Shown piece after piece: positions 1 to 64,000 of a DNA stretch of 64,000 bases (position 1 is the first letter of the stretch; each line of letters begins with the position of its first letter). The notes under the pieces are model-generated. The model was not told the origin of the DNA, made no database searches, and saw only the letters and a list, made by a program, of their open reading frames with translations. Origin of the DNA: Corallococcus sp. NCRR (GTDB lineage: Bacteria > Myxococcota > Myxococcia > Myxococcales > Myxococcaceae); NCBI RefSeq assembly GCF_026965535.1, contig NZ_CP114039.1, forward strand, positions 7,971,461 through 8,035,460, in the 5' to 3' direction. Both the position numbers and the translations under genes were made by a program.

Positions 1-474
1 GCAGCCGCTGCACCAGGGCGTCTCGCCCGTCGACGGATGGTACGGCTTGGGGTGCTCGTCCGGGAACAGCCGGGCCTCCACCAGCCCCGTGTCCGCACGC
101 TGATCCGCCTCACGCGTGAGCTCCCGCACGCAGTCCGGATGCAGCAGCCCGTCCGGGTTCACACAGACGTAGTACCGCGCCCCGCCCGAGTCGAAGGCCT
201 CCGCCATCAGCCGGTTGTGCGCGGCCCCGAAGCCCAGGTTCCTCCCGGCGTGCCGGTAGTCCGCGTCCGGGTCCAACCGCATCACCCGCGCGCGCAGCGA
301 GTCGTCCGGCGAGTTGTCCAGCCACACGACCCGGAAGGCGGGCGCGCCCGGGGCCTCGCGGTTCCACCGGAGCGACTCCCACAGCCGCTCCAGCTCCCGC
401 TCCGGGTTCCGGTAAAGCACGATGCCCAGCCAGATGCCCGGCCTCCCCCCACTCGCCGAAGCAGGGCCGCTCAC
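1..474 (-). CDS. Family-2 glycosyltransferase, C-terminally truncated by the window edge (O-antigen/polysaccharide biosynthesis, WbgA-like)
   Basis: Hand translation of the minus strand gives GIWLGIVLYRNPERELERLWESLRWNREAPGAPAFRVVWLDNSPDDSL...NLGFGAAHNRLMAEA...YYVCVNPDGLLHPDCV. This is a GT2 fold with a DxD-like LDNSPDD motif. A GTG start at 472-474 overlaps the wzt stop (GTGA). The ORF runs off the window at position 1. It is not in the supplied ORF track because it has no stop in the window. Confidence 0.7.
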   Translation of the reverse strand, partial: MSGPASASGGRPGIWLGIVLYRNPERELERLWESLRWNREAPGAPAFRVVWLDNSPDDSLRARVMRLDPDADYRHAGRNLGFGAAHNRLMAEAFDSGGARYYVCVNPDGLLHPDCVRELTREADQRADTGLVEARLFPDEHPKPYHPSTGETPWCSGC

Positions 475-1781
475 GATCCGACGTCTCGCACCGGCGCCAC
501 GCGAGCCGCGGCGCCCTCCACGATCCACCGGTGCGGAGGCCGCGTCACGCCGCCGTCCTTCACGTTGGAGCGCACCTCGAAGGCGCACGCCGCCTCGTGC
601 TTCTCCCGCACCTGCCCCGCCCGGTCGCGCACCACCACCGTGAACGTGTAGCGCCCCGCGACAAGCCCCAGCCGGTCCACCACGAAGCGCACGGTCCCGC
701 TGCCGGACGCCGCCGCGCAGAAGGGAACCTCTTCCGCGAACGTGTCCGTGGCGTGCACCAGCACCCCGTCCACCCGGCACAGCTCCAGCCCCAGGCCCAG
801 CTCCGGCGCGGGCGTGCGCGCGGTGTACGCGACGCTCAGCTCCAGGCCGTCCTCGGTGTCCACGAACTCCACCGCCCCACCATCCCGGCCCTTCAGCGTC
901 ACCGCGTCCACGGTGAGCGGGGAAGGCTCCGCCTGGGGCGCCGCCAGCGACGGCAGCGCGCCGCCGTCCGACGCCAGCGCGGGCGACTCCATGGACATGC
1001 CGCGCTCCTCCGCCAGCTCCACCGCGCGGCGGTAGCTGCGGATGACGTCCGCGGGAGGACCGAACTCGCGGATGCGCCCGGCGTCGATCCACGCGCCCAG
1101 GTCGCACCAGCGCTCCAGCGTCCCCAGGTCGTGGGTGACGATGACGATGGTCTTCCCGGCCCGCTTGAACTCCGTCATCTTCGCCAGGCTCTTCTTGCCG
1201 AAGTGCTCGTCACCGACGGCGAGGATCTCATCGATGATGAGGATGTCCGGATCCACGTGCGTGGCCACGGAGAACGCCAGGCGCATGTACATGCCGCTGG
1301 AGTAGGTGCGCACCGGCTCGTCGATGAAGTCGCCCAGCTCGCTGAAGGCGATGATCTCCTCCATCCGCGCCTTCACCTCCGCGCGCGACATCCCCAGGAT
1401 GATGCCGTTGATGAGGATGTTCTCCCGGCCGGAGAAGTCCGGGTGGAAGCCCGCGCCCAGGTCCAACAGCGCGCTGATGCGCCCGTTGATGTCGATGGTG
1501 CCCGTGGTGGGCGTGTAGATGCCGGAGATGAGCTTGAGCAGCGTGCTCTTCCCAGAGCCGTTGCGCCCGATGATGCCCACCGTCTTGCCGCGGGGCACCA
1601 CCAGGTCGATGCCCCGGAGCGCTTCGATCATGGACTTGCCGTCCGTGTCGCGCTGGCCACGCAGCAGGCGGATGAGCTCCGACTTGATGGTGGTGTACTC
1701 GCGCCGGATGGTGCTCTTCCGGAAGCTCTTCACCACGTTGCGGAGCACGATGGCGTCCGGAGACGCGAGGGCGCTGGTCAT
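471..1781 (-). CDS. wzt: Wzt, the ATP-binding protein of the O-antigen/polysaccharide ABC transporter, with a C-terminal carbohydrate-binding domain
   Basis: Walker A GRNGSGKST, ABC signature LSGGQ-like SSGMYMRLAF and Walker B ILIIDE. The ~190-aa C-terminal extension (…FTVVVRDRAGQVREKHEAACAFEVR) is typical of Wzt_C. The true start is the internal ATG at 1781 (MTSALASPDAIV…); the upstream part of the 622-aa ORF is GC-frame read-through. The start overlaps the wzm stop as ATGA. Confidence 0.85.
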   Translation of the reverse strand: MTSALASPDAIVLRNVVKSFRKSTIRREYTTIKSELIRLLRGQRDTDGKSMIEALRGIDLVVPRGKTVGIIGRNGSGKSTLLKLISGIYTPTTGTIDINGRISALLDLGAGFHPDFSGRENILINGIILGMSRAEVKARMEEIIAFSELGDFIDEPVRTYSSGMYMRLAFSVATHVDPDILIIDEILAVGDEHFGKKSLAKMTEFKRAGKTIVIVTHDLGTLERWCDLGAWIDAGRIREFGPPADVIRSYRRAVELAEERGMSMESPALASDGGALPSLAAPQAEPSPLTVDAVTLKGRDGGAVEFVDTEDGLELSVAYTARTPAPELGLGLELCRVDGVLVHATDTFAEEVPFCAAASGSGTVRFVVDRLGLVAGRYTFTVVVRDRAGQVREKHEAACAFEVRSNVKDGGVTRPPHRWIVEGAAARVAPVRDVGS

Positions 1782-2578
1782 ATGAACTCCGCGAAGTCCT
1801 CGCGGCGGCGCTCGAAGATGCCCGCGGCGATCCACAGCAGCGCCAGGGAGATGCCCATCCACATCAGGAGCGGGCCGGGCTGCGGCAGCTGGTGGTCGTA
1901 GAAGATGGCCTGGTAGGACGTCACCATGACCGCCATGGGGTTGAGCAGCACGAGCGGCGACTGGGCCGCGTCCGGCAGCGAGTCCACCCGGTAGAACACC
2001 GGCGTGACGAAGAACCACATCGTCAGCAGGTTGGCGATGATCTGCTGCAGGTCCCGGAACGTCACGTTGAGCGCGGACACGATGTAGACCAGCGCCACCG
2101 TCATGCACAGCTGGGTGAGCAGCACCACCGGGAAGGCCACCACGTGCCAGGTGGGCACATAGCCCAGGAGCAACCCCAGCCCCACCATCAGCGGCAGGGA
2201 CAGCACGTAGTTGCACAGGTTCGTCACCACCACCGTGGCCGGCAGCACCTGGGCCGGGAAGCGCACCTTGGTGAGCAGGTCGCGCCGGTCGCTGATGGCG
2301 CTGGCCCCGCCGCCCAGGGACGTGGCGAACCAGATCCACGGCAAGAGCCCCACGAAGACGAAGAACGTGTACGCGGGGATCTTCTGCCGCATGTAGACGG
2401 TGAAGAGCAGCGAGTAGACGCCCATCTGGAGCAGCGGATTGAGGAACGTCCAGAAGAAGCCGAGCACCGAGTTCCGGTACCGCGCCTTCAGCTCGCGCTG
2501 GGTCAGGCTGAGCAGGAGGCCCCGGTACTGGTAGAGCTCACGGAGGTTGCGAAGCATGCGGCGCCATCCATACCTCAT
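1778..2578 (-). CDS. wzm: Wzm, the ABC-2 family permease of the O-antigen/polysaccharide ABC transporter
   Basis: ABC-2 membrane-protein signature LSLTQRELKARYRNSVLGFFWTFLNPLLQMGVYSLLF with six predicted TM helices. The start was chosen at ATG 2578 (MRYGWRRML…), with a GGAGG-like RBS upstream. Confidence 0.8.
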   Translation of the reverse strand: MRYGWRRMLRNLRELYQYRGLLLSLTQRELKARYRNSVLGFFWTFLNPLLQMGVYSLLFTVYMRQKIPAYTFFVFVGLLPWIWFATSLGGGASAISDRRDLLTKVRFPAQVLPATVVVTNLCNYVLSLPLMVGLGLLLGYVPTWHVVAFPVVLLTQLCMTVALVYIVSALNVTFRDLQQIIANLLTMWFFVTPVFYRVDSLPDAAQSPLVLLNPMAVMVTSYQAIFYDHQLPQPGPLLMWMGISLALLWIAAGIFERRREDFAEFI

Positions 2579-2715
2579 GCCCCCGGAAGGTGTCAGGCAC
2601 GGGACTCCTGCCATCCACGCGAAAGCCCGTCTGGTCGCCTGGCCTCGCGCGCCCCCTTCCGAGGGGCCATGTCGCAAAAGAAAAAGGCCCCCTGGTTTCC
2701 CAGAGGGCCTTTGAT

Positions 2716-2790
2716 TGGAGCGGGAAAAGGGATTTGAACCCTCGACCCTCGCCTTGGCAAGGCGATGCTCTACCGCTGAGCTATTCCCGC
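2716..2790 (-). tRNA. tRNA-Gly (anticodon GCC), copy 1
   Basis: The reverse complement reads GCGGGAATAGCTCAGCGGTAGAGCATCGCCTTGCCAAGGCGAGGGTCGAGGGTTCAAATCCCTTTTCCCGCTCCA. This gives a cloverleaf with the anticodon loop UUGCCAA (GCC), a T-loop GGTTCAAATCC and an encoded CCA. Confidence 0.9.
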
Positions 2791-2820
2791 ATCAGGTACT
2801 GCGGTGCTGCGTGCTTCGTT

Positions 2821-2895
2821 TGGAGCGGGAAAAGGGATTTGAACCCTCGACCCTCGCCTTGGCAAGGCGATGCTCTACCGCTGAGCTATTCCCGC
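2821..2895 (-). tRNA. tRNA-Gly (anticodon GCC), copy 2, identical to copy 1
   Basis: A second identical 75-nt tRNA-Gly(GCC) copy lies 30 nt downstream of copy 1 (2791-2820). The flank ATCAGGTAC is also duplicated. Confidence 0.9.
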
Positions 2896-2980
2896 ATCAG
2901 GTACCGCGTTGTTGCTTGCCACCCGCCGGTCGGTGCCGCGCCGGAGGTGGGGTGCGATATACAGAGGCCTCCCGGACACG

Positions 2981-3670
2981 TCAAACACTTTTCGCATCCG
3001 GATCCGTGCTGCCCCGGCGGGCGAGCATGTTGAGGAACGCGCGGAAGTAGACGACCGCGCTCCACACGGAGAACGCACCGGACAGGTACACCAGCACCTT
3101 GCCCACCTGATTGTAGTCCACGGTGACGGTGCGGAAGCCCACGTCCAGCGGGTGCACGTAGTGGACGCACAGGGAGATGATCCCCACCAGTTGGAGGGAC
3201 GTCTTCCACTTCCCCTCCTGCCCCGCGGCGATGACCATGCCCTCGCTGGCGGCGATGGTGCGCAGGCCGGTGACGATGAACTCGCGGGCGAGCAGCACGA
3301 TGACGACCCAGGCGGCGATGCGGCCCAGGCGCACCATCATCACCAGGGCGGCCATGGCGATGAGCTTGTCCGCCAGCGGATCCATGAACTTGCCCACCAC
3401 GGTGATGAGGTTCCAGCGGCGGGCCAGGTAGCCGTCGATCACGTCGGTGATGGCGGCCACCGCGAACACCAGGGCGGCCAGCAGCGAGTGCAGCGGATCC
3501 GCGTCGTACGTGAGCCAGACGAACACGGGGATGAGGAGGATGCGCCCCAGCGTCAGCATGTTGGGCAGGTTCCAGAACTCCTGCACCAGGATGCTGGGAC
3601 GGCGGGACGCGCGGCGGCGGGCCCGCTCCTCGCGCTTGCGCTGCTTCCTGAGGGCTCGCTCGGTGGCCAT
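2981..3670 (-). CDS. pgsA: CDP-diacylglycerol--glycerol-3-phosphate 3-phosphatidyltransferase (CDP-alcohol phosphatidyltransferase family)
   Basis: CDP-alcohol phosphatidyltransferase motif DVIDGYLARRWNLITVVGKFMDPLADK (D-G-x2-A-R…G-x3-D-x3-D) and a multi-TM profile. The basic N-terminal extension (RKQRKREERARRR) may or may not be translated. Confidence 0.8.
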   Translation of the reverse strand: MATERALRKQRKREERARRRASRRPSILVQEFWNLPNMLTLGRILLIPVFVWLTYDADPLHSLLAALVFAVAAITDVIDGYLARRWNLITVVGKFMDPLADKLIAMAALVMMVRLGRIAAWVVIVLLAREFIVTGLRTIAASEGMVIAAGQEGKWKTSLQLVGIISLCVHYVHPLDVGFRTVTVDYNQVGKVLVYLSGAFSVWSAVVYFRAFLNMLARRGSTDPDAKSV

Positions 3671-3681
3671 GGGCGCGCGTT

Positions 3682-5478
3682 CTACCGGACCCCGAGTGCG
3701 ATGAGGGCAAATCCTTCACCGCCCAGCTCCACCGCCGCCTTCAGTGTCTCCCCGCCAGCGGATGTCACGAGCGGCACCACGCGGGGCGTGAGGTTGCCCA
3801 CCCAGCCCACCAGGTGCGTGAGGGGCACCGTCGCCGGCTGGTCCATGGCCACCGGCACCGAGCGCAGCGGGCCCGTCAGGCTGAGCAGCACCCGCCCCTG
3901 CCCGCGCAGGTGCACCAGGTCCAGGTCCTGGGCCAGGTCCGACGGCACGCGGCCGTTCTCGAAGACGACGGGCTCCTCGAAGGCGAAGACGCACGCGTCG
4001 CGCAGGTAGACGGACTCGTCATCCAGGGAGATGGCCACCCACTGCCGCCCGGACACGGGCTCCAGGTGCAGCGTCCCCTGCCCCCGGGCGCGCACCATGG
4101 CCTGGTCGCCCTCGCCAAAGGGCTTGTCCGTGGCCCGGCCCCGGAAGCGCTTCATCTCCGGCTCGAAGGTGACCTGGCCGCGCACGGCGACCAGCCCCTC
4201 CAGGCGCGTGAGCAGCTCGCCCTCCACCGCGAGCGCCATGAGGGACGCGCTCTGGGTGAAGGACTGGCCCGGCGCCGCGCCCGGCAGTGCCACCGAGGGC
4301 ACCCACGCGGTGAGCACGGGAGGGTTCACGCCCGCTGCGGCGTCCGGCGAGGAAGACGGCTCGGCGGCGCGGGTCAGCGGAATCGGCTCGGCGGGCCGGG
4401 GCGTCGCAGGCGGCTCGGCGGGCCGGGGCACCGGAAGCGACTCGGCGGGCCGGGTCGTGGAGGGCGGCTCGCTCGTGGCCAGCGCGGCGAAGGTGTCCGC
4501 GAAGGCGTCACCGGGCTCCGACTCCAGGTCGGACGCGAGGACGGGCGGCTCCTCGGAGACCTCGATCTCCTCCGACACCGGCGTGGGCGGCAGCTCGTCG
4601 GCGACCTCGACGTCGGCCCCGGAGGTGTCCGCGTCCGTGGTGGCGGCGAGCTCCGCGTCCTCCTCGTAGGTGCTCGCACCGGCGGCGAGGCTGGGGTCCT
4701 CGTCCTCCTGGACCTGCGCCCCGGCGGGCGAGGAGTCCGCAGGGGCGGGCGGGCCTTCGTCCTCCGCGAAGAGCAGGTCGTCGTCCGGCGCCTTCGCGGC
4801 GGCCTGGGGCGGCGGCGTGGCGGCGGCGCGAGGACTCCGGGGCGCCTCATCCAGACCGAACTGGGCGCCCCAGTCACTCTCTCCGGAGGAGGACACGGGC
4901 GCGGGCGGCGCGGCGGGGAGCTCCTCCTCGCGCGGACGGGCCGGCGCGGGGGGCGCGGGCGGACGGCTGTAGACCTCCCCCGCGATGGCGCGCGACATCT
5001 TCTCCGCCATGGCGTCGCTGCCGGACAAGAGGAAGTGCTCGCGCGCGCGGCCGTACTCGCCCATCTGGGCGAAGGTCAGGCCCAGGTAGTTGTGGGCCTT
5101 CTTGTGGTCCGGGGCCAGGTCGGTGGCCGTCTCGAACTCGCGCGCCGCGCGCTGGAGCGCGTTCGTCTTCAGGTAGACGAGCCCCAGGTTCACCCGCAAC
5201 GTGGGGTCCACCGGGTTGTCCCGCACGAGCATCTCGTACAGGTCCGCGGCGCGGTCGAAGAGGCCCAGCTTGAAATACGTCAGGCCCAGGAGGTTCTGGG
5301 CCTTCTCGTGGCGCGGCTGGAGCTGGTGCGCACGCTCCAGGAAGTCCTTCGCTTCGGTGACCTTGCCGGCGCCCAGCAGCTCGCTTCCGCGCTGCAGCTG
5401 CTGCAGGAACTCCTCGTCAGCGGGGCCCGGCGGCTTCGTCCCCTTCGTGCGCGTCGTCATTCTCGGGTGTCGGCTCAC
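3682..5478 (-). CDS. TPR-repeat protein with a Pro/Glu-rich linker and a C-terminal AIM24/DUF124-like beta domain
   Basis: The N-terminus has ~4 TPR units (…AQNLLGLTYFKLGLFDRAADLYEMLV…AHNYLGLTFAQMGEYGRARE…). The middle ~200 aa are low-complexity P/A/E-rich. The C-terminal ~200 aa (…VAVRGQVTFEPEMKRF…GQGRVLLSLTGPL…) resemble the AIM24/TIGR00266 fold. Confidence 0.6.
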   Translation of the reverse strand: MSRHPRMTTRTKGTKPPGPADEEFLQQLQRGSELLGAGKVTEAKDFLERAHQLQPRHEKAQNLLGLTYFKLGLFDRAADLYEMLVRDNPVDPTLRVNLGLVYLKTNALQRAAREFETATDLAPDHKKAHNYLGLTFAQMGEYGRAREHFLLSGSDAMAEKMSRAIAGEVYSRPPAPPAPARPREEELPAAPPAPVSSSGESDWGAQFGLDEAPRSPRAAATPPPQAAAKAPDDDLLFAEDEGPPAPADSSPAGAQVQEDEDPSLAAGASTYEEDAELAATTDADTSGADVEVADELPPTPVSEEIEVSEEPPVLASDLESEPGDAFADTFAALATSEPPSTTRPAESLPVPRPAEPPATPRPAEPIPLTRAAEPSSSPDAAAGVNPPVLTAWVPSVALPGAAPGQSFTQSASLMALAVEGELLTRLEGLVAVRGQVTFEPEMKRFRGRATDKPFGEGDQAMVRARGQGTLHLEPVSGRQWVAISLDDESVYLRDACVFAFEEPVVFENGRVPSDLAQDLDLVHLRGQGRVLLSLTGPLRSVPVAMDQPATVPLTHLVGWVGNLTPRVVPLVTSAGGETLKAAVELGGEGFALIALGVR

Positions 5479-6106
5479 GGCTGCTGGCCTCGGCCTGGGC
5501 GAGCCGCTCGCGCTCCTTGTAGTGTTGGTAGAGCTGGAGGACCTTGCGCACGTATTCCTGCGTCTCGGCGTACGGCGGCACCTGGCCTCCGTACTTCTTC
5601 ACCGCGTCAGGCCCGGCGTTGTACGCGGCGACCATCTTCACCATGTCGCCGTCGAACATATTGGCCAGCACGCGCAGGTAGCGGACGCCGCCCTCGATGT
5701 TGTCCTTCGAGTCGAAGATGTCCTTCACGTACATGTCCGACGCGGTGCCCGGCATGAGCTGCATCAGCCCGCTGGCGCCCTTGTGGCTGAGCGCGTTCGG
5801 GTTGAAGTTGCTCTCCGTGTGCATGATGGCGCGCACCAACGCGGGCGGGATGCGGTAGCGCAGCGCCGCGTTGGTGATGTGCGGATCCAGCTCCGTGGGC
5901 GTGCGCGAGCGGCCCCGCACGGGAGCGGACTTGGCCGGCGCGGGCGTGAAGGTCCCGGACAGCTTGCGGGCCTTGCGCGCGCCTCCCGGAGGCACGTTCG
6001 TGTAGACGATGGTGCCGTCCTTCTCCACGTAGCTGTAGATGCCGTCCGCGGCGGCGGCCGGGAGGACGGCGGTCAGCAGGACGACGAGGGCGGTCAGGAC
6101 ACGCAT
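5417..6106 (-). CDS. Lytic transglycosylase (SLT domain), secreted
   Basis: SLT catalytic motif AIMHTESNFNPNALSHKGASGLMQLMP. A signal peptide is present in MRVLTALVVLLTAVLPAAAA, with the start at ATG 6106. The 3' end overlaps the TPR gene start by ~44-60 nt. Confidence 0.75.
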   Translation of the reverse strand: MRVLTALVVLLTAVLPAAAADGIYSYVEKDGTIVYTNVPPGGARKARKLSGTFTPAPAKSAPVRGRSRTPTELDPHITNAALRYRIPPALVRAIMHTESNFNPNALSHKGASGLMQLMPGTASDMYVKDIFDSKDNIEGGVRYLRVLANMFDGDMVKMVAAYNAGPDAVKKYGGQVPPYAETQEYVRKVLQLYQHYKERERLAQAEASSREPTPENDDAHEGDEAAGPR

Positions 6107-6194
6107 GGCGGCGGGCGAAACCTTAGACAACGCCCGGAAAGTCCTCAAGAAAACGCCTTGTTTCCAGCACTTACCGCCATTAAGCCTGTTGGCC

Positions 6195-7781
6195 ATGCCC
6201 CATCGGTTTGATTTCCTGGTCATGGGCGGCGGCGTGGCCGGACTGTCGTTCGCCCTGCAGGCGGCCCGGCACGGCACGGTCGCCGTGCTCACCAAGCGCG
6301 AGCGCGGCGAAGGCAACACCGCCTACGCGCAAGGGGGCATCGCCGGTGTGCTGTCCCCCACGGACAGCTTCGACGCGCACATCGACGACACGCTCGTCGC
6401 GGGCGCGGGCCTGTGCCACCGCGACGCGGTGGAGGTGACGGTGCGGGAAGGGCCCGCGCGCCTCAAGGAGCTGGTGGCGCTGGGCGCGGCCTTTGATCAG
6501 CGCGGCGGCGAGTTCGACCTCACGCGCGAAGGGGGCCACTCCGCCCGCCGGATCATCCACGCGGGAGACGTCACCGGCCGCGAGGTGCAGCGCGCGCTGC
6601 TGGCCGCGTGCGACGAGCAGCCCAACATCACCTTCTTCCAGAACACGGCCGCCATCGACCTCATCCTGGACCGGCGTCCACACGCCCCGGCCGGCAGCCG
6701 GTGCCTGGGCGTGTACGCGCTGATGGAGGACGGCTCCATCGAGCGGTTCCTGTCCAAGGTGACGGTGCTGGCCACGGGCGGCGCGGGCAAGGTGTACCTC
6801 TACACGTCCAACCCGGACGTCGCGACGGGTGACGGCGTGGCCATGGCGTACCGCGCGGGCGCGCGCGTGGCGAACATGGAGTTCTACCAGTTCCACCCCA
6901 CGTGCCTCTTCCACCCGGAGGCCAAGAGCTTCCTCATCAGCGAGGCGCTGCGCGGCGAGGGCGGCAAGCTGCGGCTCAAGGGCGGCCAGACGTTCATGGA
7001 CCGCTACCACCCCATGAAGGACCTGGCCCCGCGCGACGTGGTGGCGCGCGCCATCGACGCGGAGCTCAAGCGCACGGGCAACGACTGCGTCTACCTGGAC
7101 ATGACGCACCTGGGCCGCGCGTACCTCACCGAGCGCTTCCCCAACATCTACGCCACCTGCAAGGCCTTCAACATCGACATGGCCGTGCAGCCCATCCCCG
7201 TGGTGCCCGCGGCCCACTACCAGTGCGGCGGCGTGGTGACGGACCTGCACGGGCGCACCAACATCCCGGGCCTCTACGCCATCGGCGAGGTGTCCTGCAC
7301 GGGCCTGCACGGCGCGAACCGGCTCGCGTCCAACTCGCTCCTGGAGGGCCTGGTCTTCGGCCACCGCGCGGTGCAGGTGGCCTCCGAGGAGCTGGCGTCG
7401 CTGACGCTGCCGAAGGAGGACCCGCCCGCCTGGGACTCCGGCAGCGCGGTGGACTCCGACGAGAGCGTGGTCGTCACCCACAACTGGGATGAGATCCGCC
7501 GGCTGATGTGGAACTACGTGGGCATCGTCCGCACGGACAAGCGGCTGATGCGCGCACGGCGCCGGCTGGAGCTCCTGCGCGAGGAGATCCGCGACTACTA
7601 CTGGCGCTTCAAGGTCACCCGCGACGTCATCGAGCTGCGCAACATCGCGGAGGTGGCGCACCTCATCGTGGACTGCGCGAGCCGCCGCAAGGAGAGCCGG
7701 GGGCTGCACTACACCCTGGACTACCCGCACACGGACGAGCACCAGGGCACGCGCGACACCGTCCTCTCCCGGGAGCTGTGA
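6195..7781 (+). CDS. nadB: L-aspartate oxidase
   Basis: FAD-binding N-terminus FDFLVMGGGVAGLSFAL with …AQGGIAGVL…; full-length similarity to the NadB/fumarate-reductase flavoprotein family (…RPYHPMKDLAPRDVVARAI…HYQCGGV…). The start is ATG 6195. Confidence 0.85.
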   Translation: MPHRFDFLVMGGGVAGLSFALQAARHGTVAVLTKRERGEGNTAYAQGGIAGVLSPTDSFDAHIDDTLVAGAGLCHRDAVEVTVREGPARLKELVALGAAFDQRGGEFDLTREGGHSARRIIHAGDVTGREVQRALLAACDEQPNITFFQNTAAIDLILDRRPHAPAGSRCLGVYALMEDGSIERFLSKVTVLATGGAGKVYLYTSNPDVATGDGVAMAYRAGARVANMEFYQFHPTCLFHPEAKSFLISEALRGEGGKLRLKGGQTFMDRYHPMKDLAPRDVVARAIDAELKRTGNDCVYLDMTHLGRAYLTERFPNIYATCKAFNIDMAVQPIPVVPAAHYQCGGVVTDLHGRTNIPGLYAIGEVSCTGLHGANRLASNSLLEGLVFGHRAVQVASEELASLTLPKEDPPAWDSGSAVDSDESVVVTHNWDEIRRLMWNYVGIVRTDKRLMRARRRLELLREEIRDYYWRFKVTRDVIELRNIAEVAHLIVDCASRRKESRGLHYTLDYPHTDEHQGTRDTVLSREL

Positions 7782-7787
7782 GCACCC

Positions 7788-8552
7788 ATGTCCCGTCCGC
7801 GCCGCATGCTGGATGACCTCCCCGGCCCCTCCGGGCTGGGAGACACGCAGGACCCCACGCCTCGAGGACAGGGCGGGGATGGACCGCCCCCGGGCCCGCC
7901 CCAGACCCAGCGCGCGCTGCCCACGCCCTACGTCTGCTTCGCCATCATCGCGGGCGCGGTGGGGATGTTCGCCCTCAGCAGGTCCCTGGGCCGGCCGCTC
8001 GTCATCGACGGGACGAACTACGGCATTGTGGGGCCGCTGGCGCTCTACGGGCCGTGGGTCCAGGCGGGCGAGTACTGGCGCCTGCTGGGCATGGTGTTCG
8101 AGCACGGCGGGCCCATGCACCTGCTCTTCAACATGCTCGCCGTGTATTCGCTGGGCGCGTCGCTGGAGCGCGGCATCGGGAGCCTGAGGTTCCTGGGGCT
8201 GTCGCTCGTCACCGCGCTGGGCGGCTCCGCGTTCGCGCTCTTCTTCAACTTCGACACCGTGACGGTGGGCGCGTCCGGGATGATCCTCGGCTGGGGCGGC
8301 GCGATGCTGCCCATCCTCACCCAGCAGGGCCGCCGGGAGCACATGTTCTGGCTCGTGCAGGTGGCGGTCATCAGCCTGCTGCCCGGGGTGAGCTGGGCGG
8401 GGCACCTGGGCGGCTTCCTCTTCGGCCTGCCCTGCGGCATGGCCCTGCGCCTGGGCCCGAAGGTCTACGCGCGCGCCATCCCCGTCCTGCTGTTCATCGC
8501 CGCGGCGCTGGCCGTGGTCGCCGCCCATCCCGGGCGCCTTGGAGGCCTCTGA
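7788..8552 (+). CDS. Rhomboid-family intramembrane serine protease
   Basis: Catalytic GxSG (GASGMILGW) and a downstream His in AGHLGGFLFGL. The HxxxN-like FEHGGPMHLLFNMLAVYSLG is present, with ~6 TM segments. Confidence 0.75.
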   Translation: MSRPRRMLDDLPGPSGLGDTQDPTPRGQGGDGPPPGPPQTQRALPTPYVCFAIIAGAVGMFALSRSLGRPLVIDGTNYGIVGPLALYGPWVQAGEYWRLLGMVFEHGGPMHLLFNMLAVYSLGASLERGIGSLRFLGLSLVTALGGSAFALFFNFDTVTVGASGMILGWGGAMLPILTQQGRREHMFWLVQVAVISLLPGVSWAGHLGGFLFGLPCGMALRLGPKVYARAIPVLLFIAAALAVVAAHPGRLGGL

Positions 8553-8554
8553 CG

Positions 8555-9157
8555 ATGGCTGAATCCCCCGTGCGCAGCGTCTGCGTCTTCTGTGGCTCGC
8601 GCTCCGGCGCGCGCGCCGAGTACCGCGAGGCCGCCACCAGGATGGGCGCCGCGCTGGCGAAGCGGGGCCTGACGCTCGTCTACGGCGGCGCCAGCGTGGG
8701 GCTGATGGGCGCGGTGGCGGACGCGGTCATCGCCAACGGCGGCAAGGCCGTGGGCGTGCTGCCCCACTTCATGGACGCGAAGGAGCTGGCCCACCCGCGG
8801 CTGACGGAGCTGCACCGGGTGGACTCCATGCACTCGCGCAAGGCGCTGATGGCCGAGCGCTCGGACGCCTTCGTCGCCCTGCCCGGCGGCTTCGGCACGC
8901 TGGATGAGCTCTTCGAGATCGTCACCTGGGCGCAGCTGGGCCTGCACAGGAAGCCCATGGGCCTGTTGGACGTGGACGGCTTCTTCCAGCCGCTGCTCGC
9001 GATGGCGAAGCAGATGGTGGACGCGGGCTTCGTCCCGGAGACGCAGGGCACGCCCTTCGCGGTGAATGCCTCGGCGGACGCGCTCCTGGACCGCCTGCTC
9101 GCGGGGCCCACGATGCCGCTCACGTCGAAGTGGCTGAAGGACGGCCAGCAGACCTGA
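8555..9157 (+). CDS. LOG-family protein (cytokinin riboside 5'-monophosphate phosphoribohydrolase / TIGR00730)
   Basis: LOG motifs VFCGSRSG, GGGxxGLMGAV and PGGFGTLDELFE. The start is ATG 8555 (MAESPV…), 3 nt after the rhomboid stop. Confidence 0.8.
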   Translation: MAESPVRSVCVFCGSRSGARAEYREAATRMGAALAKRGLTLVYGGASVGLMGAVADAVIANGGKAVGVLPHFMDAKELAHPRLTELHRVDSMHSRKALMAERSDAFVALPGGFGTLDELFEIVTWAQLGLHRKPMGLLDVDGFFQPLLAMAKQMVDAGFVPETQGTPFAVNASADALLDRLLAGPTMPLTSKWLKDGQQT

Positions 9158-9178
9158 GGACCGTCCTTCGCCGCGGTC

Positions 9179-9808
9179 TCAGCGCGCGTGGACCTTCAGC
9201 TCCGCGTTCCCCAGCGACGAGGCGACGCGGAGCATCACCTGCTCGGTGCCGTCCGGGATGACGGGCTGGCCGTTGGCGAAGGCCTTGGGGAAGCGCACGC
9301 GGTAGCCCACCCAGAAGAGGCTGGCGTACGGGTAGTAGGCGCGCACGTTGAGGTCCGCCCGGCCCAGGCGGCGGATCTCCGTGGGCGTGATTTCCCCCGC
9401 GGGCGTCACCAGCGCGATCCGCCAGATGCTGTTGCGGTGGGCGAAGTCGTCGTAGCGGTAGTCGTTGACGTGCACCGCCAGGAAGAACTCGTGGAACTTC
9501 GCCGCGTCGGCCTGTTCCTCTTCCAGCAGCTGCTCCACCTTCGCTGCGGGCAGCGTCTGGAAGATGGCGCGGCGGTGGATACGGGCCTCGCGGAAGGCGG
9601 GGGTCTGGAAGGTGGTCCCCGCGAAGACGCGCGTGTCGAAGCCGTCGTAGATCTCCTTGCGGTCCGAGTACCGGTCCAGCACCGAGAGGTAGGCGGACTC
9701 CTGCTTCGGATCATCCAGCGTGGGCGCGGGCTCCCCGACGACGGGGGGCGCGGTGGAGCAGCCACCCAGCGTGCCCAGCAGCACCGCGGCCACCAGCAGC
9801 CTTCTCAC
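9179..9808 (-). CDS. Lipoprotein of unknown function
   Basis: Signal peptide and lipobox (LLGTLGGC|S). No recognisable catalytic motif. The start overlaps the pyrE stop (ATGA at 9805-9808). Confidence 0.55.
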   Translation of the reverse strand: MRRLLVAAVLLGTLGGCSTAPPVVGEPAPTLDDPKQESAYLSVLDRYSDRKEIYDGFDTRVFAGTTFQTPAFREARIHRRAIFQTLPAAKVEQLLEEEQADAAKFHEFFLAVHVNDYRYDDFAHRNSIWRIALVTPAGEITPTEIRRLGRADLNVRAYYPYASLFWVGYRVRFPKAFANGQPVIPDGTEQVMLRVASSLGNAELKVHAR

Positions 9809-10377
9809 GGGATGAAGTCCTTGCGTGTGAACAGCGTGGTGAGGCGGTGGCCGGTGGCCTCCACGGCCTCGCGTCCACCCTCCAGCCGGTCCACCAGCGC
9901 GAAGGCGCCCAGCACCGTCAGGCCCTCCAGCTTCGCGCGTTCAATCGCCTTGAGCGTGGAGGCGCCCGTGGTGACGACATCCTCCACGATGGCCACCGGG
10001 GCGCCGGGGCCCAGCGCGGACAGGCCTTCAATCCACTGGCCGGTGCCGTGGCCCTTGGGCTCCTTGCGCACGATGAACGCATGCAGGGGCTTCTCGCCGC
10101 CCTCCAGGAAGCTGGTCAGGCTCACCGCGGACGCGAGCGGATCCGCGCCCAGCGTCAGGCCGCCCGCGGCCACCGCGGACGGAGCGTCGCGCCGGATGGC
10201 CTCCAGCAGCAGCCGGCCGATGAGGTAGTGGCCCTCGGCGAGCAGCGCCGTGCGCTTGCAGTCGATGTAGAAGTCCGACTCCTTGCCGGAGGAGAGCACC
10301 ACGCGCCTGCGCTCGAAGGAGCGCTGCGTGAGCACCTCCAGGAGCCGGGCGCGGTCGCGTTCGAGCGTTTCCGCCAT
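9805..10377 (-). CDS. pyrE: Orotate phosphoribosyltransferase
   Basis: PRTase PRPP-binding motif VAIVEDVVTTGAST; N-terminus similar to PyrE (…VLSSGKESDFYIDCK…). Confidence 0.85.
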   Translation of the reverse strand: MAETLERDRARLLEVLTQRSFERRRVVLSSGKESDFYIDCKRTALLAEGHYLIGRLLLEAIRRDAPSAVAAGGLTLGADPLASAVSLTSFLEGGEKPLHAFIVRKEPKGHGTGQWIEGLSALGPGAPVAIVEDVVTTGASTLKAIERAKLEGLTVLGAFALVDRLEGGREAVEATGHRLTTLFTRKDFIP

Positions 10378-10380
10378 GGC

Positions 10381-11754
10381 CTACAGACCCTCCAGGTACG
10401 CCACCAACTGCGCCGAGTAGCGTAGCTGCATCAGCAACTCCGCCTTGCGCGATTCGTCCAGCGCGGCGAACACGTCCGCGAGCAGCGACAGGTCCTGGTT
10501 GAGGGCGCCCATGCGCTGCGCGACGTCCACCGCCAGTTCGTCCGCGTCGATCTCCTCCTCGACGCCCTCCGGGGCCAGCGTCTCCTCGGTGGCGAGCGCC
10601 TTCTCCAGCATGTCGCGCACCGGCGCCGTCAGTCGGCCTTCGGTTTCCAGCGACTCGCGCTTGGCCTCCAGCACGTCGTGCTCCACCGGCGAGGCGTGGA
10701 TGGCCTCCGCCAGGGACAACAGGAGCGCGTCCTCGTCGGACAGCTCCTCGTGCACGCGCACCTGGACCTGGTCGCGCTTGAGGAAGCGCAGCGCCGCCAC
10801 GCGCCGGAAGCCGCAGATGAGCTGGTAGCGGTCCTCTCCACGCGGGCGCACGTCCACCGGGAACAACTGGCCCAGCCGCGCCAGGTCCGTCGCCAGCTCG
10901 GACACGTCGCCCTCGTCCCGCAGGCGGAAGGTGGTGTCCTCCTCCAGTCGCTCCAGCGGCAGCACCATCGCCGTCACCTGTCCCATCACGCGCGGCTCGA
11001 TGGCCTGCGCGTGGGGCTCCCCTTCCGAAGTCGCCGCGCCGTCGTTGGCGCCCTGTTCCGAACCGTCTCCGGAGCCCGTGGAGCCCGCGTCCTCCTGGCT
11101 CGCACGGCTCGCCACGTCCCAGATGCCGGAGCTCAGCAGCGCGTCGTCCGCGCCCGACACCGGACCGGAGCGCGGCTCCTCCAGCACGTCCTTCGCCTCG
11201 CCGCCACCGTCGCTGCCCGTCCCGGACGCGTCCTGGACGCTCTCGCCCGAGGACAGCTCCACGTAGCGGCCGGGGCCTTGAGAGGCCTCCGCGCCACTCC
11301 CCGTGCCCTCTCCCTGCCCGGCCGCGTCCGCTCCGCCCTGCCCACCAGCCGCGCTGGAATCCGTCCCGGCCTCCGCGTCGCGGGCCTCGCTGGCGTCCGA
11401 GCGGCTGCCCTCGCCACCGGCCGCGCTGACAGCAGGGCTGTGCGAGAAGCCGTGGCCCTCGCCATCGGCCGAGCTCGCGTCGGAGCCACTGGCAGCGCCC
11501 GTGTCGGAACCCTGGCCCCCAGCGCTGGCCTCGGTCGCGCTCGCGGCGGCCTGCCCACCCTCTCCGGGCAGGTCGGTCTGGGCCCCACCCGCTTCAGCCT
11601 GGGGGGCACCTTCCGGCGTCACGTCTCCACTCGCGCCCTCGCCATGCTTCGGCGCGGACGCGTCACTCACGCCCTCCTGCTGGGACGGCGTCGCGTTCTC
11701 TCCAGGTGTGCCCGGCATCCCTTCCTGTCCCTCGGCCCTGTGCTCGGCGTCCAT
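10381..11754 (-). CDS. padC: ParB-like protein PadC
   Basis: The C-terminal half carries a ParB/Srx N-terminal-domain signature (…[32 protein letters not shown]…). The N-terminal ~220 aa are an acidic G/S/A/E/D-rich low-complexity region. The gene sits immediately downstream of three bactofilin genes, as established for M. xanthus bacNOP-padC. Confidence 0.75.
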
Positions 11755-11815
11755 GGTGGCACCCCCGGTTGTTCCACCCGCGCGCCGCCGGAAACGACGG
11801 CGCGGCGGGCGGGCT

Positions 11816-12532
11816 CTAACGGGACTTCTTCACCACGACCTTCTTCTTCGCGCCAGCACCCATCACGCGGGGAACGGGCGCGCCAGCACTGCTCGCCTGC
11901 TCAGTGGCTGCCGGACGCGGCGGCTCCGGAGCCCGGGTCGTGGTGGCGGCGGGCGGCGGGGGCGGCGGCAGCGGCTTGGCCGACGGACGGGCCACGACGG
12001 TGGCCGGCGCCGTCGTCGCGGGCTGCGTGCGCGCGGGAGGCGGGGGCGGCGTCGGGGCGGCGCGCGGCGGGGCGGCCGGCGGCGTCGGAGGACGCGGCGG
12101 GGTGGCGCCCGGACGCACCGTGGGACGCGTCACCGCCTGGGGGCGGGCCACGGCGGGGCGCTCGGACGGCAGCCGGCCCGGTTCCACGTCGCCCATGTCC
12201 ACGCGGCCGCGGAAGCTGGCGCCGTCCACGATGATGACGCGGGGGGCGCGGATGTCGCCCACCATGCGGCCTTCGCGGGTGAGCTCCACGCTCTCCGTGG
12301 CGTTGATGTTGCCCACCACCACGCCGCTGACGATGGCGTTCTTCACCGCCACGTTGGCCTTCACCACGCCGGACGGCTCCACGATGAGGGTGCGGCTGAG
12401 GGTGAGCTCACCCTCGACGCGCCCGCGGACCGTGAGGTCCTCGTCACCCGTGAGCCGACCGCTGATGAGGATGGAGGGCCCCACCACGGTGTTGTCGACG
12501 GTGTTGCCTGCAAGATCCTTCGCGGTGGCCAC
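11816..12532 (-). CDS. bacP: Bactofilin BacP (DUF583 core plus a long Pro-rich basic C-terminal tail)
   Basis: Bactofilin beta-helical core (…[48 protein letters not shown]…[20 protein letters not shown]). It is followed by ~110 aa rich in P/A/T/R ending [10 protein letters not shown]. Confidence 0.85.
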
Positions 12533-12535
12533 GGA

Positions 12536-12859
12536 TCAGCGCTCCTTCATGTCCATGTCGACGTTGCCCTTGAAGGAGGCACCGTCGGCGATGAGGATGC
12601 GCGGGGCCTTGATGTCGCCCACCACGCGGCAGTCCGTCTTCAGCTCGACCTTGTCGCTGGCGGCGATGTTGCCCGTCACGCGGCCGGCGATCTCCACGTT
12701 CTGCGTCTCGATGTCCGCCTCGACGACGCCCGAGCCCTCCACGTAGAGGCTCTCCTTGAGGGAGATCTTCCCCTTCACGGTGCCCTGGATGACCAGGTCC
12801 TCGTCACCGGAAATCTCCCCGTCGATGACGATGCTCGAGCCAATGATCGTATTCGCCAT
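12536..12859 (-). CDS. bacO: Bactofilin BacO
   Basis: 107-aa bactofilin core (SIVIDGEISGDEDLVIQGTVKGKISL…IKAPRILIADGASFKGNVDM). It lies 3 nt upstream of bacP. Confidence 0.85.
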   Translation of the reverse strand: MANTIIGSSIVIDGEISGDEDLVIQGTVKGKISLKESLYVEGSGVVEADIETQNVEIAGRVTGNIAASDKVELKTDCRVVGDIKAPRILIADGASFKGNVDMDMKER

Positions 12860-12921
12860 GAGTGTGTCCGCCTTCTCGAAGCTGTGCGCGTGGGGGGCCG
12901 TGAGCCGGTCCCCGGTGGATG

Positions 12922-13263
12922 CTAGATGTCGTCCGGCAACTTCACGTCCATCTCGATGGAGCCGTTGAACACGGCGCCGTCCTCGATGATGACCCGCGGG
13001 GCCTTGATGTCGCCCGCGACCTTCGCCGAGGCGTTGATGGCCACGCGCGTGGAGGCGTCGATGTTGCCGCTCGCCTCGCCGTTGATGGTCAGTTCCTCGG
13101 CGCGGATGTCCGCCTGCACCTTGCCGGTGCCTTCGATGGTGAGGTGGTTCTTCAGGGCGATCTGCCCCTCCACACGCCCTTCGATGACCAGGTCCCCTCC
13201 GCCCGTGAGGTTGCCCCTGATGACGATGCCCTTGCCAATGATGCCCGTTTCACCCTGTGCCAT
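12922..13263 (-). CDS. bacN: Bactofilin BacN
   Basis: 113-aa bactofilin core (GIVIRGNLTGGGDLVIEGRVEGQIAL…IKAPRVIIEDGAVFNGSIEM). Confidence 0.85.
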   Translation of the reverse strand: MAQGETGIIGKGIVIRGNLTGGGDLVIEGRVEGQIALKNHLTIEGTGKVQADIRAEELTINGEASGNIDASTRVAINASAKVAGDIKAPRVIIEDGAVFNGSIEMDVKLPDDI

Positions 13264-13316
13264 GAGGTGATCCTCGCCAGCGCCTGCTCCAGTGGGAGCG
13301 GGGCGACCTGATTATG

Positions 13317-14153
13317 TCAGAGATGCGCGGAGATCCAGCCGGAGATGTCCTGGAACACCGTCGCGCGGTCCCGCTCGTTGAGCGGCTCGTGCCGCATGCC
13401 GGGGTACTCCTTGAACTTCTTGTCCGCCGTCCCCGCCGCCTCGAAGAACGCCCGCGCCGCCGCCGGCAGCGCCACCCCGTCCTCCTGGCCGCACAGCACG
13501 AACAGCGGCACTTGAATCTTCGGCGCCAGAGAGAGCGTCTGCGCCTGGGCGGCCGTGGACTCCACGAACCAGCGGGGCGTGGCGAAGGGCACGTACAGCG
13601 GGTCCGCCCCGACTGCTTTCTGGATCTCCGGGTCGGTGCTGAGCATCTCCGGGGCCAGGCCGGAGGGGACCTTCATCCACGGCACCACGGAGCCCACCAT
13701 GCGCGCGGCGAGCACCTTCGCGGCCGGCGGGTTGATGGCCAGCTTGAGGTAGGGCGCGGAGAGGATGGCGCCGGAGAGGCCCTCCAGCCGCCCGGCCAGG
13801 GCGTGCGCGGCCATCAGGCCGCCGTGGCTGTGGGCCAGGAGGAAGATCTTCTCGTTGCCCGCGGCCTTGCGCACGCGCTGCCAGAAGCCGTCCAGGTCGT
13901 CGAGGAACTCGGTCCACTTCGCGGCGTAGGCGCGCCGGCCGTCCGCGCGGCCGTGGCCCCGGTAGTCGAAGCCGTGCACGGCGAAGCCGTCCTGGACCAG
14001 CGCGTCGATGACGGGGCGGTAGCGGCCGATGTGGTCGCCGTAGCCGTGGACGATGGCGACGTGGGCGCGGGGGGCCGCGTCCGGCAGGTCCAGCGTCCAG
14101 AACAGCCGGGTGTTGTCCTTCCCGGTGAAGAAGCCTTCGTCGTGGCGGGCCAT
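13317..14153 (-). CDS. Alpha/beta-hydrolase (lysophospholipase / monoacylglycerol-lipase-like)
   Basis: HGYGDH oxyanion region, nucleophile elbow LAHSHGG (GxSxG), an acid/His region near the C-terminus (…GMRHEPLNE…). Confidence 0.7.
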   Translation of the reverse strand: MARHDEGFFTGKDNTRLFWTLDLPDAAPRAHVAIVHGYGDHIGRYRPVIDALVQDGFAVHGFDYRGHGRADGRRAYAAKWTEFLDDLDGFWQRVRKAAGNEKIFLLAHSHGGLMAAHALAGRLEGLSGAILSAPYLKLAINPPAAKVLAARMVGSVVPWMKVPSGLAPEMLSTDPEIQKAVGADPLYVPFATPRWFVESTAAQAQTLSLAPKIQVPLFVLCGQEDGVALPAAARAFFEAAGTADKKFKEYPGMRHEPLNERDRATVFQDISGWISAHL

Positions 14154-14165
14154 GGGCCCGGGACC

Positions 14166-16052
14166 TTAGCGGCCCGGCGCGGTCGAGGGTAGCGCCTTCA
14201 ACTTGCGCTCCAGGGTGGCGCGCTGGTCCGCGGGCTCGGCGGCCTCCGGCTCCAGCGTCAGCACCTCCAGCGCGCGCTTCCAGGTCCGGACGGCATCCGG
14301 GGCGCGGCCCGCCTTGAGGTACGCGTCCCCCAGGTGCTCCAGGATCGCGGGGTCGTCCGGGGAGAGCGCCACCGCGCGCTCCAGGACCTCCACGGCCTTC
14401 TTCGCGTCGCCGCGCTGGTAGAGCACCCACCCCAGCGAGTCCACGTAGGCCCCGTTGTCCGGCCGGAGCGCCAGCGCGCGGCGCACCAGCCGCTCCGCCT
14501 CGTCCAGGTCCCGGCCCCGCTGAGCCATCACGTAACCCATGAAGTTCAGCGCGGAGGAATGGTCCGGCTTCAGCGCGAGCACCGCCCGCATGCGCGACAG
14601 CGCCCCCGGCACGTCGCCCTGGCGCTCCAGGAGGGTGGCCAGGGCGAACTGCAGGTCCTGGTTCCTCGGCGCCTTCGCCACGGCGTCCCGCAAGAGCGCG
14701 AGCGCGTCCGAGGCCCGGCCCTGGCGCTCCAGCAGGCTTGCCAGCGCGTCATACGCCAGCGCCCCGCCCTCCCCCGCCAGCGCCTCGCGCAGCACGCCCT
14801 CCGCCTTCGCCGCGTCCCCGCCGCGCTCCAGCGCCCGGGCGTAGCCGACGCGCACCTCCACGTCGTCCGGCGCCTCCGACATGGCGGCGCGGTAGAGCGC
14901 CAGCGCTCGCGGGTGGTCTCCCACCAGCGACAGGCAGCGGGCCTGGCGCACGCGAGCGTCCGGGAACACCTCCGAGTCCGGAGGCACGCCCGCGAAGTCC
15001 TGGGCGGCGGTGGCGAAGCCGCGGGTCCTCTCCGCGACGAGGCCGGCGTAGTACGCGAGGCGGGGCTCGTCCGGCGCGTCCTTGCGCGCGGCGTCCAGCA
15101 CCTCCTTCGCGGCGGCCGGCTCTCCGGAGGCCAGGTAGCTGAAGGCCACGCGCACGGCCAGCTCCGGCGATGCGGAGAGCGACAACAGCCGGTCGAAGTA
15201 CGCCCGCGCCCGCGTCGCCGACCCGCCCTTCAGCGCGGCACGGCCCGCGGACAGCAGCACCTCGCGGCTGTCTGGATCCGCCTCCAGCGCGCGGGCCAGC
15301 GCGTCCTCCGCCTCCTTCGGCCGGCCGGAGTCCTCGTAGAGCCGGGCCAGCGTGGACCACACCTCCACGTCACCCGGGTCGCGCTCGGAGGCCCTCACGA
15401 GCAGGCGCTCGGCGCGGTGCGCGTCGCCACGCTCGGCCAGGACGAGCCCCAGCCGCCGGTAGCCGGAGGCCTCTCCCGGCAGCGCGTGAGCCAGTGATTC
15501 CACGACCTTCACCGCTTCGTCGGGGGCCTTCGCGTCCAGGTACAGCTGCGACAGGACGAGGTACGCCTCCGGCTCGCGGGGACGCAGGGACACCGCGCGG
15601 CGCAGGTGCTGCTTCGCGCGCGCCGTGCGGCCGGACTCCAGCAGCACCCGGCCCAGCAGCACGTGGGCGGCGTAGTGTGTGGGGGCCTTCTCCACGGCCT
15701 TGCGCAGCTCGCGTTCGGCGCGCACCAGGTCGCCCAGGCGCGCGTACTCCTCGCCCAGTTGGGTGAGCAGGGTCGGGTTGCCGTCGTCGGTGGCGAGCGC
15801 CAGCCGCAGCTCGTCCACCGAGGCCCGGTGGTTGCCCTCCAGGTGCATCAGCCGCGCCTGGAGGTAGTGCGCGTAGCTGGCGGACGACGCGGACGGCTCG
15901 TCGTCGCGGCTGCTCGCGTCCATGGCCTCGCGCATCGCCTCGCGGTCGACGTGCGGGGCCGGGGCCCTCCTCGCGGGCGCGGCCCCCGAACCTCCGGCGG
16001 CCAGCGCGAGGCACATCACGGCGGCACGGCTGAGGAGCGGGAGCGGACGCAC
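14166..16052 (-). CDS. Secreted multi-TPR repeat protein
   Basis: More than 15 TPR units throughout (…AEAYLVLSQLYLDAKAPDEAV…, …ALNFMGYVMAQRGRDLDEAERL…). A signal-like N-terminus (RPLPLLSRAAVMCLALAAGGSG) is present. The start is ambiguous: GTG at 16052 or ATG at 16016. Confidence 0.65.
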   Translation of the reverse strand: MRPLPLLSRAAVMCLALAAGGSGAAPARRAPAPHVDREAMREAMDASSRDDEPSASSASYAHYLQARLMHLEGNHRASVDELRLALATDDGNPTLLTQLGEEYARLGDLVRAERELRKAVEKAPTHYAAHVLLGRVLLESGRTARAKQHLRRAVSLRPREPEAYLVLSQLYLDAKAPDEAVKVVESLAHALPGEASGYRRLGLVLAERGDAHRAERLLVRASERDPGDVEVWSTLARLYEDSGRPKEAEDALARALEADPDSREVLLSAGRAALKGGSATRARAYFDRLLSLSASPELAVRVAFSYLASGEPAAAKEVLDAARKDAPDEPRLAYYAGLVAERTRGFATAAQDFAGVPPDSEVFPDARVRQARCLSLVGDHPRALALYRAAMSEAPDDVEVRVGYARALERGGDAAKAEGVLREALAGEGGALAYDALASLLERQGRASDALALLRDAVAKAPRNQDLQFALATLLERQGDVPGALSRMRAVLALKPDHSSALNFMGYVMAQRGRDLDEAERLVRRALALRPDNGAYVDSLGWVLYQRGDAKKAVEVLERAVALSPDDPAILEHLGDAYLKAGRAPDAVRTWKRALEVLTLEPEAAEPADQRATLERKLKALPSTAPGR

Positions 16053-16057
16053 GCGGG

Positions 16058-18571
16058 CTAGTGGACCTCGGGAGGGGGCGCTCCCAGCTTCTCCAGCAGC
16101 TTCTCCACCGGATCGCTGTCCTGGCTGACGTCCGCCATGGCGGCCCGGTACTCGATGGAGGTCACCTGCTCCACGTCCGGCATCAGGCGGTTGATGACGG
16201 TGCGCGCCGCGTCCGCGTTGCACTCGGGCAGCACCACCGCGAAGACGCCCTGCCCCAGGTGGGCGATGGCGTCCGGGTGGCGCACGCGCTTGCGCATCAC
16301 ATCCCCCATGTTGGACGGCATCACCTCCAGCTCGCGGTCCGGACGGAGCACCGCCAGCGTGAGGGCGCGGTGGTAGCGGCGGCTGCGGGCCACCTCCTGC
16401 TCCAGCCGCAGCAGCAGGCCCCGGCGATCATGCAACCCCGTCACGGGGTCGCTGCCGGTGCGGCGCTGGAGCGAGTTCGTCTTGGTGTCCTGCTCCTTCT
16501 CGCCCTGACGCAGCTTGAGCGCGCGCTCGGTGCGGTTGAGCAGCTCCACCGCGTTGAAGGGCTTGGCCATGTAGTCCACCGCGCCCAGGTTGAGCGCGCG
16601 GACCTTGTCGGCCACGCCCTGGTGGGCGGACAGGAGGATGACCGGGATGTGCGCCGTGTCCGACGAGGACTTGAGCGCCATGGCCGCGTCCAGGCCGTCC
16701 AGCTTGGGCAGGAACACGTCCATCACCACCAGGTCCGGACGGGACGCCCTCGCCTTCGCCAGGCCCTCCGCGCCGTCGCGCGCCACCTCCACGCGGTACT
16801 TCGAGCGCAGGACCTCCGACAGCACCGCCGCGATCTCCGGCTCGTCCTCCACCACCAGCACGCGCGGCTGCTCGGGGGCGGCGCCGGGCGCGGGCTGCGG
16901 CCGGGGGTTGCGCGCGGCCTCCTGCGCCAGGGGCAGCGTGAAGACGAAGGTGCAGCCGCCGTCGGCCGGGCTCTCCGCCCAGATTTCACCGCCGTGCAGC
17001 TCCACGAACTCCTTGCAGATGGCCAGCCCCAGCCCCGTGCCCTTGGGCCCGTGGCGGTAGCGGTCGAACACGAGGTGCAGTTCGTCCGGCGGGATGCCCA
17101 CGCCGTTGTCGCTCACCATCACGCGCACCGCGTCGCCGTCCGGCCGCGACAGCCGCTGCGTGCGCACCACCACCACGCCCGGGTCGCTGGCGTGCTGGAT
17201 GGCGTTGCTGATGAGGTTCTGCAGCACCTCGTGCAGCTTCACCTCGTCGCCGATGAGCATCAGGCTGTCGGGGCACTCGGAGCGCAGCGACACGGCCTTC
17301 TCCGCCGCCAGGATCTCCAGCTCCGCCACGGCGTCGCGGCACAGCTGCGCCACGTCCAGCACGCGGGGCTCGATGGAGAGGCGCGCCGCCTCCCCCTTGC
17401 CCTTCTCCAGCAGGGACTCGACCAGGGTGAGGATCTTCCGGCCCTGGCGGATCATCGCCTCCGCGGACTGCTTCTGCTGCGTCTCCAGCGGCCCTTCCAG
17501 CAGCAGCCGGCCGTGGCCCAGGAGCACCTGGAGCGGCGCGCGCAGGTCGTGGCTGCACACCGCGATGATCTCATCCTTGAGGCGATTGAGTTCCTTGAGG
17601 CGGCGGTTCGCGTCGTTGAGCTCGCGGTAGCGCTCCACGTACGCCAGCTCCAGGTCCTCGCGCTTCTTCTTCACCGCCGTGTGCAGGCGCGCGTTGCGGA
17701 TGGAGTTGGCGAGCACGCCCGCCACGGCCTCCGCGAACTCCTGTTCGTCGCGCCCGATGGACGCCTCGCCCTTGGACACGCGCAGGAAGAGCGCGCCCAA
17801 CAGGTCGTCCTGGCAGATGAGCGGCTGCACCAGGATGGACTTCACGCCCTGCGGCAACAGCGACGTGCGCACCTCCGCCATCAGCGGGTCGCGCTGCGCC
17901 TCTTCAATCAGCACGGGCTGCCGCGTCTCCAGCGCGCGGCGCAGCTCCGGGTAGCGCGCCACCTCGATGTCCAGTTGGACGAGGCTCGGGTCCTCCTGCG
18001 TCGCGACGACCGTGGCCGTGCGCGCGTGGCTGCCCTCCACCAGCACCACGGAGCAGCGGTCCGTGCCCGTCACCTGGCCGACCTTCTCCACCGCGATGCG
18101 GAGGATCTCCTCCAGCTCCAGCGAGCTGGTGGCCGCCTGGGTGATTTCGAGCAGCATGCCCATGCGCATCCGGATGCGCTCCTCGCGCTCCTTGAGCCGC
18201 CAGGCGCGCAGGGCGGACTCCAGCCGGGGCACCAGCTCATCCGCGCCGCGCACGAAGTCGTCCACCGCCAGCCGCTTGAAGGCCTCCGCCGAGCGCGCGC
18301 GGCCCTGATCCACCAGCACCGGCAGGCGCTGGAGCTTGTCCGTCTTGCGCACCGTCTCCAGCAACTCCGCCGCCCGCTTGGCCGTCACGGCCAGGAGCAC
18401 CACCTCCGGCTGGAGCTGATCCACCATCTCCGCCAGCCCGGTCTCCCGTTCCGTGGAGGCGCACTGGTAGCCACTCGCCGTGAGCCGCTCCACCAGCGCG
18501 TCACCCGCGGCCTTCGCCGCGAGCACGAGCACCCGCCCCCGCTGCTCAGACGACAACATCTCAATCCTCAC
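16058..18571 (-). CDS. Hybrid sensor histidine kinase/response regulator with a GAF domain and a C-terminal degenerate GGDEF-like domain
   Basis: HisKA H-box AVCSHDLRAPLQ; HATPase_c N/G boxes (…DNGVGIPPDEL…GTGLGLAICKEF…); a receiver domain (RVLVVEDEPEIAAV…DLVVMDVFLPKLDG…); a C-terminal GGDEF-fold segment (…DPVTGLHDRRGLL…HLGQGVFAVVLPE) lacking a canonical GGDEF motif. An N-terminal pseudo-receiver and a GAF domain are also present. Confidence 0.75.
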   Translation of the reverse strand: MRIEMLSSEQRGRVLVLAAKAAGDALVERLTASGYQCASTERETGLAEMVDQLQPEVVLLAVTAKRAAELLETVRKTDKLQRLPVLVDQGRARSAEAFKRLAVDDFVRGADELVPRLESALRAWRLKEREERIRMRMGMLLEITQAATSSLELEEILRIAVEKVGQVTGTDRCSVVLVEGSHARTATVVATQEDPSLVQLDIEVARYPELRRALETRQPVLIEEAQRDPLMAEVRTSLLPQGVKSILVQPLICQDDLLGALFLRVSKGEASIGRDEQEFAEAVAGVLANSIRNARLHTAVKKKREDLELAYVERYRELNDANRRLKELNRLKDEIIAVCSHDLRAPLQVLLGHGRLLLEGPLETQQKQSAEAMIRQGRKILTLVESLLEKGKGEAARLSIEPRVLDVAQLCRDAVAELEILAAEKAVSLRSECPDSLMLIGDEVKLHEVLQNLISNAIQHASDPGVVVVRTQRLSRPDGDAVRVMVSDNGVGIPPDELHLVFDRYRHGPKGTGLGLAICKEFVELHGGEIWAESPADGGCTFVFTLPLAQEAARNPRPQPAPGAAPEQPRVLVVEDEPEIAAVLSEVLRSKYRVEVARDGAEGLAKARASRPDLVVMDVFLPKLDGLDAAMALKSSSDTAHIPVILLSAHQGVADKVRALNLGAVDYMAKPFNAVELLNRTERALKLRQGEKEQDTKTNSLQRRTGSDPVTGLHDRRGLLLRLEQEVARSRRYHRALTLAVLRPDRELEVMPSNMGDVMRKRVRHPDAIAHLGQGVFAVVLPECNADAARTVINRLMPDVEQVTSIEYRAAMADVSQDSDPVEKLLEKLGAPPPEVH

Positions 18572-18755
18572 GGCGCGCCTCCGCCCCGCCCAGACAAGGA
18601 ACGACGTCGCGGAAACCCGTTGGGTGCGAAAGGGGTCATGGTCGATTCCGGATCATGCCGTCTAACCCGTCCGCGGGCCAGCGGTTGAACGGGGCTCTCC
18701 TCAAGCGAGAGAGGTGGGAAAAGGCGCGCGACGTATACCCCGGACCGGTGTTCTT

Positions 18756-18949
18756 CCTCCGGAATCCCGCACGCGCGTGACGGTCCGGTGACTGGAAACT
18801 GCTCGCCCGGCCCTTGTAGCGGCGGAATCCCACGAAAACAGCCAGACTGTCACTTTCTTCCCGTACCACCCTTAGTGTCCGGCCGGAGGCAGGGTGGGCG
18901 GGCAGGCACCGCACGGGGATTTTCGGGGATCCCGCGATCAGGATTCCGG
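18756..18949. promoter_or_regulatory. Divergent promoter region between the hybrid histidine kinase and the lipoprotein gene, carrying three copies of a CCGGAATCC motif
   Basis: CCGGAATCC at 18759-18767 and 18822-18830 (direct), GGATTCCGG at 18941-18949 (inverted), plus the related GGGATCCC at 18926-18933. All lie inside a 440-nt intergenic region. Confidence 0.35.
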
Positions 18950-19010
18950 GGGAAAGGGTTGGGACGTGGCCCCGCCCGCTTCCCGAGGGAGCGCGGTAGA
19001 GTGCGAAACC

Positions 19011-20573
19011 ATGCACTCCGTCCCTTCGCGCCCGTTCGCGCCGCGGGCCTTCCTGGCCTCGCTGACCCTCTGTGCTTCCGTGTTCGCCGCCTGTGGTGGT
19101 GACAAGCCGGCCCCCACTCCGGACCCGCCGACGGTGACGCTCACCGTGCCTCAGCCCAACACGGCGGCTCCGTCGCTGACGGTGCGGGTCATCGTGTCCG
19201 GGTGTGACGCCGTGTCGCAGGTGGACATCTACGACCGGGACACGTTCTTGAAGACCGTGCCCTACACCAGCGGGTCCATGGACTTCGAGCTGGCCGCGAA
19301 TGAAATCAAGTACACGCGCGGCCTCGCCGTGGGCCTGTCGCTCAACGCGCGGGCGACGTGCTCGGACGGCCGGACGAACGTGTCCCAGCCGCAGGCGGCC
19401 ACGTTCCTGCCGGTGACGAAGGTCATCAAGGATCCGGACCCCAACGGCCAGGTGGTGACGGACTTCTTCATCGCCGAGAGCAGCGGCACGAACGTCGCCT
19501 TCATCGGGTGCGGCAACCCCACCACGGGCTCCGGCACGCTCTTCCGCGTGGACTCGGCGGGCGTGGTGCGCAACTCGGTGGAGATGGGCATCCCGTGCAG
19601 TTCCTCCACGGTCATCACCAGCATCAATAGTCAGACTGGCAAGCGGTGGGTGTGGACGCCGGGCTCGGGCGCCGTGGCGGTGGACGCCAACTTCGCCATC
19701 ACCGGCCGCACCGCGCCCACGTACAAGCTGCAGAACCTGTCCGTGATGGCCAACGGCGACGCGCTGGTGAACGACCTGTACACGGTGTCGCGCCTCAAGC
19801 ACACGGCGTCCGGCGGCTCCTTCCAGTGGACGTTCGAGAACGCGCCGCTGCAGCCCATCACCCCGCCCAAGGAGAAGGGCCAGCAGGTGCTGGTGGCCTA
19901 CCCGACGGACGCGGGTGGCGGCGGGAACACGCTGCAGATCGAGATCGCCACCCTGGACGCGAACGCCACGAGCGCGGACCTCCAGCCGGTGAGCACGCGG
20001 GTCATCTACAAGTACAACGGCCTCATCAGCGCGCCGCCGCCCGCGTCGTTCAGCGTGGATGGCTCCACGCTCTACATGTCCTTCGACTTCGCCAACAACC
20101 AGTCGCGCATCGAGGCCTGCTCCACGGAGGCCGCGGGCTGCGAGGGCACCGCGTACCGCTGGTCCAGCACCACGTTCCCGGTGTCCATCCGCTTCATCTT
20201 GCCGTACTCGGCCGGTTCGCGGCTGGCGGCCATTGGCGACCAGCGCGTGTGGTTCCTGGACTCGGTGAACGGCATCGTCACCAACAAGGGTGGCACGTCC
20301 GTGGACGCGTCCGGGCAGCTGCGCATCCTCCAGGTGCAGCTGGGCCAGCCGACGAGCCCGGAGTTCTACCTGCTCACCGGCCCGAACGTGGCGGGCGCCC
20401 TGCCCCAGGAGATCGTCGCGGTGGACTCCGCCGAAAAGGGCGAGCTGTTCCGCTACGAGGTCTCCAGCAGCCTGTCCTGCTCCGTAGATGACAGCGGGCG
20501 GCTGTGGATGCGCGTGGGCAACAACCTGGTCCAGGCCCTCACGCTGCCCGAGTACCGCGCCGTCAAGCCGTGA
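19011..20573 (+). CDS. Lipoprotein of unknown function, predicted secreted beta-rich
   Basis: ATG 19011; signal peptide with lipobox (SVFAAC|GG). It is S/T/G-rich with no catalytic motif. The upstream part of the supplied ORF is non-coding. Confidence 0.55.
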   Translation: MHSVPSRPFAPRAFLASLTLCASVFAACGGDKPAPTPDPPTVTLTVPQPNTAAPSLTVRVIVSGCDAVSQVDIYDRDTFLKTVPYTSGSMDFELAANEIKYTRGLAVGLSLNARATCSDGRTNVSQPQAATFLPVTKVIKDPDPNGQVVTDFFIAESSGTNVAFIGCGNPTTGSGTLFRVDSAGVVRNSVEMGIPCSSSTVITSINSQTGKRWVWTPGSGAVAVDANFAITGRTAPTYKLQNLSVMANGDALVNDLYTVSRLKHTASGGSFQWTFENAPLQPITPPKEKGQQVLVAYPTDAGGGGNTLQIEIATLDANATSADLQPVSTRVIYKYNGLISAPPPASFSVDGSTLYMSFDFANNQSRIEACSTEAAGCEGTAYRWSSTTFPVSIRFILPYSAGSRLAAIGDQRVWFLDSVNGIVTNKGGTSVDASGQLRILQVQLGQPTSPEFYLLTGPNVAGALPQEIVAVDSAEKGELFRYEVSSSLSCSVDDSGRLWMRVGNNLVQALTLPEYRAVKP

Positions 20574-20582
20574 CGGCGGGCC

Positions 20583-21323
20583 TCAGGGCCTGTCGGCGAC
20601 GAGGAGCGCTTCCACGTTGCCGGCGGGCCCGGGCACGGGTGAGTCCATCACCCCGCGCACGCTGAGCCCGTGCTCGCGCACGAAGGCCGTCACGGTGTCG
20701 ATGGCGTCCTGACGCGCCGCCGGGTCGCGCACCACGCCGCCCTTGCCCACGCGCTCCGGGCCCACCTCGAACTGGGGCTTCACCAGGGCGATGAGCAGCC
20801 CGCCCGGCGAGAGGAACGGCAGCACCGACGGCAGCACCTGCGTGAGCGAGATGAAGCTCACGTCGATGACGACCACGCCCACCTTCTCCGGCAGGTCCTC
20901 GTCCGTGAGGTAGCGCGCGTTGACCCGCTCGCGGGAGCGCACGCGTGGGTCCACGCGCAGCTTCTCGTGCAGTTGGCCGTAGCCCACGTCGATGGCGTGC
21001 ACCCGCACCGCGCCGTGCTGGAGCAGGCAGTCGGTGAAGCCGCCGGTGCTGGCGCCGATGTCCGCGCCCACGCGGCCCGTCACGTCCAGGCCGAAGCGGT
21101 CCATGGCCGCCTTCAGCTTGAGGCCGCCGCGCGACACGTACGGCAGCACCTCGCCCTTGAGGCGCAGCTCGGCCTCCACGGGGACGAGGGAGCCGGGCTT
21201 GTCCACGCGCTGATCCGCCACCACCACCTGGCCGGCGAGGATGAGCGCCTGGGCCTTGGTGCGGGACTCGGCGAGCCCGCGCTCCACCACCAGCACGTCC
21301 AGGCGTTCCTTCTTCGGCTTCAC
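20583..21323 (-). CDS. tlyA: TlyA-family rRNA 2'-O-methyltransferase (hemolysin A-like), S4 plus FtsJ domains
   Basis: S4 RNA-binding N-terminus (RLDVLVVERGLAESRTKAQALILAG), FtsJ-like SAM-binding GADIGASTGGFTDCLLQHGA and DVSFIS. The start overlaps the dxs stop (ATGA). Confidence 0.8.
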   Translation of the reverse strand: MKPKKERLDVLVVERGLAESRTKAQALILAGQVVVADQRVDKPGSLVPVEAELRLKGEVLPYVSRGGLKLKAAMDRFGLDVTGRVGADIGASTGGFTDCLLQHGAVRVHAIDVGYGQLHEKLRVDPRVRSRERVNARYLTDEDLPEKVGVVVIDVSFISLTQVLPSVLPFLSPGGLLIALVKPQFEVGPERVGKGGVVRDPAARQDAIDTVTAFVREHGLSVRGVMDSPVPGPAGNVEALLVADRP

Positions 21324-23176
21324 CGGCGCTCCTCTCCCAGCAGCGCACGGCCCGCTCTGCGCAGGCCCGCCGCGTCCAGTCCCAGCTGCGTGCGCTGCAC
21401 CCGCGCGTCCCCGTGCGGCAGGAAGACATCCGGCATGCCCAGGAGCGTCACCCGGGGGGACACGCCGGACGCGGCGTACAGCTCCAGCACCGCGCTGCCC
21501 AGGCCGCCCCGGACGGTGCCCTCCTCCGCCACCACCACGTGCCCGCCCGCCGCGGCCTCCAGCAGCGCGGCCTCATCCAGAGGCCACGCCCGGCGCGCGT
21601 CCAGCACGCTCCAGTCCGGCTCGGACCGGGCGGCCTCCAGCGCGGACAGGCCCAGCGGTCCCAGCGTCACCAGCGTCAGCCGTGAGCCGGCCACGCGCTT
21701 CAACCAGCGGGCGCCCGGTAGGGAGAACGCGGCCGGCGCCATCCGCGAGGCCGTGAAGCCCATGCCCCCTACCGAGCCAGCGCGCGTGTCGTGAGTCGGC
21801 TGCCCGGCCGAGGCCGGTCCCGGCGCCTCCGCTCCGCTTCGTGCCAGCTCCGGCGGGAGGTCCGGCAACGTGCCTCGCGGGAAGCGCAGCACGGAGGGCC
21901 CATTTGACTGGAGCGCGGTGGCGAGCATGGGCCCCAGGTCCTCTCCCACCACCGGGGCCCACTGCGTGAGGCCCGGCAGCGGCCGGAGGAAGGACACGTC
22001 GTAGGCGCCCTGGTGCGTGGCGCCGTCCGCGCCCACGAGCCCCGCCCGGTCCACCGCGAAGACGACGGGCAGCCCCGGCAGGCACACGTCGTGGACCACC
22101 TGGTCATACGCGCGCTGGAGGAAGGTGGAGTAGATGACGCAGACCGGCTTCGCGCCCGCGGCGGCCAGCCCCGCGCAGAACGTCACCGCGTGCTGCTCCG
22201 CGATGCCCACGTCGTGCACGCGGTCCGGGAAGCGCGCCTTCAAGCCCGTGAGCGCGCTGCCCTCCAGCATCGCGGGCGTCACGGCCACCACGCGCGGGTC
22301 GCGCTCCAGCGCATCTCCCAGCACCTGGGCGAAGGCCTCGCTGAACGTGGGCCGTCCTCCACGCGAGCGCACCAGCTTGCCGTCGCGCCACTCGTAGGGC
22401 CCCATCGCGTGGCCGCGCGTCTGCTCGTCCGCCTCCGCGGGCGGGAAGCCGCGCCCCTTCTTCGTCAGCGCGTGCACCACCACCGGGCGCGATGACGCCT
22501 TCGCCTCGCGCAGCGCCCGCGTGAGCGCGCCCAGGTCGTGCCCGTCCACCGGGCCCAGGTAGGTGAAGCCCAGCGACTCGAAGAAGGCGCGGGCGTTGCG
22601 CGTGCGCAGGAGCGCGGGGATGGCGCCCACGTTCGCGCTGATGGACATCTGGTTGTCGTTGAGCACCACCACGAGCGGCAGCGGGCTGCCCCCCGCGTTG
22701 TTGAGCCCCTCGAAGCTCAGGCCCCCGGTGAGCGCGCCGTCGCCCACCACCGCCACCACGTGGCCCGTGTGGCCCAGCTGCCGCCGGCCGGAGAGCAGCC
22801 CCAGCGCCGCGGAGATGGCCGTGCACGCGTGCCCGGCCGCCAGCGCGTCATGGTGGCTTTCGCGCGGGTCCAGGAACGGCGCGATGCCATCCGCCTGCCG
22901 CAGCGTGTGCATCCGGTCGCGCCGGCCGGTGAGCAGCTTGTGCGCGTACGCCTGGTGCCCCACGTCGAAGAGGAGCGCGTCCTGCGGCGTGTGGAAGACG
23001 CGGTGCAGGGCCACGATCAACTCGACCGCGCCCAGCGACGCGCCCAGGTGACCGCCCACGCGGCCGCACGTGGTGATGATGGCCTCGCGCAGCGCCTCGC
23101 ACAGGCCGGGCAGCGCGTCCTCGGAGAGAGCGCGCACATCCGCGGGAGACGCGACACCGGACAGCACGTCCGCCAT
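21320..23176 (-). CDS. dxs: 1-deoxy-D-xylulose-5-phosphate synthase
   Basis: Dxs N-terminus (MADVLSGVASPADVRALSEDALPGLCEALREAIITTCGRVGGHLGASLG), TPP-binding GDG…N motif, transketolase-like C-terminus. The start is ATG 23176, overlapping the ispA stop. The ORF's long G/R-rich N-terminal extension is not coding. Confidence 0.85.
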   Translation of the reverse strand: MADVLSGVASPADVRALSEDALPGLCEALREAIITTCGRVGGHLGASLGAVELIVALHRVFHTPQDALLFDVGHQAYAHKLLTGRRDRMHTLRQADGIAPFLDPRESHHDALAAGHACTAISAALGLLSGRRQLGHTGHVVAVVGDGALTGGLSFEGLNNAGGSPLPLVVVLNDNQMSISANVGAIPALLRTRNARAFFESLGFTYLGPVDGHDLGALTRALREAKASSRPVVVHALTKKGRGFPPAEADEQTRGHAMGPYEWRDGKLVRSRGGRPTFSEAFAQVLGDALERDPRVVAVTPAMLEGSALTGLKARFPDRVHDVGIAEQHAVTFCAGLAAAGAKPVCVIYSTFLQRAYDQVVHDVCLPGLPVVFAVDRAGLVGADGATHQGAYDVSFLRPLPGLTQWAPVVGEDLGPMLATALQSNGPSVLRFPRGTLPDLPPELARSGAEAPGPASAGQPTHDTRAGSVGGMGFTASRMAPAAFSLPGARWLKRVAGSRLTLVTLGPLGLSALEAARSEPDWSVLDARRAWPLDEAALLEAAAGGHVVVAEEGTVRGGLGSAVLELYAASGVSPRVTLLGMPDVFLPHGDARVQRTQLGLDAAGLRRAGRALLGEERR

Positions 23177-24069
23177 CAGGACTTCCGCTCCACCGAGTAG
23201 CGCGCCAGCGCCGCGAGCGGACCGTCCACGCCCTCCAGCGGGCGCACCGCGGCTTCCGCCCGGGCCACCAGCTCGTCGGCCATGCGGCGGGACTCGTCCA
23301 GCCCCACCACCGCCGGGAAGGTGAAGCGCCCGGCCTCCGCGTCCGCGCCCACCGGCTTGCCCATGGCCTCCGCGCTGGAGGTCACGTCCAGCACGTCGTC
23401 GGCGATCTGGAAGGCCAGGCCCACCGCCTCGCCGTACGTCACCGCGCTCGCCAGCGCCGCCGCGTCGCCTCCGGCCGCCAGCACGCCCATCCGGCACGCC
23501 GCGAGGATGAGCGCGCCCGTCTTCATCCGGTGCAGCCGCAGGAGATAGTCGAGCGCCGCGGCCCGGTCCGCCGCGATGTCCAGCACCTGCCCGCCCACCA
23601 TGCCGCTCGCGCCCGCCGCGCGCGCCAGCTCCGCGCACAGGATGCCGCGCACCGGCTCCGGCCCCGAGGCGAGCACGTGGAAGGCCTCCGTCAACAGCCC
23701 GTCCCCGGCCAGCAGCGCCATCGGCTCGCCGTACACCTTGTGGTTCGTGGGCCGGCCCCGGCGAAGGTCGTCGTTGTCCAGGCAGGGCAGGTCGTCGTGC
23801 ACCAGCGAATAGGTGTGCACGTACTCCAGCGCGCAGGCCGCGTCCGCCACCACGGTGTTCTTGGTGCTCGCCCTGGCCACCGCGTCCGCGAACGCCAGGC
23901 ACAGCACCGGGCGCAGGCGCTTGCCGCCCGCGAGCAGCGAGTAGCGCATGGCCTCCGCCAGCCGGGGCGGCGTGCCCGCGGGGCCCAGGCGGTCCGCGCG
24001 TTCGAGCAGGAGCGCCTCCACCCGCGCCTGGTGCGTGCGCATGAAGGGTTCCAGGTTGAATGCGGCCAT
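23176..24069 (-). CDS. ispA: Farnesyl-diphosphate synthase (polyprenyl synthetase)
   Basis: First and second aspartate-rich motifs (LVHDDLPCLDNDDLRRGRP … FQIADDVLD). The start is ATG 24069. Confidence 0.85.
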   Translation of the reverse strand: MAAFNLEPFMRTHQARVEALLLERADRLGPAGTPPRLAEAMRYSLLAGGKRLRPVLCLAFADAVARASTKNTVVADAACALEYVHTYSLVHDDLPCLDNDDLRRGRPTNHKVYGEPMALLAGDGLLTEAFHVLASGPEPVRGILCAELARAAGASGMVGGQVLDIAADRAAALDYLLRLHRMKTGALILAACRMGVLAAGGDAAALASAVTYGEAVGLAFQIADDVLDVTSSAEAMGKPVGADAEAGRFTFPAVVGLDESRRMADELVARAEAAVRPLEGVDGPLAALARYSVERKS

Positions 24070-24074
24070 CGGCG

Positions 24075-24464
24075 TCAGGGCTCCTTCGCCACGTCGGCGG
24101 GGATGAGTTGGCGGATGCGATTGACGAGCGCGTCCAGCTCCAGCGGCTTCACGAAGTAGTCGGCCGCGCCGACCTCCATGCCGCGCCGCTTGTCCTCCGG
24201 GTCTCCGCGCCCGCTGATGAAGATGATGGGGATGTCCCGGAACTGCTTGTTCTGCTTCACGGCCTGGCACAGCTCGAAGCCGTTGATCCAGGACATGTTC
24301 ACGTCCAGGAGGATGGCATGCGGCCGGTGCAGCTCCAGCGACGCGACGAGCCGCAGGCCATTGGCCGCAGACATGACCTCGAACCCCTCGGCCCCCAGGG
24401 CCTCGGCGAGCAGCTCGCGCGTGTCGCGGTCGTCATCGACAATCGTAATCTTCGGCTTCGACAT
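24075..24464 (-). CDS. Single-domain CheY-like response regulator (receiver only)
   Basis: 129 aa with a receiver fold: KITIVDDD…, phospho-acceptor Asp in AILLDVNMSWINGFEL, and Lys in …YFVKP. No output domain. Confidence 0.8.
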   Translation of the reverse strand: MSKPKITIVDDDRDTRELLAEALGAEGFEVMSAANGLRLVASLELHRPHAILLDVNMSWINGFELCQAVKQNKQFRDIPIIFISGRGDPEDKRRGMEVGAADYFVKPLELDALVNRIRQLIPADVAKEP

Positions 24465-24494
24465 GCCCGGCCTCCGCCCTTCCCCAGCTGATGC

Positions 24495-24833
24495 CTAGAA
24501 CGGGACATCGTCCTCCGGTGGCGGACGCGCCTGCGCGCTCGTCCGGGGGGCGGCCTGGGGAGCGGGACGCGCCGCCACCGCCAGCGGCGCCACCACGTCC
24601 TGGCCGTCCTCGTCCACCAGCAGCTGTTCGATTCGCTGCTCGGCCTCCGTGAGCAGCTTCTCGCCCCGGCGGACGAGGCGGATGCCCTCCTCGAACGCCT
24701 TGAGCGACTCTTCCAACGACAGGTCGCCGCTTTCCAGCCGCGCCACCGTCTCTTCCAGGCGCGACACCACGTCCCCGTACTGCTCCGGAGCGGGCTCCAC
24801 CTTGGGGTTCTTGTCCGACTTCGCCACGGCCAT
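24495..24833 (-). CDS. xseB: Exodeoxyribonuclease VII small subunit with a Pro-rich C-terminal extension
   Basis: XseB helical core (VSRLEETVARLESGDLSLEESLKAFEEGIRLVRRGEKLLTEAEQRIEQL) followed by ~35 aa of P/A-rich tail. Confidence 0.75.
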   Translation of the reverse strand: MAVAKSDKNPKVEPAPEQYGDVVSRLEETVARLESGDLSLEESLKAFEEGIRLVRRGEKLLTEAEQRIEQLLVDEDGQDVVAPLAVAARPAPQAAPRTSAQARPPPEDDVPF

Positions 24834-24874
24834 CCACCTCCCCGAGCGGGGCGCGGAATGTAGAGGGTGGCCCG

Positions 24875-26587
24875 CTAGCAGTCCACCGGGCCTTTCAGGC
24901 TGGTAACGGTCGCTTCGATTTCTTCACACCCACCCAGGGTTTTCGCCCCGTGGGCCGCCAGCTTGATGCCCAGCACGTCCCCCACCACCACGTCCGCCAT
25001 GGAGCGCACCACGACGCCGTCCCGCTGGCGGAACGTCACCGCGTAGCCTCGGGACATCACCTTCAGGGGGCTCAAGGCGTCCAGGCGGCCCCCCAACCGT
25101 CCGAAGTGCGTCTGCGCGGACGCCAGCATGCCCCGCTGCAGCTCCAGGAGCCGCGAGCGGGCCTGGGCCACCTTCGCCCGCTCGGCCGCCACCCGCGCCG
25201 TGGGGGATTGCCGCTCCAGCCCCAGCCGCGCGTCCGCCAGCGCGCCCCGCCGCCGGGACACGCCCGCGCGCGCCGCCTCCGACAGGCGCATGGCCAGCTT
25301 CAGCAGGTGCGCCCGCTGCTCCGACAGCCGTGTCTGGGGCCGCGCCCGCTGCAGCCGCTCCTGCAAGGCGCGCAGCGTCTCCCGGTCCTGACGCGCGCGG
25401 GGGCGCAGCACGCGCATCATCGCCTCCACCTGTTCGGACAAATGCAGGCGCTGGTGGTTCACCTCGCGGCGAGGGTCCGGCAGCCGCGCGCGGAGCTGGC
25501 CCTGGCGCTCGCGCAGCTCCAGCACCCGGCGCTCCATGGCCCGGCGCAGACGGCCGGACTGCGTGGCCAGCGTCAGCTCCAGGTCCGCGAGCACCGGCGC
25601 CAGCCGCTCCGCCGCCGCGCTGGGCGTGGGCGCGCGCAGGTCCGCGACGAAGTCGGAGATGGTGAAGTCGATTTCATGGCCGATGGCGGACACCACCGGC
25701 ACCGGCGAGGCGAAGATGGCGCGCGCCACCCGCTCCTCGTTGAACGTCCAGAGGTCCTCCACGGAGCCTCCGCCGCGCGTCACGACGATGACGTCCACGT
25801 CGGTGCGCGAGAGCCGCTCGATGGCCCGCGCCACGTCCTCCGCGGAGCCCTCTCCCTGCACGCGCGCGTCCGCCAGCAGCACGCCCAGCCGGGGGTTGCG
25901 CGAGTGCAACACGCGCAGGAAATCCTGGAGCGCCGCGCCGGTGCGGCTGGTCACGACGCCGATGCGCCGGGGCAGGAACGGCACGGGCCGGGGCGGCCGC
26001 ACGCGCCGGTCGCCGATGAGCCCCTCCGCCGCCAGCCGCTGCTTGAGCTGCTCGAACGCGAGCGCCAGCGCCCCCTCGCCCACTGGCTCCAGCCGGGACA
26101 CGATGAGGCTGTAGCGGCCCTGCGGCTCGTACAGGTCGACGCTGCCCTCGGCCACCACCTCCATGCCGTCGCGCAGCGCGAAGCGGATCCGCGACGCCAT
26201 GGACGCCCACACCTTCGCGTCGATGGAGGCGTCCGAGTCCTTGAGCGTGAAGTACCAGTGGCCGCGCGCGTTGGCGCCGCGGAAGCTGGACACCTCGCCG
26301 CGCACCATCACGCGCGGGAAGCGCGACTCCACCGTCTGCTTGATCTGCCGGGTGAGCTCGCCCACCGACAGCACCGTGCGCTCCGGGCGCGGCGGCGGCG
26401 TGACGGCGGCCGGGGGCGGCGCGGCGATCTCCGCCACCGGCGCGGCCGGGGGAGCCGGAGGCGGCTTGCCCGTGCTGGCGGTCTTCGCCGGCGCGGGACG
26501 CAAGGGGGGTAGCAGCGACGTGCCGAACAGGTCGCCCTGCCCCGGCTCGTCGGCCGGGGGAGGCTCCATCCCCTTGCGCTTCTTCAT
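24875..26587 (-). CDS. xseA: Exodeoxyribonuclease VII large subunit with a Pro/Ala-rich N-terminal extension
   Basis: OB-fold (tRNA_anti-like) (SVGELTRQIKQTVESRFPRVMVRGEVSSFRGANARGHWYFTLKD), XseA catalytic and coiled-coil C-terminal regions. The start is ATG 26587 (MKKRKGMEPPP…). The upstream ORF extension is antisense GC artefact. Confidence 0.8.
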   Translation of the reverse strand: MKKRKGMEPPPADEPGQGDLFGTSLLPPLRPAPAKTASTGKPPPAPPAAPVAEIAAPPPAAVTPPPRPERTVLSVGELTRQIKQTVESRFPRVMVRGEVSSFRGANARGHWYFTLKDSDASIDAKVWASMASRIRFALRDGMEVVAEGSVDLYEPQGRYSLIVSRLEPVGEGALALAFEQLKQRLAAEGLIGDRRVRPPRPVPFLPRRIGVVTSRTGAALQDFLRVLHSRNPRLGVLLADARVQGEGSAEDVARAIERLSRTDVDVIVVTRGGGSVEDLWTFNEERVARAIFASPVPVVSAIGHEIDFTISDFVADLRAPTPSAAAERLAPVLADLELTLATQSGRLRRAMERRVLELRERQGQLRARLPDPRREVNHQRLHLSEQVEAMMRVLRPRARQDRETLRALQERLQRARPQTRLSEQRAHLLKLAMRLSEAARAGVSRRRGALADARLGLERQSPTARVAAERAKVAQARSRLLELQRGMLASAQTHFGRLGGRLDALSPLKVMSRGYAVTFRQRDGVVVRSMADVVVGDVLGIKLAAHGAKTLGGCEEIEATVTSLKGPVDC

Positions 26588-28320
26588 CGCGACAGCTTCT
26601 CGACCCAGCCCTGGGCCTTGCCGTGCAGTTCGTCGTCCGGCGGCGTCATCGCGACGACGTCGCGGAACTTGGGCAGCGCGTCCTCCGGGCTGGAGTCCTT
26701 GATGGAGTAGGCCTGCATGTACAGGTCCTTCGCCTTGCCCTTGAGGTCGTTGACGATGTTGGCGGCGCCCGCGTGGCTGGGGTCCGCCTGGAGCGCGCGG
26801 CGGGCGAACTCCATGGCGCGCGACCACTGGCCGGCGGCCTTCGCGCCCGCAGCGCTCTTGTAATAGATGTTGCCCGCGCGGGTGCCCGCGTTGCGCGCCA
26901 TCTTGCTCGTGCGCCCGTCGGTGATGTCCTTGTCCAGCGCGAGCAGGCGGGTGAGGCCCTTGGCGTCCAGGTCCTCCAGCTTCTTGTAGAGGTTGCCGAA
27001 CTCCGTCATCTGCGCCATCAGCTGCTTGCACTGGGCCGTCTTGGCCGAGCACGCGTTGAGGATGGCCACCGCGCCGGTGATGTCCGCGTCGCGGAAGCGG
27101 TCCACCGCGGGCTCCCACGGCTTGGGCGCCGCGGCCACGCGCACCGGGTCCGGACGCGTCAGGTCCGCGATGACGCGCACGGCGTCGTCATTCACGAGCT
27201 TGCCGTCGCGGTGCTCGGGGAAGGTCGCGAGCACGTCGTCGGTGATGGCCTTGGCCTGCTGCACGCTCTCCAGCTGGCGGGTGTCCAGGAGCCGCTTGGC
27301 CTCCTTCGTGCGCGTGTCGGCGGCGTCCGCCAGGTTCTTGCGCGCCGTCTTCAGCTGCTCGTAGAGCTGGGTGTCGGTCGTCACCTTGTCGATGGACGCC
27401 TTCGCGTTCGCCAGCTCGCCCTTGTCCAGCGCCGCCTTGGCCGTGCTCAGGTGGTTCTGGTTGGGAATCTCCCGCTCGGCGGCCTTCAGGTAGTCCGCCA
27501 CGCCGGGGTAGTCCGGCGCCTGCGCGTGGAGCTCCTCCAGCTTCGCCTTGGCCTGCTGCCACTGGCCCTCGCGCACCAGGTTCTTGGCCTCCTGGAAGAG
27601 GCCACCCAGCTGCTCGCGGTAGCTGCGCTGCTCCGCCTCGATGCGGCCCTGCTCCTCCGCCTGGGCACGCATGCGCGAGCGCGCGACGCCCAGGCCCGCG
27701 AAGAGCAGCACCAGCACGGCGGCGCCCGCGAGCTTGATCCGCAGGCGCTTCTTCTGCATCTCCGGCGTGAGCTCCGCGGCGGCGGCGGCACGCGACGTCT
27801 GCGGGCGCGCGCGGCCTTCCCGGGCGGGACGCGCGGGCACGGCCGAGGCACCGCGGCCCGCCGAGGACGGACGGGGCCGGGGGCTGGAGGGGGCCTGCAC
27901 CTTGGCGGTGCTGTTGGCGGTGTCCTCGTAGCGCAGCTCCGAGTCGCCCAGCGTGATGACGTCGCCGTTGGCGAGGAGCGTCTCCTCGGCGATGGGCTCG
28001 CCGTTGACGATGGTGCCGTTGCCGGAGCCCATGTCACTGACCATCCAGCCGGCGGACTCCTTGCGCAGCGTCACGTGCTTGCGGGAGACGGACGTGTCCT
28101 GGATGCAGATGGGGTTGTCGGTGGAGCGGCCGACCGTGTACTCGAGCTCGGAGAGCGCGAACTCCTCGCCCTCCATGGGGCCGGCGACGACGACGAGCTT
28201 CGCGGGACGGGCCGCGGCGGCACCGGCGGTCGACCGGCGGACCGGCGCGCGCGATCCGGTCCCGGAGGAGGGCGTGCCAGATGTAGGCCGTCGGCGAGCG
28301 GGGGGAGGTGCGTTCGACAT
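26584..28320 (-). CDS. FHA-domain bitopic membrane protein (first gene of the Tad-like 'Kil-type' cluster)
   Basis: FHA domain (…YTVGRSTDNPICIQDTSVSRKHVTLRKESAGWMVSDMGSGNGTIVNGEPI). There is a single TM (LAGAAVLVLLFAGLGVA), then a ~350-aa helical/TPR-like periplasmic region. The start is ATG 28320. Confidence 0.75.
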   Translation of the reverse strand: MSNAPPPARRRPTSGTPSSGTGSRAPVRRSTAGAAAARPAKLVVVAGPMEGEEFALSELEYTVGRSTDNPICIQDTSVSRKHVTLRKESAGWMVSDMGSGNGTIVNGEPIAEETLLANGDVITLGDSELRYEDTANSTAKVQAPSSPRPRPSSAGRGASAVPARPAREGRARPQTSRAAAAAELTPEMQKKRLRIKLAGAAVLVLLFAGLGVARSRMRAQAEEQGRIEAEQRSYREQLGGLFQEAKNLVREGQWQQAKAKLEELHAQAPDYPGVADYLKAAEREIPNQNHLSTAKAALDKGELANAKASIDKVTTDTQLYEQLKTARKNLADAADTRTKEAKRLLDTRQLESVQQAKAITDDVLATFPEHRDGKLVNDDAVRVIADLTRPDPVRVAAAPKPWEPAVDRFRDADITGAVAILNACSAKTAQCKQLMAQMTEFGNLYKKLEDLDAKGLTRLLALDKDITDGRTSKMARNAGTRAGNIYYKSAAGAKAAGQWSRAMEFARRALQADPSHAGAANIVNDLKGKAKDLYMQAYSIKDSSPEDALPKFRDVVAMTPPDDELHGKAQGWVEKLSR

Positions 28321-28355
28321 GGGGTCACCGCGTCCTGCTGAGGGGGGCACGGGCC

Positions 28356-31300
28356 CTAAAGCTCGTGCTCATAGGCTTTTTCCAGCGCGAGATTGTGGCA
28401 GCGATGCTCGGCCGTAGGGAAGCGTCTCCGTACGTCTTCCAGGGTCGCGACCGCATCCCGTCGGCTGCGGAACTGAACCGCCCGCTGGAACTGCATCATC
28501 AGCTGGCTGCACCGGTGGTCCAGCTCCGTTGAAATCTGGGCGATCCGCTCCCGGACGTCCTCGTAGAGCTCCGGCTTGTCGTCCAGCGCTTCCAGGGTGA
28601 TCCACGCGGCGCGGTACTCCCGCCACGCCTTGAACAGGTTCTCCGCGCCCACGTCCTTGAGTTCGTAGAAGCGGGCCCCTGCCTTCGCGGCCTCGCGGGC
28701 GGAGGTGATCAGCTGATCCGGCGGCGCCTCGGGCACCGGGATGATCTCCAGCCGCAGGTTCCAGATGCGCCACGGGTCGCGGCCGGGCGGGTTGAGGGCG
28801 TTGTCGAAGAGGAGCTGGTTGTTGGCGTTGCGGCGCAGGAGGCTGGGCGGGAGGATCTGCTCCAGCTCGCGCTCGGCCGTCTGGGCAGTGTCCGGGGGAA
28901 CCCAGCCCAGGGACACGCCGTTGAGGGACAGGTTGACCTCGTCCCGGGCGATGTTGCTGGCCTGGTAGTGCAGCACCGCCACGGCGCGCGTGGGGGACAC
29001 GAAGCGGAAGTCGAAGAGCTTGTCGTCGGCGTGGACCCAGCGCACGCCCTCCCCCAGGCCGAAGGAGTCCGGCACCGGATCCATGCCCAGCTGGAAGGGT
29101 TCGCGGCCCGGGAGCCGGATGGCCGAGGGGGCCGCGAGCGCCACGAGCAGCGTCAACACGCCCAGCACGGCCACGGCCGCCAGCGACGCGAGGCCGATCC
29201 GCTTGGGCAATGACTGGCGCTGCCAGAAGAGGACGAACTGGCCCTGGAGCGACCGGGCCAGTTGACGCCGCCTGCGGGCCTTGTCGGCGGCGGACGAGGG
29301 CTCGACCTTCGCGACGACCGTCACCGGGCCGTTGGGCGCGGGCTGGATGAAGGAGTCCTCCGCGCCGGCCGGCACGGGCTGGGTGGCGTCGCCCTCCACA
29401 TCCGGAGCGGGCACGTGGGCCAGCACGGGGGCTTCGCCCGGCAGCGGGCCGGGGTCCAGGGTCGGGGCCGGCGCGCCCCGGTCCCGGCCGGCGAACGTCA
29501 CGGGCTCCGGCGAAGGCGGCGGGACAGGAGGGCTCCAGACGGGAGCAGGCGCCACGGGGCCGGGCGCGACCTGCCCCGAGAAGGTGCCAGAGGCCCGGGT
29601 CTCCTCGGGGGCCGCGGAGAGGTCATCGTCCTGGCCGACGAAGGTCGAGGGCTCGCTGGAGTCGACCGCGGGGGCGGCGATCGCGACGCGGACCGGAGGG
29701 GCCACGAGCGGACGGACCGGGGTGATGGGCCGCAGGTCGAGGACGGTCCGCTCCTCGGGCTCCTCCATCACCGGCGGCAGCAGCGCGGGCGAGGCCTCCT
29801 GCGGCGGCGGTGCGTCTTGGACGGGTGGCGCTTCCGGGGTCGCCGGAATCGCCATCAGCGTGCGCTCCTCGGGCTCGTCCAGCTCCGGAGCGGGCAGCAC
29901 GGGGGGCGGCGCGGCGGCGAACCCGGGCGAGTCCACCGTGGAGATCGCCATCAGCGTGCGCTCCTCGGGCTCGTCCGGCTCCGGAGCGGGCAGCACGGGG
30001 GGCGGCGCGGCGGCGAACCCGGGCGAGTCCACCGTGGAGATCGCCATCAGCGTGCGCTCCTCGGGCTCATCCGGCACCACGGGGGCCAGGGCCACGGGAG
30101 GCCGTGCGGGCGGCGGCGGAGCGATGAGCCCCGGCGGCGACATCAACGGCAGGCCGGGCGCGGAGGCCGCGGTGCCCCGGGCCGCCGGAGCAGCGGACGA
30201 GCCAAGGCCTGGCGAGGGCGAACCGACACCGGGAAGGTTCGCGACGGAGTTCCGCTTCGCGGCAGCCGCTGGCTCGACGGGGGCTGGAGCGGAGGGTGCC
30301 GTCCGCCCAGGGACGCCTGCCGCGGGAAGTTCGATCGCGGTGGGGTGCGAAGGCTCCGAGGCTGCCTCCAGCAAGGACGACCGGCCCGGGCCTGAGGCCC
30401 CGACCGCCGCCAGTCCCGGCCCTGAGGCCCGGACGGAGGCGGAAGCTCCCGAAGCCTTGTTCGCGGCCGAGGCGCTCGGCACCGGGGGGCCAGCAGGAGC
30501 CTTGGCCGGAGCGGAGGCCCCCAACACCGGGGGGCCCACGGGAGTCCTGGCCTGCGCTCCCGGCGCGGAAGCCCCCAACACGGGAGGCGCGGCGGGAACC
30601 TTGCCCGAAGCAGCCGACGCGGAAGCGCCCAGTGCAGGCGGACTCGCGGGAACCTTGCCCGACGCAGCAGAGGCCGAGGCACCCAACGCAGGCGCAAGTG
30701 CCGGAACCTTGCCCGAAGCAGCCGATGCCGAGGCACCCAACGCAGGCGCAACTGCCGAAACCTTGCCCGAAGCAGCCGATGCCGAGGCACCCAACGCAGG
30801 CGCAAGTGCCGGAACCTTGCCCGACCCAGCCGATGCGGAAGCGCCCAGCGCAGGCGGACTCGCAGGAACCTTGCCCGAAGCAGACGATGCGGCAGCGCCC
30901 AGCACAGGCGGACTCGCGGGAACCTTGCCCGACGCAGCCGATGCGGCAGCGCCCAGCGCAGGCGGACTCGCGGGAACCTTGCCCGACGAAGCAGAGGCCG
31001 AGGCGCCCAACGCAGGCGGACTCGCGGGAACCTTGCCCGACGCAGCCGACGCGGAAGCGCCCAGCACGGGTGGCCCCGCGGGTGGATTGGGCTGAGTCGC
31101 CGCTCCCGGCGTGGGCCGGACCGGCATGGCGGCACCGACCGCCGGCAGATCCGGAGCGGAGGGCCGCTTCGGTGTGGCGGCCGGCATCGGCATCGCCGGG
31201 GTCGCCCCACCCTTCGCGGCGGGCACGGCCATTCCCGGACGCGGCGGAGACGCCGGCCGGGCCATGGCCGGCATCGACTGCTGATAGCTCGTGGGCGCCG

Positions 31301-31634
31301 CTTCGATCTCCGCGAGCGACGCCTGCTCCACGCCCTGCGGCGACACCTTCGCGTGCGGCGGCGCGAGCACCCGCCGGATGGGCCGGGTGACGTCGTCGTC
31401 ATCCTCCGGCGCCACCCACACGAAGGTGAACTCCACCGGCCCCACGGTGATGCGGTCGCCGTCGCGCAGCTGCTTCTCGCCGTCCAGCGGATGGCCGTTC
31501 AGCTGCGTGCCGTTCGCGCTGCCCACGTCCTCGGCGAAGTAGCGCCCATTCTTCGCCGTGATGCGGGCATGACGCCGGGAGACACCGTGGTCATGCAGCA
31601 CCAGGTCGTTCTCCGAGGTCCGGCCGATCTTCAC
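28356..31634 (-). CDS. Giant FHA-domain bitopic protein with two internal tandem-repeat arrays and a C-terminal periplasmic domain (YscD/EscD-like architecture)
   Basis: N-terminal FHA (…GRTSENDLVLHDHGVSRRHARITAKNGRYFAEDVGSANGTQLNG…). This is followed by ~12 copies of a 17-aa repeat (PALGASASAASGKVPAS) and 3 copies of a 30-aa repeat (EPEERTLMAISTVDSPGFAAAPPPVLPAPE). There is one TM (IGLASLAAVAVLGVLTLLVALAA), then a ~300-aa C-terminal folded domain. Confidence 0.75.
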   Translation of the reverse strand: MKIGRTSENDLVLHDHGVSRRHARITAKNGRYFAEDVGSANGTQLNGHPLDGEKQLRDGDRITVGPVEFTFVWVAPEDDDDVTRPIRRVLAPPHAKVSPQGVEQASLAEIEAAPTSYQQSMPAMARPASPPRPGMAVPAAKGGATPAMPMPAATPKRPSAPDLPAVGAAMPVRPTPGAATQPNPPAGPPVLGASASAASGKVPASPPALGASASASSGKVPASPPALGAAASAASGKVPASPPVLGAAASSASGKVPASPPALGASASAGSGKVPALAPALGASASAASGKVSAVAPALGASASAASGKVPALAPALGASASAASGKVPASPPALGASASAASGKVPAAPPVLGASAPGAQARTPVGPPVLGASAPAKAPAGPPVPSASAANKASGASASVRASGPGLAAVGASGPGRSSLLEAASEPSHPTAIELPAAGVPGRTAPSAPAPVEPAAAAKRNSVANLPGVGSPSPGLGSSAAPAARGTAASAPGLPLMSPPGLIAPPPPARPPVALAPVVPDEPEERTLMAISTVDSPGFAAAPPPVLPAPEPDEPEERTLMAISTVDSPGFAAAPPPVLPAPELDEPEERTLMAIPATPEAPPVQDAPPPQEASPALLPPVMEEPEERTVLDLRPITPVRPLVAPPVRVAIAAPAVDSSEPSTFVGQDDDLSAAPEETRASGTFSGQVAPGPVAPAPVWSPPVPPPSPEPVTFAGRDRGAPAPTLDPGPLPGEAPVLAHVPAPDVEGDATQPVPAGAEDSFIQPAPNGPVTVVAKVEPSSAADKARRRRQLARSLQGQFVLFWQRQSLPKRIGLASLAAVAVLGVLTLLVALAAPSAIRLPGREPFQLGMDPVPDSFGLGEGVRWVHADDKLFDFRFVSPTRAVAVLHYQASNIARDEVNLSLNGVSLGWVPPDTAQTAERELEQILPPSLLRRNANNQLLFDNALNPPGRDPWRIWNLRLEIIPVPEAPPDQLITSAREAAKAGARFYELKDVGAENLFKAWREYRAAWITLEALDDKPELYEDVRERIAQISTELDHRCSQLMMQFQRAVQFRSRRDAVATLEDVRRRFPTAEHRCHNLALEKAYEHEL
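29844..30110. repeat. In-frame 90-nt tandem repeat (3 units) inside the giant FHA gene
   Basis: Three nearly identical 90-nt units (cgccatcagcgtgcgctcctcgggctcgtcc[a/g]gctccggagcgggcagcacggggggcggcgcggcggcgaacccgggcgagtccaccgtggagat). Confidence 0.75.
30440..31075. repeat. In-frame 51-nt tandem repeat array (~12 units) inside the giant FHA gene
   Basis: Near-identical 51-nt units (e.g. ggaaccttgcccgaagcagccgatgccgaggcacccaacgcaggcgcaagtgcc) encode the 17-aa motif. They differ mostly at synonymous or single positions. Confidence 0.7.
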
Positions 31635-31707
31635 TTCGGCCTGCTCGAAGGCGAGCTCCCGTCCAACCTGGAGCCCCTGGGTGATGGTGAGCAGGATGGG
31701 CAGAGGA

Positions 31708-32598
31708 CTAGCCCCCGACGTTGCCGAACATGAACTGGAACACGATGGGCCCGAAGAGCACCATGAACACCGTCGGGAAGATGCAGGCGATGAGCGGGAA
31801 GAGCATCTTCACCGGCGCCTCGCCCGCGAGCTTCTCCGCGCGCTGCGTGCGGTCGATGCGCATCTGCGTGGACTGGATGCGCAGCACCTTGCCCAGGCTC
31901 GTGCCCATCTTGTCCGCCTGGATCAGCGCCGTGACGAACGTCGTCAGCGACGGCAGGTCCACGCGCACGATCATGCTCTTGAGCGCCTCTTCACGCGTCT
32001 TGCCCATCTTGAGCTGCTTGAGCACCAGTTGCAGCTCCTCGCGCAGCGGACCCTGGCGGCCCTTCTCCACCACCTTCGCCAGCGCGCCCGTGAAGTCCAT
32101 GCCCGCTTCCACCGACAGCGTCAGCAGGTCCAGGTTGTACGGAAGCGCGCGGCTGATGGCCAGGTGACGGCGCTTCACCTGATCGTTCAACCAGATGAGC
32201 GGATAGAACAGGCCCAGCAGCATCACCAGCAGCGACCAGGCCAGGTTCATCCCGATGCCGTTGACGACGAACAGGCCGGCGAGCAGCGCGAAGAAGGCAC
32301 TCACCTCCTGCAGCGCCATGATGTCCTCGGGCTTGTACTGGGACGGCTCGCCCGCCTTGATCAGCTTGCGGCGCGTCTTGGACTCGTAGCCCGGCCACAT
32401 GAAGCGCCGGTTCATCGCCCCCAGCTTGCGGATGGCGACGGAGCCCGCGCCCTTCATGCCGCCTGCGGACTCGTCGCGGACCTCCGTGAGGAAGCGCTCC
32501 AGGAGGTTGGAGTACAAGCCGATGCCCAGGAACGCCACCGCACCCGCGGTCAGCAGTGCCGAGCCGCCCATCAGCAGAAATGTCAGGACGTCCTGCAC
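31708..32598 (-). CDS. Tad/T2SS-F family inner-membrane platform protein (TadC-like)
   Basis: T2SSF-domain profile with 3 TM regions (…ALPYNLDLLTLSVEAGMDFTGAL…). The downstream partner of a TadB-like gene. Confidence 0.75.
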   Translation of the reverse strand: MQDVLTFLLMGGSALLTAGAVAFLGIGLYSNLLERFLTEVRDESAGGMKGAGSVAIRKLGAMNRRFMWPGYESKTRRKLIKAGEPSQYKPEDIMALQEVSAFFALLAGLFVVNGIGMNLAWSLLVMLLGLFYPLIWLNDQVKRRHLAISRALPYNLDLLTLSVEAGMDFTGALAKVVEKGRQGPLREELQLVLKQLKMGKTREEALKSMIVRVDLPSLTTFVTALIQADKMGTSLGKVLRIQSTQMRIDRTQRAEKLAGEAPVKMLFPLIACIFPTVFMVLFGPIVFQFMFGNVGG

Positions 32599-32611
32599 GG
32601 TGCGCCTCGTT

Positions 32612-33457
32612 TCAGATGTCGATGTTGACGATGCGCCGGATGATGAGGATGCCCATGATCTCCATGATGGCGATCAGGGTCACCAGGATGTAGCCGAAGA
32701 TGTGGTTCATCATCGGCTCCATCAGGTCCGGACGCATGTAGTTGAGCACCATGCCCAGCACCGCCGGCATGGCCGCGACGATCCACCCTTGAAGCTTGCC
32801 CTGGGACGTCAGCGCGTCGATCTTGCCTTCCAGACGGAAGCGCTCGCGGATCACCGTGGAGATGGTCTCGAACATCTCCGCCATGTTGCCGCCCAGCTGG
32901 CGCGCGATGTTGGTGGACACCACCACCAGCTCCAGGTCGTCGCTGCCCACGCGGCGGCCCATGTTGACGAGCGCCTCCTCCAGCGGCACGCCCAGCTTCA
33001 CTTCCTTCACGAAGAGGCCGAACTCCTGGGACAGGGGCGGCATCGCCTCGCGCGCCACGTGCTCGATGGCCTGGGGGAACGTGAGGCCGGCCTTGAAGGC
33101 GTTGGCCATGGCCTGCAGCGCGTCCACCAGCTGCACGTTGAACTTCTTGATGCGGCGCTTGCGGTAGTGCTTCACGAGCAGCATCGGCAGGAAGAAGCCG
33201 AAGATGGTCGCGAGCACCGCCAGGATGGGGTTGAAGATGATGTAGCTGAGGATGCCCAGAAGGCACATGCAGGCGATGTTGAGGATCAACATCTGCCGCG
33301 CGTCGATGAACAGGAACATGTCGCTCAAGTCGTTCATCGACTTGGCGACGTACCGCTCCTGGTACTGCTCATACGCCTTCGACAGGACGCTGAAGATCAC
33401 CAGGCTGAAGAAGAACACCGAGCCGGTGACGAGAAGGAGGACGATACCTGCGAGCAT
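32612..33457 (-). CDS. Tad/T2SS-F family inner-membrane platform protein (TadB-like)
   Basis: T2SSF-domain profile (…FPQAIEHVAREAMPPLSQEFGLFVKEVKLGVPLEEALVNMGRRV…) with N- and C-terminal TM helices. Confidence 0.75.
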   Translation of the reverse strand: MLAGIVLLLVTGSVFFFSLVIFSVLSKAYEQYQERYVAKSMNDLSDMFLFIDARQMLILNIACMCLLGILSYIIFNPILAVLATIFGFFLPMLLVKHYRKRRIKKFNVQLVDALQAMANAFKAGLTFPQAIEHVAREAMPPLSQEFGLFVKEVKLGVPLEEALVNMGRRVGSDDLELVVVSTNIARQLGGNMAEMFETISTVIRERFRLEGKIDALTSQGKLQGWIVAAMPAVLGMVLNYMRPDLMEPMMNHIFGYILVTLIAIMEIMGILIIRRIVNIDI

Positions 33458-33537
33458 GGGCGCGAATCCCCGGGGGATGAGGGAGGGGTCGGCAGGGCCG
33501 CTTCAGCCTGGAGGCGAAGCAGCCCCGCGCGCGACGA

Positions 33538-34356
33538 CTACGGAGCTCCGGCCGAGGCCTTCTCGCCGCCGCCACTGCCCTTGATGATCTGGATGATCTC
33601 CCGGCGCTTCTGCTCCAGCACGCGGGTGCGCTCGCCGGAGAGCAGCGTGCTGATGGTCGCGCGGCCGCGCTCCTCGATGAGGTCCACGTCGTCCTCGTTG
33701 CGCAGGGACAGGGTCAGCTGCCCCAGCTCCGCCGCCAGCACCAGGATCTCCGCCTCTTCCGGCAGCACCATCAGCGAGACGTTGGAGTACTCGCGCTGGT
33801 TCTCGGGGATGAGGTTGATGTTCGTGGTGCCGGTGATCTTGCCCGTGGCGACCACGATGATGTTCTGCAGCAGCGTCACCGCGACGCTCTCGTCCGTCTG
33901 CGGATCGCGGAACGTGCCGATGATGTCCACGTGGTCGTTGGGGCGGATCCACCCGCCCACGGCCGTGGTCTGCTTCGCCTCGATGGTGATGGCGCGCGCC
34001 TTCTTCTGCACCTTCGTGGACAGGCGCTCGGCGGCCTTCGTCGTCTCGAACTGGCTCCAGAGGATGGGGTCGCCGGCCTGCAGCGCCACCAGCACCTTCT
34101 GGTTCACGATGTAGTTGGCGGAGTCCGGCTTCACCACCGACGAGGTGACGAACTGCTCCGGCACGGAGCGCTGGGAGATCATCTCGTACGTGATGACCGA
34201 ACCCTCGGGCATGTCCTGGCCCGCCACCACCACGGGCACCAGGTTCCACCCGCGGCGCACATCCGATTCCTTCTTCTTGATGGCCGAGTAGGCCACGATG
34301 CCCGCGAGCAAACCGAGCACCAGTGCGACGACGAGCGGGGTCTTACCCTTCAACAT
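33538..34356 (-). CDS. CpaB/RcpC-family Flp-pilus assembly protein (SAF plus RcpC domains)
   Basis: N-terminal TM, then a SAF-like domain (…VVVAGQDMPEGSVITYEMISQRSVP…) and RcpC beta domain. The start is ATG 34356 with a GGAGGA RBS. Confidence 0.7.
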   Translation of the reverse strand: MLKGKTPLVVALVLGLLAGIVAYSAIKKKESDVRRGWNLVPVVVAGQDMPEGSVITYEMISQRSVPEQFVTSSVVKPDSANYIVNQKVLVALQAGDPILWSQFETTKAAERLSTKVQKKARAITIEAKQTTAVGGWIRPNDHVDIIGTFRDPQTDESVAVTLLQNIIVVATGKITGTTNINLIPENQREYSNVSLMVLPEEAEILVLAAELGQLTLSLRNEDDVDLIEERGRATISTLLSGERTRVLEQKRREIIQIIKGSGGGEKASAGAP

Positions 34357-34587
34357 GGTTCAAAGTCCTCCAGAACGGTGGGGCGCCGTCGTGGCGGCAG
34401 GACTGCTTTGGACGAGGGGGCGATGCCAGGGCGCGAACGGGCAAGATGTTAGCCATGCCCCAGAGCAGGTGTCAAAACCACCTCTCGCGACAAAGCGGAA
34501 TCCCAGGACCTCCGGCACTCACGGAGCCTGCCCGCCCAGCGGGGAGGACGGCTCGACGCAGCGGGTGGATCCGCGGCCTTCCGTCCC

Positions 34588-34890
34588 TCAGGGGAACGGC
34601 AGGTTCAGCACGAAGTAGAACGAGTCGTAATAGATCTGGTACGCCTCGAGGAACAGGTCGATGACGTTGGTCTGCCGGTCATCCGTCCAGCGGATCTTCA
34701 CCGTGGCGCCGATGACGAGCCCGACGATCAACACCCAGTTGATCATCGAGTACTCCACCATGGCCTGGCCACGGCGGGCCCGGCGCGGGGAGCGCGGCGG
34801 CGACTTCCGGGGGCTGTTCACGGGGGGAGCGTGCACGTCCGACGTCATGTCCCCATTATCCAGGACCGAGGCCCCGGACGCATCGGTCAT
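34588..34890 (-). CDS. Flp-family (type IVc/Tad) prepilin with an unusually long leader
   Basis: Contains the Flp processing motif G/XXXXEY (RRG|QAMVEY) followed by a hydrophobic helix (SMINWVLIVGLVIGATV). The mature part is ~59 aa. A ~40-aa basic/Pro-rich leader precedes the Gly. Confidence 0.6.
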   Translation of the reverse strand: MTDASGASVLDNGDMTSDVHAPPVNSPRKSPPRSPRRARRGQAMVEYSMINWVLIVGLVIGATVKIRWTDDRQTNVIDLFLEAYQIYYDSFYFVLNLPFP

Positions 34891-34908
34891 GTGGACTGCC
34901 GCCCTCCC

Positions 34909-36354
34909 CTACTGCGCGGGCTGGGCGGGAGCGGCCCCGGCCGGAGCCGCGGGAGCCGCGGGGGACGAGCCCTGACGCAGGCGGCGCTGGGCCAGTTGCG
35001 CCGCGCTGGAGCCGGGGGCCTCCGTGATGATCTGCCCGCAGACGGCGGCGGCCTCCTGGGTCCGGCCCTGCACGGACTCCGACTCGCACAGCCGTGAGAG
35101 CAGCGCCAGCCGCTCGCTGCCGCTGGCTCCGGCCGAGAGCGCGGCGCGCAGCAGCCGTGCCTCCCGGGCGCGGTCTCCCTGGTTCGCGGCGGCCTGGGCC
35201 TGGGCGGACAGGTCGCGCGCCGCCATCGCCTCCTTGGAGGCGGACTTCTCCACGGGCGCGGGCTTCGCGGCCTCCGCGCGGGCGGAGGACGTGGCGGTCG
35301 ACGGTTTCGGGGACACCGCACCGCCGATGGAGCCGATGGAGCCCGTGGCGGCGGGCGCCATGGGTGCGGCCTGGACCACGGGGGCGGAGGCCACGGAAGG
35401 CGGTGGCGGAGGCGCGTCGGCGGCGACGCTCTCGTCGTCGGTGCCGAGCCCGCGGCCATAGGCCGCCTCCCCCAGCCGCAGGGAGTCGCCCTTCGCGCCC
35501 ATGGCCTTGTCGCTGAGCTTGCCGGAGGAGCGCCGCGGCGCGGGTTCCTGCTTCGCGAGGGAGCCGACGCCGGGCGCCTCTTCCTTCGGAGGCGCATCCA
35601 TCGCGGGCGCCCCGGCCGAGGACTGCTCGAGCGCGGCGAACTCCTCCGCGTCGTCCCGGACGGCCTTGGACACCTTCTTCCTGGGAGCCTCGGCCTCCGC
35701 GCGGCGCTCCAGCAGCGCGCCACCGCCGCCCGCGTTCATCCAGTCCGACGGACGGGCCGCGGCGGCGTCCTTGCGCTTCACCTTGGCCTCCACCTGGTTC
35801 TTGCTGAACTCCAGCTCGCGCGGCGCGGACGCCAGCGCGTCCGCGTCACCCTCGGGCACGTCCACCTCGAGGGTCGCGCTCGAAGGCGGCGCGGGGGCTG
35901 GGGCGCTCGGGGCGCTCTTCGCCTGCGTCGACGAATCCTGCTTCGCCGCCTCCATCGCCAGGGCAGGCGCGGCCTTCCGCGACAGGTTCGGCGACAGGTC
36001 GACGTTCTCGCTCACCGTCAACGTCAGCAGGCCGAAGGTACCCACCGTGGCCAGGCCCACCGCGGGCAGGAGGAAGCGGCGCCAGCGCGAGGGCTTCGGC
36101 TCGGGGCCGGCGGCGGCGCGGCGCGCGGACTGCTGTGCGTACGCGAGCAGCGACTCCAGGCCCGCGTCCGGCGCGGGCTCCGACGACAGCTGCGCCATGG
36201 TGGTGCGCACGCCGCGGATGTCCGCCAGCGCCTTGGTGCAGCGCGCGCACCCCTGGACGTGCTGCTCCAGCGCCTGGGCCTCCGACGCGGGCAACTCGCC
36301 GTAGGCGAAGTCGAGGAGCCGGTCCTCGTGCGCGTGGGCATTCTGGGCATTCAT
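34909..36354 (-). CDS. Anti-sigma factor (zf-HC2 N-terminal domain, single TM, large Ala/Pro-rich periplasmic region)
   Basis: Zinc-finger anti-sigma motif H…C..C (HVQGCARCTKALADIRGV) and a TM (LLPAVGLATVGTFGLLTLTV). The start overlaps the ECF sigma stop (ATGA). Confidence 0.7.
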   Translation of the reverse strand: MNAQNAHAHEDRLLDFAYGELPASEAQALEQHVQGCARCTKALADIRGVRTTMAQLSSEPAPDAGLESLLAYAQQSARRAAAGPEPKPSRWRRFLLPAVGLATVGTFGLLTLTVSENVDLSPNLSRKAAPALAMEAAKQDSSTQAKSAPSAPAPAPPSSATLEVDVPEGDADALASAPRELEFSKNQVEAKVKRKDAAAARPSDWMNAGGGGALLERRAEAEAPRKKVSKAVRDDAEEFAALEQSSAGAPAMDAPPKEEAPGVGSLAKQEPAPRRSSGKLSDKAMGAKGDSLRLGEAAYGRGLGTDDESVAADAPPPPPSVASAPVVQAAPMAPAATGSIGSIGGAVSPKPSTATSSARAEAAKPAPVEKSASKEAMAARDLSAQAQAAANQGDRAREARLLRAALSAGASGSERLALLSRLCESESVQGRTQEAAAVCGQIITEAPGSSAAQLAQRRLRQGSSPAAPAAPAGAAPAQPAQ

Positions 36355-37031
36355 CCCGCCACCGTCCTTCCATCCTCCGACAGGTCGCCGTCCACGCCCA
36401 GCTCACCCAGGCGGCGGCGCAGGCCCTCCAGCGCGTAGCGCATGCGGCTCTTCACCGTGTTCTCGGACACGCCCGTCACCTCGGCGATCTCCTTGAACGG
36501 GATGCCGCTGTACTCGCGCAGCACGAACACCTCGCGCTGCTCCTCCGGCAGGGCTGACAGGGCCCGCTCCAGGAGCGGCCGGAGGCGGGCGTTGTGCGCG
36601 CCGCGCTCCGGGCTGGCCCCGGCATCCGGCAGCCCCTCGCCCAGCGGACGTCCCTCGTCGCCGTCGGCACCCGCCGAGGGGGCTTCCAGGGACGTCGCCT
36701 GGCGGTAGCTCTCTTTGCGGGTGCTGTCCACGCAGAGGTTCCTCGCGATGGTGTACAGCCAGGTCGTGAACCGGGCCTTGGGCTCGTATTCCCGGGCGCT
36801 GCGGACCACCTTGAGCCAGGTCTCCTGCAGCACGTCCTCCGCCCGCGCCCTGTGGCCCACGAAGCGCAGGATGAAGTTGAACACCGGCGCGCGGTGCTTG
36901 CGCACCAACGCTTCGAACGCACGCGCGTTTCCCGCCTGGAAGGCGAGCATCAGCTGCTCGTCTGAGGTTTCGGGTGCCAAACTTCCCCCAGTGCCCATGA
37001 AGCCACGGGTGCCATCCCCTTCACCGCCCAC
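36351..37031 (-). CDS. ECF-subfamily RNA polymerase sigma factor (sigma-70 regions 2 and 4)
   Basis: Region 2 (…VLQETWLKVVRSAREYEPKARFTTWLYTIARNLCVDSTRK…) and region 4 HTH (…FKEIAEVTGVSENTVKSRMRYAL…). Confidence 0.8.
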   Translation of the reverse strand: MGGEGDGTRGFMGTGGSLAPETSDEQLMLAFQAGNARAFEALVRKHRAPVFNFILRFVGHRARAEDVLQETWLKVVRSAREYEPKARFTTWLYTIARNLCVDSTRKESYRQATSLEAPSAGADGDEGRPLGEGLPDAGASPERGAHNARLRPLLERALSALPEEQREVFVLREYSGIPFKEIAEVTGVSENTVKSRMRYALEGLRRRLGELGVDGDLSEDGRTVAG

Positions 37032-37062
37032 GGCCTGTAACGGACAGCCGTGCGCGAAAGGT

Positions 37063-37470
37063 CTATTCCGGCCGTGGCCGCCGGTAAGTGGCGAGAATGA
37101 CAGGGACCGCCACCCCTGTCACCAGAAGTGCCTGCGCCAGCAGCACCGCCGGTAGCGGGCGCTGCACATGCACGTACAGCGAGCGGCCGAGCCCCACTCC
37201 CAACAGGATGCCCGTCAGCGTGCGCACCGCGTTGGAACCCGAAGCGGGCCGGAAGCGTCCCACCGCCCAGTCCACGAGCGCGGGCAGCGTGAGCCCCAGC
37301 ACCACCGGCACGTCCCACTCCCACTGGAGCGGCGCCTTCAGCGCGAACAGGCCGGCGAAGACGGCGGCGAGCACCGGGTACGTGCCCAGGCACCGCGCGC
37401 ACACGCGCACGCCCGCGAGCACGTACGTGCGGTTGTACTCATCCGGGTGATGATGGCTGAGCCAGAACAC
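37063..37470 (-). CDS. DUF2085-like small membrane protein (start uncertain)
   Basis: CxxC motif (CARCLG) before 3-4 TM helices, typical of DUF2085. The supplied ORF's 5' end overlaps the upstream ABC-ATPase gene, so the start was placed at an internal GTG. Low confidence on the exact boundary. Confidence 0.4.
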
Positions 37471-38490
37471 CGGCACCTCCTCCGGACGTGGAAACAGCGG
37501 GTCCGTCCCGCACGCCGCGCGAATCCCCTTCGGCCAGGAAGCACGCCGCGGCGTGGCCTCCGCCCAGGGGATACAGCGGCGGGGATTCGCGGCGGCAGCG
37601 CTCCATCGCATGCGGGCAGCGCGGATGGAACGCGCAGCCGGCCGGCGGCGACAGGGGCGAAGGAGGCTCGCCCGGCAGCAGCTGGCGCGCGCGGGGATGC
37701 TCCGGATCCGGCACGGGCACCGCGGACAGCAGCGCCTGCGTGTACGGATGGCGGGGCCCGGCGTACAGCGCCCGGGACGGCGCGACCTCCACGATGCGGC
37801 CCAGGTACATCACCGCCACGCGCGTGGACACGTACTCAACAATCTTCAGGTCGTGCGCGATGAAGACGTAGGTGAGCCCGCGCTCGCGCTGCAGGTCCAC
37901 CAGCAGGTTGACGATCTGCGCCTGGATGGAGACGTCCAGCGCGCTGATGGGCTCGTCCGCCACCACCAGCTCCGGACGCAACGCGATGGCACGTGCAATG
38001 CCGATGCGTTGACGCTGGCCGCCGGAGAACTCATGCGGGTAGCGCTGCCGCGCCTCGCGGGGCAGCCCCATGGCGTCGAGCAACGCCAGCACCTCGTCCT
38101 CGCGCGCCTTGCCCTTCGCCAGGCCGTGGATGGCGAAGGGCTCCGCGAGGATGTCCCCCACCGTCATGCGCGGGTTGAGCGACGCGTACGGGTCCTGAAA
38201 CACGAGCTGCATCTGCCGGCGCAGCGGCCGCAATTCGCGCTGCGACAGGCCGGTGAGCTCGCGGCCGGCCACGCGGATGGAGCCGGAGGTCGGGTCGATG
38301 AGCCGCAGCACCGCGCGCCCCAGCGTGCTCTTGCCGCAGCCGCTCTCCCCTACCAGGCCCAGCGTCTCGCCGCGGGCGACGTCGAAGGACACGCCGTCCA
38401 CCGCGCGCACCGTGCCGCGCGTGCGGCCCAAGAGGCCGCCCCTCACCGGGAAGTGCACCTTCAGGTCGCGCACCTGGAGCAGCGGTTCGC

Positions 38491-38494
<4 letters not shown>
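37439..38494 (-). CDS. OppF/DppF-like ABC ATP-binding protein (orphan: no cognate permease or substrate-binding protein in the cluster)
   Basis: Walker [10 protein letters not shown], signature LSGGQRQR, Walker B LVVADEP, plus the C-terminal oligopeptide-ABC extension with Cys cluster ([14 protein letters not shown]). The start is ATG 38494, overlapping the stop of the next ATPase gene. Confidence 0.8.
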
Positions 38495-39518
<1,024 letters not shown>

Positions 39519-39522
<4 letters not shown>

Positions 39523-40526
39523 TTCTGGGCCAGCTCCTCCAGGAACTCCGCCTCCTGGATGAGCCCCTTGCGGATGAGCAGGCGGATGAGGCTCGCGACC
39601 ATGCGCGCGGGCTTCACCTTCTCCGTGTCCAGGCTGGCCTCTTCACCGCGCGAGATGCGGTCGATGTCGTCCAGCACCGCCAGGTCCTCCTCGGAGAAGT
39701 CCGGCTTGGGCGTGAGCGCCACGGACGGCTTCACGCCCTGCGCGGCGCCTCCGAAGAGCACCACCGGCACGCGCGGCTTGCTCGGGTCCTCCGGCTCCGC
39801 GGCGGGCGGAGGCGGCGGACGGGCCGCGGCGGGCGGAGGCGGCGGACGCGGGGCCTTGGGGACCTTGGGACGGGGCGTGGAGCCCAGGATGTCCTCCAGC
39901 ACCTCGGCGCCGTCGGCTCCCGACTCGTTGGGCGGCGGCGGCGGCAGGTCCCAGTCCAACGTCGGCGGCGCGGGCGGACGCGGCGGCGTGGGCGCGCGCG
40001 CGGCGGCCGGAGGCGACGGCGGCGACGGCAGGATGTCCGGCGAATCGTCTTCGTCCATGTCCATCGGTTCAGCCTCCACGATGTCCAGGGGCTCGCCCCG
40101 TCCGCGAGAGAGTGCCTGCTCCATGTCGTCCGGCGCGGCGACGAACACCTTGAGCGGCTTGCGCAGCTGGAAGCGCAGCTCGTCCACCAGCATCAGGTTG
40201 CCCGGGTCCTCCACCGCGACGTGGACCTTCTCGCTGCGGCCGTCCTGCTCCGCCGCGAAGAGGAGCACCCGGTGCTCGGACTGGAAGTCCATGGACACCA
40301 GCGAGGACACCGCATGCGGGATGTACTCGGGGATCTCCACGAACGGCAGCTCGTGCTGCGCCGCCAGCGCCCGCGCGATGTCCCGGCCCGTGCACAGGCC
40401 CATGGACACCAGCACCTCACCCAGCTTGCGGCCCTGGCCGCGCCTTCCCGACGCGAGGGCCTGCTTCACCTGCTCGTCCGTCACCACTCCGGCCTGGACG
40501 AGGAGTTCACCAATCTTCTTGCGCAT
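39519..40526 (-). CDS. T2SSE_N (MshEN-like) domain protein without an ATPase domain, with a Pro-rich linker and short C-terminal helix
   Basis: The N-terminal ~150 aa match the GspE/PilB N-terminal domain ([65 protein letters not shown]…). A ~100-aa P/A-rich linker follows. There are no Walker motifs. Confidence 0.7.
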
Positions 40527-40535
40527 GGCCGGGGG

Positions 40536-41288
40536 CTACCGCTTGACCTTGGCGAGGTATTCCTCGCGGGAGAAAACGCCCTTCTCGATGAGCAGCTCCA
40601 CCATGGCCTTCAGCGCCGCGACCTCCTTGCGCTGGACCTCCTCCACGCTCTTGAGCAGGTCCGCGGGGCTGCCGGACGGGGCCTGACGGGGGGGCTCCGC
40701 CGGAGGGGCCTGACGGGGGGGCGGAGCGGCGGCCGGCTTGGGGGACATGGCGACGGCGGCGGCCGGGTCCAGGTCCTTGAGGTTCTTCACGACGGTGCGG
40801 CCCTGCGCGTCCACCACCTTGAAGTTGGTGTCCGCGTCCTCCAGCTCCGCCGTCTCCTCGTAGAGGCGCGCGAACGCCCGCGCCACGGAGGTGCGCCCGG
40901 CCACGTTGGCCACGATGCGGCACTTGGACAGGGCGCGCAGCTCGTCCAGGACGCGCACGTTGAGCGGGTCCGACATGGCGACGACCAGCGTCTTGCCATC
41001 GTCGCGAAGCTGCAGCGGCACCACGGAGAAGTCGCGCGCCGTCTGCGCCGGGATCTTGGCCTTCACGTGCGGCGGCACCATCTGCACGGAGTCCAGGTTC
41101 ACCGCCGGCATGCCCAGCTGCTTCGACAAGGCGCGCACGAGGATGTCCTCGGAGACGAGGTTCATCCGGACGAGGATCTCGCCCAGCTTCCCGCCCCACT
41201 TGGCCTGCTCGGCGAGCGCCGCCTTGAGCTGGCTCTCCTGCAGGACGTTCGCCTTGATCAGCAGTTCTCCAAGCTTGATCTGTGCCAT
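40536..41288 (-). CDS. T2SSE_N (MshEN-like) domain protein without an ATPase domain (paralogue of the preceding gene)
   Basis: N-terminal domain (MAQIKLGELLIKANVLQESQLKAALAEQAKWGGKLGEILVRMNLVSEDILVRALSKQLGMPAVNLDSV…), then a P/A-rich linker and C-terminal helix (…KAMVELLIEKGVFSREEYLAKVKR). No Walker motifs. Confidence 0.7.
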   Translation of the reverse strand: MAQIKLGELLIKANVLQESQLKAALAEQAKWGGKLGEILVRMNLVSEDILVRALSKQLGMPAVNLDSVQMVPPHVKAKIPAQTARDFSVVPLQLRDDGKTLVVAMSDPLNVRVLDELRALSKCRIVANVAGRTSVARAFARLYEETAELEDADTNFKVVDAQGRTVVKNLKDLDPAAAVAMSPKPAAAPPPRQAPPAEPPRQAPSGSPADLLKSVEEVQRKEVAALKAMVELLIEKGVFSREEYLAKVKR

Positions 41289-41347
41289 GTCGTGCGCGCC
41301 ATAGTACCCGGTTTGCGCCGGGACGCTGCCTTTCGACGCCTGGAAGC

Positions 41348-42178
41348 TCAGGAACCCGGCGCTGGGGGCGGCCGGGACACCGGCCCCTCCGGCCGGACCT
41401 CCTGGCCCCGCGCGTCCACGTCCACCACCTTCGCCCCCTCGGGCGCGCCCATTTCATAGAGCGTCAGGTCCGGGCGGCCGTTGAGGCGGATGTCCGTGTA
41501 CTTCAGGTCCAGCTTCGTGTCCGCCGAGGCGGCGATGAGGTGCACCTTGTCCGGGAAGAACTGGTCGCCCCGCTGCTGGAAGTCCTCGAACGCCAGGTCG
41601 TAGCCCGGCACGCCCCGGACCTCGCTCTTCACGATGCGCAGGTGTTTGGGATCCACGCGCAGTGTCTGCGTGGCCGGGCCCCGCTGGAGCTTGAGCACGT
41701 ACACCCGCTCCTTCTCGTCCAGCTCCAGGGTCATGGACTCCGGCGGCAGCAGGGGGACCTGCCCCAGCATCACCGCCACCAGCTCCTCGCTCGGCAGGAC
41801 GACGGGCAGGAAGCGGGACACGTTCTCCGCGCTCGCCGGGCCCTGGAGGTACGTGTTCTCCCGCGCCTGGTAGACGCCGAAGCGCTCACCGTCGGAGACG
41901 AGCGAGGCCACCGGACGGTTGAAGAAGTCGTACGTCTCCAGGTGGATGAGGGCCGGGCGGGTGATGGAGAGATAGGTGGAGAGCGTTCCGCTGCCCTGGG
42001 GTGAGTCCACGTGCAGCTTGGCGTCACCCTCCAGGTTCACGACCTTCGCCTGCCGCTCGCGCACGTGCTGGTAGAGCGTCTGGGCGTCCTCGATGCGGCC
42101 CTCCGGACCGAACTCGAGACGTTTGGGGCAGGCCGAACAGAGGAGGGCCAGGAAGATTGCGGCGGCTGCGCGGTTCAT
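41348..42178 (-). CDS. Lipoprotein, LolA/DUF4292-like fold (last gene of the Tad-like cluster)
   Basis: Signal peptide plus lipobox (FLALLCSAC|P). The beta-rich body is reminiscent of the outer-membrane lipoprotein carrier/LolB fold. Confidence 0.55.
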   Translation of the reverse strand: MNRAAAAIFLALLCSACPKRLEFGPEGRIEDAQTLYQHVRERQAKVVNLEGDAKLHVDSPQGSGTLSTYLSITRPALIHLETYDFFNRPVASLVSDGERFGVYQARENTYLQGPASAENVSRFLPVVLPSEELVAVMLGQVPLLPPESMTLELDEKERVYVLKLQRGPATQTLRVDPKHLRIVKSEVRGVPGYDLAFEDFQQRGDQFFPDKVHLIAASADTKLDLKYTDIRLNGRPDLTLYEMGAPEGAKVVDVDARGQEVRPEGPVSRPPPAPGS

Positions 42179-42220
42179 ATGTCCTAGTGTGAGCCAGGGC
42201 CGCCTGCCCGGTCATCCATC

Positions 42221-42952
42221 ATGAGCCTGAACGATCTACTTCATTACCTTCGCCTGGGCGGCGTCACCCTCGCCCTCCTCCTGGGCGCCTCCGTGGTGGC
42301 CCTGGGCGTGGCCATCGAGCGGCTCATCGCCCTCTGGGGCGTGAGCGAGCGCTCCCGCAACCTGGGGGAGATCGTCCAGAAGCACCTCCTCCGGGGTGAC
42401 ATGGCCGCCGCCCGCACCGCCGCCGAGCGCTCCGACGCCGTGGCGGCCGACATCTTCCTCGCCGGGTTCGACCGCTGGGAGCGCTCCCGCGCCAGTGGCG
42501 GCAACGGCATCGAGTCCGCCGTGGAGCGCGAGCGCGCCCAGGTGGGCTTGAAGCTGCGGCGCAACCTGTGGCTGCTCGCCACCATCGGCTCGACGACGCC
42601 CTTCGTGGGCCTCTTCGGCACCGTGGCCGGCATCATGCGCTCCTTCAAGGACCTGGGCGTGGACGTGGAGGCCGGCGGCACCGGCGGCTCCGCGGCCGTG
42701 ATGACGGGCATCTCCGAGGCGCTCGTCGCCACCGCCGTGGGCATCCTCGTCGCCGTGCAGGCGATGGTCTTCTACAACTACTTCCAGGCCCGGCTATCCC
42801 GCGTGCTGGTGGAGCTGCGCCTGTTGGGCGACGAGTTCGCGGAGGTCCTCAAGGAGCGCTCCGCCGGTGGCCCGCTGCCGGACGCCACGCAGCCCCCGCG
42901 CGAGAGCGCCACGCCCCCCGCGCCCCGCCCGGATCCGCAGCCCGCCTCGTAA
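42221..42952 (+). CDS. exbB: MotA/TolQ/ExbB-family proton channel
   Basis: Three TM segments with the family signature …LWLLATIGSTTPFVGLFGTVAGIMRSF…LVATAVGILVAV…. Confidence 0.8.
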   Translation: MSLNDLLHYLRLGGVTLALLLGASVVALGVAIERLIALWGVSERSRNLGEIVQKHLLRGDMAAARTAAERSDAVAADIFLAGFDRWERSRASGGNGIESAVERERAQVGLKLRRNLWLLATIGSTTPFVGLFGTVAGIMRSFKDLGVDVEAGGTGGSAAVMTGISEALVATAVGILVAVQAMVFYNYFQARLSRVLVELRLLGDEFAEVLKERSAGGPLPDATQPPRESATPPAPRPDPQPAS

Positions 42953-42967
42953 GGAGACACGCCCACC

Positions 42968-43423
42968 ATGGCCATGGGAAAGACGCCCGGCTCGGGCGAT
43001 GACGAGGTGGAGGGCGCGGGCTTCGCGGAGATCAACATCACGCCGCTGACGGACGTGATGCTCGTGCTGCTCATCATCTTCATGGTGACCAGCTCGGTCA
43101 TCACCCAGCAGGGTCCGGGCGGCGGCGCGAAGGCGGGCCTCAAGGTGAACCTGCCCAAGGGCGGCGCCGCGGACGTCACCGCGAAGACCACCGACCTGTC
43201 CGTGGCGGTGCTGGCGGATGGCCGCTTCGTGCTCGCGGGCAACGTCGTCGCGGAAGCGGAGCTGAAGCAGGCCTTCGACGCCGCGAAGAACCAGAACCCA
43301 GACACCGTGGTCATCGTGCAGGCGGACGAAGGCGTTCCCCACGGCACCGTGGTGCAGGTGATGGAGCTGGCGAAGAAGGCCGGCCTCGCGCAGCTCGCCA
43401 TCGGCGTGCGCGAAGGCAACTAA
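42968..43423 (+). CDS. exbD: ExbD/TolR-family biopolymer transport protein
   Basis: N-terminal motif INITPLTDVMLVLLIIFMVT and a periplasmic domain. It lies 16 nt downstream of exbB. Confidence 0.8.
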   Translation: MAMGKTPGSGDDEVEGAGFAEINITPLTDVMLVLLIIFMVTSSVITQQGPGGGAKAGLKVNLPKGGAADVTAKTTDLSVAVLADGRFVLAGNVVAEAELKQAFDAAKNQNPDTVVIVQADEGVPHGTVVQVMELAKKAGLAQLAIGVREGN

Positions 43424-43426
43424 GCA

Positions 43427-43460
43427 AAAGGCCCCCCGGCGCGACGTGCCGGAGGGCCTT
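43427..43460. terminator. Bidirectional rho-independent terminator between convergent exbD and the acyl-CoA dehydrogenase gene
   Basis: Hairpin AAGGCCCCCCGGC-gcgacgt-GCCGGAGGGCCTT (13-bp stem, one mismatch) followed by CTTC. It sits in the 61-nt gap between two convergent stop codons. Confidence 0.55.
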
Positions 43461-43484
43461 CTTCACTTCAGGACTTCAAGTGCC

Positions 43485-45335
<1,851 letters not shown>

Positions 45336-45517
45336 TCCTGCGTGGAGGGCTCGCTGCCTGCCTGCTTCCCGCAGGGCGGGAAAAAGTAAGGGTCAGCGGC
45401 CCATGTGACGCAGGAAGTGTGGCGTCGACTGATTTTTGAGTCAACCCAAGATGACACCCCGCGTTGACGAGCGGTCGAAGCCGCTCTACTCCAACGCGGG
45501 ATTTCGTCTTGGAACGC

Positions 45518-46222
45518 CTACTTCTTGGCCTTCTTCGCGGCCGGGAGGGACGCTGTCTTCGCGGCGGGCTTCTCCCGGGGGGCGGTCTTCTTGGACGAGG
45601 CGCCGGAGCGGGGCTCGCCCGACTCCTCGTCGTCGTCCTCGTCGTCCTCGTCCCGGTCGCGCTCCGGGGCGGCGGGCGCCGGGGCGCTGGTGGCGGCGTC
45701 CGGGGTGGCGGGCGCCGGGACGACCAGGCTCTCGCGGGGGACCTCCACCACGATGGGGGACTGGCCGGAGCGCTGCCGGTTCTCGTCCTCCAGGGAGTAG
45801 AAGAGCTGGATCTGCGAGCCGCCCTTCATGACGAGCTCGCCCTTCTGGTTCTCCGCCCAGAGGTCGATTTCGACGAAGTACCGGCCGCCGGAGCCGTGGC
45901 GGTCGCTCACGCGGCCCTTGCAGACCACGGTGTCGCCCGGCCACACCATCTTGATGAAGCGGACGTTGTAGCGCCGCAGCTGGCCGCCCCGGGCCCAGTC
46001 GCTGATGAGCTGGCCCAACATGCCCATGACGAGCATGCCGGGGGCGTAGACGGACGGCATGCCCACGCTCTTGGCGTAGAGCTCGTCCACGTGCACGGGG
46101 TTGTAGTCGCCGGAGGCGCCCGCGTAGCGCGACAGCTGGACGCGGTCCACCGGGGCCTTGGCCAGCGCCGGCAGCTCGTCACCGACGCGGATGGATTCGA
46201 AGTAGAGCTTGCGCGCGGGCAT
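45518..46222 (-). CDS. MaoC-like (R)-specific enoyl-CoA hydratase (hotdog fold) with a charged acidic-then-Lys-rich C-terminal tail
   Basis: MaoC motif (…SGDYNPVHVDELYAKSVGMPSVYAPGML…). The C-terminal ~80 aa are DEDDEDDDEE… followed by AKTASLPAAKKAKK. The start overlaps the stop of the upstream hotdog gene. Confidence 0.75.
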   Translation of the reverse strand: MPARKLYFESIRVGDELPALAKAPVDRVQLSRYAGASGDYNPVHVDELYAKSVGMPSVYAPGMLVMGMLGQLISDWARGGQLRRYNVRFIKMVWPGDTVVCKGRVSDRHGSGGRYFVEIDLWAENQKGELVMKGGSQIQLFYSLEDENRQRSGQSPIVVEVPRESLVVPAPATPDAATSAPAPAAPERDRDEDDEDDDEESGEPRSGASSKKTAPREKPAAKTASLPAAKKAKK

Positions 46223-46671
46223 CAGACGTTCTCCTTGGCGGCACGCACCACGAGGGTCCGGCGGGCGCGGAAGACGAGGTTGCCCTCTTCGTCCCGGCCC
46301 TCGTCCTCGATGACCGCGATGTCCATCTTGCCGGACATGCCCGGCCGCTCGAAGACGTCCGACACGCGGGTGGACACGTAGATGCGGTCCCCCGCGAAGA
46401 TGGGCCGCTCGTAGTCGAAGCCCTGCTCCGCGTGCAGCAGGCTCTTGATGCCCACCCCCAACAACTCCCGGAGGTCCGCGGCGGAATGGAACGACGCGGG
46501 GAACGTGGGCGGCGCGACGATGGTGGGATAGCCCGAGGCCCGGGCGTACTCCTCGTCGTAGTAGATGGGATTGTAGTCGCCGATAGCCTCGGCGAAGCGC
46601 CGGATGGCGCCCTTCTCCACCTCGTTGAGCGTCGGCGGCGAGGCGCGGCCAATCGCGTTCTTGTCCAGCAT
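46222..46671 (-). CDS. MaoC_dehydrat_N-type hotdog protein (partner subunit, HadA-like)
   Basis: …FAEAIGDYNPIYYDEEYARASGYPTIVAPPTF…; it pairs with the downstream MaoC gene like heterodimeric HadAB-type hydratases. Confidence 0.7.
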   Translation of the reverse strand: MLDKNAIGRASPPTLNEVEKGAIRRFAEAIGDYNPIYYDEEYARASGYPTIVAPPTFPASFHSAADLRELLGVGIKSLLHAEQGFDYERPIFAGDRIYVSTRVSDVFERPGMSGKMDIAVIEDEGRDEEGNLVFRARRTLVVRAAKENV

Positions 46672-46691
46672 TTCCCTCTCCTGATGAGTCT

Positions 46692-47693
46692 TCAGCGTCC
46701 TGACGGAAGCTCGAGCACCGTCAGGAGCCCGGCCTCCGCGGCCGTCAAACGTGGCGCGGCATTCACCAGCGCGTTCGCGGTGGCCCGGTCGCCCGCCACT
46801 CCCCCCGGTATCTCCAGCACCAGCTTGGGATCCGCGTCGATCTCAATGCGATCCCGTGGGTTGTCCGCCCCTACCGCGATGGTCAGCTCCAGGCGGACCC
46901 GCTCCTGCCCCTCCTCCAAACCCACCACGGACTGGAACATGCCCGCGACGCGGCCTTTCTTCACGACAAATGCGCCGCCGGTGATGTCCTCCTCGGCGAA
47001 CACGGGCGCGACCTCCTCCTCGAAGTCGTCGCAGTCCAGCCCCAGCCCCACCGCCGCCATCGCCGCGGACTCCACCAGCCCCACGTGACCCAGCTCCTCG
47101 CGGTCCACCAGGTCGAAGAACTCCTCCTCCGTCAGGCCCGCGCCCACCTTGCGCTGCAGGGCCTCGCGGCGCGTGCGGGCATCCACCACACGACTGGCGG
47201 TCACCTTGCGCACGGGGCCGCACACCTGACCGGCGGTGGCCACCAGCCGGTCCAGCACGAAGCCCGGGTTCACGCCCGTGCCCACGATGGCCACGCCCGC
47301 CTTCTGCGCGGCGCGCTCCAGCTTGTCCGCCAGCTCCGGGTACTTGAGGTGCGGGAACGCCAGCTCCTCGCAGGTGCTGGCCACCGGCAGGCCCAGCTTC
47401 AGCGCGTCCAGCAGCTGATCCATCACCTGGGAGAGCCGGGAGCTGGTGGCGTGCAGCACCACCACGCCCTTGCGGCGCCCCACGGCCTTCTCCAGCGAGT
47501 CCGACACCTTGAAGCGCGGGCCGGCCTGCCCCAGCACGTCGCCCAGGGGGCGACCCACCAGGGAGGGCTGCGAGTCCACCGCGCCCATCAGCTCCACTTC
47601 GGGGGATGACAGGGCCGCCCTGGCAATCTCCTGCCCGATGAACCCCAGCCCCATCACCACCACCGGCACCGGCCCATCAGGGGCTCTAGCCAT
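46692..47693 (-). CDS. DapB-like NAD(P)-dependent oxidoreductase (amine-dehydrogenase / dihydrodipicolinate-reductase-like family)
   Basis: N-terminal Rossmann GxGxxG (VVVMGLGFIGQEI) with the DapB-like domain arrangement (…GVAIVGTGVNPGFVLD…). Confidence 0.55.
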   Translation of the reverse strand: MARAPDGPVPVVVMGLGFIGQEIARAALSSPEVELMGAVDSQPSLVGRPLGDVLGQAGPRFKVSDSLEKAVGRRKGVVVLHATSSRLSQVMDQLLDALKLGLPVASTCEELAFPHLKYPELADKLERAAQKAGVAIVGTGVNPGFVLDRLVATAGQVCGPVRKVTASRVVDARTRREALQRKVGAGLTEEEFFDLVDREELGHVGLVESAAMAAVGLGLDCDDFEEEVAPVFAEEDITGGAFVVKKGRVAGMFQSVVGLEEGQERVRLELTIAVGADNPRDRIEIDADPKLVLEIPGGVAGDRATANALVNAAPRLTAAEAGLLTVLELPSGR

Positions 47694-47938
47694 CGGAGAT
47701 TGCTCCCGAATTCCAAGGGGTTACAGCCATTTACGTTGGGTAGGCGGCCACCATAGAACACGGCTCGACGGGCAGGCAAGCAGGACGTGGAGTCCGGCGA
47801 CCACCTGTTTGAGGGAAACTTCAAGAATTCCGGTAGTTTGGCGGCACTGGAAAGCTTGGGGGGGCCTGTTTGCCCGTCTGCGGACCGGCTATAAGAGTCT
47901 GAGAAAAACGCAGCCACTCGCTCGGAGCGTATCAGCCC

Positions 47939-49060
47939 ATGGCCCGAATCCTCGTGGTGGACGACGACGTGCTCATCCTCGCGGCGCTGTCCCGGATCCT
48001 CCAGGCGGAGGGTTACGAGGTCGTGACACACAGCGACCCGGTGGTGGCGGCGCGGGAGCAGGGGTTCGACGTCGTGCTGACGGACTTCATGATGCCGTAC
48101 CTCAACGGCATCGAGCTGCTGTCGGCGCTCCGGGAGAAGAACCCGCGCGCGGTGCGGCTGATGCTGACGGCGGCGGCGGACTTCAAGACGGCGTCGGAGG
48201 CGGTGAACCGGGGCGAGGTCTTCCGCCTGCTGGGCAAGCCGTGGGCGCTGAGCGAGCTGACCAGCAGCATCCGGCAGGCCTTCGAGCACCACCGGCTGGT
48301 GGCGGTCAACGAGCGGCTGACGCGCGAGGTGGCGGAGAAGAACGCGGAGCTGCTGGCCATCAACGAGGGGCTGGAGCGCCGGGTGATGGAGCGCACCACG
48401 GGCCTTCTGGACGGGCTCATCAGCGCGCTGGACTACCGCGACACGGAGACGCAGTGGCACTCGCGGCGCGTGTCGCTGTACGCGCGGCGGCTGGCGCAGG
48501 AGATCGGCCTCACCGGACCCGCGCTGGACGTCGTGGAACAAGGCGCGCTCCTGCACGACATCGGGAAGATTGGCGTGCGCGACTCCATCCTGCTCAAGCC
48601 CGGGCCGCTCACGCCGGACGAATGGGTGGAGATGAAGCTGCACCCGGAGTTCGGCTACCGGATGCTGGCGAAGATGCCGTACCTGCACGAGGCGGCGCTC
48701 ATCGTCCTGCAACACCAGGAGCGCTGGGACGGCAAGGGCTACCCGCTGGGGCTCAAGGGCGAGGAGATCGTCATCGGGGCGCGCATCTTCTGCCTCGTGG
48801 ACACGCTGGACGCCATCACCTCCGACCGGCCCTATCGCAAGGGGCGCCCCATGAGCGTGGCGCGCGACGAGGTCCGCCGCTGCGCGGGCACGCAGTTCGA
48901 TCCGATGCTCGCGGACGCGTTCCTCGGTCTGCCGGAGACGGAGTGGGCCCGCATCCGCCGCGAGGTGGAGGAGATGGAAGAGGCGGAGGGCCACCGCTGG
49001 ACGGGCGCGAAGCTCGACGCGAACGGACAGCCCGTGCCCGCGCGCGCCGCCGGGGCCTGA
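47939..49060 (+). CDS. Response regulator with an HD-GYP output domain (c-di-GMP phosphodiesterase-type)
   Basis: Receiver domain (ILVVDDDVLI…DVVLTDFMMPYLNG…). HD motif (LLHDIGK) and the HHExxDGxGYP-equivalent (LQHQERWDGKGYPLGL). Confidence 0.8.
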   Translation: MARILVVDDDVLILAALSRILQAEGYEVVTHSDPVVAAREQGFDVVLTDFMMPYLNGIELLSALREKNPRAVRLMLTAAADFKTASEAVNRGEVFRLLGKPWALSELTSSIRQAFEHHRLVAVNERLTREVAEKNAELLAINEGLERRVMERTTGLLDGLISALDYRDTETQWHSRRVSLYARRLAQEIGLTGPALDVVEQGALLHDIGKIGVRDSILLKPGPLTPDEWVEMKLHPEFGYRMLAKMPYLHEAALIVLQHQERWDGKGYPLGLKGEEIVIGARIFCLVDTLDAITSDRPYRKGRPMSVARDEVRRCAGTQFDPMLADAFLGLPETEWARIRREVEEMEEAEGHRWTGAKLDANGQPVPARAAGA

Positions 49061-49077
49061 CGCGCGAGGGGCCCGCC

Positions 49078-51174
49078 TCAGGGGGCGCGGGTGCGGACGA
49101 TGACGTCGTCGATGATCGTGCCCTCCAGGAGCGCGTCCACCACGTCCATGCCTCGAACCACTTCACCGAAGGCCGTGTAGCGGCCATCCAGGTGCGGCTG
49201 CGGTGAGTGGGTGAAGAAGAACTGGCTGCCGCCGGTGTCCTTGCCCGACAGCGCCATGCCCACCGTGCCCCGCGCATACGTCCGGCGCGTCATCTCGCAG
49301 CGGATGGAGTAGCCGGGGCCACCCTCCCCGTCTCCGCGCGGGTCTCCGCCCTGCGCGACGAAGTCCGGCACCACGCGGTGGAAGGTGATGCCCCGGAAGT
49401 AGCCCTGCTTCGCGAGCGCCACCAGGTTGCCGCCCGTGAGCGGCGCTTCCGGATCCAACAGGACGGTGATGTCGCCCTTGCGCGTGCGCAGCGTGAGCGT
49501 CGTGCCGGAGGGCGCGGCGGGCGGACGGTACGTCTCCGGAGGCAGCTCCACGCGGGCGGAACGGACCCGAGCGCCCGTGAGGGACGTGAGGGACTCGGCC
49601 GCGACCCGGCGCACGTTCGCGTGCGGATGCGCCAGCCATTCGCGCAGGCGGGGTTCCGCGGCCTTTCCCTGCAACGCGACCAGCGCGCCGGCCACCGCCT
49701 CCGCCAGGTCCGGCTCCTTGGGGACGCGGTCGGCCAAAGCCTGCACCGCGGTCAGGGCCTCGGCGTCCTTCAGCTTGCCGGCGGCGGCCGCGGCCAGCCC
49801 CGCCACCACCGCGTCCCCTCCTCCGATGAGCGCGCGGATGGGCGCCATCGCCTCGGGCACGGGGCGCTCGGAGAGGGCGTCCAGCGCGGCGCCGCGCACG
49901 ATGGCGCTCACGTGGTCCAGGTAGGGCACCGCGAACGCGGCGCCGGTGGGCGGTCCCTTGAACTGCGCCACCTCGTGCAGTCCCAGCGCGAGCCATCGGG
50001 CTTCGGGGACGCGGCCGTAGCCGCACTGGCGCACCTGCTCCAGCGGGCCCTGCTGCCGGTCCATGGCCGCCGCGAAACGGCAGTCCAGCCAGGCGAGGTC
50101 CGCGCGGGCTTCGTCGGACACGGCGGCGCGGTCTGCTTCCGCCAGCGCACTCCTCATGCGCGACAACACCGGCCGGCCCTGGAGCGGAAGTCCCTGCTGC
50201 GCCACCGCCAGCAACGCGTGGCCCTGGGCCGCCTTTCCCTCCGCGACCTGCTTCGCCCGGTACACCTGGCCTTCCAGCGCGAGCAGCGGCTCACAGGGCG
50301 GGCCGGCCTCGCACTTCGCGGCGAGCTTCGCCAGCGCACGCGCCACCTCCGCCGACGCGCGGGACGTGGCATGGCCCAACATCCGGTTCAGCGCCAGCGC
50401 GTCCCGCGGGCTGCCCAGGTCGCCCAGGCTCTTCACGCACGGGGCCATCACATCCGTTATCGGATTGGCCACGCAGGAGCGGAGCGCATCCACGCCGTCC
50501 AGCCGCTTCGACGCCGCCAGGAGGTACGCCCCGGCGACGTTCACCTCGCTCCGCAAGCGGGGATCCAGCAGCGCGCGGATCGTCTCCAGGGGGACGTTCG
50601 CCACGGCCTCGGGCCCGGCCTTGCGCGCGGCCACGCCCAACGCCGTCGCCGCGGACGCGGACCAGGGGCCATTGGCCGGAGACAGCCGGGCCGTCAGCAC
50701 CTCCACGGCGCCAGGCGTGGCCAGCTTGCCCAGGGACTCCAGCAGCGTGTTGCGCACCCGGGCGTAGGCTTCCGAGGCCTCGGCGCGCACCAGCGCTTCC
50801 GTGAGCGCCGTCCGTGCGGCCTCCGGAAGCGGCTCCCACGACTGCGCCAGCTCACCCGCCGCGAAGGCGGCCTCTTCGCGCACGGCATTGCGCGGCGCCG
50901 TCAGCCCGACGAGGACGGCCTCCAGCGTCTCCACGTCCTGGATCCGCGCCAGGGCCCGGAGGGCGCGCACGCGCACGACCCCATCCGGCGCGGAGGTGGC
51001 GAGCCGCACCAGCTCACCGCCTCCCAGCGAGCGGCGGTCCTCCCAGTCCTGGATTTGCTCGATGAGCCGGGCGGGCTCGACCGGGGGCGGAGTCACGTCG
51101 GGCGCCGGCACCGAGCGGACACAGGCGCTCACGAGGAGGAGTCCGGCGGACACGGCGGCGGGCAGGCGGGCCAT
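49078..51174 (-). CDS. Lipoprotein with HEAT/PBS-lyase-like repeats fused to a C-terminal cyclophilin-type peptidyl-prolyl isomerase
   Basis: ATG 51174; signal and lipobox (GLLLVSAC|V). ~450 aa of Ala/Leu-rich HEAT-like repeats. C-terminal cyclophilin (…FHRVVPDFVAQGGDP…GTVGMALSGKDTGGSQFFFTHSPQPHLDGRYTAFGEVV…). Confidence 0.7.
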   Translation of the reverse strand: MARLPAAVSAGLLLVSACVRSVPAPDVTPPPVEPARLIEQIQDWEDRRSLGGGELVRLATSAPDGVVRVRALRALARIQDVETLEAVLVGLTAPRNAVREEAAFAAGELAQSWEPLPEAARTALTEALVRAEASEAYARVRNTLLESLGKLATPGAVEVLTARLSPANGPWSASAATALGVAARKAGPEAVANVPLETIRALLDPRLRSEVNVAGAYLLAASKRLDGVDALRSCVANPITDVMAPCVKSLGDLGSPRDALALNRMLGHATSRASAEVARALAKLAAKCEAGPPCEPLLALEGQVYRAKQVAEGKAAQGHALLAVAQQGLPLQGRPVLSRMRSALAEADRAAVSDEARADLAWLDCRFAAAMDRQQGPLEQVRQCGYGRVPEARWLALGLHEVAQFKGPPTGAAFAVPYLDHVSAIVRGAALDALSERPVPEAMAPIRALIGGGDAVVAGLAAAAAGKLKDAEALTAVQALADRVPKEPDLAEAVAGALVALQGKAAEPRLREWLAHPHANVRRVAAESLTSLTGARVRSARVELPPETYRPPAAPSGTTLTLRTRKGDITVLLDPEAPLTGGNLVALAKQGYFRGITFHRVVPDFVAQGGDPRGDGEGGPGYSIRCEMTRRTYARGTVGMALSGKDTGGSQFFFTHSPQPHLDGRYTAFGEVVRGMDVVDALLEGTIIDDVIVRTRAP

Positions 51175-51261
51175 GTTCGAATGGGCTAGGTCAATTCTCC
51201 GCGAAAATCCAGGGGTTATGGCGCTGAACAGGTTTGACAGCCCCGCGCCGGGGCCGGGAAG

Positions 51262-52242
51262 ATGTCGGGCCGTTTCCCCCCTCCCGGAGCACCGGCCCTG
51301 AACTGCCCAGGCTGCAATCGCAAGGTCGCGGAAGACACCGCCATCTGCCCCCACTGCGACCACATCATCGACGAGTCCTTCCTTGGGGGAGCCGGGGATG
51401 CGGGGGACTCCGGCGGCGAGGACGAGAGCACCGGCGTCCGGCCTCCGCCGCGCTCGCGGCCCCCTCCGGCCCGCGCCGCTCCGGAGCCTCGTGCGCGCCC
51501 CGCTCCGGCCCGCGCCAGGACGGGCGCCCGCCCCGCCGCGCCGCCGCCGAGCGACGACGCCACCAACGTGCGGAGCATGGACGACATCGCCCGGGAGAAG
51601 GCCCAGCGCGCCGCGGCTCCCGCCCGGGGCGGTGGCGCCGCCAAGGCCGCTCGCGCCCCGGCTCCCCGCCGCGCCCCGGCGCCCGCTCCTGTCGAGGAGG
51701 ATGAGGACGACGTGGGCGACGCGGTGGCGGACCCCTGGTCCCGCGAGGCCCGGGAGCTGGAGTCGCCCCGCTCCCCCATCGACGATCCGGAGGTCCTGCT
51801 GGATGACGCGCGCTCGTTCCTGCGCGAGCTGCAAGGCGGCGACCGCATCGCGTTCTGGGGCGCGACGCTGGTGGTGCTCTCCTGCTTCATGCCCTGGAAG
51901 GAGACGGCGGCGGACGGCGACTTCCTGGGCCTCATCAGCCTGGGGTTCGTGTCCTTCATCTTCGCCGTGGCGACCATGGTCTTCGTGGGCCTGCGGGCGC
52001 GTGAGGTGATGACCTGGGTGAACCCCATGCTGCCGTGGGGCGCGCAGATGGTCTGCAGCGTGGTGACCCTCATCTGGTCGCTGGTGTTCCTGAAGCTGTC
52101 CTCGGACACCACGCTCGTGCCGTCGCCGCTGGGCAACGCGGAGATGATGAACTCGTCACCGAGCATCGGCTGCTTCCTGGGCATCCTCGGCGGCGTCATC
52201 GCGGTGCTGGGCACCTTGATGGGCCTGAAGCGCCAGGAGTAG
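51262..52242 (+). CDS. Zinc-ribbon / Pro-Ala-rich / C-terminal multi-TM membrane protein of unknown function
   Basis: N-terminal CxxC…CxxC (CPGCNRKVAEDTAICPHCDH). A ~150-aa disordered P/A/R linker. The C-terminus has 3-4 TM helices (…LVVLSCFMPW…FIFAVATMVFVGL…LIWSLVFL…). Confidence 0.55.
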   Translation: MSGRFPPPGAPALNCPGCNRKVAEDTAICPHCDHIIDESFLGGAGDAGDSGGEDESTGVRPPPRSRPPPARAAPEPRARPAPARARTGARPAAPPPSDDATNVRSMDDIAREKAQRAAAPARGGGAAKAARAPAPRRAPAPAPVEEDEDDVGDAVADPWSREARELESPRSPIDDPEVLLDDARSFLRELQGGDRIAFWGATLVVLSCFMPWKETAADGDFLGLISLGFVSFIFAVATMVFVGLRAREVMTWVNPMLPWGAQMVCSVVTLIWSLVFLKLSSDTTLVPSPLGNAEMMNSSPSIGCFLGILGGVIAVLGTLMGLKRQE

Positions 52243-52298
52243 GCCCGAGGATTTCGCTGCCGCGCCGGACGTGAGGCGGGCTACCGTCGCCCGCCACC

Positions 52299-53234
52299 AT
52301 GTCCGACGCCACGCCCCTCTCCCGCCTCCTCGACGCGCTGGGCTCGGCCGTCGTGGGCCAGCCCCGCGTGCTGGCCGACCTGGTGACGGCCTTCCTCGCG
52401 CGCGGCCACGTGCTGCTGGAGGGTGTGCCCGGGGTCGCCAAGACGCTCACCGCGCGCAGCATGGCGGGGGCGCTGGGCCTGTCCTTCTCCCGCGTGCAGT
52501 TCACCCCGGACCTGATGCCCGCGGACATCCTGGGCACCAACGTCTTCCAGCCCCAGGCGCAGACCTTCCGCCTGATGAAGGGCCCCGTCTTCACGGAGGT
52601 CCTGGTCGCGGATGAAATCAACCGCACGCCGCCCAAGACGCAGGCCGCACTGCTGGAGGCCATGGAGGAGCGGCAGGTCACCATCGATGGCGTCACCCAC
52701 GCGCTGCCGCCGCACTTCTTCGTCGTCGCCACGCAGAACCCGCTGGAGCTGGAGGGCACCTATCCCCTCCCCGAGGCGCAGCTGGACCGCTTCCTCATGC
52801 GCGTGCGCGTGGGCTACCCGGATGGCGACGCGGAAGAGGCCCTCCTGCGCGCCTTCCACCAGCGCGAGGGCCGGCCGCCCGCCGTGTCCCGCGTGCTGGA
52901 CGCCGCGACGCTGACGGAGTTGCAGGACCGCGCCGCGCGCGTCGCGTGTGACGACTCCATCCTCCAGTACGTGGTGCAGCTCGTGCGCGACACCCGCGCC
53001 CATCCCCGCGTGCGGCTGGGCGCGAGCCCCCGCGCCGCGCAGGCCCTGCTCGCGGCGGCCAAGGCACACGCGGCGCTCCGGGGCACCGACTTCGTCACCC
53101 CGGACGACGTGAAGGCCGTCACGCCGAGCGTCCTCAACCACCGCCTCCTCCTCAAGGCCGAGGCGGAGGTGGAGGGCGTCACCGCGGACGACGTGCTGAA
53201 GCAGCTGCTCGAACGGGTGCGAGTGCCCCGGTGA
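52299..53234 (+). CDS. MoxR-family AAA+ ATPase
   Basis: Walker A (GVPGVAKT) and Walker B (VLVADEINR), with the MoxR-typical sensor regions. Confidence 0.8.
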   Translation: MSDATPLSRLLDALGSAVVGQPRVLADLVTAFLARGHVLLEGVPGVAKTLTARSMAGALGLSFSRVQFTPDLMPADILGTNVFQPQAQTFRLMKGPVFTEVLVADEINRTPPKTQAALLEAMEERQVTIDGVTHALPPHFFVVATQNPLELEGTYPLPEAQLDRFLMRVRVGYPDGDAEEALLRAFHQREGRPPAVSRVLDAATLTELQDRAARVACDDSILQYVVQLVRDTRAHPRVRLGASPRAAQALLAAAKAHAALRGTDFVTPDDVKAVTPSVLNHRLLLKAEAEVEGVTADDVLKQLLERVRVPR

Positions 53235-54556
53235 GCCCAGGGCGCCCCGTCCCCAGCGGCCTCGCCGTGGCGCTGTTCGCCGGAGCGCTGGTGCCCGCCG
53301 CGCTCGCGGTGGCGAGCCCCGCCTTCGGGTGGCTGGCGCTCGCGGTGGACGTGGCCGTCCTGCTCCTGTGCGCGGTGGACTTCCTGCGCGCGCCGCGGGC
53401 CCATGACGTCGACGCGCGCCGCGAGGTGGAGCCCATCCTCTCCTCCGGCGTGGACAACACCGTGCGCTGGGAGTTGCGTTCGCGCACGGACCGGCCCGTG
53501 CGCGGCGAGCTGCGCGACGAGCCGCCCCTGGACGTGGAGAGCCACGGCCACCGTCAGCCCTTCACGCTGGAGCCGAAGGACGCCGCGCGCCTGACGTACC
53601 GCGTGCACCCTCCCTCCCGGGGCGACGCGCGCTTTGGCGACGTGAACCTGCGCCTGATGGGGCCCCTGGGCCTGTGCTCGCGGCAGGTGCGGCTGCCCGC
53701 GGGCCAGGACGTGAAGGTGTATCCGGACCTGCGCGCCCTTTCGCGGGAAGCGCTGACGCTGGCGCGCGCGGCGGAGGCCGTGTCCGCGCGCACGCTCCTG
53801 CGCAAGTCCGTGGAGGGCCGCGAGTTCGAGTCGCTGCGCGAGTACCGCCCCGGCGACGACTACCGGCACATCGACTGGAAGTCCTCCGCGCGCCACGGCC
53901 ACACGCTGGTGCGCACGTGGCAGCCGGAGCGCAACCAGCCGGTGCTGCTGCTTTTGGACTGCGGCCGTCACATGGCGGGCCGGGTGCAGGGCCGCCGGAA
54001 GCTGGACCACGCGGTGGACGCGGCGCTCCGGCTGGCGCGCGTGAGCCTGGACGCGGGGGACGTGGTGGGCGTGCTCGCGTTCGCCAGCGACGTGCGCGCC
54101 TTCCTGCCCCCGCGAAAGGGCGCGGAGCACCTGCGCCTCATCACCGAGTCCCTCTACCGCGCGGAGGCCGGCCTGGAGGAGAGCGACTACGGCCGCGCGT
54201 TCGACTTCGCCTTCGCCCGCCAGACGCGCCGCGCGCTGGTGGTGCTCTTCACGGACCTGGTGGATCCGGACGCGTCCTCGGCGCTCCTCACGCGCACGCT
54301 GGCCCTGCGCCCCCGGCACCTGCCCGTCGTCGCGTCACTGCTGGACGAGGACCTGGAGGCCGCCGCCACGGACGTGCCCGGCGACGCGACGTCCGCCTAC
54401 GCGCGGCAGGCCGCCTCCCGCATGGAGTCCGAGTACCGCCGCACCGCCACCACGCTGCGCGACGCGGGGGCGCTGGTGGTGCGCGCGCCGGCACGCGGCT
54501 TCGGCGCCGCTGCACTCAACGTGTACCTGGACGTGAAGGCGCGCGGGCGGCTCTGA
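53231..54556 (+). CDS. DUF58 protein (MoxR partner, vWA-like)
   Basis: DUF58 signature …FESLREYRPGDDYRHIDWKSSAR…LLLLDCGRHMAG…; N-terminal TM pair. The start overlaps the MoxR stop. Confidence 0.75.
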   Translation: MSPGRPVPSGLAVALFAGALVPAALAVASPAFGWLALAVDVAVLLLCAVDFLRAPRAHDVDARREVEPILSSGVDNTVRWELRSRTDRPVRGELRDEPPLDVESHGHRQPFTLEPKDAARLTYRVHPPSRGDARFGDVNLRLMGPLGLCSRQVRLPAGQDVKVYPDLRALSREALTLARAAEAVSARTLLRKSVEGREFESLREYRPGDDYRHIDWKSSARHGHTLVRTWQPERNQPVLLLLDCGRHMAGRVQGRRKLDHAVDAALRLARVSLDAGDVVGVLAFASDVRAFLPPRKGAEHLRLITESLYRAEAGLEESDYGRAFDFAFARQTRRALVVLFTDLVDPDASSALLTRTLALRPRHLPVVASLLDEDLEAAATDVPGDATSAYARQAASRMESEYRRTATTLRDAGALVVRAPARGFGAAALNVYLDVKARGRL

Positions 54557-54649
54557 GCGCTCGCGATGCATTCGTCAAGCCCTTTGAAACAATCCACCGC
54601 TCGCGCGCGCATGCGACGTTCCGCCGAACAGCACGCTTGCCAATCGCGC

Positions 54650-54671
54650 GGAGGCCGAGTTTTCGGCCTCC
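54650..54671. terminator. Stem-loop, likely terminator, downstream of the MoxR-DUF58 operon
   Basis: Perfect 9-bp stem GGAGGCCGA-gttt-TCGGCCTCC followed by GGGAGGACCCCCTTT. Confidence 0.4.
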
Positions 54672-54770
54672 GGGAGGACCCCCTTTACAGATGCCGATCG
54701 CTGCCCAGAATGGCGCGCCTCAACTGTCGCGCGCACGCGCGCACGCTCCAAACCGGACGGGAGGCGGGAC

Positions 54771-57518
54771 TTGGCGGAGGTCGCGAGGGGTTTGAAGCTG
54801 GAAGTGGAGGCGGACGCCGCGGCCATCGCGGCCCGTGCCGCGGAGGAGCTCGTGGAGGCGGGGCTGACGCCCTTCCACGAGCGGCTCCTCGCAGAGGAAC
54901 TGCTCGCGCGCAGCGGTGACACGCAGCAGCGGCTGGCGAACGCGCTGGCCGAGGCGAAGGTGGACCTCAACCCCCACCAGGTCGAAGCCGCGATGTTCGC
55001 GCTGGACACGCTGTCGCGCGGCGGCTGCATGCTCGCGGACGAGGTGGGCCTGGGGAAGACCATCGAGGCGGGCCTCGTCGTCGCCCAGCTCATGGCGGAG
55101 GGCAAGAACCGCATCCTCATCCTGGCCCCCGCCGTGCTGCGCGCTCAGTGGAACGCGGAGCTGCGCGAGAAGTTCGACCTGGACAGCGTCCTCGTCGACG
55201 GCCGCGACGTGAAGAAGCACAACAACTGCTTCGACCAGCCCTTCCCCGTCATCTGCTCGCACCCGTTCGCCGCGAACAAGTCCGCGCTCGTGTCGGAGAT
55301 CCCCTGGGACCTGGTCATCATCGACGAGGCCCACCGCCTGCGGAACGCGCACCGCCCGAACAACAAGACGGGCCAGGCGCTGCGCGCATCGCTGGCGGGC
55401 CGCCCCAAGCTGCTGCTCACCGCCACCCCGCTCCAGAACGACCTGATGGAGCTGTTCGGCCTGATGTCACTGCTGGACGAGCAGATCCTGGGCCCCGAGC
55501 ACGCCTTCCGCAGCCGCTACCGCGCCGACGAGGGCGGCGGCATGACGGAGGCCGCCGCGTGCGAGCTCAAGGAGCGGCTGGCCCCGGTGGTGCAGCGCAC
55601 GCTGCGCCGTCAGGTACGCGAGTACGTCCGCTACACCAACCGCCGCAGCATCGTGGAGGACTTCCACCCGTCCCCCCAGGAGCACGACCTCTACGAGAAG
55701 GTCAGCGAGTACCTGCAGCGTTCGGAGGCCGCGGCCATCGAGCCGGGCAAGAAGACGCTCCTGACGCTGTGCTACCGCAAGCTCCTGGCCTCCTCCACGT
55801 TCGCCATCGCGCCCACGCTGCGGCGGCTGTCGGAGAACCTGGAGAAGCGCCTGACGGCCGCGCGGCTGGGACAGCAGGCCCTGTCGCTCTTCGAGCCGGA
55901 AGAGGCCAGGCAGTTCGTGGAGGAAGGCGAGGAGTGGTCCGACGACCCCGCCAAGGCGCCCCAGGTCCGCACGCTGGAGCAGGAGGTCTGGGAGCTGCGC
56001 CAGTACGCGGACCTCGCGGACTCCATCCGCATCAACGCCAAGGGTGAGGCGCTCAAGCGCGCGCTGGACCGCACCTTCGCGGTGATGCGCACGCACTCCT
56101 GGCCGGAGAAGGCGCTCATCTTCACGGAGTCCAAGCGCACGCAGCAGTACCTCTTCAACCTGCTGTCGGAGCACGGCTACAAGGACAAGATTTCGCTGCT
56201 GTCCGGTGACGCCGGCGGCACCCCCGAGGAGCGCCGGGCGCTGGTGGAGGAGTTCCGCCACAAGACGCAGATCCTCATCTGCACGGAAGCGGGCGCGGAG
56301 GGGCTCAACCTCCAGTTCTGCAACCTGGTGGTGAACTACGACCTGCCGTGGAACCCGCAGCGCGTGGAGCAGCGAATCGGCCGGTGCCACCGCTACGGCC
56401 AGCAGCGCGACGTGCTGGTGGTGAACTTCCTCAACCGGCAGAACGCGGCGGACGCGCGCCTGTTCGAGCTCCTGGAGAAGAAGCTCAACCTCTTCGACGG
56501 CGTGTTCGGCGCGTCCGACGAGATCCTGGGCGCGCTGGAGAGCGGCGTCGACTTCGAGCGCCGCGTGCTGGACATCTACCAGTCCTGCCGCGACCCGAAG
56601 GACATCAACGTCGCCTTCGACAAGCTGCGCGAGGAGCTGGAGGGCAGCATCAACCAGCGCATGACGTCCATGCGCTCGGTGGTGCTGGAGCGCTTCGACG
56701 GCGACGTGCGCCGCCGCCTGCGCGTGGCGGGAGACGCAGCCAAGGAGGTCGTGGCCAAACGCCAGCAGGAGGCGAAGGCGCTCACCGGCTCCGTGCTGGG
56801 CAGCCGCACCTCCGGACGGCTCCAGGTGGCCAAGGCCGCCTACGCGGTGCGCGACCGCACCCAGGACACCGTCAGCTACCTGCAACTGGACGCGGCGGGG
56901 CTCCCCTCGCGGCTGGCGCGGCTGGCTGGCAGCGAGGGCTGGTGGTTCGTCTACAAGTTCGAGACGACGGGCCTCAAGCCGGAGGAGAAGCTGGTCCACC
57001 TGGTGCTGGTGAAGGACCGGGACGGCGGCTTCCGCGCCCTGCCGCTGACGGACGGTGTCCACTTCACGAAGCTCGACGCCAAGGAAGAGAAGCGCCGGCA
57101 GCCCGCGCCGGTGTCGGTCCAGCTCATGCAAGAGCAGTCGCTCATGACCGCCAAGGATGAGCTGATCCGGGCCGCGGAACGGCGCAACGCGTTGGAGCTG
57201 GACAAGGCCAAGGAGCGCGCGGACCGCTACGTCGAGGACTGCCTGATGGAGTCGCGAGAGGTGGTGGAGTCCGCCCGCCAGGCGTGGTTCGACGCGCGCA
57301 AGGAGGTGTCCGGCATCGAGGACGTCGCGGAGCGCGCGAAGGCCCGGGCGCACTCGGACCGGCTGGAGCGTGACTACCGCCGCAAGCTGGCGTCGCTGCG
57401 CAACGAGGAGGAGAAGCGCTACGCCTCCAAGGACCGTCAGATGGCGGAGCTGGCGAACAAGGCGCGCGTGACGGAGAAGCGCACGCTCATCGCCTCCGCA
57501 TACTTCTGGCTGTCCTGA
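54771..57518 (+). CDS. SNF2-family ATPase, RapA/HepA-like (RNA-polymerase-associated)
   Basis: SNF2 motif I (LADEVGLGKTIEAG), motif II (DEAHRLRN), motif III (LLLTATPLQN) and helicase-C (…LICTEAGAEGLNLQ…DLPWNPQRVEQRIGRCHRYGQ). These are colinear with E. coli RapA. The start may lie upstream of 54771 (alternative GTG/TTG). Confidence 0.7.
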   Translation: MAEVARGLKLEVEADAAAIAARAAEELVEAGLTPFHERLLAEELLARSGDTQQRLANALAEAKVDLNPHQVEAAMFALDTLSRGGCMLADEVGLGKTIEAGLVVAQLMAEGKNRILILAPAVLRAQWNAELREKFDLDSVLVDGRDVKKHNNCFDQPFPVICSHPFAANKSALVSEIPWDLVIIDEAHRLRNAHRPNNKTGQALRASLAGRPKLLLTATPLQNDLMELFGLMSLLDEQILGPEHAFRSRYRADEGGGMTEAAACELKERLAPVVQRTLRRQVREYVRYTNRRSIVEDFHPSPQEHDLYEKVSEYLQRSEAAAIEPGKKTLLTLCYRKLLASSTFAIAPTLRRLSENLEKRLTAARLGQQALSLFEPEEARQFVEEGEEWSDDPAKAPQVRTLEQEVWELRQYADLADSIRINAKGEALKRALDRTFAVMRTHSWPEKALIFTESKRTQQYLFNLLSEHGYKDKISLLSGDAGGTPEERRALVEEFRHKTQILICTEAGAEGLNLQFCNLVVNYDLPWNPQRVEQRIGRCHRYGQQRDVLVVNFLNRQNAADARLFELLEKKLNLFDGVFGASDEILGALESGVDFERRVLDIYQSCRDPKDINVAFDKLREELEGSINQRMTSMRSVVLERFDGDVRRRLRVAGDAAKEVVAKRQQEAKALTGSVLGSRTSGRLQVAKAAYAVRDRTQDTVSYLQLDAAGLPSRLARLAGSEGWWFVYKFETTGLKPEEKLVHLVLVKDRDGGFRALPLTDGVHFTKLDAKEEKRRQPAPVSVQLMQEQSLMTAKDELIRAAERRNALELDKAKERADRYVEDCLMESREVVESARQAWFDARKEVSGIEDVAERAKARAHSDRLERDYRRKLASLRNEEEKRYASKDRQMAELANKARVTEKRTLIASAYFWLS

Positions 57519-57525
57519 AGCCCCG

Positions 57526-57858
57526 TCACAGGGGCTTGAGCCGCACCCAGGTCGCGCCCCAGCCTCCGTCCGCCTCGGAGGCTGTCTGGAAGCCTTCCAC
57601 CTCCGGCAGCGTGGGCAGCAGGGACTGCACGGTGCGCCTCAGCGCGCCCGTGCCCTTGCCGTGGATGATGCGCACGTCGAGCACGCCCTTCTGGCGGCAG
57701 GCCCAGAGGTACTCGGTGACGAGGTCCTTCACCTCGCGAGGCTGGAAGAGATGCAGGTCGAGGTTCCCATCGACCGGAATTTCTACCGCCTCCAGCTCAT
57801 GGGGCGGCGGCTCCGGCCCCTCCGGTGGCAGGGGCGGGGGTGGCTTTCGGCGTGACAC
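57526..57858 (-). CDS. Smr-domain protein (small MutS-related nuclease domain)
   Basis: Smr core …LDLHLFQPREVKDLVTEYLWACRQKGVLDVRIIHGKGTGALRRTV…; a Pro-rich N-terminus. Confidence 0.65.
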   Translation of the reverse strand: MSRRKPPPPLPPEGPEPPPHELEAVEIPVDGNLDLHLFQPREVKDLVTEYLWACRQKGVLDVRIIHGKGTGALRRTVQSLLPTLPEVEGFQTASEADGGWGATWVRLKPL

Positions 57859-58108
57859 CGTAGCGGGCCTCCTCCTGGCGCTGCTTCTCCTCGGCCGCCA
57901 GGCGCTGACGCTCTCGCGCCAGCCGGAACTGCTCCTTGAGGCTGGTGATCTCCCCCTTGAGCGAGGCGACGTCTTCCTTCACCGCTCGCGGGGGGCTTTC
58001 GCCAGGCAGGTCCACGTGATTGCCCGCACGCCTGCCCTCCGAGCCGGCTCCACCGGCGGAGGTCATCTGCATCAACAGCGCGGCCAGGGTCATCACCATC
58101 ATGCCCAA
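57797..58108 (-). CDS. Possible small secreted coiled-coil protein
   Basis: Hydrophobic N-terminus MGMMVMTLAALLMQMTSAGG and a charged helical C-terminus. It overlaps the Smr start by ~60 nt; it could be a frame artefact. Confidence 0.3.
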   Translation of the reverse strand: MGMMVMTLAALLMQMTSAGGAGSEGRRAGNHVDLPGESPPRAVKEDVASLKGEITSLKEQFRLARERQRLAAEEKQRQEEARYGVTPKATPAPATGGAGAAAP

Positions 58109-58140
58109 TCACGTAAGCAAGCGCCGTGCTCGCGCGCAAG

Positions 58141-59199
58141 TCATGTTGCGTGAACGGCGCCTCGCTGGCCGCCCTCCTCCTTGTGTGACACGACGCGTTC
58201 GGCGAGCCGGACGGCGGACAGGGGGGCGCTGCCTTCCGCCTTGTTGTTGATGGTCACGAAGACGGGGCGGTCGCGCCGCACCGCGGCCATGCACACGCGG
58301 GCCAGCACGTCGCGGGTGCCCATGTCCTCGTCCACCAGCCGGTTGAAGGGCGCGTAGCGGGCGTAGGCCTCCTCGTAGCCCAGGTTCGGCGGCAGCATCC
58401 AGCGCACCACCACGGCGCGGGCCTCGAAGGCGCGCGTGAGCTTCGCCTGCCGCGCGACGGGCGGCATGTGGGCCCACACCGCGAGCACCGGGCTCACGCC
58501 CGTGTCCGCGAGCGCCTGGGCGAAGCCTTCCGTGAGCAGCTCCTCGTTGCGCACCTCCACCGCGTACAGCGGCCCTTTGGGCAGCGCCGAGAAGAACGCG
58601 TGCAGCCGCTCCACGAAGCGGCCCGCGCCGCCGAGCGCCGCGGGGTCCTGCGGCGGGAACTGGAAGACGAGCGGCCCGGCCTTGTCGCCGAGCCCCTCCA
58701 GGAAGGGCGCCACCACGTGGTCCACGGCGTAGGCCGCCTGGAGGAAGCGGTCATTCACCTGCCCCCGGTGCGCGCCGTACCGCTCGTGCACGGGAAAGCG
58801 CGCCAGCGTGCAGGCCTCGTGCGCCTTCACCAGGAAGCGGAAGCCGTCCGGCACCTGCTGGGCGTACTCGGCGAAGGTGGTGGCCGGCACCGGCGCGTAG
58901 AAGGTCCGGTCGATGCCCACCGTGCGCAGCACCGGGTGGTGCGCGTAGGCGGCCAGGCCCTCGCGCGCCAGCTGGGTCGTGCTGGCTTCATGGTCGTAGA
59001 CGAGCCCGTTCCACCCCGGGAAGGTCCACGACGACGTGCCCAGGTAGACGCCGCGTGGGAGCTGCTCGCCCAGCAGGCGCAGGCTGTCGGAGGGTTCGGC
59101 GGGCCCCACCGGCTGGGTCCTGCGCCGCGATGACGCCGGGGGCTCCTCCACCGCGCCGGTGAAGAGGTCGAACTGCGCGGGTCGTCGCGGTGCGCTCAT
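58141..59199 (-). CDS. DUF72 (UPF0759) family protein
   Basis: DUF72 signature …DRTFYAPVPATTFAEYAQQVPDGFRFLVKAH…PLVFQFPP…. Confidence 0.7.
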   Translation of the reverse strand: MSAPRRPAQFDLFTGAVEEPPASSRRRTQPVGPAEPSDSLRLLGEQLPRGVYLGTSSWTFPGWNGLVYDHEASTTQLAREGLAAYAHHPVLRTVGIDRTFYAPVPATTFAEYAQQVPDGFRFLVKAHEACTLARFPVHERYGAHRGQVNDRFLQAAYAVDHVVAPFLEGLGDKAGPLVFQFPPQDPAALGGAGRFVERLHAFFSALPKGPLYAVEVRNEELLTEGFAQALADTGVSPVLAVWAHMPPVARQAKLTRAFEARAVVVRWMLPPNLGYEEAYARYAPFNRLVDEDMGTRDVLARVCMAAVRRDRPVFVTINNKAEGSAPLSAVRLAERVVSHKEEGGQRGAVHAT

Positions 59200-59372
59200 G
59201 CGTGCAGCTCCTCTCCCACGGAGGGGACGGCGGGGAAGCCCTGGGAGTAATCCCCAGGCCCAGGCGATGCAGCAGGTTGCCCCGATTCAGGGAGACGTTC
59301 CAGGTTTCCGGCACGCCCCCCAGGCGGGCGGCCACGCACGGACAGTCCTCTGCCCATCACCACGGTATGTGA

Positions 59373-59388
59373 TTGGACCTCTGTCCAA
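59373..59388. promoter_or_regulatory. Palindromic operator TTGGAC-CTCT-GTCCAA upstream of the PAS-LuxR regulator gene
   Basis: A perfect 6+6 inverted repeat with a 4-nt spacer, 77 nt upstream of the PAS-LuxR start. An identically spaced copy lies upstream of cheA (60554-60569). Confidence 0.5.
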
Positions 59389-59464
59389 ATGCAAACGCAG
59401 TCGCCTCGCGGTAAGCTATTCAAACCGAGGAATTCAGCACTACCCGTGTAAAGCTTGAGCGGGG

Positions 59465-60409
59465 TTGCAACGGCCGGGGGGCCTCATGGACTGGTCGTTG
59501 ACCGCATCGCTGCTCGCGGAGCGGGACACACGTCCCATCGTCGTGATGGACCGGCGCGGCCGTATCGAGCTGGCGAACGGCGCGTTCACGTCGCTGCTGG
59601 GCCGGCCCCGTGAGGAGTTGTTGGGGCGCCGCTGGACGGATGTCTGCACGCCCCTCGAGCATGGGCGCGAGGTGGGACAGGCGCTGCGGGCCATCTTCAC
59701 CAGCGCCGAGACCCGGCTGGAGACGGAGGTGCTCACGCGCGATGGCGAGCGGCTGTCGGTGGAGCTGGACGTGGCCGCCGTGGGCCGCCCTCCCCTTCGG
59801 CTGGTGGCCATTGTCACCCGCGCCTCCGCGCCCCGCTCCGTCCCCGAGCGCACCGCCGCCCCGGAGGCGGTCCGGGCCCAGGGGTCCCACCGGGACCTGA
59901 GCTACGAAATCTCCACCGAGCTGTCGTCGTTCGGGACGCTCAAGGCGGTGTGGACGTCCGGAGAGGCGCGGCAGGAGGAGATGGTGGGCCGGCATTGCTT
60001 CGGCGCCTTCGCGCACCGCGACGCGCCCTGTCTGGACTGCCCGTTGACGGCGGCGGCGCCGGCCTCCTGGCCGCACACCATCGTGCGGCAGGCCTCCGAG
60101 CTCGCCGAGGGCTACGAGGTCGTCACCGCCACGCCCACGGGCGCCGGCACCGCGCGCATCAGCGTGCACACCATCGGGGATGAGACCCTCAGCGGCCTCT
60201 TCGAGGCGAAGGTGCGGCGCATGGCCCACGCCGCGCGGCTGTCCGAACGGGAAGGCGATGTGTTGCGATATCTCGCGCTCGGCCGCTCCCCCACCGACAT
60301 CTCGACCGTGTTAGGGATTACCGAGCGCACGGTGAAATTCCACCAGGCCAACCTGCTCCGGAAGCTGGGAGCGGAGACGCGCTACGACCTGCTCCGCCTG
60401 TTCTTCTGA
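59465..60409 (+). CDS. PAS-domain LuxR-family transcription regulator
   Basis: N-terminal PAS (…IVVMDRRGRIELANGAFTSLLGRPREELLGRRWTDV…) and a C-terminal LuxR/GerE HTH (EGDVLRYLALGRSPTDISTVLGITERTVKFHQANLLRKLG). Confidence 0.75.
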   Translation: MQRPGGLMDWSLTASLLAERDTRPIVVMDRRGRIELANGAFTSLLGRPREELLGRRWTDVCTPLEHGREVGQALRAIFTSAETRLETEVLTRDGERLSVELDVAAVGRPPLRLVAIVTRASAPRSVPERTAAPEAVRAQGSHRDLSYEISTELSSFGTLKAVWTSGEARQEEMVGRHCFGAFAHRDAPCLDCPLTAAAPASWPHTIVRQASELAEGYEVVTATPTGAGTARISVHTIGDETLSGLFEAKVRRMAHAARLSEREGDVLRYLALGRSPTDISTVLGITERTVKFHQANLLRKLGAETRYDLLRLFF

Positions 60410-60553
60410 CCAGGGCACCTTCCCTCCGGGACAGCTTTCAGGCCGTTGACGTTGGAGGATGCTGGGCCTTCGACTCCGGAGTCTTGTGGGTCGGGGGGGC
60501 CGTTGCCCATGGGCAGCGCCGGTCAATTCCGTCTCATCAAACACATACAGTCC

Positions 60554-60569
60554 GTTTGGACTTTTGTCC
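60554..60569. promoter_or_regulatory. Palindromic operator TTGGAC-TTTT-GTCCAA upstream of cheA
   Basis: Same half-sites and spacing as the site at 59373-59388, 46 nt upstream of the cheA ATG (60615). A second perfect palindrome TGCCCATGGGCA lies at 60504-60515. Confidence 0.5.
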
Positions 60570-60614
60570 AAGGGCGTCCTGTCCGTGGGTGACACTCCGG
60601 GCTGGGACGACGTG

Positions 60615-62753
60615 ATGCGGGAGTTCCTGCTCGAGTCCCGCGAGCATGTGCAGAGCATTGAAGCGACGGTGCTGGAGCTGGAGGCGCAGCCGGGCTCGCA
60701 GCCGTTGCTGGCGCAGCTGTTCCGGGCTTTGCACACCGTGAAGGGCACCTGCGGCTTCCTGGGCTTCAGCCGCCTGGAGGCGCTGATGCACGCCGCCGAG
60801 GAGATGCTCGGCCTGGCGCGCGACCGGCGCCTGGTGCTGGACCGCGAGCGCGTGTCCACGCTGCTGGCAGCGGCGGACGCGGCGCGAGGGACGCTGGAGC
60901 ACATCGAGGCGACGGGGCTGGAGCCCGCGGTGGACCACTCGGCGCTGCTCGCGCGCATGGCGGGCGCGGCGGCGGGCGTGGCGCCACAGGAGGTGCACGA
61001 GCCCCTGACGCCTCCGGGCGCCCTGCCCTGGCGCGGCGCCGCGACCGGGGTGGACTCGAAGCTGCGCGTGGACGTGGCGCTGCTGGACCGGTTGATGAAC
61101 CTGATGGGCGAGCTGGTGCTGGCGCGCAACCGCATCCTCCAGTGCGCGGCCTCGCCCACGCCGGGCGCGGACCTGACGACCGCGTCGCAGAGGTTGGACG
61201 TCGTCACCACGCAGGTGCAGCAGGTGGTGATGAAGACGCGGCTCCAGCCCGTGGGCCAGGTGTGGAACCGCTTCCCCCGGCTGGTGCGGGAGCTGGCGCA
61301 CGGGTGCGGCAAGCAGGTGCGGCTGCGGTTGCAGGGCGCGGACACGGAGCTGGACAAGACGCTGGTGGAGGCGCTGCACGATCCGCTCACCCACCTCTTG
61401 CGCAACGCCGTGGACCACGGCGTGGAGACGCCCGAGCAGCGCCGCGCCGCGGGCAAGCCGCCCGTGGGGTGCCTGACGCTGAGCGCGTCGCATGAGGGCG
61501 GGCTCGTGCACCTGGGCATGTCCGACGATGGCGCGGGCATCGACGTGGAGCGCGTGCGGCAGGTCGCGGTGCAGCGGGGCCTGCTCACGGCCGACCAGGC
61601 GGCGCGGCTGCCGGACGCGGACGCGCGGATGCTCATCTTCATGCCGGGCTTCAGCACCGCGGAGCGCGTCACGTCGCTGTCCGGCCGGGGCGTGGGCATG
61701 GACGTGGTGCGCTCGCAGGTGGAGCGCATTGGCGGCACCGTGGAGGTGCACAGCCGGCCCGGCCAGGGCACGACGTTCACCCTGAAGATCCCCCTCACGC
61801 TGGCCATCATCCCGGCGCTGCTCGTGACCTGCCGGGGCGACCGCTACGCGCTGCCGCAGGCCTCTCTTCGGGAGGTGGTGTTCCTGGAGCCGGCCCAGGC
61901 GCGCAAGGACATCACCCGCATCCAGGGCGCGTGCGTCCTGCGGCTGCGAGGGGAGCTGCTGCCGCTGGTGGTGCTCGCCGCCGAGCTGGGCGTGGGGCCG
62001 GCGATGCCGGACCTGGACGAGGGCGCCACCGTCGTCGTGTTGCAAGCCGGCGAGCGCACCTTCGGGCTTTGGGTGGACGCCATCCACGACACGGAGGAGA
62101 TCGTCGTCAAGCCGCTGTGGAAGCACCTGAAGGGGCTGGCCTGCTACGCGGGGGCGACGGTGCTGGGCGACGGGCGCGTGGCGCTCATCCTGGACGCCAT
62201 GGGCCTGGGCCGCCGCGTGGGCACCGTCACCGAGGCGCAGGCCCCGGTCGTCATCCCGGAGGCCGCTCCGGAGCTGCCTGCCCCGGAAGAGCCGCGCGAG
62301 CGCGTGCTGCTGTGCCGCACGGGCGCGGAGGGCCGCGTGGCCATTCCCCTGTCTCGCGTGGCCCGGCTGGAGGAGCTGCCCGCGTCGGACGTGGAGCGGC
62401 TGAGCGGCGGCATGGAGATGGCGCGCTACCACGGGCAGCTGCTGCCGCTGGTGCGCGTGGCCTCCGTGCTGGAGGCGAGGCCCGGCGCGACGGAGCGGAT
62501 GGCGCGGAACCTTCATGTCGCCCTGGGCGAGTCGCTGTCCGTCGTCGTCACCCAGCACGCGGACACGCGCGTGGGGCTGGTGGTGGACGCCATCCTCGAC
62601 GTCGCGGAGGTGGAGCTCGCGCTCCAGCGGGAGACGCGCCGTCCGGGCGTGCTGGGCTCCATGGTGGTGCAGGCCCGGGCCACCGAGTTCCTGGACGTGG
62701 AGGGCACCGTGCGCGCCGTGCACCCGGAGCTGCTGACAGGCGGTGCGCCATGA
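60615..62753 (+). CDS. cheA: CheA histidine kinase with two C-terminal CheW-like domains and no receiver
   Basis: Hpt domain (…LFRALHTVKGTCGFLGFSRLEALMHAAEEML…), dimerisation domain, HATPase_c (…DDGAGIDVERV…GRGVGMDVV…), then two consecutive CheW-like domains. The start is ATG 60615. Upstream ORF sequence is non-coding. Confidence 0.8.
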   Translation: MREFLLESREHVQSIEATVLELEAQPGSQPLLAQLFRALHTVKGTCGFLGFSRLEALMHAAEEMLGLARDRRLVLDRERVSTLLAAADAARGTLEHIEATGLEPAVDHSALLARMAGAAAGVAPQEVHEPLTPPGALPWRGAATGVDSKLRVDVALLDRLMNLMGELVLARNRILQCAASPTPGADLTTASQRLDVVTTQVQQVVMKTRLQPVGQVWNRFPRLVRELAHGCGKQVRLRLQGADTELDKTLVEALHDPLTHLLRNAVDHGVETPEQRRAAGKPPVGCLTLSASHEGGLVHLGMSDDGAGIDVERVRQVAVQRGLLTADQAARLPDADARMLIFMPGFSTAERVTSLSGRGVGMDVVRSQVERIGGTVEVHSRPGQGTTFTLKIPLTLAIIPALLVTCRGDRYALPQASLREVVFLEPAQARKDITRIQGACVLRLRGELLPLVVLAAELGVGPAMPDLDEGATVVVLQAGERTFGLWVDAIHDTEEIVVKPLWKHLKGLACYAGATVLGDGRVALILDAMGLGRRVGTVTEAQAPVVIPEAAPELPAPEEPRERVLLCRTGAEGRVAIPLSRVARLEELPASDVERLSGGMEMARYHGQLLPLVRVASVLEARPGATERMARNLHVALGESLSVVVTQHADTRVGLVVDAILDVAEVELALQRETRRPGVLGSMVVQARATEFLDVEGTVRAVHPELLTGGAP

Positions 62754-63238
62754 GCGGCTTCCGCCAGCTGTGCTCGTTCCAGGTGGGCGACCACCTGTTC
62801 GGCCTGGACATCGAGCGGGTGCAGGAAATCCTGCTGCCGCCCCCGCTCACGCGCGTCCCTGGCGCTCCCTCGGAGGTGGCGGGGCTGCTCAACCTGCGCG
62901 GGCAGATCGTCCCCGCCATCGACCTGCGCCGCCGCCTGGACCTGCCTGAAGGCACCGCCCCCGCGGACGCGCCCCACGTCGTCCTGCGCGGCGACGACGG
63001 CGCGGTGAGCCTTCGCGTGGACGCCATTGGCGACATCCTCCCCTTCGAGAAGTCGGACCTGGCGCCGCTGCCGGACAACCTGCGCGGGCCGCTGCGCTCG
63101 CTGCTGTTGGGTGTCCATGCGCTGCCGGACCGGCTGCTGCTCGTGTTGTCCGCGGACGCGGTGGTGGACGGCCTCTCGCCCGCGTCCAGCGCTCCCGCCT
63201 CCCCTTCCTTCCCCGTGCTTCCCCAGGAGTCCCGCTGA
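62750..63238 (+). CDS. cheW: CheW adaptor protein
   Basis: CheW domain (…FQVGDHLFGLDIERVQEILLPPPLTRVPGAPSEVAGLLNLRGQIVPAIDLRRRL…). ATGA overlap with the cheA stop. Confidence 0.8.
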   Translation: MSGFRQLCSFQVGDHLFGLDIERVQEILLPPPLTRVPGAPSEVAGLLNLRGQIVPAIDLRRRLDLPEGTAPADAPHVVLRGDDGAVSLRVDAIGDILPFEKSDLAPLPDNLRGPLRSLLLGVHALPDRLLLVLSADAVVDGLSPASSAPASPSFPVLPQESR

Positions 63239-64000
63239 TGGCCCGCCCGACCGCGCCCGCCGTGAAAACCACCCCCTTCCAGCGCCTGGGCGGCAAGGCC
63301 CCCCTGACGGCCGCCGTGCAGAAGCTCTACGCGCGGGTGATGACGGACGCGCTGCTCAAGCCCCACTTCCGCGGCGTGGACATGGTCGAGCTGCAGCGCC
63401 AGATGGTCGCGTTCCTCACCCGCTTCCTGAGAGGGCCGGGCATCTACAAGGGCCCGTCGATGCGCGACGTGCACGCGGGCATGGAGCTCAAGCCCCATCA
63501 CTTCGGGCGCGTCGTTGAACACCTGGCCAGCGTGCTGGATGAGCTGGACGTGCCGGGCCCTGTCGCTCGCGAGGTGCTGGCCGCCATGGGCACGTCGCGG
63601 GACGACAGCGTGGCGAAGGCCGCCTCCCGGACCACCGCTGTGAAGCGCGCTCCGGCGCGTGCCTCCCGCACGGAGGGACGCCGGGTCGCCGCGGCGTCCG
63701 CGCCCGCTGCCCGGTCCTCCCGCCGCGCGCCCACGCCGCTCGGTGGGGCCCTGAACGAGGCGGTGCTGGACGCGGCGCGGGTCAACCTGTTCGTGCTGGA
63801 CGCGGACCTGGCCATCGTCTTCTCGAACGCGGCCTCCTCGGAGGCCATCGAGCGCATCGGGCAGACGGCCGCCTTCCGCGACGGCTCGGGGGACGTGGGG
63901 AGCGACTTCCTCGCCCACTTCGAGCATCAGCTGCGGCTGGAGGAGGAGCGGCTGAGCGACCCGGCGTCGCTGCCGCACGAGGCCCACTTCGCGGTGGGCC
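63238..64000 (+). CDS. Globin-domain (truncated-hemoglobin-like) sensor protein, 3'-truncated by the window edge
   Basis: ATG 63238 overlaps the cheW stop (TGATG). N-terminal bacterial-globin signature (…FQRLGGKAPLTAAVQKLYARVMTDALLKPHFRGVDMVELQRQMVAFLT…MRDVHAGMELKPHHFGRVVEHL…). A second PAS-like segment follows (…VNLFVLDADLAIVFSNAASSEAIERIG…). The ORF is not in the supplied track because it has no stop within the window. Confidence 0.6.
   Translation, partial: MARPTAPAVKTTPFQRLGGKAPLTAAVQKLYARVMTDALLKPHFRGVDMVELQRQMVAFLTRFLRGPGIYKGPSMRDVHAGMELKPHHFGRVVEHLASVLDELDVPGPVAREVLAAMGTSRDDSVAKAASRTTAVKRAPARASRTEGRRVAAASAPAARSSRRAPTPLGGALNEAVLDAARVNLFVLDADLAIVFSNAASSEAIERIGQTAAFRDGSGDVGSDFLAHFEHQLRLEEERLSDPASLPHEAHFAVG

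What the first reader, a model, noticed from the sequence alone, without database searches (positions are those of the whole stretch)
39519..41288. Tandem paralogous T2SSE_N (MshEN-like) domain-only proteins: candidate c-di-GMP receptors or scaffolds without an ATPase
Both proteins have the N-terminal domain of GspE/PilB/MshE secretion ATPases but lack any Walker motifs. Instead they carry long Pro/Ala-rich linkers ending in a short conserved helix (…[20 protein letters not shown] and …LLIEKGVFSREEYLAKVKR).

The MshEN domain is an established high-affinity c-di-GMP binding module. Stand-alone versions inside a Tad-like cluster could couple the machine to c-di-GMP. That would fit the nearby HD-GYP regulator at 47939-49060 and the degenerate-GGDEF kinase at 16058-18571. 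Alternatively they may recruit a trans-encoded ATPase.
Basis: partly seen in the sequence, partly recalled or inferred. Interest (0 to 1): 0.6.

Follow-up and report, generated by a model that had tools for sequence, protein, structure and literature searches.

The report
Paired ATPase-less MshEN c-di-GMP sensor candidates
Two adjacent small proteins in a Corallococcus genome carry only the c-di-GMP-sensing N-terminal domain of pilus and secretion ATPases; they are real but uncharacterised, their Myxococcus orthologues were already catalogued, and their conserved neighbours are ABC-transporter ATPases and a sigma/anti-sigma pair rather than the nearby Tad killing pilus.

Summary
ORFs 40536-41288(-) (A, 250 aa) and 39519-40526(-) (B, 335 aa) are paralogues. 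Each is a full MshEN/GSPII domain, a Pro/Ala-rich linker and a conserved C-terminal helix-turn-helix, with no ATPase.

They are the orthologues of M. xanthus MXAN_4667 and MXAN_4666. Both were already listed as MshEN proteins in 2016 and 2022, but I found no study of them.

A keeps every c-di-GMP-contacting residue, and so do about 177 diverse relatives. It passes NCBI's 53-residue c-di-GMP-motif model. B also passes that model, but it is degenerate and evolves fast.

The Tad link is weak. The genes lie five genes outside the published kil cluster II, and Tad adjacency is confined to Myxococcaceae. The deeply conserved module is DUF4292 lipoprotein, A, B, PepT-type ABC ATPase(s), ECF sigma and anti-sigma. 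B and the two ATPases are translationally coupled. In 13 divergent loci, A and B sit inside or directly after an Opp/Dpp importer operon. Deep relatives often have a REC-GGDEF cyclase next door.

Best reading: A is a c-di-GMP receptor and B a degenerate partner, acting in trans on the co-encoded ABC ATPases or the sigma pair. Binding and output are untested.

The parts
40536..41288 (-). Protein A (250 aa), orthologue of MXAN_4667: MshEN domain, linker and C-terminal hairpin. First gene of the operon.
   Evidence: ORF and Pfam MshEN at 55.7 bits. It is 83-85% identical to M. xanthus proteins, including the DK 1622 entry. Operon table of Kuzmich et al. 2022.
41118..41276 (-). A residues 5-57: the 53-residue tandem c-di-GMP-binding motif (KLG..L..L..Q, AKWGG spacer, KLG..L..L..Q).
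   Evidence: NCBIfam NF053729 at 64.8 bits against a cut-off of 38, aligned 5-57 to model positions 1-53. Invariant in 120 orthologues, although 23% of the codons differ synonymously. The contact residues are 88-97% conserved in 177 diverse family members.
40854..41288 (-). A residues 1-145: the whole MshEN/GSPII domain (four-helix bundle plus alpha/beta subdomain).
   Evidence: phmmer matches PilF GSPII domains, Geobacter and M. xanthus PilB, and VcMshE 5htl over residues 4-160. The AF2 secondary structure fits, but pLDDT is low over residues 1-32.
40668..40853 (-). A residues 146-207: linker holding a conserved beta-hairpin-like motif, NFKVVDAQGRTVVK, followed by a Pro/Ala-rich stretch.
   Evidence: Conservation in orthologues. 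The motif recurs in 23 of 210 family members. Low pLDDT.
40539..40667 (-). A residues 208-250: long helix, turn, helix (the C-tail; ...EVAALKAMVELLIEKGVFSREEYLAKVKR).
   Evidence: Nearly invariant in orthologues. Present across the wider family. AF2 helices 208-235 and 241-249 at pLDDT 76-83. No Pfam match.
39519..40526 (-). Protein B (335 aa), orthologue of MXAN_4666: MshEN domain, long Pro-rich linker and C-terminal hairpin.
   Evidence: ORF and Pfam MshEN at 49 bits. Orthologues are 43-58% identical where A is 72-85%. AF2 pLDDT is above 90 over most of residues 11-145. Foldseek TM 0.73-0.78 to c-di-GMP-bound PilF GSPII-B and VcMshE.
40356..40517 (-). B residues 4-57: partly degenerate tandem motif (KIG..V20..L24..G27, 6-residue spacer, KLG..I50..L54..Q57).
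   Evidence: NF053729 at 57.5 bits against a cut-off of 38. Residue counts in 117 orthologues show position 27 as Q49/K34/R26/G6 and a 6-7 residue spacer.
39522..39614 (-). B residues 305-335: C-terminal helix-turn-helix ([31 protein letters not shown]).
   Evidence: Conserved in orthologues. AF2 helices 306-319 and 325-334. The same kind of tail ends the 466-1412 aa B-type proteins of deep MAGs.
41301..41306 (-). -10-like hexamer TACTAT, 12 nt upstream of A's ATG. It implies a 5'UTR of about 5 nt (nearly leaderless).
   Evidence: Read from the sequence. A TAnnnT hexamer at the same distance recurs in most related loci. A TSS was mapped 5 nt upstream of MXAN_4667. The consensus scan found no full sigma-70 site.
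38491..39522 (-). OppD/DppD-type ABC ATPase. Its GTG start overlaps B's stop codon (GTGA).
   Evidence: Pfam ABC_tran plus oligo_HPY. NCBIfam OppD/DppD at 365 bits. Walker A, signature and Walker B motifs are present. Junction sequence.
37439..38494 (-). OppF/DppF-type ABC ATPase. Its ATG overlaps the stop codon of the preceding ATPase (ATGA).
   Evidence: Pfam. NCBIfam DppF subfamily at 415 bits. Motifs and junction.
37063..37611 (-). DUF2085 membrane protein. This is the maximal ORF; the true start is probably nearer 37470.
   Evidence: Pfam DUF2085, E = 1.5e-9. Conserved after the ATPases in Myxococcaceae loci.
36351..37031 (-). ECF sigma factor (MXAN_4662 orthologue).
   Evidence: Pfam Sigma70_r2 and r4_2. 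Follows the pair in Myxococcaceae and in 5 of 7 deep loci.
34909..36354 (-). Membrane-spanning anti-sigma factor with zf-HC2 (MXAN_4661 orthologue, the last gene of the published kil cluster II).
   Evidence: Pfam zf-HC2. HxxxCxxC motif and one TM segment; the deep-MAG counterparts share the N-terminal pattern and, in four of five, the TM segment. Seef et al. 2021 supplementary table.
41348..42178 (-). DUF4292 (LolB-like) lipoprotein directly upstream of A.
   Evidence: Pfam DUF4292 at 57.7 bits. NCBIfam LolB1_Flavo at 46.4 bits, just under the cut-off of 50. Found upstream of A in Myxococcaceae loci. In deep loci a gene of similar size sits there, with a DUF4292 Pfam hit in L083 (weak) and L086.

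Best explanation
A and B are cytoplasmic proteins made of only the MshEN/GSPII regulatory domain of GspE/PilB/MshE-type ATPases, a disordered linker and a C-terminal alpha-hairpin.

A is most likely a real c-di-GMP receptor that binds one c-di-GMP in its N-terminal four-helix bundle. B is a fast-evolving, partly degenerate paralogue that most likely serves as its partner or adaptor. The two may be joined through the similar C-terminal hairpins.

The pair is the front end of a Myxococcota-specific module: DUF4292 lipoprotein, A, B, PepT-type ABC ATPase(s), ECF sigma and anti-sigma. Its most likely role is to pass the c-di-GMP level in trans to the co-translated OppD/OppF-like ABC ATPases. That would do for an ABC ATPase what the fused MshEN domain does for MshE and PilB.

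Shown: domain identity, motif conservation, fold, operon structure and synteny. Inferred: c-di-GMP binding, the A-B interaction and the target.
For: Identity: only Pfam MshEN, above threshold. Full-length domain homology to PilF GSPII, PilB and MshE. Fold match at TM 0.73-0.78 to c-di-GMP-bound structures.

Ligand site:
- NF053729 scores of 64.8 and 57.5 bits against a cut-off of 38.
- A fits the experimentally extended consensus, in which Lys at position 1 is allowed and linked to high affinity.
- The contact residues are 88-97% conserved, and the 5-residue spacer 96% conserved, across 177 members that are only 34-60% identical.
- The 57 N-terminal residues are invariant despite 23% synonymous codon differences.

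Module:
- DUF4292-A-B-OppD-OppF-DUF2085-ECF-anti-sigma in all Myxococcaceae and Archangiaceae loci long enough to show it.
- B/ABC1 and ABC1/ABC2 overlap as GTGA and ATGA. The same 4-8 nt B/ABC overlaps occur in L081 and L087.
- In 13 divergent loci, permease genes (with an SBP_bac_5 gene in 11) lie immediately upstream of A, so A and B are embedded in or directly follow an importer operon.
- Deep MAGs keep a NikE/DppF-like solo ATPase after B.

c-di-GMP context: REC-GGDEF beside the module in L081, L082, L086 and L087, and a PilZ gene in L085.

Expression: the M. xanthus operon MXAN_4667 to 4662, with a strong TSS at -5.
Against: - No binding data exist for these proteins or any family member.
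- The turn glycines G18 and G47 of the canonical motif are Asn in A. Wang et al. call them highly conserved. However, motif II's turn residue is free (N > G > S) across the family.
- The AF2 model of A's four-helix bundle has low confidence.
- In the window and in crown Myxococcaceae no SBP or permease accompanies the ATPases, so the transporter target is incomplete there.
- The ABC ATPase is missing from 4 of 7 deep loci, whereas sigma/anti-sigma is present in 5 of 7.
- Synteny within one phylum can reflect inheritance rather than function.
- The similarity of the tail to a motif hairpin is statistically weak (hhalign P = 0.0035, probability 9%).
Confidence: 0.4

Rival explanations
1. One reading: A and B are accessory parts of the Kil (Tad-like) killing pilus. 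They would couple it to c-di-GMP, for example by docking onto the platform proteins KilG/KilH or recruiting the FHA-containing CpaF-like ATPase KilF, which is encoded elsewhere.
For: They are on the same strand, about 5 kb upstream of KilB-KilG-KilH, in Corallococcus. L077, a divergent MAG (A 44% identical), has DUF4292-A-TadE-TadG-...-CpaB-TadB with B, ABC and sigma absent. L055, L062 and L069 also keep CpaB/TadB/TadC downstream. MshEN domains normally regulate type IV filament ATPases.
Against: MXAN_4666/4667 lie outside the kil cluster II that was delimited genetically (MXAN_4648-4661), and neither Kil paper mentions them. The deep Myxococcota loci that keep DUF4292-A-B-sigma have no Tad genes within 8 kb. 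A has its own promoter and is operonic with the ABC ATPases, not with tad genes.
Confidence: 0.17
2. A and B feed c-di-GMP levels into the adjacent ECF sigma/anti-sigma pair, acting on the cytoplasmic anti-sigma domain in a partner-switch-like way. They would thereby control the sigma regulon, which in Myxococcaceae could include the downstream kil genes.
For: ECF sigma plus a single-pass anti-sigma follows the pair in all Myxococcaceae loci long enough to show it and in 5 of 7 deep loci, more often than the ABC ATPase does. It is in the same operon in M. xanthus, with an extra internal TSS before MXAN_4662. From my own knowledge, c-di-GMP control of a sigma/anti-sigma pair has a precedent in RsiG-WhiG of Streptomyces.
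Against: The pair is not translationally coupled to the sigma gene. In Archangium loci 1-5 kb of other DNA separates DUF2085 from the sigma gene. The sigma pair is absent from L085, which keeps the pair; L084, a lone A-type gene, lacks it too. No MshEN-sigma interaction is known.
Confidence: 0.2
3. A and B do not bind c-di-GMP at all. They would be protein-protein adaptors that use the MshEN fold and the C-terminal hairpins as interaction surfaces, as XpsE-N binds XpsL and X. citri PilB-N binds PilZ.
For: MshEN domains that do not bind the ligand exist, such as XpsE and PilF GSPII-A. The PilB(N)-PilZ complex is among the fold hits. A lacks both turn glycines, and B lacks the motif I glutamine and has a longer spacer. 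The total invariance of A's bundle goes beyond what ligand contacts alone require.
Against: The non-binders have several substitutions at contact residues. A has none, and its family keeps them at 88-97%. Both proteins exceed the curated cut-off of the c-di-GMP-motif model. Diguanylate cyclase genes are neighbours in deep loci.
Confidence: 0.15

Closest known systems
MshEN/GSPII c-di-GMP-binding domain of V. cholerae MshE (PDB 5HTL) and T. thermophilus PilF GSPII-B (PDB 8PDK)
   Same: Same two-subdomain fold (TM 0.73-0.78) and the same tandem 24-residue motifs. A has Lys at position 1 of both motifs; PilF GSPII-B has Lys at position 1 of motif I and Leu in motif II.
   Different: No fused T2SS/T4P ATPase. 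The turn glycines are replaced in A. A disordered linker and a family-specific C-terminal hairpin are added. The genes sit in an ABC-ATPase/ECF-sigma operon rather than a pil, gsp or msh operon.
M. xanthus MXAN_4667 and MXAN_4666 (catalogued MshEN-domain proteins)
   Same: Direct orthologues with the same gene order and operon. M. xanthus A-type proteins are 83-85% identical to A, and Myxococcus B-type proteins about 55-60% identical to B.
   Different: None in kind. They are listed and aligned in Wang et al. 2016 and Kuzmich et al. 2022, but no paper in the searched library names them in its main text.
MshEN domains with a non-ATPase output or none: E. coli NfrB (c-di-GMP-activated glycosyltransferase) and P. 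aeruginosa PA3740
   Same: They show that MshEN works as a portable c-di-GMP sensor outside secretion ATPases. A and B both hit the NfrB and PRK15489 C-terminal MshEN regions in NCBIfam.
   Different: In NfrB the output domain is fused. Here any output must be reached in trans, and the proteins come as a conserved intact/degenerate pair.
X. citri PilB N-terminal domain in complex with PilZ (PDB 7LKO); XpsE-N
   Same: MshEN-fold domains used as protein-docking modules without c-di-GMP binding.
   Different: Those have lost the contact residues, whereas A retains all of them.

Membership tests
MshEN / GSPII domain (Pfam PF05157) | Match to the Pfam model above the gathering score | tested here: met
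   A 55.7 bits and B 49 bits against a cut-off of 23.1.
MshEN / GSPII domain (Pfam PF05157) | N-terminal four-helix bundle plus alpha/beta C-subdomain fold | tested here: met
   B model has pLDDT above 90 over most of residues 11-145. Foldseek gives TM 0.73-0.78 and probability 1.00 to 5HTL and 8PDK. A's secondary structure agrees, but the bundle has low confidence.
c-di-GMP-binding MshEN receptors | The 53-residue tandem motif recognised by the curated model NF053729 | tested here: met
   A 64.8 bits (residues 5-57) and B 57.5 bits (residues 4-57) against a cut-off of 38.
c-di-GMP-binding MshEN receptors | All contact residues (R/K/L)-L-G ... L ... L .. Q in both motifs, with a 5-residue spacer | tested here: met
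   This row is for protein A: K5 L6 G7 L21 L25 Q28, 5 residues, K34 L35 G36 L50 L54 Q57. Invariant in 120 orthologues. Extended consensus.
c-di-GMP-binding MshEN receptors | The same contact residues and spacer, in protein B | tested here: inconclusive
   Motif II is intact. Motif I reads K-I-G..V..L..G27, with position 27 being Q/K/R/G among orthologues. The spacer is 6-7 residues. Deep B-type proteins have a degenerate motif II.
c-di-GMP-binding MshEN receptors | Turn glycines (G18 and G47 of VcMshE) | tested here: not met
   A has N14 and N43 (N or S among orthologues). B keeps both glycines. Motif II's turn residue is free across the A family. The functional consequence is unknown.
c-di-GMP-binding MshEN receptors | Measured specific binding of c-di-GMP | not testable with these tools
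   Needs ITC, DRaCALA or DSF on purified protein.
GspE/PilB/MshE secretion ATPases | C-terminal T2SSE ATPase domain with Walker A and B motifs | tested here: not met
   No such Pfam domain and no GxxxxGK[ST] motif. The proteins end after 250 and 335 residues.
Kil (Tad-like) system, cluster II | Located within the genetically defined cluster MXAN_4648-4661 | tested here: not met
   The orthologues are MXAN_4666/4667, five genes beyond MXAN_4661.
Kil (Tad-like) system, cluster II | Co-occurrence with tad genes across lineages | tested here: inconclusive
   Adjacent in Corallococcus, L036, L055, L062, L069, L071 and L077. Absent within 8 kb in the seven deep Myxococcota loci.
Kil (Tad-like) system, cluster II | [quoted passage not shown] | not testable with these tools
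   Needs deletion mutants and a CPRG or plate predation assay.
PepT-type (Opp/Dpp/Nik) ABC transporter operon, as an accessory component | Encoded in one operon with the transporter's ATPases | tested here: met
   GTGA and ATGA overlaps join B, OppD and OppF. M. xanthus operon table. In 13 loci permease genes, with an SBP gene in 11, lie directly upstream of A.
PepT-type (Opp/Dpp/Nik) ABC transporter operon, as an accessory component | Physical or functional interaction with the ATPases | not testable with these tools
   Needs interaction and ATPase assays.
SHOCT or another known short C-terminal domain (for the tails) | Match to a Pfam model | tested here: not met
   No Pfam family matches either tail, apart from a chance-level CNOT11 hit (E = 0.19) for B's tail.

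The most novel reading that the evidence does not exclude
The intact/degenerate MshEN pair is a stand-alone c-di-GMP sensor that works in trans on a different ATPase superfamily. It would gate OppD/OppF-type ABC ATPases, and so peptide import or a transport-independent signalling role of these orphan ATPases. Through them or directly, it would also gate an ECF sigma/anti-sigma switch that sits upstream of the Kil killing-pilus genes. That would tie second-messenger state to feeding on lysed prey.
Probability: 0.15. Interest if true: 0.7.

Novelty: new variant of a known kind. Interest (0 to 1): 0.45.

Why it matters
M. xanthus is reported to encode 17-22 MshEN proteins, and the function of most of them is unknown. 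Beyond the papers read here, I know of no MshEN protein shown to signal in trans.

If A binds c-di-GMP and acts on the co-encoded ABC ATPases or the sigma pair, that would be a new output class for this receptor domain. It would also give a testable route by which c-di-GMP could reach nutrient uptake or Kil expression in predatory myxobacteria.

If it does not, the pair remains one more catalogued, uncharacterised member of a known receptor family.

Tried and rejected
- Pfam search of the two C-terminal tails at E up to 10. There was no SHOCT or other domain, only a chance CNOT11 hit.
- Profile-profile comparison of the tail with the N-terminal motif hairpins. It aligns in register with motif I, but only at P = 0.0035 and probability 9%, which is too weak to call a third motif. 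BLAST gave a similar hint at E = 0.19.
- Consensus sigma-70 promoter scan of 39300-42300. It found none, and the one terminator-like hit lies inside A's coding sequence and is chance. The -10-like hexamer rests on reading the sequence and on its conservation.
- Full-text searches for MXAN_4661 to MXAN_4668. No paper names them in its main text.
- The AF2 model of A has mean pLDDT 66 and a poorly defined bundle, probably because the alignment is invariant there, so it was not used for fold search.
- I could not read the column headings of Wang et al. Supplementary Table 3. MXAN_4666/4667 are in the first column, FrgA and PulE in the second. I therefore do not claim the authors labelled them predicted binders.
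- I checked whether orf106 might be KilP. It is not, because KilP is MXAN_5121 elsewhere in the genome.

Limits of the synteny evidence:
- The search for related loci used the exact peptides IKANVLQE and EVAALKAM, so it reached only Myxococcaceae and Archangiaceae.
- The deep-lineage picture rests on seven look-ups of relatives of one distant representative. Orthology of those proteins to A is inferred from shared synteny.
Full report
**What is there**

The window has about 70% G+C. Its proteins are up to 98% identical to Corallococcus proteins (C. macrosporus, Corallococcus sp. M7).

Two adjacent minus-strand ORFs with coding-type GC3 match the finding:
- A, 40536-41288, 250 aa.
- B, 39519-40526, 335 aa.

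Pfam finds only PF05157 (MshEN) in each, well above threshold. Neither has a Walker A motif or an ATPase domain. They are paralogues, 32% identical over the domain, E = 3e-15.

Against solved structures, both align over the whole ~145-residue domain with T. thermophilus PilF GSPII domains, Geobacter and M. xanthus PilB, and V. cholerae MshE. The AF2 model of B is confident over most of residues 11-145. Foldseek places it on c-di-GMP-bound PilF GSPII-B and MshE at TM 0.73-0.78. The model of A is poorer.

**The c-di-GMP motif**

Wang et al. [quoted passage not shown] The contacts come from R, L, G, L, L and Q. The central Gly makes the helix turn. Neissner et al. 2024 extended position 1 to R/K/L and linked more hydrophobic residues there to higher affinity.

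Protein A reads K5-L-G..N14..L21..L25..Q28, then AKWGG, then K34-L-G..N43..L50..L54..Q57.
- Every contact residue and the spacer length fit. Only the two turn glycines differ.
- These residues are invariant in 120 orthologues.
- In fact the first 57 residues are essentially invariant across 17 loci, although 23% of those codons differ synonymously. That points to strong purifying selection.

Protein B reads K4-I-G..G13..V20..L24..G27, a 6-residue spacer, then K34-L-G..G43..I50..L54..Q57.
- Among 117 orthologues the motif I glutamine position is Q, K, R or G, and the spacer is 6-7 residues.
- Motif II is intact.

NCBI's curated 53-position model of the binding region (NF053729) scores A at 64.8 bits and B at 57.5 bits, against a cut-off of 38.

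**The wider family**

A search of 1.84 billion cluster representatives found 130 clusters at E <= 1e-30. Most are proteins of 220-350 aa aligned end to end with A. In 177 such proteins that also carry the C-terminal hairpin:
- the contact positions are 88-97% conserved;
- the 5-residue spacer is 96% conserved;
- the motif II turn residue is free (N > G > S).

So A belongs to a large family of MshEN-plus-hairpin proteins under selection to keep the ligand-contacting residues. That is the strongest available argument that A binds c-di-GMP. Binding itself is untested.

**What was already known**

The M. xanthus orthologues are MXAN_4667 (A) and MXAN_4666 (B).
- Kuzmich et al. 2022 list them among 17 MshEN-domain genes.
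- The same paper places them in an operon MXAN_4667-4666-4665-4664-4663-4662 and maps a strong TSS 5 nt upstream of MXAN_4667.
- Wang et al. 2016 list and align both in their supplement.
- No paper in the searched library names MXAN_4661 to 4668 in its main text.

The idea that these are candidate c-di-GMP receptors is therefore not new, but nobody appears to have studied them.

**Is it part of the Tad (Kil) system?**

The window does hold kil cluster II: FHA-TPR, FHA, TadC/KilH, TadB/KilG and CpaB/KilB. The published cluster ends at the zinc-finger anti-sigma gene MXAN_4661. A and B lie five genes further on.

On the minus strand the order is: DUF4292 lipoprotein, A, B, OppD-type ATPase, OppF-type ATPase, DUF2085 membrane protein, ECF sigma, anti-sigma, orf106, KilB, and onward. 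ExbB and ExbD are divergent upstream. Neither Kil paper mentions these genes or c-di-GMP.

**Comparative context**

- *Myxococcaceae and Archangiaceae.* Of 80 related loci fetched, about 45 long enough to show it carry the block ExbD-ExbB / DUF4292-A-B-OppD-OppF-DUF2085-ECF-anti-sigma. A is 72-85% identical where B is only 43-58%. B is missing in two loci, L052 and L060.
- *Divergent MAG loci.* In 13 loci, permease genes lie between DUF4292 and A, a few nucleotides from A's start. Eleven of these loci also show an SBP_bac_5 binding-protein gene. A and B are therefore embedded in, or directly follow, an Opp/Dpp-type importer operon, between the permeases and the ATPases.
- *Deep Myxococcota MAGs.* These were reached through a distant representative. 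The recurring order is TPR protein, DUF4292-like, A-type MshEN, then a long B-type MshEN of 466-1412 aa. The B-type protein has a degenerate motif II and the same kind of C-terminal hairpin. A NikE/DppF-like solo ABC ATPase follows in three loci. Next come an ECF sigma, a single-pass protein with an anti-sigma-like N-terminus, and a ~1200-aa protein.
- *c-di-GMP genes nearby.* A REC-GGDEF gene lies just upstream on the other strand in four of these deep loci. A PilZ gene follows B in a fifth.
- *Tad genes.* None lie within 8 kb in any of the seven deep loci.
- *Exceptions.* L077 reads DUF4292-A-TadE-TadG-...-CpaB-TadB, without B, the ATPases or the sigma pair. L084 holds a lone A-type gene in an unrelated context, so the family includes paralogues outside the module.

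**Operon details**

- B's stop overlaps the GTG start of the OppD-type gene (GTGA).
- That gene's stop overlaps the ATG of the OppF-type gene (ATGA).
- Similar 4-8 nt overlaps join B and the ATPase in L081 and L087, and join A and B in L083 and L086.
- Both ATPases keep Walker A, signature and Walker B motifs.
- A -10-like hexamer, TACTAT, sits 12 nt before A's ATG. Similar TAnnnT hexamers recur at that distance in most related loci, even inside the end of the permease gene. This agrees with the M. xanthus TSS at -5 and implies an almost leaderless transcript.

**Interpretation**

I conclude that A is a probable c-di-GMP receptor and B a degenerate paralogous partner. The pair is the conserved front of a Myxococcota module whose other constant members are a LolB-like lipoprotein, PepT-type ABC ATPase(s) and an ECF sigma/anti-sigma pair.

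The most likely output is the co-translated ABC ATPases, with a trans-acting MshEN regulator replacing the fused one of MshE and PilB. Control of the sigma/anti-sigma pair is a close rival. A role in the Kil machine is possible only as a Myxococcaceae-specific addition. A purely scaffolding, ligand-free role is less likely given the motif conservation.

The similar hairpins at the ends of A and B suggest that they pair, or that both dock on a common partner. Their resemblance to a third half-motif is weak, and no known domain matches them.

All steps beyond domain identity, motif conservation, fold, operon structure and synteny are inference.

**Verdict**

This is a real feature and a reasonable lead. 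Interest is moderate at 0.45. As a kind, it is a new variant of the known MshEN receptor family.

Noticed in passing
window 34360-34908 (between CpaB/KilB and the anti-sigma gene): M. xanthus has eight genes here (MXAN_4653-4660), including KilK and the Tip4 minor pilins KilL4, KilN4 and KilM4. This window has only about 550 bp with one ORF, orf106. That ORF carries an Flp-type prepilin motif (RRG/QAMVEY followed by a hydrophobic helix), so it may be KilK-like. The Tip4 cluster seems to be absent from this locus in Corallococcus.
   Followed up: partly
window 37439-39522: The OppD- and OppF-type ATPases have intact motifs but no binding protein or permease at this locus. Related MAG loci carry the SBP and two permeases at the same place. 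The crown Myxococcaceae therefore appear to keep orphan ATPases, 77-97% identical across genera.
   Followed up: partly
window 41348-42178: The DUF4292 lipoprotein scores 46.4 bits against NCBIfam LolB1_Flavo (lipoprotein insertase LolB1), just below the cut-off of 50. It is always directly upstream of A and divergent from an ExbB/ExbD pair at 42221-43423.
   Followed up: no
window 40806-40847 (A residues 148-161 and the residues that follow): A short conserved motif, DADTNFKVVDAQGRTVVK, is predicted as a small beta-hairpin just after the MshEN domain. It recurs in 23 of 210 family members, including distant ones, and may be a docking element.
   Followed up: partly
window 39744-39782 and 39663-39701 (B residues 249-261 and 276-288): Inside B's otherwise variable Pro-rich linker there are invariant islands: KPRVPVVxFGGAA and [14 protein letters not shown]. 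They look like short linear motifs. The FGG-type island was not found in the long B-type proteins of deep MAGs; the second island was not searched there.
   Followed up: partly
window 41289-41347, and the equivalent region in loci L002-L087: A conserved -10-like TAnnnT hexamer lies 11-13 nt before A's start codon. With the M. xanthus TSS at -5, this implies an almost leaderless mRNA. Archangium-type loci have the hexamer about 45 nt upstream instead.
   Followed up: partly
window 16058-18652 and 47903-49060: An SgmT-like hybrid kinase (GAF-HisKA-HATPase-REC with a truncated GGDEF match and no GGDEF motif) and a REC-HD-GYP protein (MXAN_4675 orthologue, with HD and GYP motifs) flank the region at 22 kb and 7 kb. 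This makes the neighbourhood rich in c-di-GMP genes, but neither is operonic with A and B.
   Followed up: partly
L055 4744-6183 (minus strand): A MepA-like murein endopeptidase (Peptidase_M74 plus LysM) sits beside the complete Opp-type operon that contains A and B; L056 has a homologue at the same position. This hints that the transporter might handle cell-wall peptides.
   Followed up: no

Follow-up and report, generated by a model that had tools for sequence, protein, structure and literature searches.

The chemosensory cluster Cc-5 of Corallococcus coralloides has been described as a putative aerotaxis cluster by Sharma, Parales and Singer in 2018 (PMC6194562). Among the chemosensory systems of myxobacteria, no other has been proposed to be of the aerotaxis type, and neither the output nor the regulation of Cc-5 is known (PMC6194562). 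In the 64-kb stretch of DNA analysed here (the window), the first Cc-5 genes are preceded by a gene for a PAS-LuxR protein, which is itself flanked by two TTGGAC-N4-GTCCAA palindromes. The locus raises the question of whether these palindromes are operators of the protein encoded between them and through which sites this protein might act on the chemosensory operon.

The Cc-5 operon and the adjacent PAS-LuxR gene

Pfam searches bear out the gene assignments of the preliminary description, and the genes are arranged as follows.

58141 to 59199, minus strand: divergent DUF72 gene (Pfam)
59486 to 60409, plus strand: regulator gene, 307 aa, with a PAS domain, a second PAS-like domain and a GerE/LuxR helix-turn-helix (Pfam, alignment, AlphaFold, Foldseek)
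60585 to 62753, plus strand: cheA, first gene of the Cc-5 cluster, with Hpt, dimerisation, HATPase and CheW domains
62750 to 63238, plus strand: cheW, with a Pfam CheW domain
63238 to 64000, plus strand: 5' part of the globin-PAS-MCP gene, with a Bac_globin domain, continuing past the window end

The true start of cheA is the GTG at 60585, as judged from the substitution pattern at third codon positions and from the gene call in Corallococcus sp. M7. The full-length orthologue of the globin gene encodes globin, PAS and MCPsignal domains. Together, Pfam, the gene calls at the L068 locus and the published account (PMC6194562) give the Cc-5 order as cheA-cheW-globin/PAS/MCP-ABC1-ABM-cheB-cheR, with no CheY. 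Whereas that study reports Cc-5 in one genome and contains no discussion of promoters, operators or the PAS-LuxR gene upstream, the cluster was found here in at least 12 Corallococcus genomes and MAGs.

The regulator has the architecture of a one-component PAS-LuxR protein: Pfam identifies PAS_4/PAS_9/PAS and GerE domains and no receiver domain. Its ATG (59486) is backed by an upstream indel that breaks the frame and by alternation between ATG and TTG at this position. In the alignment, the second PAS-like domain holds an invariant C171 and an invariant P-C182-x-x-C185-P motif. The AlphaFold model (pLDDT 80) comprises a PAS domain, a PAS-like domain and the helix-turn-helix, and Foldseek searches with this model returned tandem-PAS proteins and EL222. 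The latter, a light-activated LOV-HTH protein, also has a PAS-family sensor fused to a GerE/LuxR helix-turn-helix and was recovered by both sequence and fold; however, it has a single flavin-binding LOV domain, whereas no LOV signature is claimed for the regulator. Among solved structures, the closest helix-turn-helix is that of CviR (E = 1.4e-10; ERTVKFH.AN..RKL), although the regulator carries two PAS-like domains and lacks the autoinducer-binding domain of CviR-type proteins. The recognition helix, RTVKFHQANLLRKLGA, is identical across all Corallococcus lineages and in distant homologues.

An N-terminal PAS domain joined to a C-terminal LuxR helix-turn-helix in a one-component protein is also found in PimM, PteF and FscRI of Streptomyces. 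At the -35 region of their target promoters, these proteins bind the box CTVGGGAWWTCCCBAG, which is palindromic over 16 bp and has outer CT...AG (PMC9774167). The box of the myxobacterial proteins (see below) differs in sequence, and their targets at this locus would be chemosensory genes rather than the polyketide clusters of the PimM type. Moreover, the myxobacterial proteins are longer (approx. 300 aa) and possess a second PAS-like domain with three invariant cysteines, and this extra cysteine-containing domain argues for a subfamily separate from the PimM type.

Two TTGGAC palindromes and their surroundings

The two palindromes and the elements that overlap them are the following.

59368 to 59400, plus strand: conserved promoter-proximal block, TGTGATTG...GTCCAAATGCAAACGCAG, delimited by the conservation profile and containing site 1
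59373 to 59388, unstranded: site 1, TTGGAC-CTCT-GTCCAA, -113 to -98 relative to the regulator ATG, with the divergent DUF72 ATG 174 nt away
60549 to 60562, plus strand: alternative dyad AGTCC-GTTT-GGACT, flagged by a minus-strand terminator scan
60556 to 60571, plus strand: site 2, TTGGAC-TTTT-GTCCAA, -29 to -14 relative to the cheA GTG, with the presumed Shine-Dalgarno sequence AAGGG following immediately

The pattern TTGGACNNNNGTCCAA has exactly two exact matches in the window, TTGGACCTCTGTCCAA at site 1 and TTGGACTTTTGTCCAA at site 2, and both are perfect 16-bp 6-4-6 dyads with the geometry of lux-box-class operators. The preliminary description had reported two inverted repeats with the same half-sites and spacing; both are present, but the interval that it gave for the second, 60554-60569, lies 2 nt too low. 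The pair is real and non-random: 100 dinucleotide-preserving shuffles of the window contained no exact copy, and approx. 0.001 exact matches per window are expected for such an A+T-rich half-site. By our own estimate, the probability that such a pair arose by chance within the window is roughly 1e-3 or less. When up to two mismatches were allowed, one extra match was found (at 6666), compared with 1.27 expected.

Chance can nonetheless be given a more specific form, in which a drifted leader-hairpin stem and a partly palindromic promoter spacer have come to resemble each other in the lineage of this strain and M7, site 1 possibly being functionless. Outside the window, the exact pair was found only in Corallococcus sp. 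M7, which is 96% identical, and the exact motif is absent from 67 genome loci of relatives. In other species, the sites carry one to four mismatches, and the two sites of any one species match each other at approx. 10 of 16 positions. Furthermore, the class of perfect 6-4-6 palindromes shows no enrichment (36 in the window vs. 42.5 expected), and pairs that share half-sites are common among G+C-rich stems (52 of 60 simulations). Yet the TTGGAC pair is the sole A+T-rich pair of this kind among the 6-4-6 palindromes of the window, both copies fall within approx. 460 nt of non-coding DNA beside one gene, and part of site 1 is invariant among nine genomes (see below). Taken with the shuffles, these observations make a coincidental likeness quite improbable. 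Target-site duplication or mobile-element ends were also considered and rejected, as the two sites have unrelated flanks and spacers and resemble each other less in other species. Pairing between the RNAs of site 1 and site 2 was likewise discarded, since inspection across species revealed no covariation between the sites.

The two sites differ in how they have changed. At site 1, the nine C. coralloides-group genomes share an invariant outer TTG and an invariant right half, GTCCAA, over its entire length, and differ in the inner left half and in the spacer. Since the right half and the flanks are invariant across these genomes and neighbouring bases vary, site 1 is under constraint. The changes are one-sided and non-compensatory. 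At the L070/71 loci, the core is kept as GGAC-GTTT-GTCC, and GGTAAGCT is kept in most orthologues. By contrast, site 1 is missing at five orthologous loci (L008-L010, L069 and L072, of the praedator, terminator, BB11-1 and L072 lineages), which encode a regulator with the same helix-turn-helix; from two lineages the whole promoter-proximal block around site 1 is missing. A promoter for the regulator gene is predicted from the sequence, with a -35 element ATGCAA at 59389-59394, a 17-nt spacer and a -10 element TAAGCT at 59412-59417; if this prediction is right, site 1 would be centred at approx. -43. A sigma-70 consensus scan found no promoter. In a search for sigma-54 promoters (TGGCAC-N5-TTGCW), the best candidates had three to five mismatches; one GG-N10-GC candidate with a poor -24 element lies inside an invariant block upstream of cheA (60492). 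A small ORF overlapping site 1 upstream of the DUF72 gene (75 aa, 59196-59423) was dismissed, as it has no gene call at L068.

At site 2, it is the dyad and not the sequence that is conserved, which points to a leader RNA hairpin. Four lineages have four different stems at this position, (T)TGGAC/GTCCA(A), TGCGCG/CGCGCA, CGCGCGA/TCGCGCG and CCTGCG/CGCAGG, all with a 4-nt spacer and all 13-15 nt before the GTG; the stems comprise four to seven contiguous Watson-Crick pairs around the spacer. RNAalifold detected changes on both sides at two of three inner pairs, and compensatory pairing of the kind expected for an mRNA-leader hairpin was found at site 2 only. These pairs were counted on a manual gap-free register, because the structure-aware MAFFT alignment shifted lineages by one or two columns. 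The outer triplets vary (CAA, CAG, AAA, AAC, ATG). It counts against a hairpin that the stem is weak in five of the nine C. coralloides-group genomes, with three contiguous pairs. The alternative dyad at 60549-60562 shares its GGAC arm with site 2, so that the two are mutually exclusive as RNA hairpins, and it is the preferred hairpin at L002, L003 and L007. An intrinsic terminator was rejected for both sites, neither of which is followed by a plus-strand T-run; the terminator scan gave one match (the alternative dyad, on the minus strand) against 0.6 expected from shuffles. As only 13 nt separate the end of site 2 from the start codon of cheA, there is no room for a promoter downstream of it, and as no sigma-70 or sigma-54 promoter was detected, transcription of site 2 is an assumption. 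Most likely, site 2 forms a short stem-loop in the leader of the cheA mRNA, abutting the ribosome-binding site on its 5' side. With a stem of 5-7 bp, a mostly pyrimidine 4-nt loop and a position 13-15 nt before the start, site 2 resembles known leader stem-loops that stabilise mRNA or modulate translation; in contrast to these, its stem has become degraded in several C. coralloides-group species, and it matches no Rfam family. Finally, no second copy of the G+C-rich dyad of L008-L010 was found upstream of their regulator gene, which indicates that the two site positions do not change together.

A box shared by regulator homologues

The homologues of the regulator provide a separate route to its recognition sequence. 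A motif, CTGNCC-N4-GGNCAG, lies 82-170 nt upstream of the genes of most distant homologues; it is exact in 9 of 28 cases and has at most one mismatch in 17 of 28. Exact copies number 9 in 12.6 kb of upstream DNA, compared with 2 in 511 kb elsewhere (Poisson P = 4.6e-18). The published CviR box, CTGNCCNNNNGGNCAG, has the same consensus (PMC12114271). A weight matrix was built from the sites of homologues with only 28-40% identity, and its training sites score 12.2-19.2. On this matrix, the TTGGAC sites score at background (-1.8 and +1.8) and thus do not match the family box: in the family sites (n=21), C at position 1 and G at position 16 are almost invariant, whereas the TTGGAC sites have T and A. 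Moreover, the core GGAC-N4-GTCC was found upstream of only 1 of 28 distant homologues and is therefore not the family operator.

The best intergenic matches to the family box in the window lie in tandem between the regulator gene and cheA.

60398 to 60413, unstranded: Box A, CTGTTC-TTCT-GACCAG, across the regulator stop codon, candidate cognate box, score 11.6
60419 to 60434, unstranded: Box B, CTTCCC-TCCG-GGACAG, 21 bp after Box A, with 150 nt to the cheA GTG, score 11.1

Box A ranks third on the matrix among the 64,000 positions of the window and Box B fourth. All orthologues have Box A at an unchanged offset; the 5' part of the box encodes L-F-F-stop, and its conservation there is not independent evidence. 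Box B has one mismatch to the CviR box, and both its half-sites are invariant in 17 orthologous sequences with seven different spacers, which makes it the best candidate operator of the PAS-LuxR regulator. It counts against such a role that both boxes score just below the training range, and an alternative reading of Box B is a small UCCC-N3-GGGA stem with which the regulator gene ends on its 3' side.

Related loci provide examples of the same association. At L017, the regulator gene is followed by a perfect box and then by cheY-like, cheW, cheR, MCP, cheA and cheB genes, and at L032, a globin-PAS-MCP gene is preceded by two boxes at a distance of 72-97 nt. Genes of the che type were found at L017 and L021; the genes downstream of box-bearing distant homologues are heterogeneous, and no single conserved target was found among them. 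As the regulator family and its box recur across Myxococcota, regulons could be predicted from complete genomes.

Which protein, if any, binds the palindromes

The explanation that we tentatively prefer, with a probability of about 0.45, is that the two palindromes are cis-elements of different kinds and not a pair of operators for the adjacent PAS-LuxR protein, and that the regulator acts via Boxes A and B. The PAS/Cys-PAS sensor protein, with a recognition sequence of CTGNCC-N4-GGNCAG as deduced from its homologues, would bind these boxes either as one dimer or as a pair of dimers sharing a helix face and would thereby control, whatever the sign of the regulation, transcription of the globin-coupled Cc-5 chemosensory operon. 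The leader of this operon would carry the site 2 hairpin, which may act in mRNA stability, processing or translation. Site 1 may be a lux-box-like site for some transcription factor, situated in the block that abuts the presumed -35 element. Identical half-sites in two regions flanking one gene are left unexplained by this reading. The preliminary description had suggested that the chemosensory module is under a PAS-sensing transcription factor; the family box and Boxes A and B lend that proposal independent support and make control of the Cc-5 operon by the LuxR-type regulator plausible, though through sites other than the TTGGAC palindromes. In this way a candidate regulator of Cc-5 can be named, namely a two-PAS, cysteine-bearing LuxR-type protein with a CviR-like box and with Boxes A and B as candidate sites. 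Nothing here would be surprising in kind, since mRNA-leader hairpins are ordinary and so are LuxR-type proteins with 16-bp dyads. In practical terms, the striking palindromes are probably not the sites of the regulator, and mutating the TTGGAC sites alone could mislead.

The preliminary description had also suggested that one dimeric regulator, possibly the LuxR protein itself, acts on both palindromes, resulting in autoregulation and in control of cheA, cheW and the globin-MCP gene. Its geometric part stands, as 16-bp 6-4-6 dyads suit LuxR/GerE dimers and are the layout of CviR and lux-box operators of quorum-sensing LuxR proteins. The regulator gene lies between the two sites, which agree with the CviR and family boxes in length and in the skeleton xTGxxC-N4-GxxCAx (T2, G3 and C6 as well as G11, C14 and A15 are common to the CviR box and the TTGGAC sites). 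Site 1, at -113, falls inside the range of -82 to -170 in which homologues have their own boxes, and its centre near -43 would resemble that of a lux box if the inferred -10 element is right. In addition, the site 2 variants of L001 and L006, GTGGACTTCCGTCCAG and CTGGACCTTCGTCCAA, score 6-7 on the weight matrix. The choice of the LuxR protein as binder fares worse. Positions 1, 5, 12 and 16 differ from the CviR box, and the first and last of these are also wrong for the family box, against which both sites score at background; the core GGAC-N4-GTCC occurs upstream of only one of 28 distant homologues. Site 2 lies 14-29 nt before a start codon, unlike lux boxes, which are found at -35. Lineages with the identical helix RTVKFHQANLLRKLGA lack site 1 and have unrelated dyads at site 2, so that half-sites are not conserved in orthologous promoters served by the same recognition helix, except partially within the C. 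coralloides group. Furthermore, better-matching and better-conserved boxes are available in the same intergenic region as site 2. Binding of both palindromes by the adjacent protein is hence considered improbable.

If a different protein binds, the mismatch to the family box of the neighbouring regulator becomes irrelevant. An unlinked dimeric factor specific to the C. coralloides group, e.g., another LuxR/NarL-type or helix-turn-helix protein, would provide a second input at the regulator promoter and would use site 2, which lies just ahead of cheA, for a roadblock or for occlusion. The two exact copies, set against none in the shuffles, agree with such a factor, as does the 6-4-6 geometry, which helix-turn-helix dimers typically use (PMC12114271, PMC9774167). 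Sequences resembling TGGAC-N4-GTC(C/A)A, with zero to four mismatches, occur at both positions throughout the nine genomes of the group, and the core TGGAC-N4-GTC is kept at both; a common core is what a shared factor predicts, and it counts against the two sites being separate elements. On the other hand, no third TTGGAC-N4-GTCCAA copy occurs either in the 64-kb window or within the approx. 20 kb that surround each of 12 orthologous loci. Site 2 varies in its outer triplets, although operators of this type usually conserve them, and the dyads of unrelated sequence in other lineages imply a structural role for site 2 regardless. An unlinked factor is accordingly regarded as doubtful. It is very improbable that the palindromes on either side of the regulator gene form a second, lineage-specific class of operator, bound by the regulator in an alternative (e.g., redox- or O2-dependent) state or by a partner factor, with a 1.2-kb DNA loop or a dual DNA/RNA use of site 2 coupling autoregulation to translation-proximal control of Cc-5. 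If true, this would amount to a transcriptional oxygen/redox switch on a chemosensory system without CheY.

NarL/LuxR-family dimers recognise other boxes of the 6-4-6 layout, such as the ComA box TTGCGG-N4-CCGCAA and the DosR box with its core GGGAC-N4-GTCCC. By analogy, and as a lead only, the TTGGAC motif might be compared with both, as it has the outer TTG...CAA of the former and the inner GGAC...GTCC of the latter; ComA and DosR, though, are response regulators with receiver domains and come from unrelated bacteria.

Two further elements lie between the regulator gene and cheA.

60472 to 60483, unstranded: palindrome GACTCCGGAGTC in the cheA upstream region, partly conserved, with non-compensatory changes
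60488 to 60520, plus strand: nearly invariant 33-nt block GGGTCGGGGGGGCCGTTGCCCATGGGCAGCGCC, containing the 12-bp palindrome TGCCCATGGGCA

An Rfam scan of both intergenic regions gave one sub-threshold match, to the che1 RNA (RF02935) at 60488-60612, and no family that fits; with 19.7 bits and E = 0.63-3.7 against a gathering threshold of 54.1, this match was taken as chance. In the literature searched, che1 RNA was mentioned in Streptomyces studies only. The 12-bp palindrome that the preliminary description had placed at 60504-60515 is indeed found there as TGCCCATGGGCA, and it is identical in every orthologue that possesses the che operon. RNAalifold places it within a hairpin, CGUUGCC-CAUG-GGCAGCG, in which the lack of variation leaves no covariation possible.

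Two TTGGAC palindromes beside the regulator gene

The pattern TTGGACNNNNGTCCAA is present in exactly two copies in the 64-kb window and in none of 100 dinucleotide-preserving shuffles, which confirms the pair of palindromes reported in the preliminary description. The second copy exists but lies at 60556-60571, the interval first given for it being 2 nt too low; the 12-bp palindrome TGCCCATGGGCA was found at 60504-60515, as described. With up to two mismatches allowed, one extra, unrelated match appears (6666) vs 1.27 expected.

Features around the regulator gene
58141-59199, minus strand: DUF72 gene
59373-59388: site 1, TTGGACCTCTGTCCAA, exact match
59389-59394 and 59412-59417: candidate regulator promoter, -35 ATGCAA and -10 TAAGCT with a 17-nt spacer
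59486-60409: gene for the PAS + GerE/LuxR regulator, 307 aa
60556-60571: site 2, TTGGACTTTTGTCCAA, exact match
After the regulator gene: cheA, cheW and a globin fusion (globin-PAS-MCP in orthologues)

Taken together, perfect 6-4-6 palindromes show no enrichment in the window (36 observed vs 42.5 expected). Those rich in G+C often share half-sites; among A+T-rich ones, the TTGGAC pair alone does so. By our own estimate, its chance probability in a window of 71% G+C is about 1e-3 or lower, and identical A+T-rich half-sites in two non-coding stretches flanking one gene are too unlikely to dismiss. Sixteen further Corallococcus-type loci were compared. The exact motif was found in no locus of the species-representative genome set, and at both places in Corallococcus sp. 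M7 only, whose DNA is 96% identical to the window.

Relative to the ATG of the regulator gene, site 1 spans -113 to -98. Across nine genomes of the C. coralloides group, its outer TTG, its whole right half GTCCAA and the flanks TGTGA and ATGCAAACGCAG are invariant, and variation falls in the inner left half (G/A, A/C, C/G) and the spacer; the changes are one-sided and non-compensatory. The core GGAC-GTTT-GTCC is retained in loci L070/71, and nothing comparable was found in L008, L009, L010, L069 or L072. Site 1 is a conserved element adjoining the candidate promoter, which would set its centre near -43, as in a lux box; GGTAAGCT is kept in most orthologues.

A family box upstream of PAS-LuxR genes

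In the regulator, a PAS domain is followed by a second PAS-like domain, then by a helix and finally by the GerE helix-turn-helix. The AlphaFold model of the protein has a pLDDT of 80, and Foldseek matches include tandem-PAS proteins (PpsR, DosP, HIF/ARNT) and the LOV-HTH protein EL222. The second PAS-like domain (residues 138-230) carries an invariant C171 and P-C182-x-x-C185-P, which could form a metal, Fe-S or redox site; such a site would go well with the neighbouring globin-MCP operon and its theme of oxygen sensing. The nearest solved helix-turn-helix is that of CviR (ISERTVKFHVANVIRKL vs ITERTVKFHQANLLRKL, E = 1.4e-10). All Corallococcus lineages have one and the same recognition helix, which, as RTVKFHQAN[LV]L[RQ]KLGA, is unchanged in homologues from other Myxococcota at 28-40% identity.

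In a palindrome census of the regions upstream of 28 such homologues, one 16-bp dyad recurs, CTGNCC-N4-GGNCAG (typically CTGCCC-TCYC-GGCCAG-TT), mostly with the start codon 82-170 nt downstream. Of the 28 loci, 9 have an exact copy and 17 a copy within one mismatch; exact copies number 9 in 12.6 kb of upstream sequence vs 2 in 511 kb of other sequence (Poisson P = 4.6e-18). Members of a myxobacterial PAS-LuxR family (loci L011-L055) thus have a CviR-like dyad in front of their own genes, a distribution that suggests autoregulation. The dyad equals the published ideal CviR site (PMC12114271). Its architecture is shared by CTVGGGAWWTCCCBAG, the box that Streptomyces PAS-LuxR regulators bind at the -35 of target promoters (PMC9774167). 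In three loci (L014, L017 and L019), two regulator paralogues are adjacent, in tandem or divergent.

A symmetrised weight matrix was built from 21 family-box sites, which themselves score 12.2-19.2, vs -1.8 for site 1 and +1.8 for site 2. The four top-scoring positions in the window are listed below with the guessed cheA promoter; searches for sigma-70 and sigma-54 promoters found no convincing candidate.

Matches to the family box and guessed promoter
60239-60254: CTGTCCGAACGGGAAG, score 12.9, best match, in the regulator coding sequence (LSEREG)
43767-43782: perfect palindrome CTGGTCCTGCGACCAG, score 12.1, second-best match
60398-60413: Box A, CTGTTC-TTCT-GACCAG, score 11.6, spanning the regulator stop codon
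60419-60434: Box B, CTTCCC-TCCG-GGACAG, score 11.1
60435-60440 and 60458-60463: CTTTCA and GATGCT, 17 nt apart, which with Box B form an unproven guess at the cheA promoter

The best match carries the half-sites of Box B in inverted form and may simply reflect codon usage of the conserved LSERE motif. Boxes A and B start 187 and 166 nt upstream of the cheA GTG, 21 bp from each other, and keep these offsets in every orthologue with the operon. The Box B half-sites do not change in 17 orthologous sequences, among which the spacer takes seven forms; such a pattern is the classic dimer-operator signature. In Corallococcus, no family box precedes the regulator's own gene. The same layout as in the window recurs in a Polyangiales MAG (L017), where a perfect box, CTGTCCTCCGGGACAG, lies 79 nt after the regulator gene and precedes cheY-like, cheW, cheR, NIT-MCP, cheA and cheB genes, and in an Archangium MAG (L032), where a related globin-PAS-MCP gene is preceded by two boxes at a distance of 72-97 nt. 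Other homologues adjoin unrelated genes; thus, the target set is lineage-dependent.

The cheA leader and the probable sites of regulator action

The cheA start codon is the GTG at 60585: among 10 aligned orthologues, substitutions at 60585-60615 fall mostly at third codon positions of the GTG frame, indels occur upstream, and the strain M7 gene call agrees. This start places site 2 at -29 to -14. In the C. coralloides group, site 2 keeps TGGAC-N4-GTC with variable outer bases. Other lineages carry at this position, 13-15 nt before the GTG, wholly different dyads with a 4-nt spacer: TGCGCG-CCTT-CGCGCA (L008-L010 and L069), CGCGCGA-GCGT-TCGCGCG (L070/71) and CCTGCG-CGTC-CGCAGG (L072). RNAalifold predicts a site 2 hairpin, with both-side changes at two of the three inner pairs in an alignment that is not structure-aware. 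Since its dyad is kept while the sequences differ, site 2 behaves as a structure-constrained element, and site 1, with its one-sided changes, as a sequence-constrained one. The best explanation for site 2 is a stem-loop in the leader of the cheA mRNA, adjoining the ribosome-binding site. An alternative dyad, AGTCC-GTTT-GGACT (60549-60562), overlaps site 2 and has the GGAC arm in common, so that an RNA could form only one of the two hairpins at a time; in L002, L003 and L007, the upstream dyad AGTCC-N4-GGACT forms the stronger stem.

Independent comparative evidence supports the earlier proposal that the chemosensory module is under the PAS-LuxR factor, but the TTGGAC palindromes are probably not the responsible sites. 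Judged from sequence comparison, the regulator most likely acts through Boxes A and B. That it binds both palindromes, autoregulating and controlling the cheA operon, as first proposed, is improbable given their matrix scores. A serious rival, if still an unlikely one, is that a single factor, distinct from the neighbouring regulator, binds both palindromes, because their exact half-site identity beside one gene is hard to attribute to chance and the TGGAC-N4-GTC core is common to both positions in the C. coralloides group. Lux-type dyads and a hairpin in a leader are both elements of an ordinary kind; what is new is that a PAS-PAS-LuxR family of myxobacteria now has a defined box, and the Cc-5 aerotaxis operon has concrete candidate operators upstream.

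The Cc-5 cluster and neighbouring conserved stretches

The operon downstream of the regulator is the putative aerotaxis cluster "Cc-5" of Sharma, Parales and Singer 2018 (PMC6194562), who described it in only 1 of 34 myxobacterial genomes, with CheY absent, and left the upstream regulator and promoters undiscussed. The present comparison finds the cluster together with the regulator in 12 or more species or MAGs of Corallococcus (L001-L010 and L068-L074). Farther downstream, orthologues carry ABC1 kinase, ABM monooxygenase, cheB and cheR genes.

A 33-nt block at 60488-60520 (GGGTCGGGGGGGCCGTTGCCCATGGGCAGCGCC), which contains the 12-bp palindrome, hardly varies across the full set of 15 orthologous cheA leaders, while adjacent non-coding sequence diverges, and is conserved more strictly than site 1 or site 2. 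It can form a hairpin, which lacks covariation because there is no variation. Its match to Rfam che1 was weak and not significant, and this identity was rejected.

Upstream of DUF72 (59200-59335, minus strand), about 130 nt are conserved in all Corallococcus lineages, even those without site 1, and GACGTTCCAGGTTTCCGGCA (59294-59313) is invariant. DUF72 may have its leader or promoter in this stretch, which is overlapped by an ORF of 75 aa (59196-59423) without a gene call in strain M7. In Corallococcus interemptor (L004), the entire che operon is absent at about 10925-11000: a cheA N-terminal coding fragment is joined about 20 nt past the regulator stop codon, Box B is destroyed, and the regulator gene and site 1 are retained.
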